Source: Escherichia phage Phagiculus | Sequence record: OR896821.1 | Length of the DNA stretch: 46,458 bases | Strand: one strand, 5' to 3' | Notes under the pieces: model-generated | What the model was told of the DNA's origin: nothing | Seen by the model: only the letters and a program-made list of their open reading frames with translations | The model's database searches: none | Translations under genes and position numbers: made by a program | Shown: in pieces, positions 1-46,458 of the stretch | Position numbering within the stretch: position 1 is the stretch's first letter | Layout of the letters: the number at the start of each line of letters is the position of its first letter

Positions 1-69
1 GTTGTTTGCGTTAGTGAATGAGCCGCCATTCTGAATGTTAACGCAGTAATCAAATGTATCTAATGCCAT
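1..69 (-). CDS. minor tail protein M-like, N-terminal 23 codons (gene split by window boundary; continues from 46180..46458)
   Basis: ATG at 69..67 on minus strand; reading runs off window start and continues in frame with window end; FGNGYEQRG and FFWKTPQGE resemble lambda gpM motifs. Confidence 0.7.
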   Translation of the reverse strand, partial: MALDTFDYCVNIQNGGSFTNANN

Positions 70-100
70 CTAAAATCCTTAGGGGCCGAAGCCCCATCAA

Positions 101-3073
101 TTAATTGTAACCCTTAAGAAAATTATAAAGCCTACCGCCTTGCTGCGCTGACTTCTCAAGCTCCTCAGCGACAATCAGTCTCACACCGCTCTCAATCGCC
201 TTAGCTTCTCCATCTGAGTTGCTTGAGCCGCCAACATTGACCGTAACTCCGCCAACGTTAACAGATGTTAAGCCGCCGCCAACAAGACCGCCATTCGCAT
301 AACCAGCGCTTAGATTGCCAACTGAGCCGCCATTAGCATATCCACGCATTAGCTTGTAAAGGTTTCCAACGCCAATCCTTGAAGTTGCCTCTTTTGTAAA
401 TACAAACTCTCCTTTGTGAACCGTGCCAGCTGGTTCGTACTTGCCACCGTTACCAGTGTAGCCGCCATCAGCGAAACCTAAAGCAGATATTAGCCCACTG
501 CCAGAGCTAGCTGCCGAGCCGCCACCAAAACTGCTGATAGTTGACTCAATAGCTTTAACTATAAGTAATTGAGTAGCAATCTTAGCGATCTGCTGAAGTA
601 TTGACGCTGCAAACTCCTTAAAGTTCGCCTTACCAGTAGTGAGGAGGCTTGTGATATTGTCTGTAATTCCAGTTAATACACTCTTTGTTAGATCGTAGCT
701 TATTTGGGCGAGGTTAGTTGCTTCAGCTGTGTAATCTTTAAATGCATCACTGGCGCCAGCAAGGAAGTCAGACCTTGCTAAATCCTCCTGCTTATAGAAA
801 GCCTCCTGAGCATCCCTAATTGCTTTATAGTCAGGGGAGTCAAGACTTCCACCCCTATTTAGCTGGTAAGATTCAGCTTTCGCCCTTTCTTGATTTCTGG
901 CATTCTCTATAGACCCGCTACCCCTATTGGATAGAGCAGCAGTCTGAGCAGCTAATTCTCTAGCCTTTTTAAGGTTATCGTCCTGAAGTTTATTCGCCCT
1001 TTCCTGCAAAACAATCTGATCGCCAAGTTCAGCTTTCTGTCTTGCCAATTCGAGAACCTTATCTTTCTCAATGAGAAGTCTGGCCTGCTCTCTTTTTATT
1101 GTACCAGCGTCCCGGCGCTCCTCGAGGATTGCAAACTTAGCTTCTTCGGCGAACAGCTGCTTGCGTTCATTACTGATTACGTCGCTAATCTGGCGGTGAT
1201 CTTTAAGAACCCTAAGCTGAGCCTCTAATGCAAGGACTCCAGACTCGTAGCTCAGCGTCAAATCTCTTTGGCTACCTACACCCTCCTTGCGCTTCTTGTT
1301 GGATTCCTCAATATCCTTAAGCTCCTGCTCTCTTGCCTTCCTACGCTTTTCAAATTCAGCGTCTGACTCACCCGTCCTTTGCTTCTCATCCTGAGAAGGC
1401 GTTACATAACCTAACTCACCTTTACGAATCCTAGCATCTCGCTCAGCGATTGACTTGATTAGCTCCTGATTGGCCTTCTCTATACCCTGGTTCTGCTCCT
1501 CAAACTGCTTAATTAGATCACTACCCACTCCTTTGGCCCCTGGTATCTTCTGGAAGGCCTTTAGAGAGGAAATCAAAAAGTCGTTGATGAGAATGTCACC
1601 CTGACCAATAAACAAACTGATTTGCTCAATTGTTTTAGCAACAACATCAGTGATAAGGTTGAGAGCGCCAAGCGTCCTGTTTCCAATGTCAGTCCAAATT
1701 CTTGATATGAAGTTCCTGAAGCCCTGCCATGCTCGCTCAAGTGGTGTAAGTGATTCGGCAACTTTAGTAAGGCGATTCTCCATAACATCAGCGAATAACT
1801 TAGTGGCAGCCGTTACAGCTTGCGTTTCACCTTGCGTAACCCTGATTTGCTCAATGTATTTAAGCTGACCTGCGGTTAAGAAGTTAAACTGCTTATCTAG
1901 CTCAGCAAGACCTTTGACCGGGTCATTTGCAATCTTGTCGAAGCTCTTAACGATATCTTCAGCTGAGTCACCAGTTACTGTGGCCCATCTAGCGGTTGCC
2001 TCTGTGATAATAGAAATCTGCGCTACAGTGCGATTGCCGCTAGCAACCAAACCTTTGGCAATCTCTTGACCAAGCCCCTGAGTTGCACCAGCAGCTTCTG
2101 ACGCGTTCCTGGCAAGATTCTGTATCGCAGCAGCAGATAAATTCGCATTCTGCCCAGTCAGTGTAAGAGTCTTTTCAAGCTGCGCCGTATTCTGGTATGC
2201 CTGGTAAGCCGACAATCCTAAAGCACCAAGAGCTACACCAAGCGCGCCAGCTGCAACTATAAAAGGATTCAATGCTGCAAGTGCAAATCTGAAGGTGTTA
2301 GCCACACCGCCAAAGCTATCTTTAATCTGTCCACCCTGCTGGATTGCAATCAACCAGATTGGAATACCGCCAGCGAGTGAGGTCCCGATATCTGTAATTT
2401 GCGCTGGCAACTGCCTGATTGCGTTTCTATACTCACCAGCGCTAAGTCCTGACTTTCTGAATGCACCGGACTGAGCCGACAATGCCGCAGAAGCTCTATT
2501 TGATGCATCAGCTATCTGATTAATAATAGGCGCCGCCTGGCTTGAAACACCCAACTCAGCAGCGCGAAGCTTAAGTAATTCCTCTCGAGTTAGTGTCGCC
2601 GCCTGCGCCTCCGCCTGCAAAGACTTAAGGAATCTTTCTGCCTGAGTCGCCGCTGTAGCTTTTGCCTTTGATGCCTCTATCGCCGCTCTGCCTTCCTCTG
2701 TCAAGGCGCGCTGATTCGTTCTCAGGCGATTTGTTTGCGTCTCCAGTGCCTCGCTTAAGCGGTAGAACTCAGCCTCTGGAACAACTCCAGCCGTAAAAGC
2801 CTTGTCCAGTGAGTTCGCGGCTTCCTGCAACTTACGCAGCTTTGATGCGGTCGGGTCGATTGCTGATTGTAAAGACTGAAAGGCGCTACGCTGCTCAGAA
2901 AGATAACGAGCTGTATCTCTTGCTTGATTTTTTGCTACCTGTTCGGCGTTAACGAAGCTACTAATTCCAGCTGCAGCTTGCTCGTTTGCGCGCTTAAATT
3001 CCTGCAACGACCTAGTGCCCTGGTCTACCTGCCTTACGTCTACGCCTAATGTAATTCCGGCAAATTCAGCCAT
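101..3073 (-). CDS. tail tape measure protein
   Basis: about 990 aa, coiled-coil rich, Gly-rich C-terminus, directly downstream of chaperone G/GT and upstream of M-L-K-I-J; GGAGG RBS before ATG at 3073 (ORF-track start at 3121 lies upstream of the terminator-like hairpin). Confidence 0.85.
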
Positions 3074-3083
3074 ATTACCTCCA

Positions 3084-3110
3084 TAAAAAAACCTCCACGA
3101 GGGAGGTTTA
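3084..3110 (-). terminator. intrinsic terminator-like hairpin between chaperone GT stop and tape measure start
   Basis: minus strand ACCTCC-CTCGT-GGAGGT followed by TTTTTTT, then GGAGG RBS. Confidence 0.45.
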
Positions 3111-3434
3111 TTTCTTAACATGCTGCATCATATCCAGAGCCTTATACTCAAGTATGCGCAGGTCGTTTAAAACCATCTCTTTATCTTTGACATTATACAC
3201 ATCAAAGAGAAATGGTAGTACTGAATAATCTAATCCTGTCGCGCCGTTCATCCCGACTCGCCATTGAGTAGCGGAAGCCTGATAGATATTCCATGCGCAC
3301 ATCATGTCATCATCGAAGAATAATTCCTCTGGCCCTTCATCTTCGTAATCTGAGCGGCGCATACCAATAGCTTCAAGTTCCGCATCTGTAGGCTCCTTCT
3401 GATACTGGAGGAATACGGCGCGTTTTAGTTTTTT
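3108..3434 (-). CDS. tail assembly chaperone T-frame extension (expressed as G-T fusion by -1 frameshift)
   Basis: -1 frame open from slippery site to stop at 3108; covers the ORF-track 84-aa ORF. Confidence 0.6.
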
Positions 3435-3742
3435 GCTCGCTGACCTGCGAGTGCCTGCATATATGCGTTAGTTAACGCCAGTACCGAAGCAGGGAAAAGA
3501 GAAACTAATTCCTCGATATTTTCATCATTAAAATCTTCCTCAAGGTTCCAGTCAGAGCAGATTTCCTTAACGAAGTCGTAATCCTTCAACCCTTCAGTCT
3601 GGAAGATTTCCTGAATCTCTTTAGCTTTACGGTGCTTTGCTGTAAAGATTACCTCAGCTTCCTCGCCGTTAATCATCTGGAATTTAACAGGCAGCTTAAA
3701 ATCAGGTAAAGCGCCAAGTGTTAATTTGAATTTTGCAGCCAT
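3425..3742 (-). CDS. tail assembly chaperone (lambda gpG-like)
   Basis: 105-aa acidic protein directly upstream of tape measure; AGGAG RBS; ends in frameshift site. Confidence 0.65.
   Translation of the reverse strand: MAAKFKLTLGALPDFKLPVKFQMINGEEAEVIFTAKHRKAKEIQEIFQTEGLKDYDFVKEICSDWNLEEDFNDENIEELVSLFPASVLALTNAYMQALAGQRAKN
3428..3434 (-). other. programmed -1 ribosomal frameshift slippery heptamer A_AAA_AAC
   Basis: minus-strand AAAAAAC immediately before the G stop codon; -1 frame continues open for about 107 codons. Confidence 0.6.
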
Positions 3743-3788
3743 CTCTCGATACTCCTATTGTTTGTTTGAGGTTTCTATTGTATTCATT

Positions 3789-4490
3789 TTATTTACTGTT
3801 AGCAAGGTATAGCGCTTTAGCAAAGCCTCTTGGGGTAAGGCTTCTAATCATCTTAGTTCTTGCGCTCTTCCCGCCAAGTTTAGCCCAGCCTGGATTATCG
3901 GATGAGTTAGCATTAACCATCTTATCCTCAGGCATAACAAAGCCGTTTCCAGTCCAGAGGCAAGTTTTCTTATTGTAAGTATCCCTTCCAGGAATTATCT
4001 CAGGGAAGAACGGGTGCTTGTCATCCTCATCAAGATAGCCACCAAAATCACAAGGATGGAAAGTGTGATTTGGCCTTCTCCACATCGATGACAATACGCT
4101 AACTGGGTTCTCTATCATATATGGAGCGTTAAAGTGATTGGCTATATACTCAGCAATTCTGCAAGTTGACACCGCCTTGCGCTGAAAATCAGGGTCTTTT
4201 TCACCCTTAGATTTAAAGTGTCTTGAACCCGATACAGCAAGGTCAGTACACGGAGGGAATGCAATTATTAAATCTGGCTCACCAAAATAGCCTTTAACAG
4301 CCAGGTCCGCGAAAGATGAATCAATCCATGCATTAATGTATGTTATGTTCTCATGCTGAATCTTTGAGTTGTATTTGGCGTAGTCACCGTGGTCAGCGTC
4401 GTCATAGTTAAAACAAATCACCTTGTGACCGTTTTCTGCCCACGGCTGAGCTGCGATACCTGAACCATCAAATAAGCTGAATACTAACAT
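3789..4490 (-). CDS. DNA (cytosine-5) methyltransferase-like protein
   Basis: motif I-like LFDGSGI, motif IV-like FPPCTD with Pro-Cys, motif VI-like IENPVS; GAGGG RBS before ATG at 4490; preceded by terminator. Confidence 0.5.
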   Translation of the reverse strand: MLVFSLFDGSGIAAQPWAENGHKVICFNYDDADHGDYAKYNSKIQHENITYINAWIDSSFADLAVKGYFGEPDLIIAFPPCTDLAVSGSRHFKSKGEKDPDFQRKAVSTCRIAEYIANHFNAPYMIENPVSVLSSMWRRPNHTFHPCDFGGYLDEDDKHPFFPEIIPGRDTYNKKTCLWTGNGFVMPEDKMVNANSSDNPGWAKLGGKSARTKMIRSLTPRGFAKALYLANSK

Positions 4491-4525
4491 TATTAAACCC
4501 TCTTGTTTTCGATGGGTCCAATATA

Positions 4526-4552
4526 ACAAAAAAGACCCCTAAGGGTCTTTGC
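4526..4552 (-). terminator. intrinsic terminator after major tail protein gene
   Basis: minus strand AGACCC-TTAG-GGGTCT followed by TTTTTT. Confidence 0.6.
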
Positions 4553-4564
4553 AAAAAGTGCTAT

Positions 4565-5215
4565 TTATGCTGCCAGGAAGCTGTAGCGTCCTCGTACCGT
4601 AATTGCTACGGATACAGTTTCGATTTCGTTAACAGAAACGTTTGGCGTTTCGTTGAATGCGATAGTGCCAGTCCACAAGCGAACTTCACCAGCCTTAGGT
4701 ACGTATGCGCGAATCGCCAGAAGTGCACCAGTCTCATCGTAGTTGCGAAGGATTGGGTAAATCGGGTTGGTGAAGTCGTGCGCAAAGGTGTAAGTGGTGT
4801 TAACAGCTGACTTATAAGTCGGAATCTGCTGCTCACGGTCATCTGCCAGACACTGATAGGTAACAAACTGCTGTTCACCGCCGTCAGTAGAAACATCCTG
4901 AATACAAGGCATTTCATACCAGCTAAGAATCTTGTAGATTACCGCGGTGCCGCCAGCAGGGAACTGCATAACGTCGCTAGTGTCGATACCTTCGACGGTA
5001 ATAGTTGTTGCAGTGGTGCTAACTACTCGCAGTTGCTTCTCGGAAAGCTTAGACCAGCTTGAGGATTCAACAACGATAAAGTCACCACTTGCAAAATCAG
5101 AAGCGTCAGCAACCGTCATTACTGGTTGGGCTGCGTTGCTTACTGCGGTTACCTGAACTGATTCTCCAGCTGAACCCTGGATAAAGATTTGAGTACCGTT
5201 ACTCAAGTGTGCCAT
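4565..5215 (-). CDS. major tail (tube) protein
   Basis: position between neck/tail-completion genes and chaperones; AAGGAG RBS before ATG at 5215; flanked downstream by strong terminator. Confidence 0.55.
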   Translation of the reverse strand: MAHLSNGTQIFIQGSAGESVQVTAVSNAAQPVMTVADASDFASGDFIVVESSSWSKLSEKQLRVVSTTATTITVEGIDTSDVMQFPAGGTAVIYKILSWYEMPCIQDVSTDGGEQQFVTYQCLADDREQQIPTYKSAVNTTYTFAHDFTNPIYPILRNYDETGALLAIRAYVPKAGEVRLWTGTIAFNETPNVSVNEIETVSVAITVRGRYSFLAA

Positions 5216-5229
5216 GTAAATCTCCTTAA

Positions 5230-5628
5230 TTAATCCATACGTACGTAGAATCGGATTGGGAAGAACCAACCAGACTGTGATTTAACCGCTGGGTGTACCA
5301 CCCCCCCTTCATATATATATCCGGTGCTTAGCATTGTACCATCGGCGAAAGCTTCTGACAATGACCCCGCTAATTGGCGAGCCCTATCAATTCCAAAACC
5401 TGGAGGGAAGAACAAAGAGACCTGAACCATACCAATATAGTATCTGCAAGTTCTCTGAAGACCCCATGTAACGGTATCAGCTTCAGTGTAATCAAACTTT
5501 AGCCACATCGAGCCATTCTTTGGCGGTGTAAAGTTGCAGTTTTCGTAAGAAACTGGCAGCGAGCCAGTAATATCAACAGCAACCCTGCTTACCAATTCGC
5601 GCGCAGCGATAGACATTTCATAGTGCAT
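5230..5628 (-). CDS. tail terminator / tail completion-like protein
   Basis: GGAAGG RBS; position in neck-tail block; start overlaps stop of upstream gene. Confidence 0.35.
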   Translation of the reverse strand: MHYEMSIAARELVSRVAVDITGSLPVSYENCNFTPPKNGSMWLKFDYTEADTVTWGLQRTCRYYIGMVQVSLFFPPGFGIDRARQLAGSLSEAFADGTMLSTGYIYEGGVVHPAVKSQSGWFFPIRFYVRMD

Positions 5629-6046
5629 TGCCGACCTTCCTTATTGCGTCGTTGAAATAGAATCCAAGCCTTTTACTTACAATTCCAAGTATCCCGTTAG
5701 GAGCCTGACCGGAGTAACCAAACTCTAGCGGAACAGAGTAGGTTAATGCATTGGTTATGTAAATTGTACTTGTAGCCCTGTCTCTTGCTAGCGCGTGAAT
5801 CTGTCGCCTGAGAGAATTTATGGTGTCAGCCCCATCCTTATCATAGTTGTTCAGGCTGATAAGTGATGGATTATTTCCGGTGGCTTGCCAGTTACCCTTG
5901 AATCTACCTGTATCAACAGGTGAGAGATTAACAATATCTCTTGCTGCGTTATTTAGGGCTTCATCGATAATCTCAGGTAGTGCCTCGGAAACCGAGTCAA
6001 TCCAGTCATCTATCTTTAACTTAAATAGAAGGTTTTCATTAGCCAT
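5618..6046 (-). CDS. HK97 gp10-like neck/tail-completion protein
   Basis: SPVDTGRFKGNW motif typical of the HK97 gp10 family; position. Confidence 0.45.
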   Translation of the reverse strand: MANENLLFKLKIDDWIDSVSEALPEIIDEALNNAARDIVNLSPVDTGRFKGNWQATGNNPSLISLNNYDKDGADTINSLRRQIHALARDRATSTIYITNALTYSVPLEFGYSGQAPNGILGIVSKRLGFYFNDAIRKVGNAL

Positions 6047-6446
6047 AAGTCGCAGCCCTCCGCAATACTGGTCGATATGCGATTACGGTTCCTGTTGGCT
6101 TAACTGGTCGAGGGTCAACTACCGTGTATGCTTCCTGGTCGACGTAGATGCGGTCACCTTCCGATATAACCGAATCAGCAGTAAAAATTCCACGACGGTC
6201 ACCGAAGATAATGATGTCACCATCAATGTCTCTTGCTTTGAACTCACGAATAACCCCCTTAACAGTATAAGAGCGGCCTGGAGACAAAACCTCACGTCCC
6301 GCCACAATCTGAACTGATGGAGCAGTTGTCGCCTCGAAAACACCATCACCATCTGACAGGAGGTTAATTCCTGTCTTTATCTGCTGTTGCAGAAGTCGAT
6401 GATCCATTAGCAGCACCCTCGCGATTTGCCCATAATAAGACCCCAA
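6039..6446 (-). CDS. head-tail joining (head closure-like) protein
   Basis: position between connector and gp10-like genes; overlapping gene boundaries. Confidence 0.35.
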   Translation of the reverse strand: MGSYYGQIARVLLMDHRLLQQQIKTGINLLSDGDGVFEATTAPSVQIVAGREVLSPGRSYTVKGVIREFKARDIDGDIIIFGDRRGIFTADSVISEGDRIYVDQEAYTVVDPRPVKPTGTVIAYRPVLRRAATYG

Positions 6447-6805
6447 CCGCCAAGTTTCTTGCGATAAAGCGCAAGATATAACTTGCCCCAGCTAGAACTA
6501 GATAAATCAGAAGAACTTTTAGTAGCAGTCGATGTGTCATATGTGATTGTGTACTCTCCAGAAAGTGAGTAGGACTTAACCCGATCAGATGATGTCTGGC
6601 TTGAGTCGTTCTGAGTCTTAAGTGCAATATCCTGACTAACCAGGTGTAACGTGTAGAATGCCAGAGCCTGAACCTTTTTGTCACCGAATCGCTCAAAGCA
6701 AACAAATAGCTTAGAAACTTCAACCCACGCGTTAAGAACTTCATCAGGCTGGCTTACTAAAGGTGGGTATAGCGTTCTCATGTATACAATTACTTCTTCG
6801 TTCAT
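6407..6805 (-). CDS. head-tail connector/adaptor-like protein
   Basis: position downstream of major capsid gene; GGAGG RBS. Confidence 0.35.
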   Translation of the reverse strand: MNEEVIVYMRTLYPPLVSQPDEVLNAWVEVSKLFVCFERFGDKKVQALAFYTLHLVSQDIALKTQNDSSQTSSDRVKSYSLSGEYTITYDTSTATKSSSDLSSSSWGKLYLALYRKKLGGWGLIMGKSRGCC

Positions 6806-6906
6806 CTTGTTCTACCTCCAGATAAATATCCAATTAACAATATTGCGCCAATTAAAGTTAATGGAGCAAAAAGAATCAATGTCATGACAAGAAAGAAAAT
6901 CAACAT
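6802..6906 (-). CDS. small hydrophobic peptide (34 aa, MLIFFLVMTLILFAPLTLIGAILLIGYLSGGRTR), not in ORF track
   Basis: GGAGG RBS 4 nt before ATG at 6906; stop TGA overlaps ATG of the next gene (ATGA coupling); single predicted TM helix. Confidence 0.4.
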   Translation of the reverse strand: MLIFFLVMTLILFAPLTLIGAILLIGYLSGGRTR

Positions 6907-6916
6907 GAAACCTCCA

Positions 6917-6945
6917 ATAAAAAAGGACGCCGAAGCGCCCATGTT
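6917..6945 (-). terminator. terminator-like hairpin with UUCG loop
   Basis: minus strand GGGCGC-TTCG-GCGTCC followed by TTTTTTATT. Confidence 0.45.
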
Positions 6946-6947
6946 TA

Positions 6948-7193
6948 TTATTTGTACTCGTTGCCAGTCTCGGCTTCAGAGATGGTCTTAGGCTCTTTTC
7001 GTTTGCGCTTGCTGGAAATCTCTTCTGCAATCTTTTTAGATTCTTTAGGGTCATCAGCAATTGTTATGCGACCCTCTGCGATAAGCTGCTTAATGCCAGC
7101 GCTAAGAACCTCAGTCTCAATAAAATCACCTGGAACGTAACCCTTACCATCAATCATGATAAAGCAAGCACCAGTATGTTCTAAACGAATCAT
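6948..7193 (-). CDS. hypothetical protein (81 aa, K/E-rich C-terminus)
   Basis: AAGGAG RBS before ATG at 7193. Confidence 0.4.
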   Translation of the reverse strand: MIRLEHTGACFIMIDGKGYVPGDFIETEVLSAGIKQLIAEGRITIADDPKESKKIAEEISSKRKRKEPKTISEAETGNEYK

Positions 7194-7255
7194 TTCAATC
7201 TCCTTTGTTATCTGTTAGTGGTGATTATAACTCATCGTTTTGGTTTCGTACAGAC

Positions 7256-7278
7256 GTAAAAAAGCCCTCCTAAGAGGG
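7256..7278 (-). terminator. intrinsic terminator after major capsid gene
   Basis: minus strand GCCCTC-TTAG-GAGGGC followed by TTTTTT; shares 22-nt element with 15635..15656. Confidence 0.6.
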
Positions 7279-7285
7279 CGATTTA

Positions 7286-8233
7286 TTAAGGGTAGGTAAT
7301 ACCCTTCAGTACAGATACGGTCAGCGGACGGTAGATAACCAGACCAGTAGACTTAGAAGTAACCGGATATTTAAAATGAAGGTCCTTAGGCTGACCCGGC
7401 AGCACATTGGTCGCTTCCGGAATCTCAATGCTGAGGTTCAGCGGATCTTTTTCAAACGCCAGTGCTGCTTTACCGCCCGCGCCATCGTAGTTATCCAGGA
7501 ACTGAAGGTAACGGATGGTAAGGCCAGGGTTGTTACGAGTAAACAGTTCACCATAACTAATGGTAGTACCAGCAACCAGGCCCTGCATTACTCGACGAGC
7601 GGATGCCGGAAGAATGATGTCAGTTACATGGTGAATGCCCTGGGTTGCAATTTCAACAGAATCAATCATTGAAGTAATATCATCAACCGCGTTCTTGGCA
7701 TCAGTCCAGCCACTTGCATTAGCAGTAATCTGGTTGACGTTAGGCGCGTTGAATACGCTGGTAATGCCATGAGGCGTAGAGCCTTGCCAAACCAGTTTAT
7801 CAAGCAGGTTGTCGTGAGCTTCAAATGCCAGCGCCTGTTTGCGAGATTGCAGAGGCTGACCAGTTGCAGCGCCAGCTTTGATTTCATCAACGGACACCAG
7901 GAAGGCGTTACCGAATCGGAAAACTTTGCCCTGCTTCTCAGTCATGAAAGCATCAACCAGCGGCAGGTCATCAGAGTAATCAGCGATAATCTGAGCGATA
8001 CCTACGCCATCGAATTCCGGGTATTCAAAGTATTTTGCGTGGCTTGGGATTTCGTTACTTACAGGGAAGATATTAACAACGGAGTTATCCGGGTATTCTT
8101 TCTCGTAGTTACGCTTGAGGGTTTCGGTAAGCTGCTTGACGGTCCAGATACCAGCCGCATCAGCCTTTTCGACGCCCATTTGCTCGAGGTGAGCCGTGAT
8201 TTTAGCCTGTTCGGCGTCTAACTTAATAGCCAT
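7286..8233 (-). CDS. major capsid protein
   Basis: 315 aa, position after scaffold/decoration genes, own sigma70-like promoter and strong terminator. Confidence 0.65.
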   Translation of the reverse strand: MAIKLDAEQAKITAHLEQMGVEKADAAGIWTVKQLTETLKRNYEKEYPDNSVVNIFPVSNEIPSHAKYFEYPEFDGVGIAQIIADYSDDLPLVDAFMTEKQGKVFRFGNAFLVSVDEIKAGAATGQPLQSRKQALAFEAHDNLLDKLVWQGSTPHGITSVFNAPNVNQITANASGWTDAKNAVDDITSMIDSVEIATQGIHHVTDIILPASARRVMQGLVAGTTISYGELFTRNNPGLTIRYLQFLDNYDGAGGKAALAFEKDPLNLSIEIPEATNVLPGQPKDLHFKYPVTSKSTGLVIYRPLTVSVLKGITYP

Positions 8234-8268
8234 TTTATCATCCTTTTAGTTAACAAGTTTACGAGTTC

Positions 8269-8296
8269 ATTATACACGAGTTTTAAGCCCGCGCAA
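8269..8296 (-). promoter_or_regulatory. sigma70-like promoter upstream of major capsid gene
   Basis: minus strand TTGCGC - 16 nt - TATAAT, 29 nt leader with AAGGA RBS. Confidence 0.4.
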
Positions 8297-8311
8297 TGGC
8301 GGGCATTAATC

Positions 8312-9853
8312 TTATGGCAGCTTGAATGTCTCAATCCTAATTGCGATGTTAAAACTAGTATCAGCTGGGCGCTGAAGGTGAAAAACATCAATCATTATAA
8401 TGTTTTTATCTCCCCAATCTCTAGCTGAGAATTGAATTCTTTTATATCCCCCACCAGTATAACCCGCAGGATCACCTACAACATACCTGCTAGTTCCTGC
8501 AATTGTGTGGTTTGACTGATATCTCTTAACTACGTCAGCGGATGGAAAGTTTACAACCTCAACATCAAAATACCTTCCTGCAATTGAGTTGCCTACAAAA
8601 GAGTACTCAATGTTATTCCCAACCCTTCTTACTGAAAAAGAGATGCCAGGGTTGTTTGGTATAGCTATAGCTGAGTAGCTTGTCGATACGGTAAGTTGAG
8701 TTGTATAAACTGGATTGTTTGTATTATTTTGACCTGCTGGACCCTGTGGGCCGGTTGCGCCAGTTTCGCCTTTTTCTCCTTTGTCGCCCTTTTCGCCCCT
8801 CTCTCCCTGTGGTCCTTGTGGCCCCACCGCTCCAGCAACGCCTCTAATGCCTTGCGGCCCTTGAATACCCTGAGGTCCAGTATCACCTTTTGGCCCTTGA
8901 GGACCGGCTGGTCCAGTAATACCCTGCAATCCTTGATCACCTTTTGGCCCCTGTTCACCTGGTAAACCTTGAATACCTTGCTGGCCCTGAACCCCTCTTG
9001 GACCCTGCTGTCCTGTTTCTCCTTTTTCACCTTGAGGGCCGATATCACCAGGGTCGCCTTTTTCACCCTTATCACCCTTCGTCCCCTGAGCGGCAAGAAC
9101 AACCCACAGAGGTGATACTCCAGGTTCCTCATCTTCTGCAATGTTGCTAACTGCGAAGTAGGTTGAGCCACCGTAAACTACGGTATCATCTTTTGCATAA
9201 CCAGTATCAGGAACCCATTGCCCACGGAATGTTAAACCAGCAGGCCCGACTTCGCCAGGATCACCTTTCTCACCAGTATCACCTTTTAATCCTTGCGGAC
9301 CTTGTGGGCCGATATCACCCCTATCTCCCTTGTCGCCTTTCAAGCCTGCTGGGCCTTGAATTCCCTGTGGACCTTGAATACCTTGAGGGCCAATTGGTCC
9401 TTGTGGACCTACCGCACCACGCTCACCTTTTTCCCCATCAGCGCCATCGTCACCCTTTGGACCCTGCGGACCCTCTGGTCCAACTTCCCCTCGTGGACCT
9501 TGAGGACCTTGCGGACCAGCCATTCCATCCCTGCCAGATGTTCCCTGAAACCCTTTAGTTAACGCAACTGCAAACTGATTTGACTCGGATGAAGGTTCGC
9601 CAAAAACCTCCCAACCTTCGTGAGTGATTTCGTTTACTCTATCAATTAGCTTTTGGCGACTGGTTGCACTCAGAACCATGAAGTCGGTAATATCTGCGTT
9701 AGTTCCCTTAGCTACAACCATGCCAATAGTGTTAGAGCCAGTGCCTGTTAATACTCTATCAAATGGCTGCCAACCTTCTGCAATTGCCTCTAGCACCTTG
9801 CGGCTAAGTGATGCCGTGTTACCAGCAAGGATTTGCCTAAATTCTAAAGCCAT
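8312..9853 (-). CDS. collagen-like repeat protein with embedded CBM5/12 (ChtBD3)-like segment
   Basis: two long Gly-X-Y runs (GPQGPQGPRGEVGPEGPQGPKGDDG... and GDKGEKGDPGDIGPQGEKG...) separated by WVPDTGYAKDDTVVYGGSTYFAV...PLW; non-collagen N- and C-terminal domains. Confidence 0.8.
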   Translation of the reverse strand: MALEFRQILAGNTASLSRKVLEAIAEGWQPFDRVLTGTGSNTIGMVVAKGTNADITDFMVLSATSRQKLIDRVNEITHEGWEVFGEPSSESNQFAVALTKGFQGTSGRDGMAGPQGPQGPRGEVGPEGPQGPKGDDGADGEKGERGAVGPQGPIGPQGIQGPQGIQGPAGLKGDKGDRGDIGPQGPQGLKGDTGEKGDPGEVGPAGLTFRGQWVPDTGYAKDDTVVYGGSTYFAVSNIAEDEEPGVSPLWVVLAAQGTKGDKGEKGDPGDIGPQGEKGETGQQGPRGVQGQQGIQGLPGEQGPKGDQGLQGITGPAGPQGPKGDTGPQGIQGPQGIRGVAGAVGPQGPQGERGEKGDKGEKGETGATGPQGPAGQNNTNNPVYTTQLTVSTSYSAIAIPNNPGISFSVRRVGNNIEYSFVGNSIAGRYFDVEVVNFPSADVVKRYQSNHTIAGTSRYVVGDPAGYTGGGYKRIQFSARDWGDKNIIMIDVFHLQRPADTSFNIAIRIETFKLP

Positions 9854-9908
9854 TTCATTTACTCCGTATTGGTTAATAGTACTAATGATTGTATCAGATT
9901 ATAGGCAA

Positions 9909-9929
9909 TAAAAAACCTCCCGAAGGAGG
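9909..9929 (-). terminator. intrinsic terminator between 177-aa gene and collagen-like gene
   Basis: minus strand CCTCC-TTCG-GGAGG followed by TTTTTT. Confidence 0.6.
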
Positions 9930-9936
9930 CTTTAAT

Positions 9937-10470
9937 TTAAAGAACCTTTACGCACAGTGTCTTGCCTGAAATGGTTTCACTCCTCAGTTTGCCAACTACA
10001 ACTGACGCCCTCATCTTTGTCCAGTCATCTGGAATCTTGTAGTAATCATAATATTTCTGGAGAGTGTAATCGTAACCCGTCCCAGAGAAAACAAGGTCAT
10101 CTGATGTGAAGTCATCCGATACAGATAAGTTTGAGATTATAACCTCGCCATCTTCAAGATGTTGATCAAGGATGTTCATGTATGACTCGGCGTACTGGTT
10201 TTCAAGCTGGGATCTGTCAATATTAACCGATAGGAGCCTAAATCTATCATAATTTAAAACTGATTTGCGGTTTGATAGAGTTACACTAGCCACCGACACC
10301 GACTCGGTAATAGCCTTAGTTCTTGCGTTAAATGATAATCCGTGATTAATTGAAAAGTTAGAATTTGATGAAGCGTCAGCTGTCGATGTATATCCTGATG
10401 CTGATAATTCATGAAAGAAAGAATTCATCTCACCAACACTAGAGAATGATACCGATATTTTCTTATACAA
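9937..10470 (-). CDS. hypothetical protein (177 aa), TTG start
   Basis: AAGGAG RBS 7 nt before TTG at 10470; bracketed by terminators. Confidence 0.5.
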   Translation of the reverse strand: MYKKISVSFSSVGEMNSFFHELSASGYTSTADASSNSNFSINHGLSFNARTKAITESVSVASVTLSNRKSVLNYDRFRLLSVNIDRSQLENQYAESYMNILDQHLEDGEVIISNLSVSDDFTSDDLVFSGTGYDYTLQKYYDYYKIPDDWTKMRASVVVGKLRSETISGKTLCVKVL

Positions 10471-10482
10471 TTTTATCTCCTT

Positions 10483-10506
10483 AAAACAAAAAGGCCCCGA
10501 AGGGCC
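10483..10506 (-). terminator. intrinsic terminator after decoration-like gene
   Basis: minus strand GGCCC-TTCG-GGGCC followed by TTTTTGTTTT. Confidence 0.55.
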
Positions 10507-10512
10507 AGTTAA

Positions 10513-11040
10513 TTAAGCAGTAGCTAATGCTGAATCTGCGGATTGAATCAGCTGAACTTCAACGATTGCACCATCGTAGCTTTCGCCTTGTTTAATTGGG
10601 TCGCTACCGTTGTTAGCATAAGCCGAAGCATAGCCACCAGCAAATGTAAAACCAGTTTCCCAAGTAGTGTCTGCCGCTTTAGCAACAACAACACCACTTG
10701 CGTTAACGAAAACCTTGCTACCAAAATCTGGTGCACTTGCTAGAGTAGTACGAACCCAGATACGACCATGAGTCATTACGTTAACCGCTTCATTTACGCG
10801 AGCAGTTCCGTCTGGAGTCTCGTAGTGGGATTTAACAACAACACCATAAGGTTTAACTGGTGTGCCAGTAACGACTGGAAGACCAACAACCTTGTGACCA
10901 TCTACAGGCTGAGCTGAGGTAACGCCAACAAAAGTGCCAACTGGAATTGCAGCAGTACCACCAACCACACAAGCACCATCAATATTATACAGGGAAGTAT
11001 CAGCTACCATGCCTGCCAGAGCTACGGAACGAATTGCCAT
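10513..11040 (-). CDS. head decoration/cement-like protein
   Basis: 175 aa Gly/Val/Ala-rich protein after scaffold gene; AAGGAG RBS. Confidence 0.4.
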   Translation of the reverse strand: MAIRSVALAGMVADTSLYNIDGACVVGGTAAIPVGTFVGVTSAQPVDGHKVVGLPVVTGTPVKPYGVVVKSHYETPDGTARVNEAVNVMTHGRIWVRTTLASAPDFGSKVFVNASGVVVAKAADTTWETGFTFAGGYASAYANNGSDPIKQGESYDGAIVEVQLIQSADSALATA

Positions 11041-11050
11041 TTAGGACTCC

Positions 11051-12154
11051 TTATTTTTTCAATTTAGCGAGGCGAGCTCGCGGGTCTAATTTCTTAGGCG
11101 CGTCGGCTGCATCGGATTTGTCAACGCCATCTACTTTAGCGCGTACTTCAGCCATTTTATCAGACTCTTTGGCGATATCAAAGGCTGCATCGATGTATGC
11201 ATCAGATTTCTCAGACACATTCAGGCCGGAAACCTCTTTAACGTAAGCAACTTTAATTTGCTTAGCGTCGAGTCCGTCACACTTAATGCCAACTTCGGTA
11301 GCTTTAGCAACCAGGTCAGCCATTACGGCGGAATCAGCTTTAAACTTCTCAATGGCTGCTTCGATTTCTTTATCCATGCCATCAACTTTAGCTTTCAGCA
11401 TATCCCGCTCTGCGGTGATGCCTTCAATCTTTTCTTTTGTATCTTTGGCATCTGCTTTGATAGCTTCGATGTGTGCCGCAACTTCTGGGGCGATTTCAAA
11501 CTCCTGTGCGCCATCCAGTTTAATTTTAACCATTTCTGAATCCTCTTTAGTTAATTGAACGTCATCATTATATGGGTTTTCTTGCTCACCGTCCAGATTA
11601 AGTTTGGCGACACCTGCGCGACCTTTATGGACTAGCGCGATATGATTCACTAAGATGTTAGTCTGAAGCGCGTCAAAGCGGACCCAATCAGAAGGGATTT
11701 CTTCCTGACTGGCATAATCACCATCCAGTTTATACTCTCCAGTCTCATTACTACCCCAGCCGCCAGTATTAACATCAACCGTGCTGTAACCTACTGACAA
11801 TTCGCCAGCATCTCCAGATTTAGCCTTTTCGATAGCCTCCTTGTCGTAAATTGTCAAAGGAACTACCACGTTAGAATCCTGACGCTGACCAACACCATTT
11901 ACAGAACCAACCACAGTCTCCTTTGCGTTGTCAGGGCTCACAAACACGTGACCTAAGGTTAGCGGCTTGCCCATATACGATTCCAGTGAATCGCTTTTAA
12001 AGACCTCTGAAGCAGGGCGAAATTCACGACGAACTCCACCATCTGCTGTTGCGTACTCCTGCACTCCGACACGCGCAACTACGGGCGTGTCGACCAGGAA
12101 TCCGTTTTCATCGAAGCGGGCCTTAACCCGCGCTGTATCGAAACGAATTGCCAT
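11051..12154 (-). CDS. capsid scaffolding protein (DUF2213-like N-terminus plus K/E/A/D-rich coiled-coil C-terminus)
   Basis: composition and position between portal and capsid genes. Confidence 0.5.
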   Translation of the reverse strand: MAIRFDTARVKARFDENGFLVDTPVVARVGVQEYATADGGVRREFRPASEVFKSDSLESYMGKPLTLGHVFVSPDNAKETVVGSVNGVGQRQDSNVVVPLTIYDKEAIEKAKSGDAGELSVGYSTVDVNTGGWGSNETGEYKLDGDYASQEEIPSDWVRFDALQTNILVNHIALVHKGRAGVAKLNLDGEQENPYNDDVQLTKEDSEMVKIKLDGAQEFEIAPEVAAHIEAIKADAKDTKEKIEGITAERDMLKAKVDGMDKEIEAAIEKFKADSAVMADLVAKATEVGIKCDGLDAKQIKVAYVKEVSGLNVSEKSDAYIDAAFDIAKESDKMAEVRAKVDGVDKSDAADAPKKLDPRARLAKLKK

Positions 12155-12192
12155 TAATTAACCCTCACCATAACCAGTGTAATTGATAAGCA

Positions 12193-13464
12193 TTAGATGA
12201 TTACCTCCTCTTCCGTAACCTGCGGCACAGCTTCTTGCTGCTCTACGTCACCATCAGTCAACTTAACTTCTGGCGCGATAACACGAATTGTATCACGAGC
12301 CTCGTTAACATTCATAACGCCAGCTGCAATTAATGCAGAAAGAGATTCAACGTTAGACCTCATCACTTCTGCCTTCTGTTCGTTGCTAGGCTGGTTTAGT
12401 GGGTTAAAGTCGATTGACCATTCTTGCTCTGTTACGATGAACGGTATTAAGAACTCAAGAATAGGCAGCAAATCAGCCTTTCGTTTACGGTCTACCAGTT
12501 TGTGGAATGTCTCAAGTGCCGTGTTCTGGCTAGATGAAACGCCGCCAACGTTCTTGGCCTTCAGTACAATTTCATGAATACCACTCAGGGCAACGATTCG
12601 GTCGAACTTAGCTGAAAGTAAATCCGTAACGCCAGAAGTTGAAGCTGTTAGTACGCTGTAATCCTCTGATTCCGCATCAATGCCAATCGTATTCGCCACG
12701 CCGCCATTGCTATCAACCTGAGCTAGTCGCAACCTTGCAGCTGCCACACCTTCAGAATCATCACAGATTTCAGCCAAACCCTTGACCTTCCATACTCCCT
12801 GCTGGCTACGCTTCATTAACTGAGTTGCATAGCTTTCGCACTGCTGGTAGTCCTGAATTGCATCAAGCAGGTCATTACTTAGTACTGTAGCACCCCAGCC
12901 ATCATTTTGTCGACGGAGTGTGTTAGGTACGCGCTCGCCATCGATGATATGAATGCGAGTATAGTGCACATCATAGAAAGTATCAGAGTCACCAGTAGTA
13001 ATTCGGTAGGTAACTGGCTTGCCAAAGCGTGAATTGCGCGGATTTTCCTCGCGTGTTTGAATCCTGACTTGCTGGCGATCATAAACCCTTACAGATTCCA
13101 GTTCTGCACCTTCACGAACCGGCTTAGTCAGGTCTCGATTGTCTCGGACGATTGCTACGATAGCCGAGCCGCCGAATAACCTGGCCCATGACCATGCATC
13201 AGTTATTGAATCTGATAGGTCAAGCTCATCCCAGCGCGACCAGAATGCGTCTTCATTCTCAATGCCGTCAATGTGAAACCCAGCACCAAGCCCTTCCTCT
13301 GGAATTACGTCGACAATGCGGCGAACTAGTGCGTTGTTTACGTATGCAGACTGTAATATAGCAGGAATACCAATACCAACAGAGCCAAACCGTCCAAAAA
13401 TCTCACTACCTGTACCTAAAGTGCCATCACCAAAGGTGTTTGCATAAGAATCAGCCTTTACCAT
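12193..13464 (-). CDS. portal protein
   Basis: about 420 aa, immediately downstream of terminase large subunit; GGAG RBS before ATG at 13464. Confidence 0.55.
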   Translation of the reverse strand: MVKADSYANTFGDGTLGTGSEIFGRFGSVGIGIPAILQSAYVNNALVRRIVDVIPEEGLGAGFHIDGIENEDAFWSRWDELDLSDSITDAWSWARLFGGSAIVAIVRDNRDLTKPVREGAELESVRVYDRQQVRIQTREENPRNSRFGKPVTYRITTGDSDTFYDVHYTRIHIIDGERVPNTLRRQNDGWGATVLSNDLLDAIQDYQQCESYATQLMKRSQQGVWKVKGLAEICDDSEGVAAARLRLAQVDSNGGVANTIGIDAESEDYSVLTASTSGVTDLLSAKFDRIVALSGIHEIVLKAKNVGGVSSSQNTALETFHKLVDRKRKADLLPILEFLIPFIVTEQEWSIDFNPLNQPSNEQKAEVMRSNVESLSALIAAGVMNVNEARDTIRVIAPEVKLTDGDVEQQEAVPQVTEEEVII

Positions 13465-13514
13465 GTGTTTCTCCAATAAAAAAGCCCCCATATAGAAGGC
13501 TAGTTTAGCACGGT

Positions 13515-15083
13515 TTATCTAATTCCAGCTAGTCGCTTCAGAGCTGCTTTAGGGTCATCTGCGAGGTTAAGTTCACAGTTGATAGCCATTGTTGTGGTAT
13601 CCACGATGTCATCATGAAGGTGACTGTCGTCAGCAGTGAATGCAGCAAACTCAGCAAGGAATGCAGGCAACCAGGGCGCAGACTCTGGCAAAATAACGTT
13701 ACCAGCCTTAATCTGAGGTAATGCACTCATTACTCGCGTAAGTTTGTCGCTGTCCGGAACAAACGGCTCTATAGGTGTTCTCATCGTTCTGCTTGCTGAC
13801 TGAATCAGTCCGATGCCAGACGCCTTCTTCTCGATGATAACTTTGCGAAGGATTCCGTCAATCTTATTCATTGAGCGGGCCTTAGCTTCAAACTCGACGA
13901 GAGTAGCCTCAAGTTCAGGCGCTTCCCATTTGCCGCGAACCATGTCAAGTAAGTAAGCCTTACGGTCCTTAACTCCCCACAGCTGGAATACGGAGAAGTC
14001 GCTATAGCTCTTAGTAGTCATCGCAGTGTCAGCCGTGATAAATCGGTAATCGTACTTAGCTGGAGGTCTGTTGTTCTCATCAATTCGAGCAAACCAGTCT
14101 ACGTTAACCAGGTTTCCACCTAGAGCCACTGGCTCCTGCTGGTACTGACTCATGAATGTGTAGTGGTCAGAGTCCATCATAGACACCAGGTCGTGAACAG
14201 ATTCCTTTTTAGGGAAGTAGCTATAATACTTCACGCCATCGCGTTCAACATATTCGCTTGATAGCACGTCATCAATGAATTGCTGCTTAATCCAATCAGG
14301 CAATGTATCGACGTAATCTTCAGTAACTAGCGCAGGAATCTTAACCACATCGAAGTCTATACCCATACCACCAGAAGTCATGAACCAAGTTGAGTCGTTC
14401 ACGTGCAAGCGCTGCTGGATGGAAAGAATTGGCGTGGCCTTACCTTTTACCGAACTTGCACGACGAGAGCGAACGGTGTTTTTAAGAAGCGTATGAACAG
14501 CCTCTCTGCGAACCTTGCTAAACATGTCGTCTGCTTTATCAATATCATCCAGCATTAAACAGCCGCTATAATTATCAGTGATATATCCCCCGCGAGCGCC
14601 AATTATCTGACCGCCAATCGCCTTAGAGATGGACTCAAACCTGACCTTTCCAGACTCATCAAGAACCTGAATCTCATCATCCTTGCATGTTCCAAACTTA
14701 GACGGGAATAACTCCTGGAACTCAGTTGACTTAATCAGGTCACGCACCCGCTTTGAGTTACGCTTCACCAGACTATCCGAGAACGATAAGTTAAGGTTCC
14801 TAACCTTTTGTAGCTTGAGCATTGAGTAGACTGGAAAGTGGATTGAAGTAATCTCAGTCTTACCAGCACCAGGCGCTACGTTAATGATTGTATCTTTGCG
14901 CTCGCCACTGATTACCTCGTCGATGATTCTGCAAAGGTACTTGTGATGCCAGTTGGGGATATAGCGTTCGCCCTGTGTTAGCTGAAACCACACCCGAAGG
15001 AATGCCTCGAAGTTGTGAGTGGATAAAGCTTTAACTGCCAGCTTTTCGGCTGGCGTCATATCTTCCCAAACTAGTGTATTCAT
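13515..15083 (-). CDS. terminase large subunit
   Basis: Walker A VAPGAGKTE; 522 aa; ATGA overlap with upstream small gene. Confidence 0.85.
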   Translation of the reverse strand: MNTLVWEDMTPAEKLAVKALSTHNFEAFLRVWFQLTQGERYIPNWHHKYLCRIIDEVISGERKDTIINVAPGAGKTEITSIHFPVYSMLKLQKVRNLNLSFSDSLVKRNSKRVRDLIKSTEFQELFPSKFGTCKDDEIQVLDESGKVRFESISKAIGGQIIGARGGYITDNYSGCLMLDDIDKADDMFSKVRREAVHTLLKNTVRSRRASSVKGKATPILSIQQRLHVNDSTWFMTSGGMGIDFDVVKIPALVTEDYVDTLPDWIKQQFIDDVLSSEYVERDGVKYYSYFPKKESVHDLVSMMDSDHYTFMSQYQQEPVALGGNLVNVDWFARIDENNRPPAKYDYRFITADTAMTTKSYSDFSVFQLWGVKDRKAYLLDMVRGKWEAPELEATLVEFEAKARSMNKIDGILRKVIIEKKASGIGLIQSASRTMRTPIEPFVPDSDKLTRVMSALPQIKAGNVILPESAPWLPAFLAEFAAFTADDSHLHDDIVDTTTMAINCELNLADDPKAALKRLAGIR

Positions 15084-15595
15084 AGCTTATCCATAATTGA
15101 TTCAAGTGCGGCCTTCATAACTTCTTCATCGTTAACAACAGCACTAGATGCGTTGTTGATGTTAACTTCTTGAGGCTTGTCGATACCTAAGTCTTTACCA
15201 ATCAGACTAGAGTTAACGATGTTATTCACACCCAGCTGATACTTCTGCTCAAAGATGACTGAATCTACAAACTCCATAACTTCAGAGAAGCCAGGGGATG
15301 AGCGCCAGTGGCTAATGGCATTTCCCGTAACCCCGCAAAATAATTGGAATCCGTTAATGGTGAAAACTCGCGGCTTATGAATAAGGTTCTCAGTAACAAT
15401 CCCCTGATGAGATGCAGTTTCAATAGCCTTAATTGCCTGGCTCTCTGCCCAAGTGAAATACCTTACCGCCATATCAAACAATTGCTCTGGCGTGAACTTG
15501 TGGTTAATCTTCAGGTTAGCAATATCTCCGTACTTCTTGTTGTAAAGCTCCTTGAAGTTACCAATCTTCTGGTGAATCTTCTTCTCTTCTTGCAT
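15080..15595 (-). CDS. terminase small subunit (putative)
   Basis: 171-aa ORF translationally coupled to terL; AAGGAGG RBS before ATG at 15595. Confidence 0.45.
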   Translation of the reverse strand: MQEEKKIHQKIGNFKELYNKKYGDIANLKINHKFTPEQLFDMAVRYFTWAESQAIKAIETASHQGIVTENLIHKPRVFTINGFQLFCGVTGNAISHWRSSPGFSEVMEFVDSVIFEQKYQLGVNNIVNSSLIGKDLGIDKPQEVNINNASSAVVNDEEVMKAALESIMDKL

Positions 15596-15643
15596 GCGAT
15601 ATTCCTCCTTTGTTGAAGGCCATTGTACCACAGCTACAGACGT

Positions 15644-15665
15644 AAAAAAGCCCTCCGAAGAGGGC
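15644..15665 (-). terminator. intrinsic terminator upstream of terS
   Basis: minus strand GCCCTC-TTCG-GAGGGC followed by TTTTTT. Confidence 0.6.
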
Positions 15666-15688
15666 GAAAGGTACAACAACGAGAGAGA

Positions 15689-15871
15689 TTAAATCAATTT
15701 GAGGGTGTCAATCTGAAACTTGTGCGTCTCCGGGTCCGCGCCAGAGAGCGCTTTACATTTAGCTACCGCTTCCTCTGAGGACTCCGCGGTAACGGACGCT
15801 TCAAAACGCTGCTTGCATGATGAGCATCTGCGGCCCATCTTGTAGATAGTCATTGCGACTTTATAGTTCAT
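15689..15871 (-). CDS. hypothetical protein (60 aa, Cys-containing)
   Basis: AAGGA RBS before ATG at 15871; the ORF-track start at 15919 would overlap the tRNA. Confidence 0.4.
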   Translation of the reverse strand: MNYKVAMTIYKMGRRCSSCKQRFEASVTAESSEEAVAKCKALSGADPETHKFQIDTLKLI

Positions 15872-15889
15872 GATGAGTATCCTTGAGTT

Positions 15890-15965
15890 TGGCGTTCCGC
15901 GCTGGACTCGAACCAGCAACTGAGACTTAGGAGGTCTCTGCGTTATCCCGTTACGCCAGCAGAAC
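15890..15965 (-). tRNA. tRNA-Arg (anticodon CCU)
   Basis: hand-folded cloverleaf: 7-bp acceptor GTTCTGC/GCGGAAC, D-stem GCGT/ACGC, anticodon stem GAGAC/GTCTC with loop CTCCTAA, T-arm GCTGG-TTCGAGT-CCAGC, discriminator G, encoded CCA. Confidence 0.8.
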
Positions 15966-16150
15966 TTAAATTATAGCCGGTTACGGAATCCGGCGGGCTT
16001 TCACAATGCCCCGACAAGTCCGACTTACATCATTTGCGCTGACTGCGGTAATGTGACTAGGTCTCCTCGACCAGTTGGGCGTTGCGCCCCTCTTATGTCC
16101 ACAAGGCAAATAATAAAGGCTCACACATTTAAGTGCAAGCCCTTTTGTTA

Positions 16151-16270
16151 TCAATCTGATTGTTTGCCTGCTTTTTGATCATCAGTAGCGGATGCAATCA
16201 TGTAGACGATAATGAACCCTAGTGACCAGATAATCCAGGGAAATGCTTCTGCGTATAATTGATTAGTCAT
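16151..16270 (-). CDS. small membrane peptide (39 aa, MTNQLYAEAFPWIIWSLGFIIVYMIASATDDQKAGKQSD), not in ORF track
   Basis: ATG overlaps stop of upstream gene; one predicted TM helix. Confidence 0.35.
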   Translation of the reverse strand: MTNQLYAEAFPWIIWSLGFIIVYMIASATDDQKAGKQSD

Positions 16271-16502
16271 AAATATTCGCCCCATCCTCTCGCTTTCCAC
16301 ATCTTCCGGCGATATATCCGCAGACCCAGACGAACTTCATCTTCTCGACGATTGTGCTGATTGGACTATGGTACTCACAGATTACAGCCTTCATTATATC
16401 GTTATCTTGCTTCTGCTTAGCGGTTAACTTTTCCACTGCGTCGTTTAGTTTCTTAGCCTGAGCACGCACTGCGTTGAATTGTGGTTGAGTAAGTCCGAAC
16501 AT
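16263..16502 (-). CDS. hypothetical protein (79 aa)
   Basis: ORF in early minus-strand block. Confidence 0.5.
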   Translation of the reverse strand: MFGLTQPQFNAVRAQAKKLNDAVEKLTAKQKQDNDIMKAVICEYHSPISTIVEKMKFVWVCGYIAGRCGKREDGANIYD

Positions 16503-16503
16503 G

Positions 16504-16638
16504 ATTAAGCCTTCTTATAAGATTGAATGTCGCCGCCGAGTACTTCGTGTTGCGCTTTGGCTGACTCATAGCTATCGTGTACTCGCTTATGCATCACGCT
16601 GTTAAACTTACCAGTGTAGTAGGTATGTACCCAAATCA
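16504..16638 (-). CDS. hypothetical small protein (44 aa)
   Basis: tightly packed with neighbours; weak GAGG RBS. Confidence 0.3.
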
Positions 16639-16756
16639 TTTTGCCGCCTCGTAATATTCAATTATACCGCCATAAAGGTTTTGTGCTGCAAGAGCTTGGC
16701 ACTCGAATGTATATGCTTCCATGCGAAGCCAGTTGCCGAACGTGTCATGACCAAAT

Positions 16757-16882
16757 CTATGGATGTACATTTTCTTTCTTCTCCCGCTCATGCCAAATGT
16801 TCATCAGTTCAAAGTATACCATTGCTTCATCACCATCTTTGGCTTCATCCATCATCTTCTTGCACCACTCGCTAGGATTCAT
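16757..16882 (-). CDS. hypothetical small protein (41 aa)
   Basis: ATG overlaps stop of upstream gene (TAATG). Confidence 0.3.
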   Translation of the reverse strand: MNPSEWCKKMMDEAKDGDEAMVYFELMNIWHEREKKENVHP

Positions 16883-17061
16883 TACTCAACCACCTTAATA
16901 TCTTTAACTAAAACCAGTAAACCATCAGATTCAATCTCGATCATAACCTCATTCCAAGCCTCAATTGCGTTTGATGCCTCAATGATGCGTGAGAATGGTC
17001 CGATACAGTTATAATCTTTATAGTTGTCGTACAAATCACCAGCAATAAAGTAAGTCTTCAT
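16882..17061 (-). CDS. hypothetical protein (59 aa)
   Basis: AGGAG RBS before ATG at 17061; downstream of conserved promoter module. Confidence 0.5.
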   Translation of the reverse strand: MKTYFIAGDLYDNYKDYNCIGPFSRIIEASNAIEAWNEVMIEIESDGLLVLVKDIKVVE

Positions 17062-17089
17062 ATTAATCTCCTGTCGTTTCAATAAAGTA

Positions 17090-17132
17090 ATAGTACCGCA
17101 TCCTTGCGATTGATGTTTAGCAATTCGTGCTA
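17090..17132 (-). promoter_or_regulatory. conserved promoter module (IR TAGCAC-N3-TTGCTA plus -10-like)
   Basis: plus-strand tagcaattcgtgcta at 17118..17132; minus-strand TACTAT 22 nt downstream; leader ATTGAAACGA. Confidence 0.55.
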
Positions 17133-17450
17133 TTTGCTCCAGTTATCCAGGTAATAACTATTGCTTACTACATGCTGAATCTTAGAGTAATCTCGATACT
17201 TATCAATAATCTCCTGAACGTGAGCGCCTCGCTGCTCATGGAACTCTACAGCCTTCTGAAGCGATACAATGGCCTCATTAATGTCAGTAGTATAATCCTT
17301 GTGTCGAGTGCGAATGCCGCTGCACAGAACCTTCTTTATGGCGTGCTGCAGTGCCGGGTCTGTTACTCCAAATGCTGCGATTACTCGATATACATCCACG
17401 GTAGTCTTGGTGCCATCAAGACCAATAATTTCTTTGTTGTACTTACTCAT
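17130..17450 (-). CDS. hypothetical protein (106 aa)
   Basis: ORF in early block. Confidence 0.55.
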   Translation of the reverse strand: MSKYNKEIIGLDGTKTTVDVYRVIAAFGVTDPALQHAIKKVLCSGIRTRHKDYTTDINEAIVSLQKAVEFHEQRGAHVQEIIDKYRDYSKIQHVVSNSYYLDNWSK

Positions 17451-17568
17451 ATCTCAATCCTCGTTATTGTGCCGCCATGCGTCTTCTGCATCAAAATGGC
17501 GTACTGCTCGCTTACATAGTGCAGCAACATTGGTATGCCGCTGCTGCTGAATGAGTGCTCATAGATTT

Positions 17569-17748
17569 TCACTTTAGAAGTGCTCTCTTCACTATCATAT
17601 AATCAAGCGTCGGGCCAATATCATCTTTCATTTGCCTTACAAACTCATTGGCTGACTTCTCATTGTCAAAGCATGAGCTAACGCCAGCAATCAAGCCATT
17701 ATTGTATAAGCAAACCAGGTAAATCCAGCTTTTGTAACCGTTAATCAT
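17569..17748 (-). CDS. hypothetical protein (59 aa)
   Basis: internal ATG at 17748 chosen to avoid 100-nt overlap with upstream gene. Confidence 0.4.
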   Translation of the reverse strand: MINGYKSWIYLVCLYNNGLIAGVSSCFDNEKSANEFVRQMKDDIGPTLDYMIVKRALLK

Positions 17749-17758
17749 TTTACATTCC

Positions 17759-17992
17759 TCACTTGTATTGACTAGCCAGCTGGCAACCTGATAGTGCCGT
17801 GCAAATCTTCTCGTACTCAAGCCAAGCCAAATCTTCCTCACACGATAGAACATCTTCAAACTCTTGATTGCAAATCTGCTCTACGACCTCTGTAAGCGAT
17901 TCTGACGCGGTAAACAACTTACGGTTGAGGCAATGCATTAGTACGGTTTTAATCTCGCTAGCTTGCTCTTCTGACAGGTTAATGGTAATCAT
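17759..17992 (-). CDS. hypothetical protein (77 aa)
   Basis: downstream of conserved promoter module. Confidence 0.5.
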   Translation of the reverse strand: MITINLSEEQASEIKTVLMHCLNRKLFTASESLTEVVEQICNQEFEDVLSCEEDLAWLEYEKICTALSGCQLASQYK

Positions 17993-18021
17993 CTTTACTT
18001 CCTCTCGTTTGGTATGTGCTT

Positions 18022-18064
18022 ATTATATGTAATGCCATCCGTGGCGTCTTAGCAATTCGTGCTA
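18022..18064 (-). promoter_or_regulatory. conserved promoter module
   Basis: tagcaattcgtgcta at 18050..18064; minus-strand TATAAT at 18027..18022. Confidence 0.55.
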
Positions 18065-18078
18065 TTTCCCAATCAGGA

Positions 18079-18576
18079 TTAATTCATCTCCTTAATCATA
18101 TCCTGGTACATCCGGATAGCTTTGATAGCGCCAGATAACTCATCACCTTCCATATCAACGATATTAGGGCTTAACTTCAGGATTCGCTCCTTAAAACTCT
18201 CAATTGCCTTTATCTCAATGTGCTCGTTAGTCTTGTTACGAACCCCTTCTTTAATTGCTCCTTTAATGAGGGTGATCTTCGCACAGTACTCAACCTCATC
18301 TTTGAACTCCATGTCACCAAAAGAAAGTCTAGCTCTGTAATCGGCGTCCTTCATTGACTCCATTCTGCTGGCAGTGTTTGCAACATAGGATGCTTTTAGC
18401 TTGGTAATCTCATAACGACCGCCTCGCTTGAAGTCAACATCAGAAGAGTCGAAGTCAACCTCTCCACCAAGCAGCTGATAAATCTTCTTGACCGGTACAT
18501 GGAACTCTTTGGCCTCAGACTTGAGTGCCTCATCAACCATACCTCGCACTACATCACCCAAAGTTGTATTGCTCAT
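18079..18576 (-). CDS. hypothetical protein (165 aa)
   Basis: first gene of the early minus-strand block. Confidence 0.55.
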   Translation of the reverse strand: MSNTTLGDVVRGMVDEALKSEAKEFHVPVKKIYQLLGGEVDFDSSDVDFKRGGRYEITKLKASYVANTASRMESMKDADYRARLSFGDMEFKDEVEYCAKITLIKGAIKEGVRNKTNEHIEIKAIESFKERILKLSPNIVDMEGDELSGAIKAIRMYQDMIKEMN

Positions 18577-19014
18577 GTCTTTCCCCTCTCGTTAAGTTAC
18601 ATCCATAATATAGCGGACTTATATACGTGTCAATAGCTGTGAAAAAAAATAGACATTGCATGTTTTTACGCTTTAGCCCATGAGAGCCCCGCCACTGCTG
18701 ACTGTGAATCGCTGTGCACAATGTAGATAGAATCCCGCCGGACCCCCTATATATATCTATATCCTTTCGGAGATATGAATATACATCATTGAGAGGAAAC
18801 ATATGGGTATCACCATTATGGCTATCTACACTATTTACATAACAATATTATAATAATAATAATAACTCTAAGTTGTTTATATATATAGATATTTTATTGT
18901 AACTAGCTGTAAATTTACGCGGATTGCGTAGATAAATTCCCGCGCGCGCATTTTTGTCTATAGCTTTAACTTCGTTTACGCGTATCGCATATAGATGAAG
19001 AAATTTAGCCGCAA

Positions 19015-19170
19015 ATGTGAGATGTGCAATCACCATCATCATTTCATTCAATCAATCCATCAATCATTGCAGAAATGGCAACAATCAACAAACCTGTTGC
19101 AATCGATGAAATATTGCTGTATTTGCAATAGTTATGTGAATCATTGCAATTACTGCAACAATCCATAAAT
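19015..19170. repeat. cluster of about 7 palindromic TTGCAA(T) sites (iteron-like)
   Basis: gtgcaatc, cattgcag, gttgcaatcg, tttgcaatag, cattgcaatt, ctgcaacaatc within about 150 bp. Confidence 0.5.
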
Positions 19171-19178
19171 CTAACGAA

Positions 19179-19222
19179 TAGCACTTTTTGCTAAAGACGA
19201 AACCACCATGATTGGGTATAGT
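19179..19222 (+). promoter_or_regulatory. conserved promoter module
   Basis: tagcactttttgcta then aagacg then TATAGT at 19217..19222; leader CCATCGAAACGAA. Confidence 0.6.
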
Positions 19223-19260
19223 TACTCCATCGAAACGAACCAAACACAGGAATCTGAATC

Positions 19261-19443
19261 ATGGCTAAGAAAATCAATAAAAACTCACCAGTAACTAAAG
19301 AAAACATGGTTGCTCTTCTGGTCCAGGAAGGCTACAACCTGGCCAATACTGAAGTCCTGGTAGATACATGGTTTAAAAAGATGGTTAGCGCGCACCCTGA
19401 AGACAACATTAAAGAACTGGCTTACTACTTTAAACACCTGTAA
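19261..19443 (+). CDS. hypothetical protein (60 aa)
   Basis: first gene after promoter module. Confidence 0.55.
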   Translation: MAKKINKNSPVTKENMVALLVQEGYNLANTEVLVDTWFKKMVSAHPEDNIKELAYYFKHL

Positions 19444-19456
19444 CAAATTGGGGCTT

Positions 19457-19675
19457 ATGTCCATTAAATTAACGATAGATGAGACTAAAATGAAAACATT
19501 ATTTAAGAATAAAGATGAAATTGTTGTAGGTGACACGATTATCATGAATGGGGAAATGCATACTATGGGAAAAGAGAGTTTCGGCAGAGATGAGTTTCTT
19601 GGTCGTACGATTCGCGGTGATAGCTTTGCGCTTGGTTATCGCATGGTTGAGGTGGTGGTTGATGTTAAGTTCTAA
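19457..19675 (+). CDS. hypothetical protein (73 aa)
   Basis: ATG at 19457; ORF-track start at 19448 is TTG. Confidence 0.45.
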   Translation: MSIKLTIDETKMKTLFKNKDEIVVGDTIIMNGEMHTMGKESFGRDEFLGRTIRGDSFALGYRMVEVVVDVKF

Positions 19676-19676
19676 A

Positions 19677-19719
19677 TAGCACTTTTTGTTAAAACAGGCA
19701 TTAAGAAAACGAGTATAGT
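19677..19719 (+). promoter_or_regulatory. conserved promoter module
   Basis: tagcactttttgtta, aaacag, TATAGT at 19714..19719. Confidence 0.55.
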
Positions 19720-19747
19720 TATCACATCAACAACGAGGAGATAGAAA

Positions 19748-19981
19748 ATGAAAGCAATAATTATCAACAACGAAATTAAGTTTGACGAAGATGCACTAAG
19801 CCTGGCTGATATGGGTTATGAGATTGGTGAAGAGGTTGAGGTTGCACATTGCAATTGTGATTGCGATTGTGGTTATTATTTCATATATGCAAAGCAAGAC
19901 GTCATTATCGATGGGATTGTCGCTGTAATTAAAGGTGAAGAAGTTCAGGTTAACTCAGAAGAAATTGAGGTGATTGCATGA
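19748..19981 (+). CDS. small Cys-rich protein (HCNCDCDCGYYF)
   Basis: GAGGAG RBS; ORF. Confidence 0.5.
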   Translation: MKAIIINNEIKFDEDALSLADMGYEIGEEVEVAHCNCDCDCGYYFIYAKQDVIIDGIVAVIKGEEVQVNSEEIEVIA

Positions 19982-20184
19982 AACTCTTATGCAAGAACGT
20001 GATTAAGGACTTCAGTCATGTGTTCGTTAGAGGTTCCGTATATGAATCTGAGGGCATGAAAGATAACTCATGCTTAGTTACTGGCGACCATCCACATAAG
20101 CGTCACGGTACATGGCAAGCGGTTAAAACCACACTTGGCGTTACAGTTCTCGGCATAGCAACTTTTACCATCATTGAGGAATAA
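19978..20184 (+). CDS. hypothetical protein (68 aa)
   Basis: ATGA overlap with upstream gene. Confidence 0.45.
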   Translation: MKLLCKNVIKDFSHVFVRGSVYESEGMKDNSCLVTGDHPHKRHGTWQAVKTTLGVTVLGIATFTIIEE

Positions 20185-20188
20185 AAAC

Positions 20189-20542
20189 ATGGCTACTACT
20201 ATCACAAAAAATTGGGTGTCTTCTGATAACAAACTATTTAAAGCTCGAGTTAAAGATGGTGTTGAGCAAATTAAAGCTAATGGCAAATGGGTAAATCTCA
20301 CTGATCGGGGGCGCTATGTTAAGACCAAGACTCTGCTCTGCACCTTTGTTGACCACAAGTCACCGCTCAAGAAGAGCTTCAAGGAAGGTAAGCGTTACCA
20401 GGTATACATGAATGCCTCAATAGGATTTTATGCCGGCTATATTTACGATGAGGATGGAGATGGGTGGCAACTCACCAGAGATGATGCGGTTGGCTTTGGT
20501 GTTAGCTATGGTCTTTACAGATTTGAGGAGCAATACAAATGA
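20189..20542 (+). CDS. hypothetical protein (118 aa)
   Basis: GAGGA RBS before ATG at 20189. Confidence 0.5.
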   Translation: MATTITKNWVSSDNKLFKARVKDGVEQIKANGKWVNLTDRGRYVKTKTLLCTFVDHKSPLKKSFKEGKRYQVYMNASIGFYAGYIYDEDGDGWQLTRDDAVGFGVSYGLYRFEEQYK

Positions 20543-20766
20543 TTCATGAACTAAAGATATTACCAGTACATTTTGATCCGGTAGATACTGGCCTTAAGCT
20601 GGCAGAGCTAAGAAAAAATGACAGAAATTTTTCTGTTGGTGATAAGTTGATACTCAAAGAGTTCCACGATGGTGCTTATACCGGAAGGATTACAATAAAA
20701 GAGGTATTACATATAGCTGATGTTTCCGAATATCTTCCAGGGTATGTTTTACTCTCAATGTATTAA
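20539..20766 (+). CDS. ASCH/DUF3850-like small protein
   Basis: MIHELKILPVHFDPV...LRKNDRNFSVGD pattern typical of the DUF3850 family. Confidence 0.45.
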   Translation: MIHELKILPVHFDPVDTGLKLAELRKNDRNFSVGDKLILKEFHDGAYTGRITIKEVLHIADVSEYLPGYVLLSMY

Positions 20767-20810
20767 TAGCACTTTTTGCTAATGACATTACCCGCCTCGG
20801 CGGGTATATT
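20767..20810 (+). promoter_or_regulatory. conserved promoter module
   Basis: tagcactttttgcta, -35-like ATGACA, TATATT; hairpin CCGCCTCGGCGG in spacer. Confidence 0.55.
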
Positions 20811-20842
20811 TATATCCATCGACAACGAAATAGAGAAATAAG

Positions 20843-22426
20843 ATGTTTGATTTTAACGATGACAAATTGACTGTTGAGCAAGTAATGGCTGTTGCCGCTC
20901 AGGATGGATTGCCTCCCTTACGCGTTGCTATTAATGCTAATGGATATCGCCAGTCTCAATCATTCTGGAAATCACCTGTAGAGATTGACTCTGCAAATGA
21001 TAAGTACCCTACCATCTCTCTTGGTAACGATTTTGATGTGGTTGGTAAGTTAGCTAATAACATTGCTCGCTCTGTTCAGTTCCCCGAGGCTTCAGCTTAC
21101 ATGCACTTCCTGGGTTGCATCTCTGCGGCAATGCTAGGCCGCTTTACGGTTGAGTATCATGGAACTCAGCAACCTACGGCTTTGTACGTGGTAACTAGCC
21201 AGCCCCCATCCACTGGTAAGTCAGCAATCAACTCATTAGCGATTGCGCCAATGGTTGCAGAGGTTGAGCGAATCAACGACCAACGTAAACGTGAACGCAA
21301 GAAGATTATGGCTAAGCTGTCTGCGTTGGCTAAAGAGATGAAACAGGAGAAGTCACCATCTGAAATGGCATCTCTCTTTGAAGAGAAAGAAGACCTGGAG
21401 GAGAAGCTTGAGAAGATGTGCGATGTTGTATTCCCTGTTTCCGACACAACACCCGAAGGTCTTGCTCGCATCAACAATCGCCAGGGTAACTTTGCGGTAA
21501 TCTCGGATGAGGCGACATCAGTAAACTCATTGCTTGGCATGACTTATGGCGATAGTAGCAAGAAGACAAACAGCGAACTAGTTCTTAAGGCGTGGGACTC
21601 TGGTAACGTATCAATCGCTCGTGCCAACGCAGAAAACAATATGAGTTTTGTTGCTTTAGGTTGCATCTCTGTAATCGCGCAGGATGAGACAATTAACGCA
21701 ATAATGGATGCTGGTGCTCGTGGTATCGGTGTATCAGAGCGTTTCTTATTAGTTCGTGAAAAATCATTCCTGGGCGAACGTGTATTTGTTAACGATAACG
21801 GTGAATCAACTTACGAGCCCATCGATAATGGACTGAAAGCTGATTACTTCCGCCTGGTTCATGAAATTATGTCAGAGGTTGATGTTAAGCTGACAATCAG
21901 TAACGGTGCAGCGCTTTACCTTAACCGCGCTCGTCAGGAAATGGAACCTCACCTCGGTGATGGAGGCAAATACTCTCACTCCATGCTACGTGGCGCTCTG
22001 GGCAAGTTTGATAAGCAGGTAATTCGTATTGCGGCAGTTCTTCATACAATTCGCAATTGGGTTAATCTTAATGGTGGTAGTCCGCAGAAAGAAAGAACAA
22101 TTGACCTTGATACTATGCAGGAAGCCATTGCGATTTTCCATGAACTTAGTAAGACTTATCTTTCATCTGCAAATGCGGCTGGTCATGCTGGTGATAATGC
22201 CGAGATGAATAAGCTGATTGATATTTTGATTAAGCAAGGCAAGGCATCCAAAGGAGTGGTGGGCATTCGTGCGCTTTACGAAGCTGCTCGCAAGGTAAAA
22301 CCATTTAACTCCCAGAATGGTACCATGTTAAAGATTAAAGAACACTTAATGCCAATGCTTGATGAAAAAAACTACACTTGCACAATAGGAGAGAAAATTT
22401 ATGTCAACCCTCGCTTGCTTAGCTGA
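20843..22426 (+). CDS. P-loop NTPase, DUF3987-like replication-associated protein
   Basis: Walker A-like QPPSTGKS and Walker B-like VISDEA. Confidence 0.55.
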   Translation: MFDFNDDKLTVEQVMAVAAQDGLPPLRVAINANGYRQSQSFWKSPVEIDSANDKYPTISLGNDFDVVGKLANNIARSVQFPEASAYMHFLGCISAAMLGRFTVEYHGTQQPTALYVVTSQPPSTGKSAINSLAIAPMVAEVERINDQRKRERKKIMAKLSALAKEMKQEKSPSEMASLFEEKEDLEEKLEKMCDVVFPVSDTTPEGLARINNRQGNFAVISDEATSVNSLLGMTYGDSSKKTNSELVLKAWDSGNVSIARANAENNMSFVALGCISVIAQDETINAIMDAGARGIGVSERFLLVREKSFLGERVFVNDNGESTYEPIDNGLKADYFRLVHEIMSEVDVKLTISNGAALYLNRARQEMEPHLGDGGKYSHSMLRGALGKFDKQVIRIAAVLHTIRNWVNLNGGSPQKERTIDLDTMQEAIAIFHELSKTYLSSANAAGHAGDNAEMNKLIDILIKQGKASKGVVGIRALYEAARKVKPFNSQNGTMLKIKEHLMPMLDEKNYTCTIGEKIYVNPRLLS

Positions 22427-22883
22427 TGTTTATTATGATGGTATAGATTTAGTCTGGGCTAGAGATATGGGACCAGCAATAATAAAGGGCAGTTATTGCG
22501 GAAACATTTCAAGGGGTGGGTACAAAAGGTTTTATCATGCAGGTAAACGGCTTAGTAATCACATTGTTATATGGAATATAGTAAATGGAGAAATACCTAA
22601 AGGAATGGAAATTGACCACATAAATCATGACAGATCTGAAAATAGAATAGAAAATTTAAGGCTGGTATCAAGACAGGAAAATGCAAAAAACAAAGGAATC
22701 TATAAAAGCAATACTAGCGGTTTTTCTGGGGTTACTATAGAAAAGAACGGCAAGTTTAAAGCAAGAATATCTGTGAGTGGTAAAAGGGTAGCGCTTGGAA
22801 CTTACATTGATTTTAATGATGCTTGCAACGCGATAATGAAAGCCAGATTGAAGTACAAATTCCACGAAAATCACGGAGGTTAA
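22401..22883 (+). CDS. HNH homing endonuclease with AP2-like domain
   Basis: EIDHINHDRSENRIENLRLVSRQEN; paralogous to 35967..36440. Confidence 0.8.
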   Translation: MSTLACLADVYYDGIDLVWARDMGPAIIKGSYCGNISRGGYKRFYHAGKRLSNHIVIWNIVNGEIPKGMEIDHINHDRSENRIENLRLVSRQENAKNKGIYKSNTSGFSGVTIEKNGKFKARISVSGKRVALGTYIDFNDACNAIMKARLKYKFHENHGG

Positions 22884-22886
22884 CTT

Positions 22887-23221
22887 TGTTTGTATTAGAT
22901 GTATTTAAATTCTGCGAAAGCTATGAGAGATTTAACCGCCAGCATTTGGCAAGGTTCATTTATCAACATAGAGAGTGCGAGAGACTTGCTAAGCTTGCTG
23001 GTGTTACAACTCGATACTTTGCATCAAGCTCTTCAAGGGAGTTCCTTGCAAGGTGTATGTCTGCTGGCTACATTGATGGAGTTAACAACTGGTATTGGGT
23101 GATAAGTAAAAGTCGCAGGCCGTTCGGTTTTGAGTTCAGGAGTTTTAGAGGAAATGATGAGGATTACATCAAGGAGATTATGAGCATTAACGAAATGTCA
23201 GATGATGAGTTGTTTAAATAG
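22887..23221 (+). CDS. hypothetical protein (about 112 aa), probable TTG start
   Basis: GGAGG RBS 6 nt before TTG. Confidence 0.35.
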
Positions 23222-23222
23222 A

Positions 23223-23247
23223 TAAAGGGGCTTACGCCCCTTTTTTA
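23223..23247. terminator. bidirectional terminator between convergent genes
   Basis: AGGGGC-TTAC-GCCCCT flanked by A-run and T-run. Confidence 0.55.
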
Positions 23248-23636
23248 TTGCCTACATATTTTAGTGAGAAGTAAGTCATTAGCCCCGCAATAAGCCCAGC
23301 CAGAATCCCCCAAGCAATAGAATCAACCCCAGAACTTTCGGAGCTATTAATCTCTATTTTTTCCGCATTAATTGAGTGCGCTGAGAGACCCGTAGCGGCT
23401 GTCTTTTTTCCGGCAGATGAATCTACATCCCTGTTAGTTGAGTTGCGCATATCGCTATCTGTGGCGCTAGATTTATCCGTTTGGTTAGATACTCCAACGC
23501 CAGTCTTTTGGTTAGACTCTCCAACCTGAGCAGTTGCTTCAATTCCATCTTTAGCAGGAAGTAAATCAGATACCGCAGAGAGGGCAGAGCAACCAGTCAG
23601 GAAGATAATTGCAGTTAGCGCAAGTGACTTAAGCAT
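23232..23636 (-). CDS. unimolecular spanin (T1 gp11-like)
   Basis: N-terminal lipobox LTGC, C-terminal TM helix, directly downstream of endolysin. Confidence 0.65.
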   Translation of the reverse strand: MLKSLALTAIIFLTGCSALSAVSDLLPAKDGIEATAQVGESNQKTGVGVSNQTDKSSATDSDMRNSTNRDVDSSAGKKTAATGLSAHSINAEKIEINSSESSGVDSIAWGILAGLIAGLMTYFSLKYVGNKKGA

Positions 23637-24100
23637 AGTTCCACCTCTGCATTTCTGCGGTTAACTAACCCTTTAGAAACAACCTTTTTGCCATTTACTG
23701 TAATCTTGTTGAACATCTTCAGCGCATTACATCCGCCATAAATGTCGCCCTGATTAATCTTTCTGATAGCCGTAGATTTACGCATAGCGCTTGTTCCGAC
23801 GTTAAAAGAGAAACTGTATAGTGCAGCCCTGGTATTAACCGGAACGTTCACATTCAATGCTTTATCAACAGCTAGTTGATGAATAGCTAGATGCTTAGCA
23901 AGGAGAGCATCACATTCTTTCTGTGTGTATGTCTTGCCTTTAATTACATCAGGGCCAGTAACCCCCTGGCATACCGTCCAAACACCAGCAACATCAAGGT
24001 ACGGCTTGTACTCAACGCCTTCATGCTTATTCAGGAATGGAACGGCAATGGCTATAGCGGAACCTACGGCGCCGCCAATAACTTTATTCTTTAGGTTCAT
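23615..24100 (-). CDS. SAR endolysin (GH24 lysozyme)
   Basis: E-x8-D-x5-T catalytic pattern (HEGVEYKPYLDVAGVWT) and N-terminal Gly/Ala-rich signal-anchor-release segment. Confidence 0.8.
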   Translation of the reverse strand: MNLKNKVIGGAVGSAIAIAVPFLNKHEGVEYKPYLDVAGVWTVCQGVTGPDVIKGKTYTQKECDALLAKHLAIHQLAVDKALNVNVPVNTRAALYSFSFNVGTSAMRKSTAIRKINQGDIYGGCNALKMFNKITVNGKKVVSKGLVNRRNAEVELCLSHLR

Positions 24101-24315
24101 TATTTACTCCTGATTCGCATAGCCTCACGAATATCTCCATCTTCAAGCGCCTTATGAAGTGCCTTACTGTCACGCCAGCGCAACCATGCGCCGAAAACAC
24201 CGAAGCACACAGCTATGATTAAGCCGATAATGCCGATTATTGTGTTGTCAGATAAGCCGCCACCCATAGCTACTCCGCTACCGGACAAAGCGGCTGCGTC
24301 GTAGAAATGTTTCAA
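24100..24315 (-). CDS. holin
   Basis: 71 aa, single TM, charged C-terminus, overlaps endolysin start. Confidence 0.6.
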   Translation of the reverse strand: MKHFYDAAALSGSGVAMGGGLSDNTIIGIIGLIIAVCFGVFGAWLRWRDSKALHKALEDGDIREAMRIRSK

Positions 24316-24377
24316 CTTGCGGCCTCCATTAGTTTATTTGAACAAATTTTACCAGACAATCCATCAAAACATGAACG

Positions 24378-24404
24378 AAAAAAGGGAGCCGATTAAGGCT
24401 CCCC
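24378..24404 (-). terminator. intrinsic terminator upstream of lysis cassette
   Basis: minus strand GGGAGCC-TTAATC-GGCTCCC followed by TTTTTT. Confidence 0.5.
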
Positions 24405-24429
24405 ATAGGTAAGTTTGTGAATTTATTTG

Positions 24430-24603
24430 TTAATCTGCAACAACAAAAGTCAGATAGTGCCCTTCAAGTGGTGAGTAAATCCATCTACCATCCTCACCAA
24501 GAATCTTGTACATATCACCATCTAAATGCTCAGCATTGTAAGGAGTGTCAATTTCAAATTGCATTGTTTTGGAATCGTTACGTACGCAGAATAATTTAGT
24601 CAT
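24430..24603 (-). CDS. hypothetical small protein (57 aa), not in ORF track
   Basis: GAGAG-type leader as in neighbours; plus-strand ORF 24417..24599 is its shadow. Confidence 0.35.
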   Translation of the reverse strand: MTKLFCVRNDSKTMQFEIDTPYNAEHLDGDMYKILGEDGRWIYSPLEGHYLTFVVAD

Positions 24604-24617
24604 TTTCAATCTCTCTA

Positions 24618-24806
24618 TTAACGGTTAATGCAAACAAGTGTTTCGGATTTAATTGGGAAGCTATTACCACCCTGCGTTTTAATCATTACGAATGTAACTG
24701 TTGGGTAGTGATTTAATTCTATGCTTTTGACTTTCTGTGGCGGGCAGTTAGTGAAAATAACCTCATCACCCACCTTAACATTATCAACTCTAATTGTCTG
24801 AATCAT
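24618..24806 (-). CDS. hypothetical protein (62 aa)
   Basis: ATGA overlap with upstream gene. Confidence 0.45.
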   Translation of the reverse strand: MIQTIRVDNVKVGDEVIFTNCPPQKVKSIELNHYPTVTFVMIKTQGGNSFPIKSETLVCINR

Positions 24807-24988
24807 TTCTCACCTAATGCAGTCAGGATTGCGTAAGCGATTTCACGCGCATTCTTTCCGGTAAGGTTAATAACGTCAACCTTAATATCTTCTTCGCTTG
24901 ATCCGTATGCCTGAGCAATTTTGAAAGTTTTACCAAAACCAACTTCTTTAACTTCGATCTGCGCATCTGATTGGGTGAACTTAGCCAT
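24803..24988 (-). CDS. hypothetical protein (61 aa)
   Basis: downstream of conserved promoter module. Confidence 0.5.
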   Translation of the reverse strand: MAKFTQSDAQIEVKEVGFGKTFKIAQAYGSSEEDIKVDVINLTGKNAREIAYAILTALGEK

Positions 24989-25020
24989 TTTCTATTTCCT
25001 CTCTCGTTTTCGATTTAGTG

Positions 25021-25063
25021 ATAATATCAGGTTTTTACTTTGTGTCTTTAGCAATTCGTGCTT
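25021..25063 (-). promoter_or_regulatory. conserved promoter module
   Basis: tagcaattcgtgctt (one mismatch); minus-strand TATTAT at 25026..25021; leader ATCGAAAACGAGAGAGG. Confidence 0.5.
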
Positions 25064-25205
25064 TTTCTAATGCTTCTTGAACTTCTTCAAAACTAGCAAT
25101 CAGCAAGCAAGCCATTACATTCTCATCAAATACTCGCCAACCTTTCCCGCTATATGCCGCTATGGTGTCGTGGTCGAAATAATTAATCTCGCTAGGTTTT
25201 AACAT
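25035..25205 (-). CDS. hypothetical protein (56 aa)
   Basis: internal ATG at 25205 adjacent to upstream stop. Confidence 0.4.
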   Translation of the reverse strand: MLKPSEINYFDHDTIAAYSGKGWRVFDENVMACLLIASFEEVQEALEKARIAKDTK

Positions 25206-25206
25206 A

Positions 25207-25431
25207 TCACACCTTCTTGGATTCGTTAGTGTAGCATTCAAGAATGATTTTCTTATCTTCAATTGAAAGTGATGAGTGATTTAACCAATCAACAATCGTA
25301 TTCACATCAAATCCTTCCAGGTAGATTGATTTACCTTGTTCACACAAATCAACTGAATTTGGTTTATCTGCTGCATCTGCGTTAACACTCGCCGCTGCCA
25401 TGAGGATTGTTGCAATAATCAGCTTCTTCAT
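25207..25431 (-). CDS. small secreted/periplasmic protein (signal peptide MKKLIIATILMAAASVNA)
   Basis: N-terminal signal peptide pattern; downstream of promoter module. Confidence 0.5.
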   Translation of the reverse strand: MKKLIIATILMAAASVNADAADKPNSVDLCEQGKSIYLEGFDVNTIVDWLNHSSLSIEDKKIILECYTNESKKV

Positions 25432-25463
25432 TTCTCTAACTCCATCTCGTTGTCGATGAAATA

Positions 25464-25507
25464 AATATAGCGCCTTTCGGCGCTATAGTCTTTAGCAAAA
25501 AGTGCTA
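25464..25507 (-). promoter_or_regulatory. conserved promoter module with hairpin in spacer
   Basis: tagcaaaaagtgcta at 25493..25507; ATAGCGCC-TTTC-GGCGCTAT hairpin; TATATT. Confidence 0.5.
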
Positions 25508-26644
25508 CTTAGTGAACATTTTAGGACGGCAGATGAATCGACCAACCTCGCCAAACTCTTTATGATAAATAATTACCGCAGCCTGACGCTGTGAACGCCA
25601 GCCTCCATTTGCACTGTATGCGTCAGGAGAGCCAAGCTGACCGTGAACCTCGTCAATACCCAAGTTAGTCTCTGTAATCTTCTGTGAGTGCCAGTGCCCT
25701 GAGTGGGTGTAAACATAATCACTAACACCAAAATCACGTCGCCAATCAGTAGCCATAACAGTCAATCGCGTTTCGGCTTTCCGCATCTGGTGGCCGTGAG
25801 TGTATCCAATCAAAGTAGAGCCAAACTTAGTAACCATCATAGCCGCGGGGCTTACGTCAACCGTGACTCGAGGCTCATCCTCATAGAATGCAGCAAGAGC
25901 GGCGCGAAGCCAAACCATACCAGATTCGTCGTGGTTGCCAGAAATTGTTTTAATATCAATAGTTTGGTGCTTCTCAAGCATCTTACGAATAGCTCGACGA
26001 ACAGACCTAATACAAACATAAACAATCTTAGCATAACGGCTGTCGCTGTCTAAAATATGACCGCTTGCAGGTGTCTTAGCCTCAAGTGAATCATAGTGAA
26101 TCAAGTCACCACCAAGTACAAGTACGGCATTCTTTGAGTTCGGCGCTTCATTTACAGCATAATCAAAGAAGTCATTCATTACCTTTTCTGCGGTTGCCGT
26201 GTCGTAGTTTTCACCACACTCATGCTTGTGAGCCATAGCGCCAATATGAAGGTCAAATACAGGGTACATAGCCAAAGTGTTTTCATCAAAAACTTTACCC
26301 TTAACTTCAACTGGTTCTTCTTTAGGTAACTCGGAGCAGAAAGCCTCTCGAGCTTGCTCCATCAACTGCTCAAGTCGCTCATTGTCAACGCTAGTCTTGA
26401 CCCACCGAATCTTCTCATTTCCTTCTGCGTCAATCATGGTTGATGTTCCCTTCACCATGTAACCATCTGGAACAAGCTTCTTAATGCCAGGATTTCCATG
26501 CAACTCACCAGCCTTAGCCAGCTTACTACGACGCAATTCAACATTGCGAATATTCATACCGTACTTCTCTGCGATTGCCTTGTTAGTCATTCCGTTCGCC
26601 AGTTCTTCACGAAGCTGTTCGTTGCTGATTTTTGCAGTTGCCAT
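25505..26644 (-). CDS. metallophosphoesterase (Mre11/SbcD-like) with N-terminal HTH
   Basis: FDLHIG, GGDLIH, GNHDE, GHWH motifs; N-terminal GMTNKAIAEKYGMNIRNVELRRSKL. Confidence 0.7.
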   Translation of the reverse strand: MATAKISNEQLREELANGMTNKAIAEKYGMNIRNVELRRSKLAKAGELHGNPGIKKLVPDGYMVKGTSTMIDAEGNEKIRWVKTSVDNERLEQLMEQAREAFCSELPKEEPVEVKGKVFDENTLAMYPVFDLHIGAMAHKHECGENYDTATAEKVMNDFFDYAVNEAPNSKNAVLVLGGDLIHYDSLEAKTPASGHILDSDSRYAKIVYVCIRSVRRAIRKMLEKHQTIDIKTISGNHDESGMVWLRAALAAFYEDEPRVTVDVSPAAMMVTKFGSTLIGYTHGHQMRKAETRLTVMATDWRRDFGVSDYVYTHSGHWHSQKITETNLGIDEVHGQLGSPDAYSANGGWRSQRQAAVIIYHKEFGEVGRFICRPKMFTK

Positions 26645-26726
26645 TTTTAAGTTCCTTAATTCATTACGATAAAGTATAAGATAGTAAAGCTAAACAGTGG
26701 TGCTAATGCTACTAGTGTTAGTGTTC

Positions 26727-27008
26727 TCATTCAACCTCTTTTAACCAGTAATCAATCAGCTCCGCACTAATTGCTAACTTCTGATCCAGGTCGGTCATGC
26801 AAAGGTTACCACAAGCTGGTGAGTAGTAAATCTGCACCCACTTACCTTCTTTAGTTTTTGCGTTAACATCCACATAGTCAGGAGGAAACCAGTCAGAGAT
26901 AGGTATCGCCATAAACTTTGCACCACTTTGTCCATGCACTAAATCGTAATGCTCAGGCTGAAAATCTAAACCCAACATATTTAACCCTTCGTTATCTTGA
27001 ACTTGCAT
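26727..27008 (-). CDS. hypothetical protein (93 aa)
   Basis: ORF. Confidence 0.45.
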   Translation of the reverse strand: MQVQDNEGLNMLGLDFQPEHYDLVHGQSGAKFMAIPISDWFPPDYVDVNAKTKEGKWVQIYYSPACGNLCMTDLDQKLAISAELIDYWLKEVE

Positions 27009-27223
27009 CCCTGAGATTTCAGGAACTCGTTAACATCAATACTCACACCAGGCTTAACTCTTACATGCTTTCTTGGCCTTTCTTCCATGTAAGAAAATTT
27101 ACCATTGAATACAACGCTAATATCTTTTATGTCAAAGAAGCGGGATATCTGTTTAATATCATCCTGCAATCCTGCCTCTCCACAGTGCGCCCATACAGCG
27201 GCGCGTCCGGTTTTAACTATCAT
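26981..27223 (-). CDS. hypothetical protein (80 aa)
   Basis: ORF. Confidence 0.45.
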   Translation of the reverse strand: MIVKTGRAAVWAHCGEAGLQDDIKQISRFFDIKDISVVFNGKFSYMEERPRKHVRVKPGVSIDVNEFLKSQGCKFKITKG

Positions 27224-27345
27224 AGGCCGTAAGCCATTTTTAAATATTCTCTAGCGCACATCCATGACCGTTCTGACTTACTCTTAACGGCATCTCTTGC
27301 GTAAACCTGTGCAATCTCGAACATCTCTCTGTCTACAATTTTCAT
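27220..27345 (-). CDS. hypothetical small protein (41 aa), not in ORF track
   Basis: TAATG and ATGA overlaps with both neighbours. Confidence 0.3.
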   Translation of the reverse strand: MKIVDREMFEIAQVYARDAVKSKSERSWMCAREYLKMAYGL

Positions 27346-27584
27346 TAATGCAACTCCTCGCACTCAAAGCTAAAAATAATCATGTCGTTATAATCAGTAA
27401 GGTAATACGAAGTGCCATCAAGTGACTTTTCAGCCTCGAAGACTTTTGCATCTCCCTTACTTTCAGTGAGGTAATACGAAGTGCCATCAAATGATTTTTC
27501 AGCCTCGAATACTCTTGTACCTCCCTTACTTTCAATCCACCTTGATAGTGCCATTGTTGGGTTTGTGATTACTATTTTCATCAT
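27345..27584 (-). CDS. hypothetical protein with internal 23-aa tandem repeat
   Basis: VFEAEKSFDGTSYYLTE / VFEAEKSLDGTSYYLTD. Confidence 0.5.
   Translation of the reverse strand: MMKIVITNPTMALSRWIESKGGTRVFEAEKSFDGTSYYLTESKGDAKVFEAEKSLDGTSYYLTDYNDMIIFSFECEELH
27397..27536. repeat. 69-bp tandem duplication (2 copies, near-identical) inside CDS
   Basis: ggtaatacgaagtgccatcaa...cctcgaa...cccttactttca repeated with period 69. Confidence 0.8.
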
Positions 27585-27802
27585 TTAAAATCCTCTGGGC
27601 AATCTTTTTTCATTTCTTCGATGTCTGCAACCATACGTTCACGCCATGTTTCGATATCTGTATTTAGATAATCTTCTTCAAAGCTCATGTCAATACAAAG
27701 TGATAAGTCCCATGGGTTTTTGTTATAACCAGATTTCTTTAGCTCCTCAACTGCCATTAACTTAAATACTTCCCATTGATTTTCAAAAGTAAAAATAGCC
27801 AT
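27581..27802 (-). CDS. hypothetical protein (73 aa)
   Basis: ORF. Confidence 0.45.
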   Translation of the reverse strand: MAIFTFENQWEVFKLMAVEELKKSGYNKNPWDLSLCIDMSFEEDYLNTDIETWRERMVADIEEMKKDCPEDFK

Positions 27803-27996
27803 TATTCTGATACCTCATCAAATTTTTCGCCGAATACGTTTTTAACAGTTTCTAAATCATCTTTGTAGGTTGGGCTAACTTCGAATGCGTAACCATCACC
27901 ATCATCAAGGACATAACCTTCTTCATTGATTACTAATTCATATTCGTAACCAGTCTTGCGTGATTCGTAGATTTTGCCAGTGTATATAGTAGTCAT
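27802..27996 (-). CDS. hypothetical protein (64 aa)
   Basis: ATG at 27996 after GAGAGAG leader; ORF-track start at 28044 overlaps the -10 element. Confidence 0.45.
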   Translation of the reverse strand: MTTIYTGKIYESRKTGYEYELVINEEGYVLDDGDGYAFEVSPTYKDDLETVKNVFGEKFDEVSE

Positions 27997-28032
27997 TTTG
28001 TTTCTCTCTCTGCGTTTCGTTTCGATGAAGTG

Positions 28033-28075
28033 ATAATACATCACTTCTCCGATTCGTCTTTAGCAATTAGTGCTA
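28033..28075 (-). promoter_or_regulatory. conserved promoter module
   Basis: tagcaattagtgcta at 28061..28075; aagacg; minus-strand TATTAT at 28038..28033; leader CATCGAAACGAAACG. Confidence 0.6.
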
Positions 28076-28450
28076 TTTTGATAAGTAATCCTCAATCGCC
28101 AGCTTAAACATTTCAAAACCGTAACAGATAGCTGCGTAACCTCCTGTTTCTGATACCTTTTCTAGGAAATCCTTTTGCTCCTTTGAAACCTTGCTATCTG
28201 ATTTTATTGCGCGCTTAAGTTCGATTGCCGCGAATCCATTTGGTCCAATCAGCAAGATATCTGAAACTCCCTTGATTACACCTTCCTGCTTATCCTTGAC
28301 GGCAGTTCCAATTGACTTCAGGCCTTCATTCTTGACGTGAAAGGCAAATATCTCAGGGTGGTTATGACGCACCCAAGCAATCGAATTAACCTGGTGAACA
28401 ACCTCTTTAGCTTTATCCGTGCTTGTCTTGTCGTGAAATACTTTAATCAT
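28073..28450 (-). CDS. VRR-NUC domain nuclease
   Basis: GVSDILLIGPNGFAAIELK D...E.K pattern; AAGGAG RBS before ATG at 28450. Confidence 0.5.
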   Translation of the reverse strand: MIKVFHDKTSTDKAKEVVHQVNSIAWVRHNHPEIFAFHVKNEGLKSIGTAVKDKQEGVIKGVSDILLIGPNGFAAIELKRAIKSDSKVSKEQKDFLEKVSETGGYAAICYGFEMFKLAIEDYLSK

Positions 28451-28451
28451 A

Positions 28452-30382
28452 TTAGAACTCCTTATTTGCCATGTTATCGCCACCTTTGGCGGTCTTACGG
28501 TGAGTTACTCGCTTTGGAGCCTGAATGTATTGTGCGAACTCCATAATCTTACGAGCATTGCGATATGCAGCCATGTATCTTTTAGCATTCATATCTACTA
28601 CATGCCCCTTAATTCCATTATTCAACCATAAAGTCTTGCATACTCGATGGTCCGACTCTACAAAGAAAACCTCCTGAGCCTTAAATGTCCCACCCATGCC
28701 GTCATCAAGGACGTAGTTGTAGATGATTCCTGATTGGTTCTTGGTGAGGCCAACTTTGAAATCAACAACATCAAACCAGTCATTTTTTCTATAATGTTTA
28801 CCGCTTAACTTCAGATTTGGGTCAAGCAAAGTGCAATCACAACCCCTGCAAATCTTGGCAGCTACGTCATTCTGAACTCCACAACCTTTAACGGTAATCT
28901 TTCCTGTGCGTGGGTCCTTCTGGTCTTCACAGGTGCGACTAACCCAGAAATATTCACAGCGATTGTTATTCTCATCAACATGCATACAGCGACGAGCATA
29001 AAAGCTATTCTCAGTTCCGCAAACTGGGCACTGCTTGGTTTCCTTGCCATTACTCTTGCGTAGCTGATATTGGGCCTGTTCAAGTATTGGGTTGAAGTAA
29101 AGCGCAGCCATTGAATCCATAGTTCCAGCGAAATCCAAAACAAGGTGGTCATTCTTGACCATTCCTTTATCTTCATGAAACTTTTTGAGTTTACGCATCC
29201 CTCGACCAAGAAGCTGAACAAGAAGTGTAAGGCTACCAATCTTGCGAAGAATAACGCTTGTATCCCATGTTGGTACGTTAACCCCAGTAGTCAGAGCCTG
29301 AACCTGGAAGCAGTATTTTATCTCTCCATTAAAGCACTTATCTAATAACTCTTTACGCTGCTTTTCACCAGTCTTGCCAGTAATAACGCAGAAAGTTTCC
29401 CCTTCTGGCAAGTAGCTAGCCGCTTCATGGCAATGTCTTTCACCAGCACAAGTAACCAGAACTCCGTTACGGTCTTTAGCAGCGAGCCAGACCTTCTTCA
29501 TTATCTCAGCTGTCATTGTTCCGGACTGCTGAATCTTCTTCTCCATTGCCTCAAGCTGAGCCTTTGTATAGTCCTGCACTCCATCATCTGCGGAAGTGTC
29601 GAACTCTGACAGGTCATAACCCATACCATCAGTGGCGCCAAAGTTTGTCGGTACTACGGAGCCGAACTCAACAAGATAATCTGTATCTATATTTGTAACA
29701 GTCTCGCGCCAGAACCCCATCTCCTTTTTGTTCTCAACGACAATTGGAGTGGTTCCACGGAAAGGTGAGCCAGTCAGGCCAAAGATACGCAGGTTCTTGC
29801 CATACTTGGCTCGGCAGCGTTCCATTAAAGTCAGGATGATAACTGTGTACTGGCTGCGACCTTTATCTGATGCCTGTTGCGCAGTTTCGTTGTTATCAAT
29901 TGCCTCTGCGATATCCTGGTCATCAACCATGTGACACTCATCAATAGCAACTACCGCAGGGCAAAAATCACCAAGTGACTTCTCAAGACCTCCAACTACC
30001 GTGCCCTCGGAGCCAACTACAATTGGGAAATAAGAAGACTTAATGCCAAGTCCTGAGCAATAGATAGAGTTAGGTACACCATAGTCAGAAATCTCAGAAG
30101 CATTCTGGCTAACTAACTCAGCCTGACGCGCGAGAACAAGCATTGGCAAGCCAAGTTCGGAGCAGCGCTTAGCGACCATGCCAAAAACAAGCGTCTTACC
30201 TGCGGAAACCGAAGCCATTGCGATGAATGGGTGCTCATAACGACCAATACGTTTTGCAATCTCATTGTACATTACACACTGATAGCTATAAGGAACCATG
30301 CCGTTTGATGAAGTGAATTTAGTTTGAATCTCTTTGATTTTATCTTCGCCAAGTTCTGCAATCTGTTTCTTAATATTAATCA
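28452..30382 (-). CDS. SF2 DEAD/DEAH-type helicase with C-terminal Cys-rich zinc-ribbon region
   Basis: Walker A SVSAGKTLV, Walker B AIDECHMV; CPVCG...C...C cluster; ORF-track start at 30431 is TTG and overlaps the promoter. Confidence 0.8.
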
Positions 30383-30394
30383 TGACCTTGCCAT

Positions 30395-30422
30395 TTGTTT
30401 CGTTTATGTATGGTGCTATAAT
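30395..30422 (+). promoter_or_regulatory. sigma70-like extended -10 promoter for HTH gene
   Basis: TTGTTT - 16 nt - TGcTATAAT on plus strand. Confidence 0.4.
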
Positions 30423-30459
30423 ACACGACAAGCGAAAACACTTTTAGCAAAAAATGCTA
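30418..30459 (-). promoter_or_regulatory. conserved promoter module (divergent with 30395..30422)
   Basis: tagcaaaaaatgcta at 30445..30459; minus-strand TATTAT at 30423..30418. Confidence 0.5.
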
Positions 30460-30469
30460 TCGAGGTTAA

Positions 30470-31016
30470 TATGTCAGAAAAAATTGCATTATCTACTGGT
30501 GAGATTGATAAGAGAACCACCAACGGAAACAACGGAATCTCTCGCAGTGAAGACAAGAAGCCACGCAAGCGCCCCAGTGGTTACTACGTATTAAAGGATG
30601 AGGTTAAGGCTGGTCTTAAGGCTAGGCTTGAGATTATCTTAGGATGCTTTGAATCAAAGGCAGATATGGCCAGGAAGTTGAAAGTGAGCCCTCAAGTGGT
30701 CGATCAGTGGTTTAAGCGTGGTTTTATATCAGTTGATGGCGCTTATAAAATGCATAAGTACATGAAGCGAACAGGGTTGGGTTATCGCGCCTCTTTTTGC
30801 AGACCAGACATCAAGTTCGATTCCAACGGCAAGCCACTACATAAGCGATGCCAGGACCGTAGAATGATGCGGGTAGTTACCGATAAAGAGTTGAAGATGA
30901 AGCCAATGGAAAAGAACTGGCGACAAAAGAAGAAGGAGAAAGCACTGAAGAAAATTCAGGAGAAGGAAGCTAGAGAGCATTGGATAAACGCCTTTTCAGA
31001 TATTGAGCACGAATAG
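30470..31016 (+). CDS. Cro/YdaS-like HTH DNA-binding protein with basic N-terminus and K/E-rich C-terminus
   Basis: KADMARKLKVSPQVVDQWFKRGFIS ... CRPDIKF pattern typical of the YdaS/Cro family. Confidence 0.5.
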
Positions 31017-31076
31017 TCAAAAAATACCACCTAAACGGTGGTATTTTTGTATGCAATGTAGATGAGGAGAGTAGAC

Positions 31077-31988
31077 ATGAACTACGATAAGAATGAAGTT
31101 ATTTCCAGAATGAAGGGGCTTTGGCCTGACGCTCTCGTTAAGCTGTGTGGGGTAAATCCAGCGGTATTCAAGAGCAGAAAGCATCAGCCATGCATCTACT
31201 GTGGAGGAACTGACAGGTTTCGATGGACAGACAAGGTTAATGAGCAGGGTGACGGAGGCGCTATCTGCAACCAGTGCGGCGCTGGTGATGGCATTAAGTG
31301 GATTGAGAAGATGAGGGGTGAGTCTTTTAGCGAGGCCGTAAATACTGTTGGTGAGTGGCTGAATCTCGTCCCTGTTGAAGTCGTTAACAAGGCAAACAAA
31401 TCCGCAAGCAGGGTTCAGCGCTATAAGAATGGCGCTCAATCATCTCCAGAATTAATAGAGAAGGTAATGTCTCGCACCAAGTCGGTAGAAATCACACAGC
31501 TAACGAGATATGAAGCCATTATTGCTGAGCGTGAATACAAAATAGGCATCAATGAGTCTGGAGAGGAAATTATAGCCGAGCAATGCTTTATGGTTTACGA
31601 GGATGGATTTGCTGACGAGCCTTGCAACGTAAAATTTATCAATGAAGAAGGTAATGAGTCATACCTTGCAAAAGATTATACACGCGGTTCGATAGTTCCG
31701 GTCAGTGAATGTAATGAAGGCTCTATCTATCTAACAGTTGGCTGGGTTAATGCAATGCATGTCGCGGAATGTACAGGAAGGACGACATATGACTGCCTAA
31801 CGCATTACAACCTAGAGATGGTTGCGTACGAACTCAGGAATAAAGACTGCCGCATAGCCTGCCTCAGAGATGATAAGGAGTCGCTTTATGTTGCTGACGA
31901 CAGGTGCATTAAAGTTGTTGTTCCAAATGGAAACTCATTCAAGAATGGATTGGAGAGAAAACTATATTCACCACAAGATTTAATCTAA
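31077..31988 (+). CDS. DNA primase (zinc-ribbon N-terminus)
   Basis: CIYCGGTDRFRWTD...CNQCGAGDG zinc-binding motif typical of phage primases. Confidence 0.6.
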   Translation: MNYDKNEVISRMKGLWPDALVKLCGVNPAVFKSRKHQPCIYCGGTDRFRWTDKVNEQGDGGAICNQCGAGDGIKWIEKMRGESFSEAVNTVGEWLNLVPVEVVNKANKSASRVQRYKNGAQSSPELIEKVMSRTKSVEITQLTRYEAIIAEREYKIGINESGEEIIAEQCFMVYEDGFADEPCNVKFINEEGNESYLAKDYTRGSIVPVSECNEGSIYLTVGWVNAMHVAECTGRTTYDCLTHYNLEMVAYELRNKDCRIACLRDDKESLYVADDRCIKVVVPNGNSFKNGLERKLYSPQDLI

Positions 31989-32010
31989 CCCTCTTCGGAG
32001 GGTTTTTTAT
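31986..32010 (+). terminator. intrinsic terminator after primase
   Basis: AACCCTC-TTCG-GAGGGTT followed by TTTTTT. Confidence 0.65.
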
Positions 32011-32060
32011 TGCAACCAATCTGATACAATAGGTTTTATCTATCAAAAAGGAGAAATAAC

Positions 32061-34745
32061 ATGGCAATTTATGACGCTGGCACAGCATCAATGACAGCTA
32101 ATGGCATTGTTACTGGCGTTGGTACTTCATGGCAACAACCTCTAACCCTCATTAGGGTTGGGGCTACAATGGTATTTAAAACAAATCCAGTTACCGCTGT
32201 AACAGTTGCTGAGATTATTAGCGACACAAGTATTCGTGCATTCAATACAAAATCAACTGTAGTTCCGGCTGGCACTCAGTACTTCATTTTGGCTCACGAT
32301 GGAATCACAGTTCAGGGACTGGCTCAAGACGTCGCTGAAACACTGCGTTACTACCAGTCACAAGAAACGAGCGTTGCCTCCTTGGTACAACTTGCGCAGT
32401 CTGGTGATTTTGACTTTGATCGCCTTGAGACTTTGGTTAATGAAGCTAAGTCAAGCGAGACAAACGCAGCATCAAGCGCATCGTCTGCGGCGGCAAGTCA
32501 GCAAGCGGCAGCAACAAGCCAGGCTCAGGCGGAATCAAGTGCCTCAAGTGCTCAGAGTGCATATAACAATACCGTTAATGCTATTGCTAATGCTGGGGAT
32601 GCATCAACCTTGGTTACTCTATCTGGATGGGGCATAGGTTCAAGTAGTGGAATGACACTTTTGGATTCTCTTGATTTTCAGAACTTTACTTTTGTAATCG
32701 GTGCTTACTATAGGGTTGCTTACTCAAATGTAACAAATGCGCCTCCTTCACTTGTCGTACCAACAACTGCAACCCTCGTTATAAATGTAACTAGCGGCGG
32801 AAGCGTAAACAATAGGGTTATGGATGTGGCAACATATACCGCATCTGACAATAACTTTAGGAAGTACAGCCTGTCATACAACGGCGCGCCAGGCTCTAGG
32901 GTTTTTTATGTTAGGGAGTCTATTTATTTGCCTGGTGGATCTGAAGTTGGTGGGGCTAACGCTCAAAGGGTTAGGGGTTTGCTTGATGTTTACTCAAAAG
33001 CTGAGTCTGATGCAGTGAGAACTATCGCGCTTGGTGGAACTGGTGCTACAACCGCTGCCGCTGCAAGGGAAAACCTTGATGTCTTCTCGCGCGATGAATC
33101 AAGACCCCAGCTTAAATCTTCATCATACCCAAATCTTCTTGATGCGATTACTGATGCAGTATCAAAGGGATATGATTTGTTGATTGACAGGGCAGAGAAT
33201 ATTACCCAGCCAATAAGACTGTCACTATCTGGAAGGGATTTCTCAATAAAAAGCACATCCGACGGTTGGATTAATTTTACACCATCTAATCCTAACACCT
33301 ATTATCAGGTTCTTACTTTTGACGGAACAGGTGTCGAGAGATTGATTACAGAAGTAAAAATTGATGGAGGAAAAGTTCGCGGTGTAGGTCGTGCAATATT
33401 GGGTATAGCGTCAAACTATGTGGCTTACCATAAAGAATCATCTGAAATGAGGAATATATCTGCTGGCGTTAACTGCACTGGCGCTAAGTTGCATGAGTGT
33501 GTTGGTGCTTATTATTATAATGTATTCCAGCAGCTTGCAAGTCAGGACTGGAGTGCTGGTGTTTATGGTTATGGCTGTGTTCCTATCGACTGCAAAACGG
33601 TAGTTATCTCTGGGTGCACGTTTGGTATTGAATCCATGCCTCTTGATCGACACGCAGTTTATTCTAGTTCAAGAGATGACGGAACGGGATACAATGATTT
33701 TGTTTTCGTTTCAAAAAACAACTGTTACATGCGTGATTATTCGTCAGAGACTGCGGAGACAACGTTTGAAAGGTGCTTTAAGTTCATTGGAACTAAAAAT
33801 GTTGTTGTTGATTCTAATGTTGTTATTGGTGGTTATGGCGGTGTCTTAATAACCTGCCGCAAGGACGATAGGGTTAACTATGTTGGTGTATCAAATAATA
33901 GCTTTAGAGTCTTCTCTTCTGGAGTTGAAGTTTCATACCAGGACGCAGCAGCTCAGAACCAATCAACAGCAACATGGTCAGTTGGAACTTTAAAAGTTAA
34001 CGACAACAGGTTTGATTTGACGACAAATGCGTCTGGTATATCGAATGGGATTGCGTGGAGGAATGTTGATAAAGTTTATGATTTCAATAATTACTACACT
34101 CAGCTTTCTTACCCATCCAGCACTGGTTTGACTGTCTTTTACCCGCGGTCTGATAGGATTAGGTCTTCACTCTTCATTTCCAAGGGTAGTCACTATTCAG
34201 GATTCAATAACATAACAAGGGAAATGGCGCCAACAGTAACTAGTATTGAATTAACCTGCCAGAACGCTGTTAGTTCACAGACTCCACTTAACGCGACAGG
34301 AGCAAATAACCAGTATGCTTTCGTAAGGTCTATAGATGGAAGTGCATCGTGGAGGACCTACACTGGGTCTTCAATACCTGGCTTTAGGTATTTTGACTCA
34401 ACATTAAATAAGGTTATATATAATACCGGAACTGGAACTTGGAATGATGAGAGTGGCTTTTTAAGTGTTGGCACGCTAGCATCAAGACCGGATGGTGTAC
34501 CTGTTAACTTTAGGTATTGGGAGGTGGATCAATCAAGGTATGTTGTCTGGACTGGCTCTACCTGGGTTTTATCAACAAAGTCATTCTCTCCAACACCTTT
34601 AGCTGCAACAACTGCTCAGATAAAAGCCATAGATAAAACAATACTTGGCTACGGGCATGTTGTTTATGATACTACAGCTAAAAAGCCAGCGTTCTTTGAC
34701 CAGCTTGCTCAGGCATGGAGGTATGCAGACGGAACGGCGATATAA
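32061..34745 (+). CDS. tail fibre protein
   Basis: 894 aa, Ser/Ala/Gln-rich fibrous segment, Gly/Ser/Thr/Asn-rich C-terminal region. Confidence 0.6.
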   Translation: MAIYDAGTASMTANGIVTGVGTSWQQPLTLIRVGATMVFKTNPVTAVTVAEIISDTSIRAFNTKSTVVPAGTQYFILAHDGITVQGLAQDVAETLRYYQSQETSVASLVQLAQSGDFDFDRLETLVNEAKSSETNAASSASSAAASQQAAATSQAQAESSASSAQSAYNNTVNAIANAGDASTLVTLSGWGIGSSSGMTLLDSLDFQNFTFVIGAYYRVAYSNVTNAPPSLVVPTTATLVINVTSGGSVNNRVMDVATYTASDNNFRKYSLSYNGAPGSRVFYVRESIYLPGGSEVGGANAQRVRGLLDVYSKAESDAVRTIALGGTGATTAAAARENLDVFSRDESRPQLKSSSYPNLLDAITDAVSKGYDLLIDRAENITQPIRLSLSGRDFSIKSTSDGWINFTPSNPNTYYQVLTFDGTGVERLITEVKIDGGKVRGVGRAILGIASNYVAYHKESSEMRNISAGVNCTGAKLHECVGAYYYNVFQQLASQDWSAGVYGYGCVPIDCKTVVISGCTFGIESMPLDRHAVYSSSRDDGTGYNDFVFVSKNNCYMRDYSSETAETTFERCFKFIGTKNVVVDSNVVIGGYGGVLITCRKDDRVNYVGVSNNSFRVFSSGVEVSYQDAAAQNQSTATWSVGTLKVNDNRFDLTTNASGISNGIAWRNVDKVYDFNNYYTQLSYPSSTGLTVFYPRSDRIRSSLFISKGSHYSGFNNITREMAPTVTSIELTCQNAVSSQTPLNATGANNQYAFVRSIDGSASWRTYTGSSIPGFRYFDSTLNKVIYNTGTGTWNDESGFLSVGTLASRPDGVPVNFRYWEVDQSRYVVWTGSTWVLSTKSFSPTPLAATTAQIKAIDKTILGYGHVVYDTTAKKPAFFDQLAQAWRYADGTAI

Positions 34746-34775
34746 AAAAAGCCCCTTAAGGGGCTTTATCTTTTA
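34744..34775. terminator. bidirectional terminator between tail fibre and SSB genes
   Basis: AAGCCCC-TTAA-GGGGCTT flanked by A-run and T-run. Confidence 0.65.
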
Positions 34776-34777
34776 CA

Positions 34778-35194
34778 TCAGAACGGGATGTCCTCATCGT
34801 CACTAAAGCGGCTTTGTTGCTGAGGTTGTTGTCGCTGCTGCTGAGGTTGTTTTTGCTGCTGTGGTGCTGATTCCCCACCACGCTGGCTAAACATCAATCG
34901 CGGGTTCTGCAACTCAAGTGTAATATATGTCTTACCATTATGTTTCCGCTCGTTAACTGCTAATGAATCACCGCTCACAGAGATAACCTTTCCTTCCTGG
35001 AAGGCTTCATCATACCAACTAATCTGCGCCTCGCTTGCAAAAAGCGTAATTCTGTAATTGGTATATTTACGCTCTCCATCTTTAGTCTTGTAAGATTCGC
35101 TCATCTCGATAGCGTACATCTTCCAGTTCCCTTTTGCATTCTGACCATCTTTAGTGTAAGGAGCCTTACGAATCTGACCTGTAATTACGTGCAT
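34778..35194 (-). CDS. ssb: single-stranded DNA-binding protein
   Basis: OB-fold-like N-terminus, Gln/Pro-rich linker, acidic tail SDDEDIPF. Confidence 0.8.
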   Translation of the reverse strand: MHVITGQIRKAPYTKDGQNAKGNWKMYAIEMSESYKTKDGERKYTNYRITLFASEAQISWYDEAFQEGKVISVSGDSLAVNERKHNGKTYITLELQNPRLMFSQRGGESAPQQQKQPQQQRQQPQQQSRFSDDEDIPF

Positions 35195-35241
35195 ATTATT
35201 CTCTCTTCTCGTTTGATTCTGGGGCCGAAGCCCCGTTTAAT

Positions 35242-35892
35242 TTAGAACTGCTCGATTGATTGTGATTCTACCGCTTCACTCGTTGCGTTTGCAACCTTTT
35301 TAGCGACTTCCTTTGGTTTCGATGGGTTGAATCCGCTTGCGGATGCCATTTTAATCTCAGCTTGCTTATCAATAATCGCCTTCTCTACGATACCCCACGT
35401 TGCCGCGTCAGCTTGTGACTTACATGATTTGTAGATTTCAATTAGCTCTTCTCGTGTCTCGGCCTTCTCAACTTCTCGCTTCCAGTCTTTTACGCTCTTA
35501 ACTGCCAGGTTGCCGTCATCATCAGCTTGACTTAAACCAAGCGCCGCCGTGATCGCATATCTCCGAGCATAAGTTAATGAAGAACCCGTACCTTGACAAT
35601 CATTCTTGGCTAACGGAACAATAGTTAAGAAAGCCACCCACTCCGCAGTCTCTGCATGATAAATTTTAGTCTCAACCTTTATTTGATTTGTTGCTTCGGT
35701 TTCCAACATGCTCTGGAACATCACCAGTCCACTATCCTCAAGACCTGGCTCTACAGCCGCCAAAACGTCATCCAGAGTTGCGTATTTGTTCTTAAGGTGT
35801 GAGTTTTGCTTTGACTTTTCAGCCTTTGCAAACTTGCTTTTAGCTTCGAATAGTGCCTTTAAAACGTTTGTGTTTTTATCGCTAGTATTCAT
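35242..35892 (-). CDS. Erf-family single-strand annealing protein
   Basis: GSSLTYARRYAITAALGL motif typical of the ERF family. Confidence 0.7.
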   Translation of the reverse strand: MNTSDKNTNVLKALFEAKSKFAKAEKSKQNSHLKNKYATLDDVLAAVEPGLEDSGLVMFQSMLETEATNQIKVETKIYHAETAEWVAFLTIVPLAKNDCQGTGSSLTYARRYAITAALGLSQADDDGNLAVKSVKDWKREVEKAETREELIEIYKSCKSQADAATWGIVEKAIIDKQAEIKMASASGFNPSKPKEVAKKVANATSEAVESQSIEQF

Positions 35893-35921
35893 CTCTGTCT
35901 CTCTTTTTTGTCGATTAGGTA

Positions 35922-35964
35922 ACTATACACCATCGATTTAATCCTGTTTTAGCTATTCGTGCTA
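35922..35964 (-). promoter_or_regulatory. conserved promoter module
   Basis: tagctattcgtgcta (one mismatch); minus-strand TATAGT at 35927..35922; leader CCTAATCGACAAAAAAGAGAGA. Confidence 0.5.
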
Positions 35965-35966
35965 TA

Positions 35967-36440
35967 TCATTCGTGATTTTCATGAAATCCAAGCTCTAAC
36001 AGCTTATTCCTTCTTGATTCCGCAGCATCACTCAATGAGTTAAAGTACCCACAGTGGTAATACTTACCATTACACCTAACTGACGCTTTATATTTATTCA
36101 TCCTTTTGCAAAAAGTTACACCTTGAACTCCAGTTTTTGAGTTTTTGCCTATTGATTTATTTTTATTGTTATCAGAGCAAGTGACAAGTCTAAGGTTTTC
36201 AATTCTGTTATCTCCATTATCATGATTTATATGATCAACTTGCATTCCTTTCGGTATTGGTCCGTTAAACATCTCCCATACAACCCTGTGAACAAAGTAT
36301 ATCTTCTTATCAAGACCAACTCTCTTATATCCTGTCTTTTCTACCCTCCCAGCCTCCCATCCGACACATATAACTCTTGATGGCTTAACCTTCCAAAATA
36401 TTAAACCTTCACTGTAATCAAACCAATCATGCCAATTCAT
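35967..36440 (-). CDS. HNH homing endonuclease with AP2-like domain
   Basis: QVDHINHDNGDNRIENLRLVTCSDNNKNK; C-terminal ELGFHENH. Confidence 0.8.
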   Translation of the reverse strand: MNWHDWFDYSEGLIFWKVKPSRVICVGWEAGRVEKTGYKRVGLDKKIYFVHRVVWEMFNGPIPKGMQVDHINHDNGDNRIENLRLVTCSDNNKNKSIGKNSKTGVQGVTFCKRMNKYKASVRCNGKYYHCGYFNSLSDAAESRRNKLLELGFHENHE

Positions 36441-37386
36441 ATTTTTTCATCTCATATTCTGGTATCTGCAAATCCATCTCTGTTTCGCCAAATCCGTAAC
36501 CAGGCCAAATATCAAGTTTCTTGCATTGCTTGTACACAGAAAGCGCGCTCATATACTGCAATCTACCAACCTTTAATTGCTCCTTGGTTATCGTGTAGCA
36601 CATTGGCAAGAAAGGGCTTTTCTTCTCCTGGCAAAGAAGCTGTACAACAACTTTACGTTTTTCACCAAAGGCGCGAACAAACAAATCATGTTGAAGCGAC
36701 ATTTTTAGCAAGTAACCATGCTTGAATGCCAATCTCCCAAATCCAGACGGAGAAGCATCACTAGTCGTCTTGTAATCTCGGATGTAAACAACATCATCAA
36801 CAACATCAACATGGTCCAGTCGAACCTTTACGCCGCACTCGTTAATCTCACCGAAGATTGATAACTCTCTCTGAGCGGTCTTGCTGTTTACTATAGCGTT
36901 GTAAGCCGGAATGCCACATAACACGTCTCGCATCGCCTGTACAGTGTCAAAGTCTTTAGCTGATACAATCTCGCGCCCATTTGCTTTAGCCTCGCTAGAG
37001 CGCTGAATATCCCACCATACGTTAAGTGATTCCCCACTCAGAGCCAACATCTCCATCAACTCCGGGTAATCCTTACCAGATGTCCCAGCAATTCCCATAG
37101 ACTTCAATCGAGTTGCCAATGCTGCCTTGCTGGTAATAAGGTCTTCAAATTCTTCCTGTGATGGTTGGCGATAGTAAGTCGCATCAAATACAGAGTTCTC
37201 AAGAATAACCGTATGGGCTAATGTACCGAACTTTAAAGCCTTACTGCTATCATCATGCTCTGCAAACTTATACGCCGCTGGACAAGTTGAGAATATGTGA
37301 GCCAGGCCAGAGCCTGACACATGGTCAGACTCCTGATGGTAGGCTTCGTTGGTTAACTCATCGTTAGTGTAAACCTTGAAGCTCAT
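36427..37386 (-). CDS. PD-(D/E)XK-type exonuclease (recombination partner of Erf)
   Basis: VRLDHVD...IRDYKT D-(D/E)-x-K pattern; adjacent to erf and ssb. Confidence 0.6.
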   Translation of the reverse strand: MSFKVYTNDELTNEAYHQESDHVSGSGLAHIFSTCPAAYKFAEHDDSSKALKFGTLAHTVILENSVFDATYYRQPSQEEFEDLITSKAALATRLKSMGIAGTSGKDYPELMEMLALSGESLNVWWDIQRSSEAKANGREIVSAKDFDTVQAMRDVLCGIPAYNAIVNSKTAQRELSIFGEINECGVKVRLDHVDVVDDVVYIRDYKTTSDASPSGFGRLAFKHGYLLKMSLQHDLFVRAFGEKRKVVVQLLCQEKKSPFLPMCYTITKEQLKVGRLQYMSALSVYKQCKKLDIWPGYGFGETEMDLQIPEYEMKKYELA

Positions 37387-37390
37387 AATC

Positions 37391-37585
37391 TTATTCCTTA
37401 ACCTTAATAATCTTCATCACAGAACCGAGTTCCTCGTCTGTGACGTGCGCATACTCTATTGCCTCTTGCTTCGTTTCAAATCTTGCAGCTTCTGATTTAT
37501 TACTTGTGTAACCAGAGCCATCTACGCAGTAGTAGCAAGTGCCAAAAATAGGATTGTTTCGCTCTTGAATAATGAAGTATGCCAT
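37391..37585 (-). CDS. hypothetical protein (64 aa)
   Basis: ORF. Confidence 0.45.
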   Translation of the reverse strand: MAYFIIQERNNPIFGTCYYCVDGSGYTSNKSEAARFETKQEAIEYAHVTDEELGSVMKIIKVKE

Positions 37586-37661
37586 CTCTATATCTCTCTC
37601 TGCTTGTGTGAGTTAACTATGCCATCCGTTGCTAACTTTATCCAATCGGTTTTGCCTATTG

Positions 37662-37877
37662 TTAACTAACCTTTGGAGGATTTGGTGCTAGCATGTAATG
37701 AGTCACGTCATCAATCTCTTCACAACCAAGAGTAGTGAAGCACCTGTACTTTTTAAAAGTTTTAGGATCAACTAAGTAATTCCAATAAGCAGGCATCACG
37801 CCATAACTTCTTGAATTAACAATAATAAATACTTGGTCATCACTTGGCTTTTCGTCTTTAACATCAACCCATTTCAT
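37662..37877 (-). CDS. hypothetical protein (71 aa)
   Basis: ORF. Confidence 0.45.
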   Translation of the reverse strand: MKWVDVKDEKPSDDQVFIIVNSRSYGVMPAYWNYLVDPKTFKKYRCFTTLGCEEIDDVTHYMLAPNPPKVS

Positions 37878-37951
37878 AATTAATACCCATATATATTATT
37901 TAAATTAATTATATAATAATTTAATTTTTATTATCCAATCGGTTTTGCCTA

Positions 37952-38602
37952 TTAGTTCAGTTTCAAAATCTCGCTATTTTTATCAACCAGCTTATTAATT
38001 AACTCATCCTTATCAGCCAGCTTATGGCAAAGAGTCTCACACTGAGCCTGATATGAGTAAACCAACTCTTGCGAGTCAAAGTATCTACCTGATTCAAACT
38101 TCAATTCGTACATCTTTTTGTCAACCTCCTCGCCATCTGAAGCCTTGTCGATGTACTTATAGATAATCTTCTCAAGTTTATAAACTTCATCCTCAGCGCG
38201 GTTTCTAGCAGCAATCTCTTTCGTAGTCTGCATCTTCTCCTTTAGAACCAGGTCGTAAGAAACCATCTTAGCTACATGCTCTTTCAGTAACTTGTTTTCC
38301 CGCTCAAGCTGCTTAATCTTTTTAATCATGTTCATTCGCGCTTTCGCGCTGTACTTCGCAACAAGGCATAACGCGTGGTCCTTGTCGAGTAAAGCTACCT
38401 TGTGAGTCTGTCCTTTGTTGTTATATTCACGGTCCCGAAATTCGGGAGCGTGATTCTCTCCATAAAGATCAATGTACATTTCTTTTGCTGCATTAAAGAC
38501 ATGCTCATGCCTTTGACCAACAACTCCAGCAATATCAAAGGTGGTCATTGTAATTTCTTCATCAGTATTCATTAAGTTCATTGTTTGCTCTCTTATTGTC
38601 AC
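37952..38602 (-). CDS. Rha-like phage regulatory protein with coiled-coil C-terminus
   Basis: TTFDIAGVVGQRHEHVF ... KVALLDKDHALCLVAKYSAKAR pattern typical of the Rha family. Confidence 0.45.
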   Translation of the reverse strand: MTIREQTMNLMNTDEEITMTTFDIAGVVGQRHEHVFNAAKEMYIDLYGENHAPEFRDREYNNKGQTHKVALLDKDHALCLVAKYSAKARMNMIKKIKQLERENKLLKEHVAKMVSYDLVLKEKMQTTKEIAARNRAEDEVYKLEKIIYKYIDKASDGEEVDKKMYELKFESGRYFDSQELVYSYQAQCETLCHKLADKDELINKLVDKNSEILKLN

Positions 38603-38651
38603 TGCTCAAATCTGAGCAGACTGGCAAGCACTATTGCCGCCGCTGAGTTAA

Positions 38652-38693
38652 ATATACCCGTTCAGAAGCATCCTGTTTTGACTAATCGTGCTA
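38652..38693 (-). promoter_or_regulatory. degenerate conserved promoter module
   Basis: tgactaatcgtgcta (half-site degenerate); aaacag; GTATAT; leader contains hairpin CTGCTCA-AATC-TGAGCAG. Confidence 0.35.
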
Positions 38694-38869
38694 TTTTGTA
38701 TACCAGCGTAAAACTATCCAATTTACAGATTCCCCCACCTGCAACACCGCCATCACTTGATGTAACCGATGTATATAGAGTAAACAAGAAAAAATCACCC
38801 ACATCTATATCTATAGATAAATGCAGGTATGTATATGCTCGTAAAAATGAAGATTATACGCCCATCGCC

Positions 38870-39272
38870 TCATGAGCCCGCACCAACACTGGATGTAACT
38901 CATGTAAACGCTGTAACAGTAGTTTTTGCGCCCCTATCTATATATCCATATGCATTTGGCAACACCAGAAACAGAACTTAGTCATTTCAAAAAAACATAT
39001 CAACACAACCATAGAAGGTAGTTACACTATATACAAACAAATATAGTAATAATAATAATTACTCTAAACCCTTATTATATAAGGATTCTTTAGTGTAACT
39101 AATGCGTATCTGCGCGTAAAAAGCGTATACAATTTCCCGCGGGTCAGGATTGCATACATCGATTTACATAGGTTACGCGTATATCAAATAGCACGATTTG
39201 CTAAAGACTGACTGAAGCACCTTTGGTATAGTTACTCCATCGAAACGAAAAACACTTAATAAGGATTCAAAA
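38870..39272. repeat. AT-rich control region B, paralogous to 18670..19260
   Basis: same ordered sequence blocks as region A, ending in conserved promoter module. Confidence 0.6.
39189..39232 (+). promoter_or_regulatory. conserved promoter module
   Basis: tagcacgatttgcta, aagact, TATAGT at 39227..39232; leader TACTCCATCGAAACGAA identical to the one at 19222..19250. Confidence 0.6.
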
Positions 39273-39377
39273 ATGACTAACTTCGCAACCAACGTACTGG
39301 CTTTCACCTTCGGCGTGGCGACTACCAGCTTCTTCGTTTGGGTTCTTCTTCTGGCTAGCAACTTTAAAGGATTCTAA
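39273..39377 (+). CDS. small membrane peptide (34 aa, MTNFATNVLAFTFGVATTSFFVWVLLLASNFKGF), not in ORF track
   Basis: AAGGA RBS 8 nt before ATG; one TM helix; stop 1 nt before lipoprotein ATG. Confidence 0.4.
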   Translation: MTNFATNVLAFTFGVATTSFFVWVLLLASNFKGF

Positions 39378-39378
39378 T

Positions 39379-39600
39379 ATGAAAAAGTTAATCGTTATCG
39401 CGGCAATGATGTTAGGCGGATGCTCTACGATGCCAGAGCGCACTTGTACGGCGATTTATGAGTCTGGTGGTATGAGTTACTCGGTTTATGTTTTTGGCAC
39501 GCAGAAGCGCGGCGAGGAGATTTTACTGAGGGCTGGGTATCCATTCTCGTTTCATTACGTGTCTGAGCGGAATTTTAGAGACCACGATTGTGGCGGTTGA
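39379..39600 (+). CDS. small lipoprotein (Cor/Llp-like superinfection exclusion candidate)
   Basis: signal peptide with lipobox LGGC (MKKLIVIAAMMLGGCS); 73 aa; convergent with the tail tip gene cluster. Confidence 0.5.
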   Translation: MKKLIVIAAMMLGGCSTMPERTCTAIYESGGMSYSVYVFGTQKRGEEILLRAGYPFSFHYVSERNFRDHDCGG

Positions 39601-39604
39601 TAAA

Positions 39605-39628
39605 GAAAAAGCCCCGAAAGGGGCTTAG
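39605..39628. terminator. bidirectional terminator between convergent genes
   Basis: AAGCCCC-GAAA-GGGGCTT with flanking A-run. Confidence 0.6.
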
Positions 39629-40296
39629 TCGTATGCGGCGGTATATATTGCTGTAACTCTAGCACCGTTTGTCGTTCCACCAGAAGCCTGCGTGCCATTT
39701 ATCAATGGAACTGCATTTATCCTAGTCTGTGATCCATTGTATCTACAGGATATGCCAGCAGTAGCCGACCTTATTATCTGCTGACCATTCTGAACCTGAT
39801 AAACGTTAAGAGTGCCAAGAGCGGCTGGGCAAACAGCTACGCTTCCGCTGTAAGTTCTATCTATGTCTATACCTCGCCCATCAACGGTAAACAAATCGCT
39901 AAGAACCTTACTCTCATTAGTGAGGACTAATTTGCCTGCTGAATCCCATATAGCCATACCCCATTGCGGAAGTGATTGCGGAAATATAGCAAAAACATAA
40001 GCCGTCAAGCTAAAAGCCTGCCCTGCATAGTTTGTTCCACTAATGTAAATGGTTCCGGCATTAGCGCCTTCAGTAATGTTGTACGCTATAACTGCAACGC
40101 CTTGAGAAGGGCTGCTTGTCTTAATAAATACACTTACCGGATAAGTGGAATTGAAAGGCAGGTACTGAGTAACGCTATGTGCCGCCGAATTCCCAGATGA
40201 CTGGAATGTGTACTTCCCGTAGAGGCAGAATGGAGTTGAAGCTGGAGTTATGAATGGGTTTCCATTAACATCAATTATTGCACCATAATCAGCCAT
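39625..40296 (-). CDS. tail-associated protein (223 aa)
   Basis: downstream of J; N-terminus MADYGAIIDVNGN paralogous to neighbour. Confidence 0.45.
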   Translation of the reverse strand: MADYGAIIDVNGNPFITPASTPFCLYGKYTFQSSGNSAAHSVTQYLPFNSTYPVSVFIKTSSPSQGVAVIAYNITEGANAGTIYISGTNYAGQAFSLTAYVFAIFPQSLPQWGMAIWDSAGKLVLTNESKVLSDLFTVDGRGIDIDRTYSGSVAVCPAALGTLNVYQVQNGQQIIRSATAGISCRYNGSQTRINAVPLINGTQASGGTTNGARVTAIYTAAYD

Positions 40297-40601
40297 TAGT
40301 TCTTCTCCAGGTAGACTACCATTTTACACTTAGTCGCAGGATAGTAACCATCAGCCGCCGCATTACCTGGGGCTATCGTTATTGTGTTTCCGCTAGCGAC
40401 TATATATCTTCCGTTGTTAGGTCCTGATTCATCCAACGTTATAAAGTACCCAACTTTATACCCAGTTGGTATCTGGTATGAGTAACTACCTGATGTTTGA
40501 CCCGTGGCAAGATCTACAAACGCAACCACCGTCACAGGCTTAATCCCATAGTTATTGTAATTACCATTCGCGTCATATGTAGCAATGCCATACTCAGCCA
40601 T
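40296..40601 (-). CDS. tail-associated protein (101 aa)
   Basis: downstream of J; N-terminus MAEYGIATYDANGN. Confidence 0.45.
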   Translation of the reverse strand: MAEYGIATYDANGNYNNYGIKPVTVVAFVDLATGQTSGSYSYQIPTGYKVGYFITLDESGPNNGRYIVASGNTITIAPGNAAADGYYPATKCKMVVYLEKN

Positions 40602-40648
40602 AATTTACTCCTATTAAAAAAGGCAAATCCATTTGCCAATTATATCAA

Positions 40649-43600
40649 TTAGAAAGTACCAGTCAAACGACCAATCTGTACGCGAAGCCTTCCGTTTGCA
40701 TCAGCAACTGAAATGGTCTGGTTTGTCTGCTTCATCCTGCCTTCTCCAGCCGTAAATCCGTTGTTTTCGAAAGTTCCAGCTTTATCAAGCCTCCATCCAG
40801 TATTGTTTGCGACAAAGTTGTTAGACTGAATCGCGTTGCCAATCTTAGCGTTAGTGATTGAACCGTCCTGAATCACCGCGCTTTGGATGAATACCTGGTT
40901 GTTCTCGACAACGAAAGGCAGCGACCACTGACCGGAACCCTGGCTAATGCCGTTACTGATTGCAAATCTGTTAGCATCAAAGATGAACTGACTTCTAACA
41001 TTACCACCAGATCCAACAAGCTCCATACTCATGCCCGCGCCGTACTCCATTCCCTGATACTTAAGGCCAAGCTTAACACCATACTGAACACCAACACCTT
41101 CAGCCGTCGCGTAAGTATCTAGCTTCTCATTAAGAGCGGCTTCATTTTCCCCAAGCCTTGCGCTTAATGCCGTGTCAGCTGTAGCCCTTGCTTCAGTCTC
41201 TGTTGCCAGCGCTGTTTCGATGGTTGTAATCTGTCCTACAATCTCATCATCTATCTGCGCTTTAAGCTGCGTAAGGGCCTCTACACGAGCCTGTGTTTCA
41301 TCAGCTATCAGATTTACAGCCTGTCGATATTCCGCCTTCCTTGCGCCGTTTTCGCGTGTCATAATCCGAACATCAATATCGTTTGCCAGAGCGTTCTCAA
41401 TGATTGCCTCGGCCTGGTTTTGAATATCAGTGTTTGAATTAATGGCATTCTGAAGAAGGTATTTGTAACCATCAGAATCTTCAATATCAACCTTGATTTC
41501 ACCAATGATTGCAGTTACATCATCAGAAGCCATGCCTCTAACAAACTCAGTCCATTGAGAAACGTTGCCGATTCTGTCAATGGCCCTAGCCCTGTACCAT
41601 CTTACGTTGCCTGCCGGAAGAGTAGTGTGCCAGTACTCATACTGAGGGTATGGAACAAGGCTCAGTAATGAAGCATTCTCGGGAGAATAAGTACCGTCAC
41701 CATTATCAGGAACTTGCTGCAACTCAACATATGCAGTATCCGCACTGTTCTCGCCAAAGCCCCACTTAACTCTGATGCCAAATACCTCATCATCTGAAGC
41801 GGTTATTACAGCTAACGGTTCAGGCTCGCCAATCTTTCCAGTCAGAGAAACGGTTACGATTTCAGACCATGCGGAAACTGATTTCTGGTCAGTAACAGCT
41901 CGCACCCTAACGTCATAGATGCCAGCGTAGATGCCCTCAATATCAACCTCGGTGTTGGCAGTCTCCGGTACGTTAATCCAGTTACCGTTATTCTTACGCC
42001 ACTGCACGTTGTATGTTTTTGCATACTGCACTTTGTCGTAACCAATAACCATCGTTTCAACGCTTAATCCCTGAACAACCTTACTGTAGCTTGATACTCT
42101 TAGGTTCTCTGGTGGCAAGATTCTGTCAGGGTCAACGATACTTGTTGGTCTGTCATCGATGTTCACACCGTAGTCAATCTCATCGTACTTGTTCGGGTCA
42201 TACTGCACGGCGGTAATGTTGTATTGGAATGAATCATCTCCGTCAGTATTTGCTTTTTGAATCCCTGTCACCACATATTGCTGCAAAGCCAGATTCTGCT
42301 TATCAATTGCGAATACTGTGTCAGGCTGCGGATTGAAGCTAAACGCGGTGTTAAGTTCAATCGTTAACTTATCCTGAGATACAGAGGCAATAGTGCGGTA
42401 CTCTGGGCTTCCGTCCGGCTTGTTAATCAGAATCCTGTCGCCAGGTTCAGCATCAATCGCGAATGGAACGAAAACTTGCAAACCAGAAGCCTCAACGATA
42501 CGACCGGAAAGGTTTAGCGTGTAGTTGCTTGACCAAGCCTGGTCATTAACAGCAATAACATCACCAACCATTGGAATCATGCCTTCAAGACCAGTGGTGA
42601 AGCTGATTGTTTCGCTTCTCAGGTTCGTCTTCAGCAACCAGCGACCCCTACGGTTCGCTTCACTCCTTCGCGTACAGCCAATGGCAGAAAGGTCAACTGG
42701 ATTAAATCCAAATCTGCGCGTAGCCTCGAGCTCGAATACTGGCTCAATATCTTGCTGGTAGTTGTTCTGCTCATCATCAAACTGGACGTTAGCGGTAGTG
42801 TACAGGCTCTTGTCGCTTGAGAATGTGCGGCTAAACAATCCATCCACAACGTTATCGTTTGTGAATACGTAGCTCGGCTGACGCGGTTTATCAACAACAA
42901 TACCAATCTTCTCGCCATCATAAAAAGTAAGACCACGGAAGATTGAGCAAATATCACGAATAAGCTGATATGCCTCTACCTTCTGTTGGATAACTACGTC
43001 GCACAAGTAGCGAGGCTCCAAACCACCCTTACCGTCAGGAACCATCTGGTCACAGAATTGTGCGGCTTCATACAGCCCCCACTTATCAATCTCAACACCA
43101 AGCTCGCGCTGGTCAAGGCCGTATCGCTGACTAACCACCAGGTCATAAAGAACCCATGCCGGGTTATTTGACCACGCCATCTTGAAAGTTCCATCCCAAG
43201 TGCCGCTATACTGCCGCGTCTCTGGGTTGTAGTTTGTTGGAACTCTAATCAACTTCCATTTCTTCTTAATGGCGATAGTCGGGATGCCATTTGGGAATAG
43301 GTCAGAGCTAAACTCAACATAAACTAAAGCGGTTAGTGGATACCGGAATTTTGCATCAATTACTTCCTGGTAGGTTGTAATCTGCATACCGTTAACTAGT
43401 GTGCTACTCGTTGAGTCGGGAGTTATCTTACGAATGCGGACAAGAGCACTACTAAACTCGGCTGGTAAATTGACACGGATAGAGCGGTCATAACCCGTTG
43501 TAGTCTTACCGTTAGCCACGCCTCTAGTATATTGGGTGTACGCTCCGCCATTAACAGATAAATCAATTGCATACTCACACGTTGTGCCATTTAAATCTCC

Positions 43601-44005
43601 ATTACTTTCCTGCTTAACAAGACGAGGCCAGAATAACTTCACTCGAATCGCTGAAAGCTGATTGTTAGTTACTGAAATGATGTACGGGGTATCATTATTG
43701 ATTTCTCTGGATACCTGGAACTCAGATGATGCCCCATCAAGACCCGCAATGTAATTTTGCGATTGCGTGCCAGGGCGAAACTGAGCGCTTACACCTTCAT
43801 AGTTGAAAGAGTTATCCGCGTTCTGAACGGGAACATCTGCAAGGTACAAATCCTTAAGTGAGAAGCTAGAGTCAACCTCGCCATCGGCAACAGCAAGCAG
43901 AACCTTAATCTTGTTCAGTGAAATCAGGTTATCTTCTTGCTCAACTGGTGTGTGTGTCTTTTGACTACCACCCTTGCTTCCGTAAATCTTTGGCAAATCG
44001 GCCAT
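40649..44005 (-). CDS. tail tip / host specificity protein J-like (central tail fibre)
   Basis: about 1120 aa; N-terminal SKGGSQKTHTPVEQEDN resembles lambda J; fibronectin-like middle region; start among three close ATGs (44044/44035/44005). Confidence 0.85.
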   Translation of the reverse strand: MADLPKIYGSKGGSQKTHTPVEQEDNLISLNKIKVLLAVADGEVDSSFSLKDLYLADVPVQNADNSFNYEGVSAQFRPGTQSQNYIAGLDGASSEFQVSREINNDTPYIISVTNNQLSAIRVKLFWPRLVKQESNGDLNGTTCEYAIDLSVNGGAYTQYTRGVANGKTTTGYDRSIRVNLPAEFSSALVRIRKITPDSTSSTLVNGMQITTYQEVIDAKFRYPLTALVYVEFSSDLFPNGIPTIAIKKKWKLIRVPTNYNPETRQYSGTWDGTFKMAWSNNPAWVLYDLVVSQRYGLDQRELGVEIDKWGLYEAAQFCDQMVPDGKGGLEPRYLCDVVIQQKVEAYQLIRDICSIFRGLTFYDGEKIGIVVDKPRQPSYVFTNDNVVDGLFSRTFSSDKSLYTTANVQFDDEQNNYQQDIEPVFELEATRRFGFNPVDLSAIGCTRRSEANRRGRWLLKTNLRSETISFTTGLEGMIPMVGDVIAVNDQAWSSNYTLNLSGRIVEASGLQVFVPFAIDAEPGDRILINKPDGSPEYRTIASVSQDKLTIELNTAFSFNPQPDTVFAIDKQNLALQQYVVTGIQKANTDGDDSFQYNITAVQYDPNKYDEIDYGVNIDDRPTSIVDPDRILPPENLRVSSYSKVVQGLSVETMVIGYDKVQYAKTYNVQWRKNNGNWINVPETANTEVDIEGIYAGIYDVRVRAVTDQKSVSAWSEIVTVSLTGKIGEPEPLAVITASDDEVFGIRVKWGFGENSADTAYVELQQVPDNGDGTYSPENASLLSLVPYPQYEYWHTTLPAGNVRWYRARAIDRIGNVSQWTEFVRGMASDDVTAIIGEIKVDIEDSDGYKYLLQNAINSNTDIQNQAEAIIENALANDIDVRIMTRENGARKAEYRQAVNLIADETQARVEALTQLKAQIDDEIVGQITTIETALATETEARATADTALSARLGENEAALNEKLDTYATAEGVGVQYGVKLGLKYQGMEYGAGMSMELVGSGGNVRSQFIFDANRFAISNGISQGSGQWSLPFVVENNQVFIQSAVIQDGSITNAKIGNAIQSNNFVANNTGWRLDKAGTFENNGFTAGEGRMKQTNQTISVADANGRLRVQIGRLTGTF

Positions 44006-44053
44006 ATCATATAACCTCGTTATTTGTTTAACCATTTGTGACATTCTACACTA

Positions 44054-44077
44054 AATAAAAAACCCGCACTAGGCGGG
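44054..44077 (-). terminator. terminator-like hairpin between I and J genes
   Basis: minus strand ACCCGC-CTAGT-GCGGGT followed by TTTTTTATTT. Confidence 0.5.
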
Positions 44078-44084
44078 TTGTGAT

Positions 44085-44651
44085 TTAACTAATATCTTCA
44101 CTATAACTTCCTGCGCTAAACACTGAGCCGCCAACAGTCCTGTATCCATATGGCAGGCAAACCGGATAACCAGCTGCGACCGTGTTTACTGCGGATCCGA
44201 ATGCGTATGAAGCCCTGTTGCTTGTCTGCGATGCCTGTTGGTTAAGACCTGTGGCCTGCGGAGCTAAAAGCTGAGCCACCCCACCAGCCAGTAAACCCAC
44301 AGCAACCGGCAGAAGTACAGGGAAAAAGTAAGAGGCAACAAGAAGCACACCTCCGAGGATGGTCTGGAATAAACCGCCAGACTTACGACCTTGCGGCACA
44401 GGTATGATGCGAAGTTCATTAACCGCCTTGAAGTCCTTAACCTGGTGCTCGCTCAGGTTCTTTCCGTCTGCAAATACTGCAAATCTGGTATTCTGTCCAA
44501 CGTGGCTGCCCATAAACTCCTTAAATCCAGGAACCACAACGCACATTGCACGAATAGCTTCGTCAACAGAGTTAACAGCCAGCTCATGCATCTTTCCAAA
44601 TTTACGCCCAAGAGATAGGCCTAACTTAATCTTAATCTTTTTCTGGATCAT
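44085..44651 (-). CDS. tail assembly protein I-like
   Basis: position after K; hydrophobic Gly/Ala/Leu-rich C-terminal half. Confidence 0.6.
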   Translation of the reverse strand: MIQKKIKIKLGLSLGRKFGKMHELAVNSVDEAIRAMCVVVPGFKEFMGSHVGQNTRFAVFADGKNLSEHQVKDFKAVNELRIIPVPQGRKSGGLFQTILGGVLLVASYFFPVLLPVAVGLLAGGVAQLLAPQATGLNQQASQTSNRASYAFGSAVNTVAAGYPVCLPYGYRTVGGSVFSAGSYSEDIS

Positions 44652-45369
44652 AACTAACCTCCAATGGTAAATCTTTATGGCGAACCACTCTGACAGTCCG
44701 CTCACGATAGTAATCTCCGTACAAATCAACCTTGCTCATTCTTCCGTAAAGGTGATGAAGGAACTTGTTATCACCTAGGTAAATCCCTGCGTGATTAGTT
44801 TTCTCGCTCTGAATCTGCATCATAATCATTGCGCCAGGCACTAACTCTGATTCTACGAAGCCCTCTTTAACCCAGTTTTCATCGTAAATGTTATCTGGGT
44901 ATTGGTTCTCCCACCACGGATAATCGACCCGGTAGTCGCTCAGCCTAACTCCATAATTGCCGTGGTAAGCCATAATGAGAGACCAGCAATCGAAACTACC
45001 AAGACCCCACGGTCTACCAGCAAGTGGCATTCTTTCCGGCTGAATAACTCGTAAGTCACCTTCAGGGACACTAACAATAATGTAAGGCAACTCGCACTCA
45101 TTACAGCTACATATGTCGGCAGCGCTGGGTCTAGTCGTAGCGCCATCACCAGTGTGAGAATGGACGACATAAACAATATTGCTTTCATCTGAAATCTCCA
45201 TGTATTCTTTAGCGTCTAAGATGAATGATTGCTCTGGTGTTTTTGAGCGATTGGTAATTCGGTGATACTTCTGAGACTTTCCCGTCTGAGTCACGACACC
45301 GCAGCACTCTTGAGGATAAACTTCATTGGCGTGTCGGAATATGTCGATTTTTACGTTTGGATTAATCAT
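44632..45369 (-). CDS. tail assembly protein K-like (JAB/MPN plus NlpC/P60)
   Basis: JAMM-like VHSHTGDGATTRPSAAD and Cys/His NlpC/P60-like C-terminus. Confidence 0.8.
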   Translation of the reverse strand: MINPNVKIDIFRHANEVYPQECCGVVTQTGKSQKYHRITNRSKTPEQSFILDAKEYMEISDESNIVYVVHSHTGDGATTRPSAADICSCNECELPYIIVSVPEGDLRVIQPERMPLAGRPWGLGSFDCWSLIMAYHGNYGVRLSDYRVDYPWWENQYPDNIYDENWVKEGFVESELVPGAMIMMQIQSEKTNHAGIYLGDNKFLHHLYGRMSKVDLYGDYYRERTVRVVRHKDLPLEVSYDPEKD

Positions 45370-45378
45370 TTGCTCACC

Positions 45379-46134
45379 TTAGTTCTGATTGTTTTTAGCC
45401 TGCAGGCTTGCCGCCGCACACCCGCCGAAATCCAACTGATTGTTTGCTCCAAATCTAAGCTTACAGGCCGTAACTGTTCCGGCACAGAAGTCTTGAGATG
45501 GGTCAGCTACAGGGTTGTTATCTTTGTCGAAGTATCTGTTACCCATGTATCCGCATCCGTTACCGCTTCGATACCAGCCGCGTTGAGACCAGTAGCATAC
45601 TGACTGGGTTAGTCGCGCCGGAATGTAAATACCATCCATATCCATTGGGCTAGTTAACTCAAAGGATGCCGTCTTGTAGTCTACATGCTTAGGTCGCTCA
45701 ATGAAGTAAACCAGCTTTCGGTAATCCCCATCAGCGATGGTCCCATCTTCATTAATGTTCTCTCTCATCGTAATCCAGATTGTTACTTTAGCCTGAACCA
45801 GCCCGTTATAGGTTCGGATTAATGCCGAGATGTTCTGATCAACGTTTGATACCACCAATGTCACCTTGTTTGCTTTACCATCAGATGTCATGTTGATACC
45901 CTGGATACCGAAAGGTCGCGGGCCGTACTCTTCACCACGGAAGATAATATTCTTAACCGGAAGCGGTGTGCCATTCATCTGTGCTTCCATGATTTCTTCC
46001 GGCGTGTAGCTAATGTTCTCACCGTGGAACCTGTAAGTCCTGGCGCCAAACTTACTACCATCAACTTCAATAAGTGTCACAACCTCACCAGGGAATAGTG
46101 ACTGCAACTGATTTTCAAACTTTACACTAGCCAT
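45379..46134 (-). CDS. minor tail protein L-like
   Basis: 251 aa with C-terminal conserved Cys cluster; position between M and K. Confidence 0.75.
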   Translation of the reverse strand: MASVKFENQLQSLFPGEVVTLIEVDGSKFGARTYRFHGENISYTPEEIMEAQMNGTPLPVKNIIFRGEEYGPRPFGIQGINMTSDGKANKVTLVVSNVDQNISALIRTYNGLVQAKVTIWITMRENINEDGTIADGDYRKLVYFIERPKHVDYKTASFELTSPMDMDGIYIPARLTQSVCYWSQRGWYRSGNGCGYMGNRYFDKDNNPVADPSQDFCAGTVTACKLRFGANNQLDFGGCAAASLQAKNNQN

Positions 46135-46150
46135 ATAAACCTCAATAAAA

Positions 46151-46175
46151 AAGCCCCTCGTAGGGGCTTAGTATA
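46151..46175 (-). terminator. terminator-like hairpin between M and L genes
   Basis: minus strand AAGCCCC-TACG-AGGGGCTT followed by TTTTTTATT, then GAGG RBS. Confidence 0.5.
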
Positions 46176-46179
46176 TCAC

Positions 46180-46458
46180 TTAACTGGCTGACGTGAACAC
46201 TTCAGTAAATGAGCATGTTACAGTCTGCACTCCGCTAGAAACAGGTGATGCTCCGATACTATCCTGGGATACTACGAAGATTCTCGTTTCTCCCTGCGGA
46301 GTCTTCCAGAAGAATGGAGTTAAGATATGATTCTCCATGAACTCAATTACTTCGTTGAATCTATTCCCAGTGTATGCGATTGCGTAGGTCCTTTTGTTCG
46401 TTCGATACCCTCCAGTTCCACGCTGCTCATAGCCATTACCAAATGAAACGACTCTTAC
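46180..46458 (-). CDS. minor tail protein M-like, C-terminal 92 codons (gene split by window boundary)
   Basis: stop TAA at 46180..46182; open to window end; in frame with 1..69. Confidence 0.7.
   Translation of the reverse strand, partial: VRVVSFGNGYEQRGTGGYRTNKRTYAIAYTGNRFNEVIEFMENHILTPFFWKTPQGETRIFVVSQDSIGASPVSSGVQTVTCSFTEVFTSAS

What the first reader, a model, noticed from the sequence alone, without database searches (positions are those of the whole stretch)
27397..27536. In-frame 69-bp tandem duplication inside a small early gene
Two adjacent 69-bp copies encode a repeated 23-aa unit (VFEAEKSxDGTSYYLTx). Tandem duplications of this kind are usually recent and can expand or contract, so the gene may be length-variable between isolates.
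Basis: seen in the sequence. Interest (0 to 1): 0.35.

Follow-up and report, generated by a model that had tools for sequence, protein, structure and literature searches.

The report
Duplicated beta-hairpin in orphan phage gene
A tiny gene of unknown function in a T1-like E. coli phage carries a genuine but not recent in-frame 69-bp tandem duplication, absent from every other known copy of the gene; it is an ordinary kind of mutation in an uncharacterised accessory gene.

Summary
Two head-to-tail 69-bp copies (62/69 identical) lie at window 27396..27533 on the minus strand. They sit in frame inside a 78/79-aa ORF (27345..27584), which is hypothetical protein CDS0058 of Escherichia phage Phagiculus (Drexlerviridae).

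Only seven related protein clusters were found among 5.8 billion clusters, and ten loci encoding them were recovered. All come from T1-like phage contigs, occupy the same slot, and carry a single unit (55 aa). Phagiculus is therefore the only duplicated allele.

The unit is a loop plus a predicted beta-hairpin, and its ends share a 3-nt TGA microhomology, which fits slippage or illegitimate recombination. Both copies share three changes absent from the closest alleles. Each also has three private changes. The duplication therefore arose in this lineage but is not recent. It is unlikely to be an assembly artefact and does not look like an unstable VNTR.

Substitution patterns show a real protein under purifying selection. 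No family, defence-system or fold match exists, so the function is unknown. My inference is a dispensable accessory protein: the slot is a cassette hot spot and the whole gene is absent from the nearest database phages.

This is a low-interest new member of a known kind of event.

The parts
27345..27584 (-). 78/79-aa ORF carrying the duplication (Phagiculus CDS0058). The start is either the ATG at 27584, which overlaps the upstream stop as ATGA, or the ATG at 27581, which corresponds to the start used in all homologues.
   Evidence: ORF list. 100% match to NCBI 'hypothetical protein CPL00134L_CDS0058 [Escherichia phage Phagiculus]'. Among alleles, variable sites fall 16/12/30 by codon position and pN/pS is 0.15-0.33.
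27465..27533 (-). Repeat copy 1 (start-proximal), ESKGGTRVFEAEKSFDGTSYYLT. It spans a loop plus a predicted beta-hairpin.
   Evidence: AlphaFold model strands at residues 23-29 and 35-40.
27396..27464 (-). Repeat copy 2 (start-distal), ESKGDAKVFEAEKSLDGTSYYLT. This is the second predicted beta-hairpin.
   Evidence: AlphaFold model strands at residues 47-52 and 59-62.
27581..27802 (-). Upstream 73-aa gene (phrog_2676, unknown function). Its TGA stop overlaps the start codon(s) of the repeat gene.
27220..27345 (-). Downstream 41-aa gene (phrog_2180, unknown function, with a weak PHROG 'Kil' hit). Its ATG overlaps the TAA stop of the repeat gene as TAATG.
27570..27583 (-). Upstream boundary repeat TGATGAAAATAGTA. 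It matches the downstream boundary repeat at 12/14 positions. In L002 the two repeats match 14/14.
27334..27347 (-). Downstream boundary repeat TAATGAAAATTGTA. Phages lacking the gene (L001) keep exactly one copy of this 14-mer.

Best explanation
The feature is a genuine in-frame tandem duplication of 69 bp (23 codons) in a small orphan accessory gene of the T1-like coliphage Phagiculus.

Ancestral state: a 55-aa protein with the predicted topology beta1-alpha1-loop-beta2-turn-beta3-beta4.

Duplicated segment: exactly the loop plus the beta2/beta3 hairpin, with both breakpoints in loops. The product is predicted to keep its fold and gain two extra antiparallel strands.

Origin (inferred): one slipped-strand or illegitimate-recombination event between the two TGA triplets that bracket the unit in single-copy alleles.

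Age: the event occurred in the Phagiculus lineage. Each copy has since fixed 3-4 substitutions, so the duplication is established and old relative to the rest of the gene. It is not a recent or unstable expansion.

Expression (inferred): the gene is translated as part of the minus-strand helicase / VRR-NUC / small-ORF operon through overlapping stop and start codons.

Function (inferred, low confidence): unknown. Most likely it is a dispensable, small acidic protein that binds a host or phage partner, and the duplication doubles its most variable surface loop.
For: Shown:
- The repeat is real and far beyond chance.
- It is in frame in a 79-aa ORF.
- All seven homologous protein clusters found among 5.8 billion clusters have one unit. 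An exhaustive profile search of 1.84 billion representatives adds no real relative.
- All ten homologous loci sit in the same slot, upstream of the 41-aa gene and downstream of the 73-aa gene where that part of the contig was recovered; extra small genes intervene in L007-L010.
- The gene is coding and under purifying selection: variable sites are 16/12/30 by codon position and pN/pS is 0.15-0.33.
- With L002, L006 and L007 as outgroups, both copies share changes at unit positions 9, 17 and 20. Each copy has three private changes.
- The repeat extends 3 nt (TGA) beyond two full units. The same TGA brackets the unit in the single-copy allele L002.
- AlphaFold gives beta-alpha-beta-beta-beta for the 55-aa form and the same fold with one extra hairpin for the 78-aa form.
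- Stop and start codons overlap at both ends of the gene. A terminator-like hairpin closes the operon at 25487..25466.
- The whole gene is absent from all 99 matching phage records and from the closest relatives. This supports dispensability.
Against: - The structure models have only moderate confidence (mean pLDDT 66 and 70), and one was made without an alignment.
- A 3-nt microhomology is weak evidence for the mechanism.
- No read data were available, so an artefact is made unlikely only indirectly, by the divergence between the copies.
- There is no functional evidence at all: no family, defence-system or fold match.
- The repeat region has diverged about ten times more than the rest of the gene, including at synonymous sites. 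A simple duplicate-then-drift history does not fully explain this.
Confidence: 0.8

Rival explanations
1. It is a recent, unstable duplication that behaves as a length-variable (VNTR-like) locus, expanding and contracting between isolates.
For: Head-to-tail repeats can recombine. This allele differs in length from all the others.
Against: The copies differ at 7/69 nt, each with private substitutions. The longest shared run is 22 nt. No 3-unit allele was found, and all ten other loci carry one unit. The non-repeat part of the gene is 99% identical to L002, whereas the copies are only 90% identical to each other.
Confidence: 0.07
2. The duplication arose by unequal crossover between two diverged alleles from co-infecting phages. 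Under this view the 10% difference between the copies predates the event.
For: The copies are as different from each other (7/69) as each is from L002 (7/69), while the gene's flanking parts are nearly identical to L002. T1-like phages are highly mosaic, and this slot is a cassette hot spot.
Against: Both copies share three states at unit positions 9, 17 and 20 that L002, L006 and L007 lack. C at position 17, and the loss of C at position 20, are unique to the two copies among all the alleles. No known allele matches either copy.
Confidence: 0.1
3. It is an assembly or sequencing artefact.
For: No read data could be examined here.
Against: Artefactual duplications normally produce identical copies. 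Here there are 7 differences with no indels or frame disruption. The 138-bp array is probably shorter than, or close to, typical read lengths (an inference; the sequencing platform was not checked). The same protein is on record in NCBI and ENA, probably from the same assembly.
Confidence: 0.02
4. The repeat is primarily a DNA-level element, such as a pair of protein-binding sites or iterons, that only happens to lie in an ORF.
For: Two direct repeats lie within a replication-module operon.
Against: Relatives have one copy or none. Substitutions are biased to the third codon position and pN/pS is below 0.35. Rfam finds nothing there. Promoter and terminator matches in the region are at chance level.
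Confidence: 0.01

Closest known systems
The 55-aa orphan protein family of T1-like coliphages (P0002-P0008, e.g. 'TPA: hypothetical protein LUK65_003752 [Escherichia coli]')
   Same: It is 49-68% identical over the full length, with E-values of 1e-15 to 1e-30, and occupies the same slot upstream of the 41-aa gene, downstream of the 73-aa gene in the loci where that gene was recovered. A, L, S, W, I, Y, L, T and FECE positions are invariant.
   Different: Phagiculus alone has the loop-plus-hairpin unit twice. The family has no Pfam, PHROG, NCBIfam or PADLOC model and no known function.
Intragenic tandem duplication by slipped-strand mispairing or illegitimate recombination at short direct repeats (a general mutational class; stated from established knowledge)
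   Same: The copies are head to tail with no spacer and in frame. A 3-nt microhomology (TGA) sits at both ends of the unit in the single-copy allele.
   Different: The mechanism is inferred from the junction only. The copies have since diverged by 10%, so the original junction cannot be read exactly.
VNTR or contingency loci, and length-variable repeat proteins
   Same: It is a tandem in-frame repeat within a coding sequence.
   Different: There are only two copies. They are 10% diverged, and no copy-number series appears among the related loci.
Growth of beta-sheet proteins by beta-hairpin duplication (for example the proposed hairpin-repeat origin of outer-membrane beta-barrels; from memory, not tested here)
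   Same: The duplicated unit matches a predicted strand-turn-strand element, and the breakpoints lie in loops.
   Different: This rests on moderate-confidence models. There is no experimental structure and no homology to those families.
Mosaic gene-cassette exchange at conserved gene-boundary sequences in tailed phages (known from lambdoid phages; from memory)
   Same: The whole 168-bp gene is an exact indel bracketed by the 14-bp direct repeat TAATGAAAATTGTA. In L007 and L009 the gene carries its own copy of the upstream gene's 3' end, GAGGATTTTGAATAATG.
   Different: This concerns gain or loss of the gene, not the internal duplication. No recombination event was observed directly.

Membership tests
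55-aa orphan family of T1-like phages (P0002-P0008) | Significant full-length sequence similarity | tested here: met
   E-values of 1e-15 to 1e-30 with 87-99% query coverage. The alignment has 22 invariant columns.
55-aa orphan family of T1-like phages (P0002-P0008) | Conserved genomic slot upstream of the 41-aa gene (phrog_2180) and downstream of the 73-aa gene (phrog_2676) | tested here: met
   All ten loci keep the gene just upstream of the 41-aa gene (a truncated 34-aa version in L011). The 73-aa gene lies upstream in every locus except L006, whose contig ends 40 nt before the gene. Extra small genes intervene in L007-L010.
55-aa orphan family of T1-like phages (P0002-P0008) | Single loop-hairpin unit (length about 55 aa) | tested here: not met
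   Phagiculus has two units (79 aa); all the other alleles have one. It is a length variant of the family.
VNTR / contingency locus | Near-identical repeat copies that allow frequent slippage | tested here: not met
   The copies are 62/69 identical, and the longest identical run is 22 nt.
VNTR / contingency locus | Copy-number polymorphism among close relatives | tested here: not met
   One allele has two units and ten loci have one. No intermediate or higher copy numbers were found. Independent isolates of Phagiculus itself were not available.
Microhomology-mediated tandem duplication | Head-to-tail copies with a short direct repeat at the unit ends in the unduplicated allele | tested here: met
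   In L002 the unit is bracketed by GGAT-TGA-AAGT and TTAC-TGA-TTAT. The TRF array is 141 nt, which is 2 x 69 + 3. This is weak evidence because the repeat is only 3 nt.
Any curated protein family or defence / anti-defence family (Pfam, PHROGs, NCBIfam, PADLOC) | Profile match above threshold | tested here: not met
   Pfam and PADLOC give no hit at E <= 1. The best PHROG hit has E = 0.067. The best NCBIfam hit scores 18 bits against a cut-off of 37.9.
Any solved or predicted fold family | Significant structural match | tested here: inconclusive
Early phage gene | Transcription early in infection | not testable with these tools
   Only position is known: the gene lies in the minus-strand helicase/VRR-NUC operon.

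The most novel reading that the evidence does not exclude
The duplication is adaptive. Under this reading the hairpin with its hypervariable preceding loop is the surface that binds a host target, such as a defence or takeover target. Doubling and then diverging that hairpin gave Phagiculus a bivalent or dual-specificity inhibitor. The excess divergence of the repeat relative to the rest of the gene would then be a trace of diversifying selection.
Probability: 0.1. Interest if true: 0.4.

Novelty: new member of a known kind. Interest (0 to 1): 0.18.

Why it matters
It matters little on its own. It is a clean natural example of a small beta-sheet protein growing by exact duplication of one hairpin, with the single-unit ancestor still circulating in sister phages. 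That could serve as a small case study in protein evolution. It also flags an uncharacterised, dispensable orphan gene in a cassette hot spot of T1-like therapeutic-candidate phages. It does not open a long-standing question.

Tried and rejected
- DNA and tblastn searches of 50,697 phage records with the gene found nothing. A blastn search of 5,426 complete E. coli genomes also found nothing.
- Degenerate-pattern scans of IMG/VR, JGI metagenomes and GTDB genomes gave no confirmed relatives.
- The exhaustive profile search produced one extra hit, P0009 (523 aa, 10 stretches). I rejected it as a translated satellite repeat with summed weak matches.
- Pfam, PHROGs, NCBIfam and PADLOC gave nothing usable.
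- The PDB sequence search gave only weak matches, mainly nitrophorin (E about 0.04), which I rejected as chance.
- The Rfam scan found only a tRNA elsewhere in the window.
- Promoter and terminator scanning was at chance level, apart from one convincing terminator at 25487..25466.
- A literature search for comparable phage microhomology duplications returned nothing relevant.
- The only paper naming Phagiculus lists it as Drexlerviridae, Rogunavirinae, without gene-level analysis (PMC10893117).
- pN/pS between the copies (0.38, from 4 non-synonymous and 3 synonymous changes) rests on too few changes to separate relaxed from positive selection.

Full report
**1. The observation**

Tandem Repeats Finder reports one array at window 27394..27534. 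It has period 69, 2.0 copies, 90% matches and no indels. Its score of 233 is far above every other array in the window.

Read on the minus strand and in codon phase, the two copies are:
- Copy 1, 27533..27465: ESKGGTRVFEAEKSFDGTSYYLT
- Copy 2, 27464..27396: ESKGDAKVFEAEKSLDGTSYYLT

They are identical at 62/69 nt and 19/23 aa. The probability of at least 62/69 matches by chance is about 2e-29, or about 5e-22 after correcting for positions and periods. Twenty shuffles of the window never exceeded 66% identity for periods of 30-150.

**2. What carries the repeat**

The repeat lies in frame in the minus-strand ORF 27345..27584 (79 aa). This protein is 100% identical to 'hypothetical protein CPL00134L_CDS0058 [Escherichia phage Phagiculus]', found on a 46,458-bp contig, which is the length of the window. 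Phagiculus is a Citizen Phage Library isolate listed as Drexlerviridae, Rogunavirinae (PMC10893117).

The gene sits in a tightly packed minus-strand gene string:
- helicase, 28452..30431
- VRR-NUC-like protein, 28073..28483
- small ORFs
- the 73-aa gene, 27581..27802
- this gene
- the 41-aa gene, 27220..27345
- two ORFs of about 80-93 aa
- a 379-aa protein, 25505..26644
- a strong terminator-like hairpin, 25487..25466

The stop of the upstream gene overlaps the start of this gene (AAATGATG). This gene's stop overlaps the start of the next gene (TAATG). This suggests translational coupling, which is an inference. In homologues the start corresponds to the second ATG, so the product may be 78 rather than 79 aa.

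**3. Relatives**

The word-indexed search of 5.8 billion protein clusters returned only seven other clusters, with E-values of 1e-15 to 1e-30. Five clusters are 55 aa. One is 69 aa because of an upstream start call. One is a 51-aa call on a low-coverage contig. Every one contains a single unit.

An exhaustive HMMER profile search of 1.84 billion representatives added no genuine relative. Its one extra hit, P0009, is a translated satellite repeat.

Other searches also found nothing:
- Pattern scans of IMG/VR, JGI metagenomes and GTDB genomes
- blastn and tblastn against 50,697 phage records
- blastn against complete E. coli genomes

I recovered ten loci for the homologues. All are T1-like phage contigs. 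The gene always lies just upstream of the 41-aa gene (a truncated 34-aa version in L011). The 73-aa gene lies upstream of it in every locus except L006, whose contig ends 40 nt before the gene.

In the nearest database phages, the Veterinaerplatzvirus vB_EcoS-* group at about 87% nt identity, the gene is absent altogether.

**4. It is a real gene**

Among the single-unit alleles, variable columns fall 16/12/30 by codon position. Pairwise pN/pS is 0.15-0.33 at pS of 0.36-0.71. The reading frame is therefore under purifying selection. This also argues against the repeat being primarily a DNA-level element. Rfam has no match there.

**5. History of the duplication**

I polarised the differences using the three closest alleles (L002, L006, L007) as outgroups:
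- Both copies share changes at unit positions 9, 17 and 20. The C at position 17, and the loss of C at position 20, are unique to the two copies among all alleles.
- Copy 1 has private changes at positions 16, 24 and 66.
- Copy 2 has private changes at positions 14, 39 and 43.
- Position 20 also differs between the copies.

The copies are therefore each other's closest relatives, so the duplication arose within this lineage. Each has since accumulated 3-4 substitutions. Across the two copies there are 4 non-synonymous and 3 synonymous differences, giving pN/pS of 0.38, which is too few changes to interpret.

Three of the four amino-acid differences lie in the loop after the helix (GG-TR versus GD-AK). 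This loop is the most variable segment of the whole family: VT, GT, NT, KT, NA.

In single-copy alleles the unit is bracketed by TGA triplets (GGAT-TGA-AAGT ... TTAC-TGA-TTAT). The array is 141 nt, which is 2 x 69 + 3. This fits slipped-strand or illegitimate recombination at a 3-nt microhomology. The mechanism is inferred and the evidence for it is weak.

The divergence between the copies argues against an assembly artefact and against a recent event:
- The copies differ at 7/69 nt and the longest identical run is 22 nt.
- The rest of the gene differs from L002 at only 1/99 nt (Fisher p = 0.009).

No 3-unit allele exists among the known sequences. The locus therefore does not behave like a VNTR.

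**6. An unexplained detail**

Neighbouring genes differ from L002 by 11-21%, and each repeat copy differs from it by about 10%. The non-repeat 99 nt of this gene differ by only 1%. Synonymous sites are affected too, so selection on the protein alone cannot explain the contrast.

Three explanations remain open:
- Recent lateral exchange of the cassette, with later changes concentrated in the repeat
- Homogenisation of the flanks by recombination
- Inter-allele unequal crossover

**7. Structure and function**

AlphaFold2 gave two models:
- 55-aa form, seven-sequence alignment, mean pLDDT 70: beta(3-5), helix(10-18), beta(27-29), beta(36-39), beta(45-53)
- 78-aa form, single sequence, mean pLDDT 66: beta(2-6), helix(10-17), beta(23-29), beta(35-40), beta(47-52), beta(59-62), beta(68-77)

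The second model is the same fold with one additional hairpin. The duplicated unit (residues 17-39 and 40-62) is thus a loop plus strand-turn-strand, with the breakpoints in loops. That explains why the insertion would be tolerated.

The proteins are small and mostly acidic. The pI is 4.3-4.6 for three of the four forms computed, and 6.5 for P0007.

Nothing known resembles the protein:
- Pfam, PHROGs, NCBIfam and PADLOC gave no usable hit.
- The PDB sequence profile search gave only chance-level hits.
- The best Foldseek E-values were 0.31 against PDB and 0.27 against BFVD, the latter to an uncharacterised Aeromonas phage protein.

My working inference, held with low confidence, is a dispensable accessory protein that binds some host or phage partner. 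It rests on four points:
- The gene is present in some phages and absent in others.
- It sits in a cassette hot spot.
- The neighbouring 41-aa gene gives a weak 'Kil' hit (E = 0.003).
- The protein is small and acidic.

**8. Context noticed**

The slot between the 73-aa and 41-aa genes varies among the related phages:
- Empty in L001
- The 55-aa gene alone in L002-L005
- 66-aa, 38-aa and 55-aa genes in L007 and L008
- 63-aa and 55-aa genes in L009 and L010

The 168-bp gene is an exact indel bracketed by the 14-bp direct repeat TAATGAAAATTGTA. Both this gene and the 41-aa gene begin with MKIV. In L007 and L009 the gene carries its own copy of the upstream gene's 3' end plus start, GAGGATTTTGAATAATG. 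These look like gene-boundary sequences reused in cassette exchange.

**9. Verdict**

It is an in-frame tandem duplication, and the gene's length does differ among related phages. It is not recent and shows no sign of expanding or contracting.

This is a new member of a known kind of event: intragenic duplication of a secondary-structure unit, here in an orphan phage accessory gene. Interest is low (0.18). The most novel reading still open is adaptive doubling of a target-binding hairpin, at about 10% probability.

Noticed in passing
window 27220..27802 (-); loci L001, L002-L005, L007-L010: The slot between the 73-aa (phrog_2676) and 41-aa (phrog_2180) genes is a cassette hot spot in T1-like phages. 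It is empty in L001, holds the 55-aa gene alone in L002-L005, holds 66+38+55-aa genes in L007/L008, and holds 63+55-aa genes in L009/L010.
   Followed up: partly
window 27570..27583 and 27334..27347 (-); L002 around 2399-2412 and 2566-2579: The whole 168-bp gene is an exact indel bracketed by the 14-bp direct repeat TAATGAAAATTGTA. Both the repeat gene and the next gene start with MKIV, and phages lacking the gene keep one copy of the 14-mer. In L007 and L009 the gene also carries a second copy of the upstream gene's 3' end, GAGGATTTTGAATAATG. These look like boundary sequences used for cassette gain or loss.
   Followed up: partly
window 27345..27584 versus L002 2402..2569 and neighbouring genes: The non-repeat 99 nt of the gene differ from L002 at 1 site (1%). 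The neighbouring genes differ by 11-21% and each repeat copy by 10%. This suggests recent lateral exchange of the cassette or local rate heterogeneity. It remains unexplained.
   Followed up: partly
window 15890..15965 (-): A tRNA-Arg (anticodon CCT) gene was found by both Rfam (56.9 bits) and ARAGORN.
   Followed up: no
window 27220..27345 (-): The 41-aa neighbour (phrog_2180, unknown function) gives a weak match to PHROG 2055, 'Kil protein for bacterial septation inhibition' (E = 0.003).
   Followed up: no
window 25466..25487 (-): A strong intrinsic-terminator-like hairpin (9-bp stem with 5 G-C pairs, then a T-rich tail) lies directly after the 379-aa gene. It probably closes the minus-strand helicase-to-379-aa operon.
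   Followed up: no
window 278..356 and 34818..34865: Two other short tandem repeats were reported. One has period 39 and 2 copies at 80% identity, inside the 1006-aa minus-strand ORF. The other has period 21 (or 18) and about 2 copies, inside the 138-aa ORF 34778..35194.
   Followed up: no
L011 600..930: On one low-coverage metagenome contig the homologue's 3' end is altered (...ECEVLNNENLR) and the following 41-aa gene is truncated to 34 aa. This could be a frameshift at the gene junction or a sequencing error.
   Followed up: no

What the first reader, a model, noticed from the sequence alone, without database searches (positions are those of the whole stretch)
30383..31016. Cro/YdaS-like HTH gene with a copy of the regulon palindrome in its own divergent promoter region
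The intergenic region 30383..30469 holds a plus-strand TTGTTT-16-TGcTATAAT promoter for the HTH gene and, overlapping it, a minus-strand module for the helicase gene. The palindrome TAGCAAAAAATGCTA sits at about +23 to +37 of the plus-strand transcript. This arrangement fits autoregulation and makes the HTH protein the prime candidate regulator of the 12-site regulon.
Basis: inference. Interest (0 to 1): 0.65.

Follow-up and report, generated by a model that had tools for sequence, protein, structure and literature searches.

The report
Host-activator site beside a phage regulator gene
In this T1-like phage the "palindrome" next to a Cro-like regulator gene is really a perfect copy of the binding site for the host's MarA/SoxS/Rob stress activators, placed to switch on the neighbouring helicase gene, so the host proteins, not the phage regulator, are the likelier drivers of this phage-wide promoter family.

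Summary
The window is a T1-like (Drexlerviridae) phage. A 181-aa gene (30471-31016) with a Cro-type HTH fold lies divergent from the helicase gene. The 87-bp spacer holds TTGTTT-16-TGcTATAAT and the palindrome (30445-30459), which has 12 copies in the window against 2 expected.

The palindrome is the core of an asymmetric 20-bp element (ATAGCAYnnWTTGYTAAA). This element matches the MarA/SoxS/Rob/RamA marbox consensus at 13 of 14 specified positions. It lies in forward orientation, centred about -40 from a -10 hexamer, which is class II geometry. At this locus it belongs to the helicase promoter. It falls in the HTH gene's 5'UTR only because the two promoters share one bidirectional -10 (TATAATA).

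All 85 related genomes and loci examined keep this layout. The protein's recognition helix varies freely, even completely in two divergent phages, while the DNA element stays the same. No AraC-like protein is encoded by the phage.

Best reading: this is a bidirectional promoter in which a host activator bound at the marbox drives helicase transcription, and RNA polymerase competition lowers HTH transcription, as at E. coli acrA/acrR. The HTH protein's own target is unknown. Nothing here is tested experimentally.

The parts
30471..31016 (+). Gene for a 181-aa Cro/YdaS-like HTH protein (homologue of T1 gp23, TLS gp57, Rogue1 gp48). It has a basic N-terminal arm, an HTH at about residues 63-83, a conserved C-terminal motif, and a lineage-specific C-terminal helix.
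   Evidence: ORF. PHROG 2856, E 1.7e-69. Pfam YdaS and P22_Cro match only below their cut-offs. AF2 model and Foldseek matches to Cro proteins. Homologues in 824 phage records.
30384..30470 (.). The 87-bp helicase/HTH intergenic region, which acts as a bidirectional promoter.
   Evidence: Across 85 loci only the -10 heptamer and the 20-bp element are conserved.
30395..30400 (+). -35-like TTGTTT of the rightward (HTH) promoter, matching 3 of 6. It overlaps the reverse complement of the helicase leader.
   Evidence: Weakly conserved in relatives, where it partly coincides with the helicase SD or leader.
30414..30423 (.). TGc + TATAATA: an extended -10 for the HTH promoter (TATAAT, 30417-22) that shares its bases with the helicase -10 (TATTAT, reverse complement of 30418-23). 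This is a bidirectional TANNNTA heptamer.
   Evidence: 85 of 85 loci; TATAATA in 67; only 8% of other modules have the trailing A. The inferred start sites, about 30429 (+) and about 30411 (-), are 18 bp apart, the commonest class in PMC12825309.
30441..30460 (-). 20-bp marbox-type element ATAGCATTTTTTGCTAAAAG in helicase orientation, centred at about -39.5 of the helicase promoter.
   Evidence: (perfect match to gcannwwntgnnaaa). Consensus taken from PMC2527123 and PMC12052159.
30462..30465 (+). Shine-Dalgarno GAGG of the HTH gene, immediately after the marbox.
   Evidence: The distance from the marbox to the start codon is 10-13 nt in 83 of 85 loci.
28452..30383 (-). SF2 helicase gene, followed by the VRR-NUC gene (28073-28483), transcribed from the marbox promoter.
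31020..31048 (.). Bidirectional terminator hairpin (12-bp arms) that ends the monocistronic HTH unit.
   Evidence: I2; dG -15.4. T1 has an annotated terminator at the same place.
31004..31047 (+). Degenerate marbox-like element TGAGCACGAATAGTCAAAAA, an 18-nt spacer and TATTTT. It overlaps the HTH stop codon and is the probable primase promoter.
   Evidence: In 50 of 66 distinct lineages a marbox with 0-2 mismatches occupies this position.
31077..31988 (+). DNA primase gene.
4545..4564 (-). Marbox-type promoter module (tail genes).
17114..17133 (-). Marbox-type promoter module (0 mismatches to the 20-nt consensus).
18046..18065 (-). Marbox-type promoter module.
19178..19197 (+). Marbox-type promoter module.
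19676..19695 (+). Marbox-type promoter module.
20766..20785 (+). Marbox-type promoter module (DUF3987 helicase operon).
25045..25064 (-). Marbox-type promoter module.
25489..25508 (-). Marbox-type promoter module.
28057..28076 (-). Marbox-type promoter module.
35946..35965 (-). Marbox-type promoter module (Erf/SSB genes).
38675..38694 (-). Marbox-type promoter module that is not palindromic (ATAGCACGATTAGTCAAAAC), upstream of the Rha-like gene.
39188..39207 (+). Marbox-type promoter module.

Best explanation
The 30384-30470 spacer is a conserved bidirectional promoter built on one shared -10 (TATAATA).

Leftward, it is one of at least 13 promoters in this phage with the same architecture: a 20-bp element ATAGCAYnnWTTGYTAAA, 17-19 bp of spacer, TAnnnT, and no usable -35. 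That element is a consensus marbox, the site read by the monomeric two-HTH host activators MarA, SoxS and Rob (and RamA in Klebsiella and Salmonella). It lies in forward orientation and is centred about -40, which is class II geometry. I therefore infer that host Rob-family activators bound there recruit sigma-70 RNA polymerase to transcribe the helicase operon and the other module-driven units.

Rightward, an activator-independent extended -10 promoter (TGcTATAAT) transcribes the monocistronic Cro-like HTH gene through the marbox, which sits at about +17..+31 of that transcript only because of the geometry. The two polymerase binding modes exclude each other, so strong marbox-dependent firing towards the helicase should lower HTH transcription. 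This is what SoxS does at E. coli PacrA/acrR.

The 181-aa protein is a genuine Cro-type DNA-binding protein, but its target is probably not this element. Its function is open: a clade-specific operator, a role in the replication module, or contacts made through its invariant N-terminal arm.

Shown here: the sequence architecture, its statistics, its conservation, the protein fold and the lack of covariation. Inferred: the start sites, binding by host factors, and polymerase competition.
For: Sequence match:
- The window has 8 perfect matches to gcannwwntgnnaaa against 1.1 expected, with a maximum of 4 in shuffles.
- T1 has 20 against 0.7 expected, and Rogue1 has 13 against 1.1.
- The family logo from 263 unique sites is A1 Y2 A3 G4 C5 A6 C7 n W W T T G13 Y14 T15 A16 A17 A18. 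It fits AYNGCACNNWNNRYYAAAYN at 13 of 14 specified positions, including the same degeneracies (Y2, W10, Y14). P is about 7e-6 for a random 20-mer.
- The consensus is taken from print.

Geometry: the gap from marbox to -10 is 17-19 bp, with mode 18, in 258 modules. The centre falls at -39.5 to -41.5, inside the class II window of -36..-55, and micF has its site at about -41. Orientation is always forward.

Asymmetry and non-palindromic members.

Unseeded EM recovers the same motif in five lineages.

No covariation: 85 of 85 loci keep the site while helix 3 varies, and L203 and L204 have unrelated helix-3 sequences with the same site.

No AraC, MarA or MotA-like phage protein was found among 46 non-structural ORFs.

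Bidirectional -10: TANNNTA occurs in 85 of 85 loci here against 8% of other modules.

Precedent: SoxS at PacrA/acrR, and the 18-bp class of divergent starts.

Canonical sigma-70 promoters are not enriched in the phage (39 against 44.6 expected). The TLS authors also found only 3.
Against: - There is no experimental datum. Start sites are inferred from -10 hexamers, and binding by Rob, MarA or SoxS is inferred from sequence alone.
- It is biologically odd for a fast virulent phage to depend on stress-induced activators. MarA and SoxS are scarce without stress, and Rob, though abundant, is reported to be largely inactive without inducers (from memory).
- Activation by this family is typically only 2-4 fold.
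- No rob, marA or soxS phenotype for T1-like phages turned up in the searchable literature.
- The good -10 elements might give enough basal activity without any activator.
- Positions A3, T11 and T12 are more conserved than the marbox consensus requires, so a second (phage) reader of the site is not excluded.
- Only 46 ORFs were domain-scanned, and small proteins with novel folds would be missed.
- The PWM used to collect family sites was seeded from this window.
Confidence: 0.55

Rival explanations
1. The Cro-like HTH protein binds the palindrome TAGCA-N5-TGCTA as a dimer. It represses its own transcript (site at about +17..+31) and activates or represses all the module promoters from about -42, making it the phage's master regulator.
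For: - The protein has a DNA-binding Cro-type fold.
- It is the only family-wide regulator-like protein.
- The half-sites are 10 bp apart, which would suit a dimer.
- The gene has an activator-independent promoter, so it could be made first.
- The gene and the site co-occur in all 85 genomes and loci.
- A phage-encoded factor makes biological sense for a virulent phage.
- A3, T11 and T12 are conserved beyond what the marbox requires.
Against: - The site is asymmetric and directional. G4 is 100% conserved against 63% for C14. C7 and T11 are not complementary. A17 and A18 are unpaired. Non-palindromic members exist.
- Helix-3 base-contact positions vary freely, and completely in L203 and L204, while the site is invariant.
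- Co-occurrence is uninformative, because every T1-like phage has both.
- Adjacency is explained by the helicase promoter's geometry.
- The exact match to a host factor's consensus, degeneracies included, would be an unexplained coincidence.
Confidence: 0.15
2. Dual reading. Host Rob, MarA or SoxS use the site to start phage transcription, and the phage HTH protein later competes for the same pseudo-palindromic site. It might do so through its invariant basic N-terminal arm plus the HTH, shutting down or re-tuning the modules as a temporal switch.
For: - The site satisfies both the marbox consensus and near-perfect dyad symmetry.
- There is extra conservation at A3, T11 and T12.
- The invariant N-terminal arm (NGNNG, KKPRKRP) could read the invariant A/T-rich centre of the site.
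- The HTH gene is isolated as its own unit between two marbox promoters.
Against: There is no precedent that I could find. This model is more complex than the data require.
Confidence: 0.1
3. No host activator is involved. The element is either an intrinsic promoter element (UP-like or contacted by alpha-CTD or sigma), or the site of an unrecognised small phage protein. The TLS authors suggested an enhancer, an UP element or a stoperator. Under this view the marbox resemblance is convergent.
For: - The TLS paper lists these ideas.
- The -10 hexamers are strong.
- Many small phage ORFs have no known fold.
- No host-factor phenotype has been reported.
Against: - UP elements are A/T-rich and lack an invariant GCAC.
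- Stoperators lie in transcribed DNA and need a repressor, whereas these sites lie upstream of -10 hexamers in a virulent phage.
- A match at 13 of 14 positions with the same degeneracies, orientation and spacing is very unlikely by convergence.
- No AraC-like phage protein was found.
Confidence: 0.15
4. This rival concerns the protein only. The HTH protein belongs to the replication module rather than to transcription control. It would be an origin-binding or helicase/primase-associated factor, and its recognition helix would co-evolve with clade-specific origin sequences.
For: - The gene is invariably placed between the primase and helicase genes.
- T1-like phages have no identified initiator (TLS paper).
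- A variable helix 3 is what initiator-origin pairs show (established for lambdoid O proteins, from memory).
- The conserved N- and C-terminal motifs suggest protein partners.
Against: No iterons or repeats were found in or near the gene. There is no homology to known initiators. This is pure guilt by position.
Confidence: 0.2

Closest known systems
Class II MarA/SoxS/Rob/RamA-dependent promoters of Enterobacteria (for example micF, fumC, lpxC P2, lpxL P1)
   Same: They share a 20-bp asymmetric marbox (AYNGCACNNWNNRYYAAAYN, or gcannwwntgnnaaa) in forward orientation. It overlaps the -35 position and is centred about -40, with a poor -35 and a good -10.
   Different: - Here the sites are in a virulent phage genome, at 13-22 copies per 46-49 kb.
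- They are far closer to consensus than most host marboxes.
- They carry extra conserved positions (A3, T11, T12) and a conserved transcribed leader.
- They often have a terminator hairpin in the spacer.
- Binding by the host factors is untested.
E. coli PacrA/acrR bidirectional promoter (PMC12825309)
   Same: It has a shared symmetric -10 driving divergent genes. A marbox activator stimulates one direction. The divergent gene encodes an HTH regulator whose transcription falls through RNA polymerase competition. The bound activator does not block elongation.
   Different: - acrR is a TetR repressor with its own operator at that promoter, whereas no operator for the phage protein has been identified.
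- The phage marbox is class II and lies within the divergent gene's 5'UTR.
- Start sites here are inferred, not mapped.
The 21-nt direct repeat of phage TLS, also seen in T1, Rtp and Rogue1 (Kropinski et al. 2024, PMC11447400)
   Same: It is the same element (aaATAGCACnnnTTGnTAAAA), oriented with transcription and lying about 76 nt upstream of start codons.
   Different: That paper left its function open, offering stoperator, enhancer and UP-element ideas. It did not connect the repeat to the marbox, to a class II geometry, or to gp57 (the HTH protein).
Cro / YdaS / P22-Cro type all-alpha HTH proteins (Xfaso-1 Cro 3BD1, N15 Cro 2HIN, P22 Cro 1RZS)
   Same: The fold of residues about 43-101 and the sequence signature (V-S-x-Q-x-V-x-x-W-x-x-R-G-x-I-S) are shared.
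   Different: - This protein is two to three times larger.
- It has an invariant disordered basic N-terminal arm, a conserved C-terminal FCRPD motif, and in this phage a 30-residue C-terminal helix.
- It is encoded in a virulent phage with no lysogeny switch.
- Its operator is unknown.
- Its Pfam scores are below the gathering cut-offs.
T4 middle promoters (MotA box with AsiA sigma appropriation)
   Same: These are phage promoters with a good -10, in which the -35 is replaced by a phage-specific upstream box containing TGCT.
   Different: The MotA box is 9 bp and centred at -30. It needs phage MotA and AsiA, and neither was found here. The present element is 20 bp, centred about -40, and matches a host factor's site.

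Membership tests
Class II MarA/SoxS/Rob (marbox) promoter | A 20-bp asymmetric marbox matching AYNGCACNNWNNRYYAAAYN, or gcannwwntgnnaaa | tested here: met
   The 30441-30460 copy matches the 15-mer perfectly. The window has 8 perfect matches against 1.1 expected. The family consensus matches 13 of 14 specified positions.
Class II MarA/SoxS/Rob (marbox) promoter | Forward orientation, with the site centre between -36 and -55 and overlapping the -35 position | tested here: met
   All modules are in forward orientation. The gap from marbox to -10 is 17-19 bp, giving a centre at -39.5 to -41.5 relative to the inferred +1. The definition comes from PMC12052159. The start sites themselves are inferred, not mapped.
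Class II MarA/SoxS/Rob (marbox) promoter | Binding of MarA, SoxS or Rob, and activator-dependent transcription | not testable with these tools
   This needs gel shifts or footprinting, in vitro transcription, or triple-mutant hosts.
Class II MarA/SoxS/Rob (marbox) promoter | The host encodes the activators | not tested
   Hosts named in the records are Escherichia, Shigella, Salmonella, Klebsiella, Citrobacter, Enterobacter and Cronobacter. That these genera have MarA, SoxS, Rob or RamA is established knowledge (PMC12052159, PMC10268841). The host of this particular window is unknown.
Bidirectional promoter with a shared symmetric -10 (Warman/Grainger type) | A TANNNTA heptamer that reads as a -10 on both strands, between divergent genes | tested here: met
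   TATAATA at 30417-30423. The heptamer is present in 85 of 85 loci against 8% of other modules.
Bidirectional promoter with a shared symmetric -10 (Warman/Grainger type) | Divergent start sites about 18 bp apart | not testable with these tools
   The inferred starts, about 30429 and about 30411, are 18 bp apart. TSS mapping is needed.
Cro/YdaS/P22-Cro HTH family | An all-alpha HTH fold of Cro/cI type | tested here: met
   AF2 pLDDT is 84.5. Foldseek gives 3BD1 TM 0.74, 2HIN 0.67 and HigA-DNA complexes. The PDB profile search gives 1RZS at E 0.019.
Cro/YdaS/P22-Cro HTH family | Pfam gathering score for PF15943 or PF14549 | tested here: not met
   Scores are 14.3 and 12.3 bits against cut-offs of 30 and 30.2. 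Many homologues carry precomputed hits to these families.
Cro/YdaS/P22-Cro HTH family | A dimer binding a symmetric operator, with the recognition helix matched to the operator | tested here: not met
   The candidate operator is asymmetric. Helix 3 varies while the site is invariant. Direct binding was not testable.
Mycobacteriophage L5-type stoperator | Asymmetric repressor sites inside transcribed regions of a temperate phage that block elongation | tested here: not met
   The sites lie a fixed 17-19 bp upstream of -10 hexamers. The phage is of the virulent T1 type and no repressor or integrase domain was detected.
UP element | An A/T-rich alpha-CTD site at -40 to -60 with no invariant G or C positions | tested here: not met
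   G4, C5, A6 and G13 are invariant or nearly so.
T4 MotA-dependent middle promoter | A 9-bp MotA box centred at -30, plus phage MotA and AsiA | tested here: not met
   The element is 20 bp and centred about -40. No MotA or AsiA domain was found in 46 ORFs.

The most novel reading that the evidence does not exclude
T1-like phages (Drexlerviridae) wire most of their transcription programme to the host's MarA/SoxS/Rob/RamA antibiotic- and stress-response activators, through 13-22 near-consensus class II marboxes per genome. Phage gene expression, including the helicase-versus-regulator choice at this bidirectional promoter, would then be set by the host's stress, bile or antibiotic-exposure state. 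The conserved Cro-like protein would be a partner or antagonist of that hijack rather than its master regulator.
Probability: 0.45. Interest if true: 0.8.

Novelty: new variant of a known kind. Interest (0 to 1): 0.6.

Why it matters
T1-like phages are among the commonest coliphages and Klebsiella phages, and they are widely proposed for therapy. Even so, their transcriptional control is essentially unknown. Annotators find almost no sigma-70 promoters in them, and the 21-nt repeat has had no assigned function (PMC11447400).

If the repeat is a marbox, three things follow:
1. The long-standing gap in understanding T1 promoters gets a concrete answer that can be tested in a week.
2. Phage productivity becomes coupled to the same regulon that drives multidrug efflux (AcrAB-TolC). 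Salicylate, bile, paraquat or antibiotic exposure, and the marR, soxR or ramR mutations common in clinical isolates, would then be predicted to boost these phages. That is relevant to phage-antibiotic synergy.
3. The 'transcriptional regulator' annotation carried by more than 800 phage records would need re-examination.

For the scan itself, the result shows that 'palindrome next to an HTH gene' was a misleading cue here.

Tried and rejected
- **RNA hairpin in the HTH 5'UTR.** The MFE is -7 kcal/mol and z is -0.39 against shuffles. Rejected.
- **Iterons or a second operator near the gene.** Only chance-level short repeats and the terminator were found.
- **Sigma-54 promoter (TGGCAC-N5-TTGCA).** The GG is missing and the spacing is wrong (inspection). 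Rejected.
- **TTGCTA as a true -35.** It lies 22-23 nt from the -10, and there is no -10 at 17 nt. Rejected.
- **Aligning upstream regions on the -10 plus leader.** The variable gap blurred the motif. Replaced by EM and PWM approaches.
- **EM motif search.** It converged poorly for small sets (Rtp, TLS, Webervirus, Rogue1).
- **Exact scan of viral contigs for ATAGCACNNNTTGCTAAA**, to find non-T1-like phages carrying the repeat. Multi-hit contigs were all T1-like in size and single hits were at chance level, so it was uninformative.
- **Searches for the divergent protein subgroup** in viral and metagenome contigs found nothing. The exact-sequence look-up did work.
- **Literature searches** for a T1-like transcriptome or for a marbox-phage link found nothing relevant.
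Full report
**What the window is.** Megablast of 28000-32100 finds 36 phage records, all T1-like siphoviruses of the Rogue1/AHP24/JK06 group, at about 83% identity. T1 and Rogue1 have the same gene order: tail fibre, primase, terminator, 'transcriptional regulator', then a divergently transcribed helicase and a VRR-NUC gene. The window is therefore a Drexlerviridae genome.

**Checking the observation.** The region reads as described.
- The helicase ATG is at 30383 on the minus strand.
- The HTH ORF runs 30471-31016 and encodes 181 aa.
- TTGTTT lies at 30395-30400, followed by a 16-nt spacer and TGcTATAAT at 30414-30422.
- The exact palindrome TAGCAAAAAATGCTA lies at 30445-30459.
- TAGCA-N5-TGCTA with at most one mismatch occurs 12 times against 2.04 +/- 1.58 in shuffles, and none of 100 shuffles reaches 12.

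**The palindrome is part of a larger, directional promoter module.** When each site is oriented towards its downstream gene, all 12 align as (a)ATAGCAC-nnW-TTGCTAAAg(ac), then 21-23 nt from the end of the palindrome, then TAnnnT, about 6 nt, CATCGAAACGA, an RBS and ATG. At the locus in question the module points at the helicase, not at the HTH gene. An EM motif search with no seed recovers AATAGCACnnnTTGCTAAAA in the window, in T1 and in three other lineages.

**What is already published.** The 2024 re-annotation of phage TLS reports this element as a 21-nt direct repeat, aaATAGCACnnnTTGnTAAAA. It has 21 copies, is oriented with transcription, and lies about 76 nt upstream of start codons. It is also seen in T1, Rtp and Rogue1. 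Only three sigma-70 promoters were detectable in that genome. The authors leave the function open, offering stoperator, enhancer and UP-element ideas, and they do not discuss the gene between primase and helicase as a regulator (PMC11447400). So the repeat is known, but its function and any link to the HTH protein are not.

**The protein.**
- Pfam gives only sub-threshold YdaS and P22_Cro matches: 14.3 and 12.3 bits against cut-offs of 30.
- PHROG 2856, 'transcriptional regulator', matches at E 1.7e-69.
- tblastn finds homologues in 824 phage records.
- A profile search of 1.84 billion representative proteins finds only about 20 full-length clusters. Beyond those it finds only generic HTH domains of about 80 aa.
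- An AF2 model built on 24 homologues is confident (pLDDT 84.5).
- Residues about 43-101 superpose on all-alpha Cro/cI proteins: Xfaso-1 Cro at target-normalised TM 0.74, N15 Cro at 0.67, and HigA-operator complexes. A PDB profile search picks P22 Cro.

The alignment shows four parts: an invariant but predicted-disordered basic N-terminal arm (DKRTxNGNNGxxRGxDKKPRKRP), GYYVLKDEV, the HTH, and a conserved GFRASFCRPDLxFDxNGK motif.

**Comparative test.** I fetched 80 loci from viral contigs and the T1 and Rogue1 genomes. I also fetched two contigs (L203 and L204) that encode the most divergent full-length homologues, P0083 and P0081. Across all 85 sequences:
- The marbox-type element lies upstream of the HTH gene in helicase orientation.
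- A heptamer TANNNTA lies 17-20 nt away. It is TATAATA in 67, TATCATA in 10, TACAATA in 7 and TATACTA in 1.
- The start codon follows 10-13 nt after the element.
- The rest of the spacer is not conserved.

The protein's helix 3, however, differs between clades: VSPQVVDQW, VTRQAVEEW, VTPKTVFGW, ISRGVVVEW and others. In L203 and L204 it is unrelated (FKRHRVARW and TNPLEYREM). Yet those phages carry the same element in the same place and in front of other genes, for example ATAGCACTTTTTGCTAAAGA and ATAGCACGAATAGCTAAATG. Invariant protein columns lie in the N-terminal arm and the C-terminal motif, not at the base-contacting positions of helix 3. So protein and site do not co-vary. This is what would be expected if the reader of the site were something other than this HTH.

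**The element equals the host marbox.** The printed consensus for MarA, SoxS, Rob and RamA sites is AYNGCACNNWNNRYYAAAYN (PMC2527123, PMC2064960). A ChIP-derived form is gcannwwntgnnaaa. [quoted passage not shown] It defines class II sites as forward-oriented and centred between -36 and -55 (PMC12052159). The class II micF site is at about -41 (PMC8811837).

Counts of matches:
- The window has 8 perfect 15-mer matches against 1.1 expected, with a shuffle maximum of 4. All 12 palindromes are within one mismatch.
- T1 has 20 against 0.7 expected, and Rogue1 has 13 against 1.1.

A logo of 263 unique sites from all the genomes reads as follows:

| Position | Base (frequency) |
|---|---|
| 1 | A (.97) |
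| 2 | Y (T .78, C .21) |
| 3 | A (.95) |
| 4-6 | G, C, A (1.0 each) |
| 7 | C (.90) |
| 8 | n |
| 9-10 | W, W |
| 11 | T (.98) |
| 12 | T (.81) |
| 13 | G (.98) |
| 14 | Y (C .63, T .34) |
| 15 | T (.93) |
| 16-18 | A, A, A |

That is 13 of 14 specified marbox positions, and the degeneracy falls at the consensus's own degenerate positions. The chance for a random 20-mer is about 7e-6, before allowing for register and for the number of known motifs that could have been compared.

The logo is not symmetric. G4 is invariant but its mirror, position 14, is only 63% C. C7 faces T11. A17 and A18 have no mirror partners. Two further module-like sites, at 38675 and 31004, fit the marbox but not the palindrome.

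The gap from the 20-mer to the -10 hexamer is 17-19 bp, with mode 18, in 258 modules. This places the centre at -39.5 to -41.5.

**Other candidate readers in the phage.** A Pfam and PHROG scan of 46 non-structural ORFs finds no AraC, MarA or MotA-like protein. The only other regulator-type domain is a Rha/anti-repressor, which T1's annotation lacks. Among phage proteins, the HTH protein is therefore still the only conserved candidate, but nothing ties it to the site beyond adjacency.

**The bidirectional promoter.** The heptamer TATAATA (30417-30423) reads TATAAT rightward and TATTAT leftward. Family-wide, only 8% (21 of 258) of other modules have the trailing A that makes the -10 two-faced, against 100% at this locus. 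The rightward promoter is therefore specifically maintained. The inferred starts, about 30429 and about 30411, are 18 bp apart, which is the commonest spacing of divergent starts at bacterial bidirectional promoters (PMC12825309).

That paper also gives a direct precedent. At E. coli PacrA/acrR, SoxS bound at a marbox activates acrAB transcription. It thereby represses the divergent regulator gene acrR purely through RNA polymerase competition, and DNA-bound SoxS does not impede elongation.

By analogy, occupancy of 30441-30460 should favour helicase transcription at the expense of HTH transcription, without the HTH protein having to bind there. The 5'UTR copy shows no RNA structure signal (z -0.39). 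No iterons or second operator are detectable.

**Verdict.** Its central inference, that this protein regulates itself and the '12-site regulon' through the palindrome, is not supported by the comparative data. It is displaced by a better-fitting candidate, the host MarA/SoxS/Rob/RamA activators acting at class II marboxes.

The remainder goes to a dual-reader model, an activator-free element, or an unknown phage factor.

The main weaknesses:
- Everything is inferred from sequence.
- It is biologically odd for a virulent phage to rely on stress activators.
- I found no published host-factor phenotype.
- A3, T11 and T12 are more conserved than the marbox consensus demands.

What the Cro-like protein actually binds remains unexplained.

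**Novelty.** The repeat and the 'transcriptional regulator' annotation are already in the literature and databases. Identifying the repeat as a consensus class II marbox, and this locus as an acrA/acrR-like bidirectional promoter, was not found in the searchable literature. Both mechanisms are known ones in a new setting, hence 'new variant of a known kind'.

Noticed in passing
window 31004-31047 (+): A degenerate marbox-like element (TGAGCACGAATAGTCAAAAA) overlaps the HTH stop codon and is followed 18 nt later by TATTTT, making a probable primase promoter. In 50 of 66 distinct lineages a marbox with 0-2 mismatches plus a -10 occupies this position. The HTH gene is therefore bracketed by two marbox promoters and is monocistronic.
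   Followed up: partly
window 4545-4590 (-), 20766-20815 (+), 25465-25508 (-), 31004-31050 (+); also L203: Strong rho-independent terminator hairpins (dG -11 to -15 kcal/mol) sit inside the spacer between the marbox and the -10. The T-run merges into the -10, giving compact terminator-promoter junctions.
   Followed up: partly
window, about 6 nt downstream of the -10 of most modules (for example 19228-19238, 39238-39248): A conserved leader, CATCGAAACGA, lies at the predicted 5' end of the module transcripts. Its function is unknown. Its reverse complement supplies the '-35-like' TTGTTT of the HTH promoter.
   Followed up: no
window 38675-38694 (-): A marbox-type module that is not palindromic (ATAGCACGATTAGTCAAAAC, 18 nt, then TATATT) lies upstream of a Rha/anti-repressor-like gene (37952-38602). 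T1's annotation has no equivalent gene.
   Followed up: partly
window 30471-30580 (protein residues 1-36): The N-terminal arm (DKRTxNGNNGxxRGxDKKPRKRP) is predicted to be disordered (pLDDT below 60), yet it is the most conserved part of the protein family, even in the most divergent members. This suggests a partner-binding or DNA minor-groove arm.
   Followed up: no
window 18046-18100 (-): This module also carries a TATAATA heptamer, so it could be bidirectional, although no divergent gene is evident there.
   Followed up: no
window 18605-18633 (-): This is the best canonical sigma-70 match in the 20 kb scanned (TTGACA-17-TATTAT, 11 of 12). It has no marbox and is a candidate activator-independent early promoter.
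   Followed up: no
L203 and L204 (Logan SRR10605995 and SRR10605996): A divergent T1-like lineage whose HTH homologue has an extra N-terminal segment (NGEPYKTKWYKP) and an unrelated helix 3, but the same synteny and the same marbox modules.
   Followed up: partly
database records: Several host or taxon labels look doubtful. The closest homologue, P0002 (92% identical, on a 47,117-bp contig), is labelled 'MAG: Bacteroidales bacterium'. Twenty 'Campylobacter' phage records and a 'Vibrio phage Vc1' carry this T1-like protein. Phages that really infect hosts outside the Enterobacterales would be a test case for the host-factor idea.
   Followed up: no

What the first reader, a model, noticed from the sequence alone, without database searches (positions are those of the whole stretch)
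39273..39600. Small membrane peptide plus lipoprotein operon convergent with the tail tip genes: superinfection exclusion candidate
A conserved promoter module drives a 34-aa single-TM peptide followed 1 nt later by a 73-aa lipoprotein (lipobox LGGC). Small outer-membrane lipoproteins placed next to the tail-tip gene in T1/phi80/T5-type phages (Cor, Llp) block the phage's own receptor. The co-transcribed TM peptide is an unannotated partner.
Basis: partly seen in the sequence, partly recalled or inferred. Interest (0 to 1): 0.6.

Follow-up and report, generated by a model that had tools for sequence, protein, structure and literature searches.

The report
Cor exclusion lipoprotein plus small membrane peptide
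This is the well-known Cor gene of T1-like phages, whose lipoprotein blocks the phage's own FhuA receptor. A real, conserved, unnamed 34-residue membrane peptide sits in front of it, but relatives pair that peptide with unrelated genes, so it is probably not a dedicated Cor partner.

Summary
ORF 39273-39377 encodes a 34-aa hydrophobic peptide. One base later, ORF 39379-39600 encodes a 73-aa lipoprotein. Both lie downstream of a repeated promoter-like module and converge on the tail-tip genes.

The lipoprotein is Cor. It passes the NCBIfam equivalog NF047972 (47.9 bits, cut-off 31) and PHROG 1119 (E 5.7e-27). It is 74% identical to T1 Cor, and its model is closest by TM-score to T5 Llp. Close relatives already annotate it as Cor, so this part is known.

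The peptide is a real gene. About 160 Drexlerviridae records carry it at 34-38 aa, with the C-terminal motif WV.xLA.xF(K/N)GF-stop. Pairwise dN/dS was below 1 in all 15 comparisons, and it has its own Shine-Dalgarno site. No Pfam, PHROG, NCBIfam or PADLOC family matches it, and none of the papers I searched or read mentions it.

It is probably not a Cor-specific partner:
- Only about 13 of 232 Cor-bearing phage records have it.
- T1 lacks it entirely.
- Other genera couple the same peptide to a different lipoprotein, to Dam methylase, or to the SH3 gene next to the lysis genes.

The "promoter module" is the published 21-nt T1-family repeat of unknown function, present 13 times in this window.

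Verdict: a known system plus an uncharacterised accessory small membrane protein. Interest is modest.

The parts
39186..39206 (+). 21-nt T1-family intergenic repeat (aaATAGCACgatTTGcTAAAg). It is the upstream box of the promoter-like module and contains the palindrome TAGCA-N5-TGCTA.
   Evidence: No mismatch to ATAGCACnnnTTGnTAAA. There are 13 copies in the window against 0.53 expected. The consensus was published for phage TLS and its function is unknown (PMC11447400).
39227..39232 (+). -10-like hexamer TATAGT, preceded by TGG (an extended -10 form).
   Evidence: A similar -10-like hexamer (TATAGT, TATTAT, TACTAT and variants) follows nearly all of the 13 repeats at about the same distance. 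The consensus scan did not call a standard sigma-70 promoter here, because TTGCTA lies 22-23 nt from the hexamer (and direct reading).
39233..39249 (+). Conserved leader / start-site region TACTCCATCGAAACGAA.
   Evidence: Three copies in the window against 0.09 expected. The same block precedes peptide homologues in other genera.
39261..39265 (+). Shine-Dalgarno sequence AAGGA for the peptide.
   Evidence: Duplex energy with the anti-SD sequence is -6.0 kcal/mol; the site ends 7 nt before the ATG.
39273..39377 (+). 34-aa single-span membrane peptide gene, a member of an unnamed family specific to Drexlerviridae.
   Evidence: ORF confirmed. Hydrophobicity supports one span. Homologues are 34-38 aa with invariant G14, W23, V24, L27, A28, F31, G33 and F34. 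dN/dS is 0.11-0.83, and third-codon-position changes dominate.
39367..39371 (+). Shine-Dalgarno sequence AAGGA for cor, lying inside the last codons of the peptide gene.
   Evidence: Duplex energy -5.4 kcal/mol; the site ends 7 nt before the ATG at 39379. The peptide stop and the cor start are 1 nt apart.
39379..39600 (+). cor, encoding the 73-aa phage exclusion lipoprotein Cor. The signal peptide is 39379-39420 and the lipidated Cys15 codon is 39421-39423.
   Evidence: NCBIfam NF047972 equivalog, 47.9 bits against a cut-off of 31. PHROG 1119, E 5.7e-27. 74% identical to T1 Cor and 35% to phi80 Cor. Lipobox confirmed. The AF2 model has pLDDT 83.7, and its best TM-score match is T5 Llp, 8a60_B.
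39609..39626 (.). GC-rich hairpin (GCCCC-GAAA-GGGGC core) between the convergent operons. It looks like a good terminator on the minus strand and a weaker one on the plus strand.
   Evidence: The terminator scan calls it on the minus strand, with a T-run. Fold energy is -16.8 kcal/mol; on the plus strand only TT follows the stem.
39625..40296 (-). 223-aa protein of the cor cassette. This is the candidate receptor-binding gene of the FhuA-type locus (homologue of T1 orf31).
   Evidence: PHROG 425, E 9.3e-58. The T1 homologue occupies the same position. Literature associates this cassette with FhuA (PMC13164509).
40296..40601 (-). 101-aa protein of the cor cassette (homologue of T1 orf32).
   Evidence: PHROG 557, E 6.7e-26. 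Same position as in T1.
40649..44044 (-). J-like tail-tip protein, 1131 aa.
   Evidence: ORF confirmed. Homologous genes are annotated as tail fiber or J-like tail tip protein in Phleasolo, MM01, JulesPiccard and T1.

Best explanation
The region is a two-gene operon of a T1-like (Drexlerviridae) phage close to the Rogunavirinae.

Promoter and terminator. Transcription most likely starts just downstream of one of the 13 copies of the family's 21-nt repeat / -10-like module. It runs into the hairpin shared with the convergent tail-tip operon.

Gene 2 is Cor.
- By analogy with lipoprotein biogenesis in E. coli, Cor is exported and lipidated on Cys15. Because residue +2 is Ser and not Asp, it should be sorted to the inner leaflet of the outer membrane.
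- By analogy with the solved T5 Llp-FhuA complex and published work on Cor, it binds the periplasmic face of FhuA. The receptor then no longer supports adsorption or DNA injection by FhuA-dependent phages.
- This would exclude competitors and stop progeny from being wasted on cell debris.

Gene 1 is a real 34-aa inner-membrane peptide.
- It is translated from its own Shine-Dalgarno site and is tightly coupled to whatever gene follows it.
- It belongs to an unnamed family confined to Drexlerviridae, which behaves as a promoter-proximal accessory cassette.
- Its neighbour changes between lineages: Cor, a second lipoprotein, Dam methylase, or the SH3 gene. It therefore most likely acts on its own in the cytoplasmic membrane, not as a subunit or helper of Cor.

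Shown here: the ORFs, family membership of Cor, conservation and purifying selection on the peptide, and the variable contexts.

Inferred: the promoter activity, Cor's localisation and target, the peptide's membrane insertion, and any peptide function.
For: Cor identity:
- NCBIfam equivalog NF047972, 47.9 bits against a cut-off of 31, and PHROG 1119, E 5.7e-27.
- 93% identical to Sd1 Cor, 74% to T1 Cor and 35% to phi80 Cor.
- 23 invariant columns shared with 15 homologues, including Cys15, Cys23 and Cys71.
- The lipobox fits PS51257.
- The AF2 model (pLDDT 83.7) has its highest TM-score and lowest rmsd in the PDB to T5 Llp bound to FhuA: 8a60_B, TMt 0.67, 2.8 A. The Cor profile also hits the Llp sequence at E 0.0036.
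- The convergent cassette (PHROG 557 plus PHROG 425) is the one the literature ties to FhuA (PMC13164509; PMC8594841).

The peptide is a gene:
- The same length and C-terminal motif occur in every locus examined.
- dN/dS is 0.11-0.83 in all 15 pairs. Differences by codon position are 753/625/1180.
- It has its own Shine-Dalgarno site.

The peptide is independent of Cor:
- 13 of 232 Cor-bearing records carry it.
- An HMM search of all T1 reading frames finds none.
- It is coupled to Dam in Webervirus and to SH3 plus the lysis genes in BrunoManser, AAS23, LF82-40, Ec_L1 and K62PH164C2.
- In IME253 and Rao1 it is coupled to a 61-aa lipoprotein that is not a clear Cor family member (only a weak PHROG 1119 match, E 7e-05), while the peptide stays about 70% identical to the window peptide and 85% to that of Sd1. 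IME253 uses FepA (PMC8594841).

Promoter module: 13 copies, each oriented towards the ORF downstream of it, matching the published TLS repeat.
Against: - No experiment on this phage exists, and I could not run one.
- In the Braunvirinae/Rogunavirinae clade the peptide always sits in front of an exclusion-type lipoprotein at this locus. A clade-specific functional link is therefore not excluded.
- The Foldseek E-value for Llp is weak (0.13). Tudor and chromo domains score similar E-values, so the fold match rests on TM-score and rmsd.
- The promoter has non-canonical spacing, and the consensus scan did not call it.
- The plus-strand terminator is weak.
- FhuA as the target is inferred from homology and cassette type, not shown.
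Confidence: 0.72

Rival explanations
1. Dedicated two-component exclusion system. The peptide is a cofactor of Cor: it helps Cor's export or maturation, or it forms with Cor an envelope-spanning block on the FhuA/TonB route.
For: The two genes are co-transcribed and 1 nt apart, with the cor Shine-Dalgarno site inside the peptide gene. In about 18 records of the Braunvirinae/Rogunavirinae clade the peptide always precedes a small lipoprotein at the tail-tip locus. Its partners there belong to FhuA-type and FepA-type cassettes, and both receptors are TonB-dependent.
Against: About 94% of Cor-bearing records lack it, including T1 and phi80, where Cor function was described. Homologues precede Dam or SH3 in other genera. 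BrunoManser keeps Cor and the peptide 12 kb apart. The peptide stays nearly unchanged when the mature lipoprotein is swapped for a different one.
Confidence: 0.12
2. The peptide is an autonomous second layer of exclusion or host takeover at the cytoplasmic membrane. It would bind a host inner-membrane component needed for DNA entry or receptor energisation (for example the TonB-ExbBD complex or a sugar-transporter channel), in the way HK97 gp15 or T4 Imm act from the inner membrane.
For: It is a conserved single-span helix with small-residue motifs (G14, T18, G/S19) of the kind that mediate helix packing. It is first in its transcription unit in every locus examined. It is independent of which outer-membrane receptor cassette is present. 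In this clade it lies at the exclusion locus. What is known of HK97 gp15 and T4 Imm comes from my own knowledge, not from a test here.
Against: There is no homology to any known exclusion protein: PADLOC, PHROG, Pfam and NCBIfam are all negative. Many Drexlerviridae, including T1 and Rogue1-type phages, do without it. The contexts next to Dam and next to the lysis genes say nothing about exclusion.
Confidence: 0.2
3. The peptide tunes lysis or membrane integrity, for example as a modulator of the pinholin / SAR-endolysin system.
For: In several genera it lies two genes upstream of holin-endolysin-spanin, directly before the SH3 gene that a 2026 paper proposes as a lysis accessory (PMC13164509).
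Against: In the window it is about 15 kb from the lysis genes (23232-24315). In T1 a terminator separates the SH3 gene from the holin. It lacks the charged C-terminal tail typical of holins and antiholins.
Confidence: 0.1
4. The ORF is only a leader (upstream ORF) whose translation loads ribosomes onto the next gene, and the peptide itself does nothing.
For: It is always promoter-proximal, and its stop codon lies 0-10 nt from the next start codon whatever that gene is.
Against: The amino-acid sequence is under purifying selection with many synonymous changes, most strongly in the C-terminal half. The F(K/N)GF end is kept even where the downstream Shine-Dalgarno site lies after the stop codon. 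The other 12 promoter copies in the window have no such leader.
Confidence: 0.08

Closest known systems
Cor of phages T1, phi80, N15, HK022 (phage exclusion lipoprotein; NCBIfam NF047972, PHROG 1119)
   Same: Same family by curated profile. 74% identical to T1 Cor. Same size, lipobox and conserved cysteines. Same position, convergent with the J gene and the two small FhuA-type cassette genes.
   Different: Here cor is driven by the T1-family 21-nt repeat module, not the separate AT-rich upstream region seen in T1. It is also preceded by a translationally coupled 34-aa membrane peptide gene that T1 and phi80 lack.
Llp of phage T5 (lytic conversion lipoprotein; PDB 8A60 in complex with FhuA)
   Same: Small outer-membrane lipoprotein thought to block FhuA from the periplasmic side. 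The predicted Cor fold superposes best on Llp (TMt 0.67, rmsd 2.8 A, 23% identity). There is a weak profile hit, E 0.0036.
   Different: Sequence similarity is marginal and falls largely in the signal peptide and the first strands. Llp belongs to a different phage family and lies next to a different receptor-binding protein (pb5). This is 'works like Llp', not membership.
Rtp-type phage lipoprotein that binds the periplasmic face of LptD (PDB 9RPS chain D)
   Same: It occupies the same locus behind the same promoter and leader in Rogue1/AHP42-type relatives. Its first four codons (MTNF) are even those of the peptide gene.
   Different: Its mature protein is unrelated and it targets a different receptor. 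No separate peptide gene is present in those phages.
Small inner-membrane exclusion proteins such as HK97 gp15 and T4 Imm (comparison from my own knowledge)
   Same: Phage-encoded, small, membrane-embedded and encoded among or near tail/receptor genes. They are a possible functional analogy for the peptide.
   Different: No sequence similarity was detected, and they are larger proteins with more than one span. The analogy is untested.
21-nt intergenic direct repeat of T1-like phages (aaATAGCACnnnTTGnTAAAA; phage TLS paper PMC11447400)
   Same: Same consensus, same orientation towards the downstream gene, and a similar distance to the start codon: 72-113 nt here against about 76 nt in TLS.
   Different: Nothing differs. 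The literature has not assigned it a function. Here it is always followed by a -10-like hexamer and a conserved leader, which supports a promoter role.

Membership tests
Cor phage exclusion lipoprotein (NCBIfam NF047972 / PHROG 1119) | Sequence scores above the curated family cut-off over its full length. | tested here: met
   47.9 bits against a cut-off of 31, residues 1-71 of 73. PHROG 1119, E 5.7e-27, residues 1-72.
Cor phage exclusion lipoprotein (NCBIfam NF047972 / PHROG 1119) | Lipoprotein signal peptide with a lipobox cysteine, and no Asp at +2 (outer-membrane sorting). | tested here: met
   MKKLIVIAAMMLGGC fits PS51257, and residue +2 is Ser. Actual lipidation and sorting cannot be tested here.
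Cor phage exclusion lipoprotein (NCBIfam NF047972 / PHROG 1119) | Encoded at the receptor-specificity locus next to the J-like tail-tip gene, together with the FhuA-type cassette genes. | tested here: met
   It is convergent with PHROG 425 (223 aa), PHROG 557 (101 aa) and J. T1 has the same arrangement.
Cor phage exclusion lipoprotein (NCBIfam NF047972 / PHROG 1119) | Expression excludes FhuA-dependent phages. | not testable with these tools
   Needs plating and adsorption assays.
T5 Llp family | Detectable sequence homology to Llp. | tested here: inconclusive
   The Cor profile against PDB sequences hits 8a60_B at E 0.0036, over query positions 1-43 only.
T5 Llp family | Same fold as Llp. | tested here: inconclusive
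   Best TM-score and rmsd in the PDB (TMq 0.58, TMt 0.67, 2.8 A), but the Foldseek E-value is 0.13 and Tudor-like domains rank alongside.
   About 13 of 232 Cor-bearing records have it upstream of cor. T1 has none.
   They are found before Dam, before SH3 plus the lysis genes, and before a non-Cor lipoprotein.
Holin / antiholin | Membrane protein encoded in the lysis cassette, with a charged cytoplasmic tail. | tested here: not met
   It is about 15 kb from the lysis genes in the window. It is 34 aa with one charged residue, and no PHROG lysis family matches.
T1-family 21-nt intergenic repeat | Matches aaATAGCACnnnTTGnTAAAA, points towards the downstream gene, and lies some 70-90 nt before its start codon. 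| tested here: met
   No mismatch at 39188-39205 and 85 nt to the ATG. There are 13 copies against 0.53 expected. The consensus comes from PMC11447400.

The most novel reading that the evidence does not exclude
The 34-aa peptide is the founding member of an undescribed family of Drexlerviridae inner-membrane effectors. It would travel as a promoter-proximal cassette and act independently of the outer-membrane receptor. The most interesting version is a second, cytoplasmic-membrane layer of superinfection exclusion or receptor de-energisation, for example through TonB-ExbBD, that complements Cor. My data do not exclude this. The peptide is kept with FhuA-, FepA- and YncD-type phages and is absent from LptD-type relatives. 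T1, which uses FhuA, lacks it, so the correlation is not strict.
Probability: 0.2. Interest if true: 0.55.

Novelty: new member of a known kind. Interest (0 to 1): 0.3.

Why it matters
The Cor part adds nothing new beyond another family member. It does support predicting FhuA as this phage's receptor from the genome alone.

The useful by-product is the peptide. It is a conserved small membrane protein under purifying selection, present in about 160 sequenced T1-like phages, including nearly all the Klebsiella Webervirus records that turned up. These phages are used in phage therapy work, and gene callers often miss or mis-start this gene. It has no family name and appears in none of the papers I searched or read.

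The locus also shows how receptor and exclusion cassettes are swapped in these phages. The recombination joints fall inside the shared promoter/leader and inside the lipoprotein signal peptide. That matters for engineering host range.

Tried and rejected
- Peptide against Pfam, PHROGs, NCBIfam and PADLOC: no hit.
- phmmer of the peptide against 1.84 billion representative proteins: no hit at E <= 0.001.
I used a back-translated motif scan instead. It found nothing in 185,579 bacterial and archaeal genomes, 1 metagenome contig and 17 IMG/VR contigs already seen. I therefore found no host or prophage homologue.
- Second copy of the peptide in the window: none.
- Rfam scan of 38500-39750: nothing.
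- Opposite-strand ORFs 39173-39361 and 39267-39443: rejected, because substitutions concentrate on third codon positions of the plus-strand frame.
- Frameshift fusion of the peptide to Cor: rejected. There is no slippery sequence, and the spacing to the next gene varies from 0 to 10 nt among homologues.
- A standard sigma-70 promoter: the scan does not call one at the module.
- Literature searches for the repeat sequence and for Drexlerviridae transcriptomes gave nothing relevant beyond the TLS paper.

Full report
**What is there**

The window reads as an essentially complete genome of a T1-like siphophage. Its nearest database relatives at this locus are Rogunavirinae-type phages at about 85% identity.

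At the finding's coordinates I confirm two plus-strand ORFs:
- 39273-39377, 34 aa, MTNFATNVLAFTFGVATTSFFVWVLLLASNFKGF.
- 39379-39600, 73 aa, starting one base after the first ORF's stop codon.

Each has an AAGGA Shine-Dalgarno sequence ending 7 nt before its ATG. The one for the second gene lies inside the last codons of the first. The pair converges on three minus-strand genes: a 223-aa gene, a 101-aa gene and the 1131-aa J-like tail-tip gene. A GC-rich hairpin at 39609-39626 lies between the two operons.

**The lipoprotein is Cor**

- It passes NCBI's equivalog model for the phage exclusion lipoprotein Cor (47.9 bits, cut-off 31) and PHROG 1119 (E 5.7e-27).
- tblastn finds it in 232 phage records: 93% identical in Shigella phage Sd1, 74% in T1 and 35% in phi80. 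Most are annotated as Cor or superinfection exclusion protein.
- The signal peptide MKKLIVIAAMMLGGC fits the lipoprotein pattern. Residue +2 is Ser, which in E. coli means outer-membrane sorting (the sorting rule is established knowledge).
- Cys15, Cys23 and Cys71 are invariant among 16 homologues.
- An AlphaFold2 model (pLDDT 83.7) has its best TM-score and rmsd in the PDB to T5 Llp in its complex with FhuA (8a60_B, TMt 0.67, 2.8 A). The Foldseek E-value is only 0.13, and small beta-barrel domains rank beside it.
- A Cor profile also touches the Llp sequence at E 0.0036.
- A 2026 paper reports the same Cor-Llp similarity for a T1 relative. It ties Cor plus the two small convergent genes (PHROG 557 and PHROG 425, both present here) to FhuA use (PMC13164509). 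Earlier work describes this locus as the receptor-specificity plus exclusion locus of small siphophages (PMC8594841; bioRxiv 10.64898/2026.04.02.716166).

This half of the finding is correct and already known.

**The promoter module**

The motif ATAGCACnnnTTGnTAAA occurs 13 times in the window against 0.53 expected. Every copy points at the ORF downstream of it. Almost every copy is followed about 40 nt later by a -10-like hexamer (TATAGT, TATTAT and variants), then by a CATCGAAACGA-like block, then by a start codon 72-113 nt from the repeat.

This is the 21-nt intergenic direct repeat published for phage TLS and noted in T1, Rtp and Rogue1. Its function is listed there as an open question (PMC11447400). 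T1 has at least eight copies. The spacing from TTGCTA to the hexamer is 22-23 nt, so it is not a textbook sigma-70 promoter, and the consensus scan does not call one. A promoter role is therefore plausible but inferred.

**The peptide is a real gene**

tblastn with the window peptide and with a divergent homologue each find about 160 phage records. All are Drexlerviridae or mislabelled relatives: 127 Klebsiella, about 25 Escherichia, 4 Shigella, 4 Enterobacter, plus Pantoea and Citrobacter.

In the 25 or so loci I read:
- The ORF is 34-38 aa with invariant G14, W23, V24, L27, A28, F31, G33 and F34, and it ends ...WV.xLA.xF(K/N)GF-stop.
- Pairwise dN/dS among six cor-linked copies is 0.11-0.83.
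- Across twelve copies, differences by codon position are 753/625/1180, and 355/275/690 in the conserved C-terminal half.
- The C-terminal residues are kept even where the next gene's ribosome-binding site lies after the stop codon, so the constraint is on the protein.
- It is hydrophobic enough for one membrane span.

It matches no Pfam, PHROG, NCBIfam or PADLOC family. A motif scan finds it in no bacterial genome. The two recent papers on this locus and on T1-like genomes do not mention it. GenBank treats it inconsistently: hypothetical protein in some records, 'putative integral membrane protein' once, N-terminally over-extended twice, and uncalled in MM01, Sd1, Sf12 and IME253.

**Is it Cor's partner? 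The contexts say probably not**

1. The peptide-cor arrangement occurs in about 13 of the 232 Cor-bearing records: MM01, Sf12, Sd1, the Phleasolo group, BUCT-XGG-1, JulesPiccard, RobRod40 and A110b.
2. T1 has cor behind a different upstream region. An HMM search of every T1 reading frame finds no peptide.
3. In IME253, ZL19, TR3, phiA2-1 and Rao1 the conserved block comprises the promoter, the peptide and the first 12 or so codons of the signal peptide. A different 61-aa lipoprotein and different convergent genes follow. IME253 is reported to use FepA (PMC8594841), and phiA2-1 was isolated on a fhuA deletion host.
4. In Rogue1/AHP42-type phages the same promoter, leader and first four codons (MTNF) run straight into the LptD-binding exclusion lipoprotein known from PDB 9RPS (E 1e-32). 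There is no separate peptide.
5. In Webervirus and PHB17 the peptide directly precedes the Dam methylase.
6. In BrunoManser, SRT8, IME347, IME-JL8, AAS23, Ec_L1, LF82-40 and K62PH164C2 it precedes the small SH3 protein upstream of holin-endolysin-spanin. BrunoManser also has cor, 12 kb away.

In every case the peptide is the first gene after a copy of the 21-nt module, and its stop codon is 0-10 nt from the next start codon.

The simplest reading is an accessory, promoter-proximal small membrane protein whose job does not depend on Cor or on a particular outer-membrane receptor. The shared promoter/leader and the shared signal-peptide sequence look like the recombination joints used for cassette exchange. 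A link to exclusion lipoproteins limited to the Braunvirinae/Rogunavirinae clade cannot be ruled out.

**How it most likely works**

Cor (by homology and published analogy, not shown here):
1. It is exported, lipidated and sorted to the outer membrane.
2. It binds FhuA from the periplasm.
3. It thereby shuts off adsorption and injection by FhuA-dependent phages.

The peptide (inferred): it inserts into the cytoplasmic membrane as a single helix and acts there on its own. My rough split is:
- about 20% inner-membrane exclusion or receptor de-energisation;
- about 10% lysis or membrane tuning;
- about 12% a true Cor helper;
- about 8% a mere translational leader;
- the remainder, some other host-membrane target.

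One untested lead: the peptide is kept with FhuA-, FepA- and YncD-type phages, all of which use TonB-dependent receptors, and it is missing from LptD-type relatives. T1 breaks the pattern.

**Verdict**

The exclusion-lipoprotein interpretation is right, but it is already annotated knowledge. The 'partner' claim is not supported. The peptide is a genuine, unnamed, conserved small protein worth a simple plasmid and deletion test. Interest is 0.3.

Noticed in passing
window, 13 sites: 4547-4564(-), 17116-17133(-), 18048-18065(-), 19178-19195(+), 19676-19693(+), 20766-20783(+), 25047-25064(-), 25491-25508(-), 28059-28076(-), 30443-30460(-), 35948-35965(-), 38677-38694(-), 39188-39205(+): These are copies of the T1-family 21-nt repeat. 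Almost every copy is followed by a -10-like hexamer at about 40 nt, a CATCGAAACGA-like leader, and an ORF. The core is a palindrome (TAGCA-N5-TGCTA). The TTGCTA box lies 22-23 nt from the hexamer, too far for a standard sigma-70 promoter, and the spacer often holds a GC hairpin. This hints at a phage-specific activator or operator site. The literature lists the repeat's function as unknown.
   Followed up: partly
window 38603-39187: This is a 585-bp AT-rich divergent intergenic region between the anti-repressor-like gene (37952-38602, minus strand) and the peptide-cor operon. It holds a degenerate 133-bp direct duplication (about 38697-38830 and 38830-38963) and many GTAAC/GTTAC motifs. T1 has similar TGTTACA motifs upstream of its cor. 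It could be a regulator-binding or replication-related region.
   Followed up: no
L002 (AHP42) 2847-3092; L029/L030 (Rao1, IME253) 2001-2292: These loci show the recombination joints of the receptor/exclusion cassette. AHP42/Rogue1 switch sequence after the fourth codon (MTNF) into the LptD-type exclusion lipoprotein (homologue of PDB 9RPS chain D). IME253-type phages switch inside the lipoprotein signal peptide into a 61-aa lipoprotein that matches the Cor PHROG only weakly (E 7e-05).
   Followed up: partly
L001 (Phleasolo) 2773-2952; L005 (JulesPiccard) 2450-2605; L003 (MM01) 2501-2605: Database annotation of the peptide is inconsistent. PHLEASOLO_29 ('putative lipoprotein', 59 aa) and bas03_0032 (51 aa) start too far upstream, inside the promoter/leader. 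MM01, Sd1, Sf12 and IME253 do not call the gene at all.
   Followed up: yes
window 25207-25431 (-): This is a 74-aa ORF with a cleavable-looking, non-lipoprotein signal peptide (MKKLIIATILMAAASVNA...). It is the first gene after the repeat at 25508, the position where other genera carry the peptide-SH3 pair. No homologue of the SH3 protein was obvious in the window by eye; I ran no search for one.
   Followed up: no
L028 (T1) 1992-2102 and 4047-4157: T1 lacks this peptide family but has two other annotated 36-aa single-span ORFs (CPTT1_005 and CPTT1_011) in its early region. Tiny membrane proteins therefore seem to be a recurrent, unstudied feature of these phages.
   Followed up: no

Follow-up and report, generated by a model that had tools for sequence, protein, structure and literature searches.

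The window analysed here is the whole 46,458-bp stretch of DNA of Escherichia phage Phagiculus, a member of the Drexlerviridae whose nearest annotated relatives belong to the same family (e.g. JulesPiccard). An earlier note on this DNA, made from the letters alone, had described two adjacent open reading frames of 101 and 223 codons following the tail tip gene, and both indeed lie on the minus strand, directly after the gene for a 1131-residue J-like protein that matches PHROG 31, 'central tail fiber J' (Table 1). The small gene begins 47 nt past the J stop codon on the same strand, and its own stop codon overlaps the start codon of the large gene as TAATG. On the opposite strand, and convergent with the large gene, is cor; the hairpin between the two genes may act in both directions.

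Table 1. Coordinates of features at the J–cor locus of Phagiculus and of neighbouring genes.
Feature	Coordinates	Strand	Remarks
J-like central tail fibre/tail tip gene, 1131 aa	40649..44044	-	Pfam FNIII-A_GpJ 1e-39, Phage_Tail_Tip 1e-37, Phage-tail_3 4e-20
Last ~40 codons of J, TFENNGFTAGEGRMKQTNQTISVADANGRLRVQIGRLTGTF	40652..40771	-	move with the cassette, not with the remainder of J
Sigma-70-like site	40639..40666	-	TTGACT, 16 nt, TG-TATAAT; 11/12
Terminator/attenuator-like stem-loop and T-run, between J stop and small gene	40622..40637	-	terminator scan
Shine-Dalgarno AGGAG of small gene	40608..40612	-	6 nt 5' of ATG; read from sequence
Small cassette protein, 101 aa	40296..40601	-	N-terminal hairpin motif and one beta-sandwich
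Small-protein N-terminal motif MAEYGIATYDANGN	40560..40601	-	30 homologues: M1, G5, G13 invariant; T8, D10, A11, N12 nearly so
Small/large coupling site	40296..40310	-	Shine-Dalgarno and stop/start overlap
Large cassette protein, 223 aa	39625..40296	-	candidate FhuA-binding receptor-binding protein (RBP), two beta-sandwich units
Large-protein N-terminal motif MADYGAIIDVNGN	40258..40296	-	38 homologues: G5 invariant; A6, N11, G12, N13, P14 nearly so
Internal third motif copy QWGMAIWDSAGKL	39928..39966	-	residues 111-123 of large protein, start of second domain; best profile–profile match between families
GC-rich hairpin AAGCCCCTTTCGGGGCTT between large gene and cor	39609..39626	.	terminator scan, minus strand only; T-run on minus strand
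cor, FhuA-blocking superinfection-exclusion lipoprotein	39379..39600	+	NCBIfam NF047972 lamb_exclu_cor equivalog, E 1e-12; lipobox LGGC in translation
Rha-family regulatory protein, 216 aa	37952..38602	-	between recombination genes and cor
DUF551 protein	37662..37877	-	between recombination genes and cor
HNH_3 endonuclease ORF, 157 aa	35967..36440	-	Pfam 5e-23

Beyond cor, the genes for the Rha-family and DUF551 proteins occupy a place at which JulesPiccard has different small ORFs. The HNH_3 ORF stands between genes for an Erf-like recombinase and a PD-(D/E)XK exonuclease, and looks like a mobile homing-endonuclease insertion because in JulesPiccard the two flanking genes are adjacent and the ORF is missing.

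The stem-loop that precedes the small gene has an equivalent in all of the T1-like relatives checked (JulesPiccard, T1, L005, L017, L018 and L063), where the sequences differ and compensatory changes are seen; lambdoid relatives, whose small gene directly adjoins J, lack it. The stem-loop may be an attenuator setting the ratio of J to cassette expression. The sigma-70-like site is near-consensus; it extends over the end of J and precedes the stem-loop, its -35 element lying within conserved RLTG codons. The -10 element is lacking in T1 and less strong in JulesPiccard and L005. Among the type A loci inspected (see Table 2), most have the Shine-Dalgarno sequence of the large gene, GGAG, within the small gene's invariant Glu99 codon, 8-10 nt 5' of the ATG; two loci have GAGAGGG in its place. 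The stop codon of the small gene and the start codon of the large gene overlap or abut in these loci as TAATG, TAAATG or TAGATG. The conservation of the small-family C-terminus may therefore in part reflect a constraint on the RNA.

The two proteins had been said to share the start MA(D/E)YG..D.NGN. The resemblance is real, MAEYGIATYDANGN and MADYG-AIIDVNGN being identical at 9 of 14 positions with one gap, although the spacing given was slightly off; the description 'Gly/Thr/Ser/Tyr-rich' is roughly right (Tyr 12, Gly 12, Ala 11, Thr 9 and Asn 9% in the 101-residue protein; Ala 12, Gly 10, Ser 10 and Thr 9% in the 223-residue protein). The pairwise alignment that the note had proposed as a check gave a marginal BLASTP value for the N-termini (E = 0.041, for this pair alone) and no significant similarity between the small and large proteins past about residue 15. 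A shuffle test on N-terminal residues 3-30 of the Phagiculus pair gave p = 0.014. A 22-column HMM of the small-family motif ranked the 223-residue ORF first among 728 six-frame fragments of the window, with E = 0.11, and a loose regular expression for the motif found 3 matches among the window's 538 candidate starts, including those of the small and large genes.

The two protein families have a conserved N-terminal segment in common (Table 1) and diverge from each other in the remainder. The best profile–profile match between the families pairs the small N-terminus not with the large N-terminus but with residues 111-123 of the large protein (E 1.4e-4 to 3.4e-4), so that the two genes together hold three copies of the motif. 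In four other cassette types, too, the N-terminus of the small protein resembles that of the large one (shuffle p 0.03, 0.0008, 0.004 and 0.0002); the types share ancestry and these tests are not independent events, and what they show, at the level of sequence, is that the feature has been maintained across very divergent cassettes. The marginal pairwise and HMM values, and the fact that D.NG is a generic tight-turn pattern, would fit a likeness that arose by chance, or through mere start-of-gene preferences (Met-Ala, high expression). This would, however, require the motif to be missing from homologues, where it is present, and would leave the scarcity of regular-expression matches among candidate starts to coincidence. 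We consider it extremely unlikely, and conclude that the motif is real because it is conserved in both families, repeated internally and found again in other cassette types.

Two further candidates were set aside. Type-specific co-variation of the small and large N-termini was dropped, the score matrix not being diagonal-dominant; and a hairpin near the C-terminus of J, ISVADANGRLRVQIG, which resembles the motif by eye, was missed by all three motif HMMs (small N-terminus, large N-terminus and large internal copy).

Structure prediction, likewise proposed as a check, yielded confident, all-beta AF2 models of both proteins (large: pLDDT 87, pTM 0.84; small: pLDDT 85). The model of the large protein comprises two beta-sandwich units and has the fold of a solved LptD-binding RBP; that of the small protein is a single lectin-like beta-sandwich unit. 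The first ~20 residues are the part of lowest confidence in both models, which is compatible with N-terminal motif copies that fold on a partner. A Foldseek search of the small model against viral models returned only small uncharacterised proteins, at E 1e-3 or worse, and neither protein found anything in PDB sequence searches, Pfam or NCBIfam.

The two proteins match PHROG 557 (small, 7e-26) and PHROG 425 (large, 9e-58), with names that refer to membranes. As judged by a simple hydropathy and charge heuristic rather than a dedicated predictor, neither has a signal peptide, lipobox or membrane segment (maximum 19-residue hydropathy, KD19, 0.81 and 1.02), and both N-termini are acidic, their first 8 residues lacking K/R. 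Cor, in contrast, has a hydrophobic segment, a signal-peptide-like N-terminus and a lipobox. The membrane names of the pair are therefore not supported. A role for both proteins as membrane-associated partners of Cor in superinfection exclusion is nevertheless implied by the PHROG names and has been assumed in the KanT1 paper, which guessed at this role and reported no Foldseek or HHpred hits for the pair (PMC13164509), and it would account for the constant linkage with cor. It sits poorly with the lack of any export signal, with the fold of a proven RBP in the large protein, with the location of the T1-like pair on the tail-operon strand, opposite to cor, and with the unrelated lipoproteins that accompany analogous pairs in other cassettes; we think it very unlikely.

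We surveyed 79 loci around J homologues from IMG/VR, together with T1, HK225, JeanPiccard and JulesPiccard, reading the ORFs downstream of J. Motif-bearing small and large pairs were found in five cassette types (Table 2). A second copy of the motif near residue 100-124 of the large protein was detected by regular expression in types A, C, F and E, and also in L063; in type D a similar internal copy was seen by eye only. J proteins of 1264-1478 residues, which have long C-terminal extensions, had no motif-bearing ORFs downstream in the surveyed loci.

Table 2. Cassette types downstream of J in the surveyed loci.
Type	J end	Products downstream
A (Phagiculus; T1; lambdoid HK225-like)	LRVQ(I/V)GRLTG	small 100-105 aa, large 212-229 aa, cor
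B (LptD type)	GGRVVVG(V/T)(W/F)	single 311-321-aa protein, start M(P/A/G)QGI.I(D/N)LNDGR; lipoprotein
C/F	LRVE.GRITG.W; F (L066) LRVRIGQL	small 90-92 aa (MAEYGYAIYDDRG...), large 204-206 aa (MYGMSIKKSDG...), lipoprotein
D	LRVRMGLW	small 98-102 aa (MPQGLQCWDGAG...), large 213 aa (MSGFEVYNSAG...), lipoprotein
E	VRVKLGYLG	small 123 aa, large 265 aa, small lipoprotein

The large proteins of types A and C align over their full length (hhalign probability 99.7%, E 2e-25), and the small proteins of the same types also match (93%, E 4e-7); by these profile comparisons the FhuA-type and Tempevirinae-type pairs are clearly homologous. Sequence matches to the LptD-type RBP are weak for large A (E 7e-4, probability 27%) and for large C (E 3e-4, 38%, in a different register), and on the AF2 model the LptD-type RBP is related to the large protein in structure. 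It follows that families with different receptor specificities do not look unrelated to one another.

Many Stx1/Stx2-converting phages encode a homologue of the type C large protein (44-51% identity), as does Nonagvirus JenP1 (41%); a more distant one is found in the 92-kb Cronobacter phage vB_CsaP_009 (about 30% over part of the protein). This family therefore extends beyond the T1-like and lambdoid siphophages. Type E is represented by L011 and by matches in IME253, Rao1, TR3 and phiA2-1, with a 61-residue cor-like lipoprotein and a J protein that ends in NGVVRVKLGYLG; one of its members was isolated on a fhuA deletion strain.

The end of J belongs with the cassette. Over residues 1-1050, Phagiculus J is 91-92% identical to the J proteins of LptD-type loci, and this falls to 33-40% in the last 40 residues; against the J proteins of lambdoid FhuA-type loci the identity is 43% over residues 1-900 and 71-85% in the last 40. 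The C-terminal 12-mer of J predicts the cassette type across the 79 loci. Because identity in the last ~40 residues of J follows the cassette and not the rest of J, we treat this tip as part of the cassette module; on these alignments the recombination boundary is ~40 codons before the J end, and the covariation of tip and cassette points to physical contact between the tip and the cassette proteins. The result agrees with that of a k-mer analysis (bioRxiv 10.64898/2026.04.02.716166). In the cryo-EM map of T1, J residues 821-1172 and anything attached to them are not resolved (PMC11945409).

The earlier note had taken the pair for alternative receptor-binding or tail-accessory proteins built on a shared N-terminal anchor. 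The word 'alternative' has to be given up: small and large genes occur together in 21 of the 22 type A (FhuA-type) loci, they are translationally coupled, such pairs recur in the other cassette types, their products differ in size and in fold (one unit versus two), and the motif is also internal. On this evidence from sequence, the small and large proteins form an obligate pair rather than two alternatives for receptor binding. The single exception is L073 (IMGVR_UViG_2595698508_000001), where, alone among the type A loci, the small gene is broken into fragments of 60 and 75 residues that lie 19-347 nt past the J stop codon. Its J ORF is likewise truncated (871 residues), and for that reason sequencing frameshifts, rather than natural loss, are the likely cause.

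A common N-terminal element in proteins of the tail-tip receptor locus is supported, and its reading as an anchor becomes one possibility among others. Because the second domain of the large protein also opens with a copy, the motif may be a structural domain-start hairpin with which each beta-sandwich unit begins.

Could the small protein itself derive from such a unit? It matches the second half of the large protein weakly but in register (hhalign, small A residues 1-74 with large A 109-200, 72 columns, E 2e-4, probability 45%), and six other cross-type pairings of a small protein with the second half of a large one fall in the same register (E 5e-4 to 1.4e-2). With the motif removed, the small protein had no significant match in the first large unit (E 0.005, probability 7%). 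These profile matches make it plausible that the small protein is paralogous with a unit of the large protein, probably the second. A search of 1.84 billion proteins with the small-family HMM gave 82 hits, mostly proteins of ~100 residues or shorter fragments, and none of 205-230 residues, the size of the large family; at database scale the relatedness of the small protein to the second large unit is thus not significant. There were 21 hits to proteins of >400 residues, which we regard as non-specific because the six that were checked carry unrelated domains (PPC, Big_5, FG-GAP, PKD-like and head-fibre).

A bolder extension, which we offer tentatively and consider rather unlikely, is that the hairpin with its beta-sandwich is a universal building block of these tail tips. 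The N-terminal hairpins would serve as intermolecular connectors, one between the cassette-specific last ~40 residues of J and the small protein and another between the small and large proteins, just as the internal hairpin would link the large units; the pair of 101 and 223 residues would be a split version of the three-unit LptD-type RBP of 311-321 residues; and the FhuA, BtuB, LptD and other cassettes would form one superfamily. When concatenated small and large profiles were compared with the LptD-RBP profile, type A aligned through its large part only, and types C and D gave collinear full-length alignments that were weak (E 0.006-0.02). If such a universal unit exists, receptor specificity would be swapped by moving the cassette and the final 40 codons of J as one piece.

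We propose, with a probability of roughly 60%, that the pair makes up the structural half of a receptor-recognition cassette, the FhuA-type one found in T1-like and lambdoid siphophages, which consists of the J C-terminal tip, the small protein, the large protein and Cor. The two genes lie directly downstream of a J-like gene, both products are homologous to proteins of T1 and of HK022/N15-type phages, the cor exclusion lipoprotein gene is adjacent, and the large protein has its fold in common with a solved RBP. To our knowledge, the RBP of T1 has never been identified experimentally, and our literature search found no virion proteomics, genetics, virion location or FhuA-binding experiment for either protein. 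Section 2.5 of the KanT1 paper, citing Wietzorrek 2006, places two genes and cor downstream of the tail fibre gene in the FhuA-dependent phages T1, HK022, N15, ES18 and phi80, and gives the same cassette for the 10 FhuA-using Drexlerviridae and Dhillonvirus phages of the BASEL collection (PMC13164509). The cassette has been tied to FhuA dependence and to an 'RBP locus downstream of gpJ' (PMC13164509; PMC8594841; bioRxiv 10.64898/2026.04.02.716166); the last of these, a 2026 preprint, confirms the RBP-locus link, its assignment resting on AlphaFold3 models. By this correlation in the literature, Phagiculus would depend on FhuA.

Gene order, homology, the fold match, the lack of export signals and the mosaic J tip are what the analysis shows; the virion location of both proteins, the subunit that contacts FhuA and the role of the hairpin we infer as follows. 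The two genes end the late tail operon, behind a conserved stem-loop that possibly lowers read-through from J, and have the sequence features of a translationally coupled pair, the GGAG in the Glu99 codon and the TAATG overlap. Both products are predicted to be soluble, all-beta and cytoplasmic, and would assemble on the distal end of the trimeric J fibre, at its cassette-type-specific last ~40 residues. There the 223-residue protein would bind FhuA at the cell surface and trigger irreversible adsorption, with the 101-residue protein placed between this RBP and the J tip, either as an adaptor or as a second subunit. MA.YG...D.NG would form the beta-hairpin that opens each unit, and the two N-terminal copies may dock on the preceding component. 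Finally, Cor made in the infected cell would block FhuA from the periplasmic side and so protect that cell.

The assignment of roles within the pair could also be different. The small protein might be an assembly chaperone for the large RBP, of the kind known for tail fibres, rather than a virion component, with only the large protein reaching the J tip, which we judge unlikely. Its gene is small, adjacent and translationally coupled to the large gene; LptD-type loci have a single RBP and no small protein; and purified Oekolampad RBP bound LptDE in cryo-EM samples, the available part of that report mentioning no partner (bioRxiv 10.1101/2025.07.07.663478). The small protein, however, has the hairpin motif of its supposed client and a lectin-like beta-sandwich, suggesting a structural paralogue, and the LptD RBPs are ~100 residues longer than the large protein (311-321 versus 223), about the size of small and large together. 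Moreover, known fibre chaperones (lambda Tfa, T4 gp38/gp57) are encoded downstream of the proteins they serve, whereas the small gene is upstream of the large one. A reversal of roles, in which the 101-residue protein would be the FhuA-contacting tip and the 223-residue protein an adaptor or decoration, is in keeping with the similar level of conservation of both proteins among FhuA-type phages; we hold it to be improbable.

Whatever the division of labour, a FhuA-type recognition cassette of this composition is already known and published, the phage itself is already deposited, and the pair belongs to a known kind of system. T1 (AZS32466 and AZS32465) and HK225_022/023 (annotated as similar to HK022p24/p25) have the same order of J, a protein of ~100 residues, one of ~224-229 residues and cor, and JulesPiccard has the same cassette in the same order, adjoining cor. 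The proteins belong to the same PHROG families, 557 and 425. Best-match BLASTP identities to the Phagiculus proteins in T1-type and lambdoid loci are 52-58% (small) and 53-54% (large), and the N-terminal motifs and the J end LRVQ(I/V)GRLTG of T1, HK022, N15 and phi80-type phages are as in Phagiculus. The T1-like phages have a convergent cor and a stem-loop between J and the small gene, whereas in the lambdoid phages all genes point the same way and the small gene follows J without a gap. To this our analysis adds the link of the large protein to a solved RBP, which contradicts the names 'membrane associated protein' and 'outer membrane protein' and a report without structural hits; the homology between cassette types; the J boundary ~40 codons before the end; and evidence against the membrane annotation. 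The results should be of use for annotation and for receptor-swap engineering, with the repeated hairpin motif as a concrete target for mutagenesis, and describe no new kind of system.

The solved RBP with which the Phagiculus large protein has its fold in common is the LptD-binding protein of Oekolampad (Bas18; PDB 9RPT chain C). It starts with the same kind of hairpin, GAGILIDYNDGRP, and belongs to the type B family of the surveyed loci (E 4e-67); we set the Rtp44-type proteins beside it among comparable systems. The type C pair of the Tempevirinae (haarsle, atuna, swan01 and JK16), with a small protein of 91-92 residues, a large protein of 204-206 residues and a lipoprotein, is homologous to the Phagiculus pair and has the motif at the same positions, including the internal copy; it differs in its orientation, which is opposite to J, in its lipoprotein and in the J end LRVE.GRITG.W. 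Phages of this type are reported to be BtuB-dependent (PMC13164509). T5 follows the same functional logic, with pb5 as a FhuA RBP on the tip of the straight fibre and Llp as a FhuA-blocking lipoprotein that faces the periplasm (PMC9586334), although we found no similarity to pb5 in sequence or fold. The J proteins of lambda (for LamB) and of TLS-type phages (for TolC) have the same position in the virion and the same task, with the receptor domain fused into J itself.
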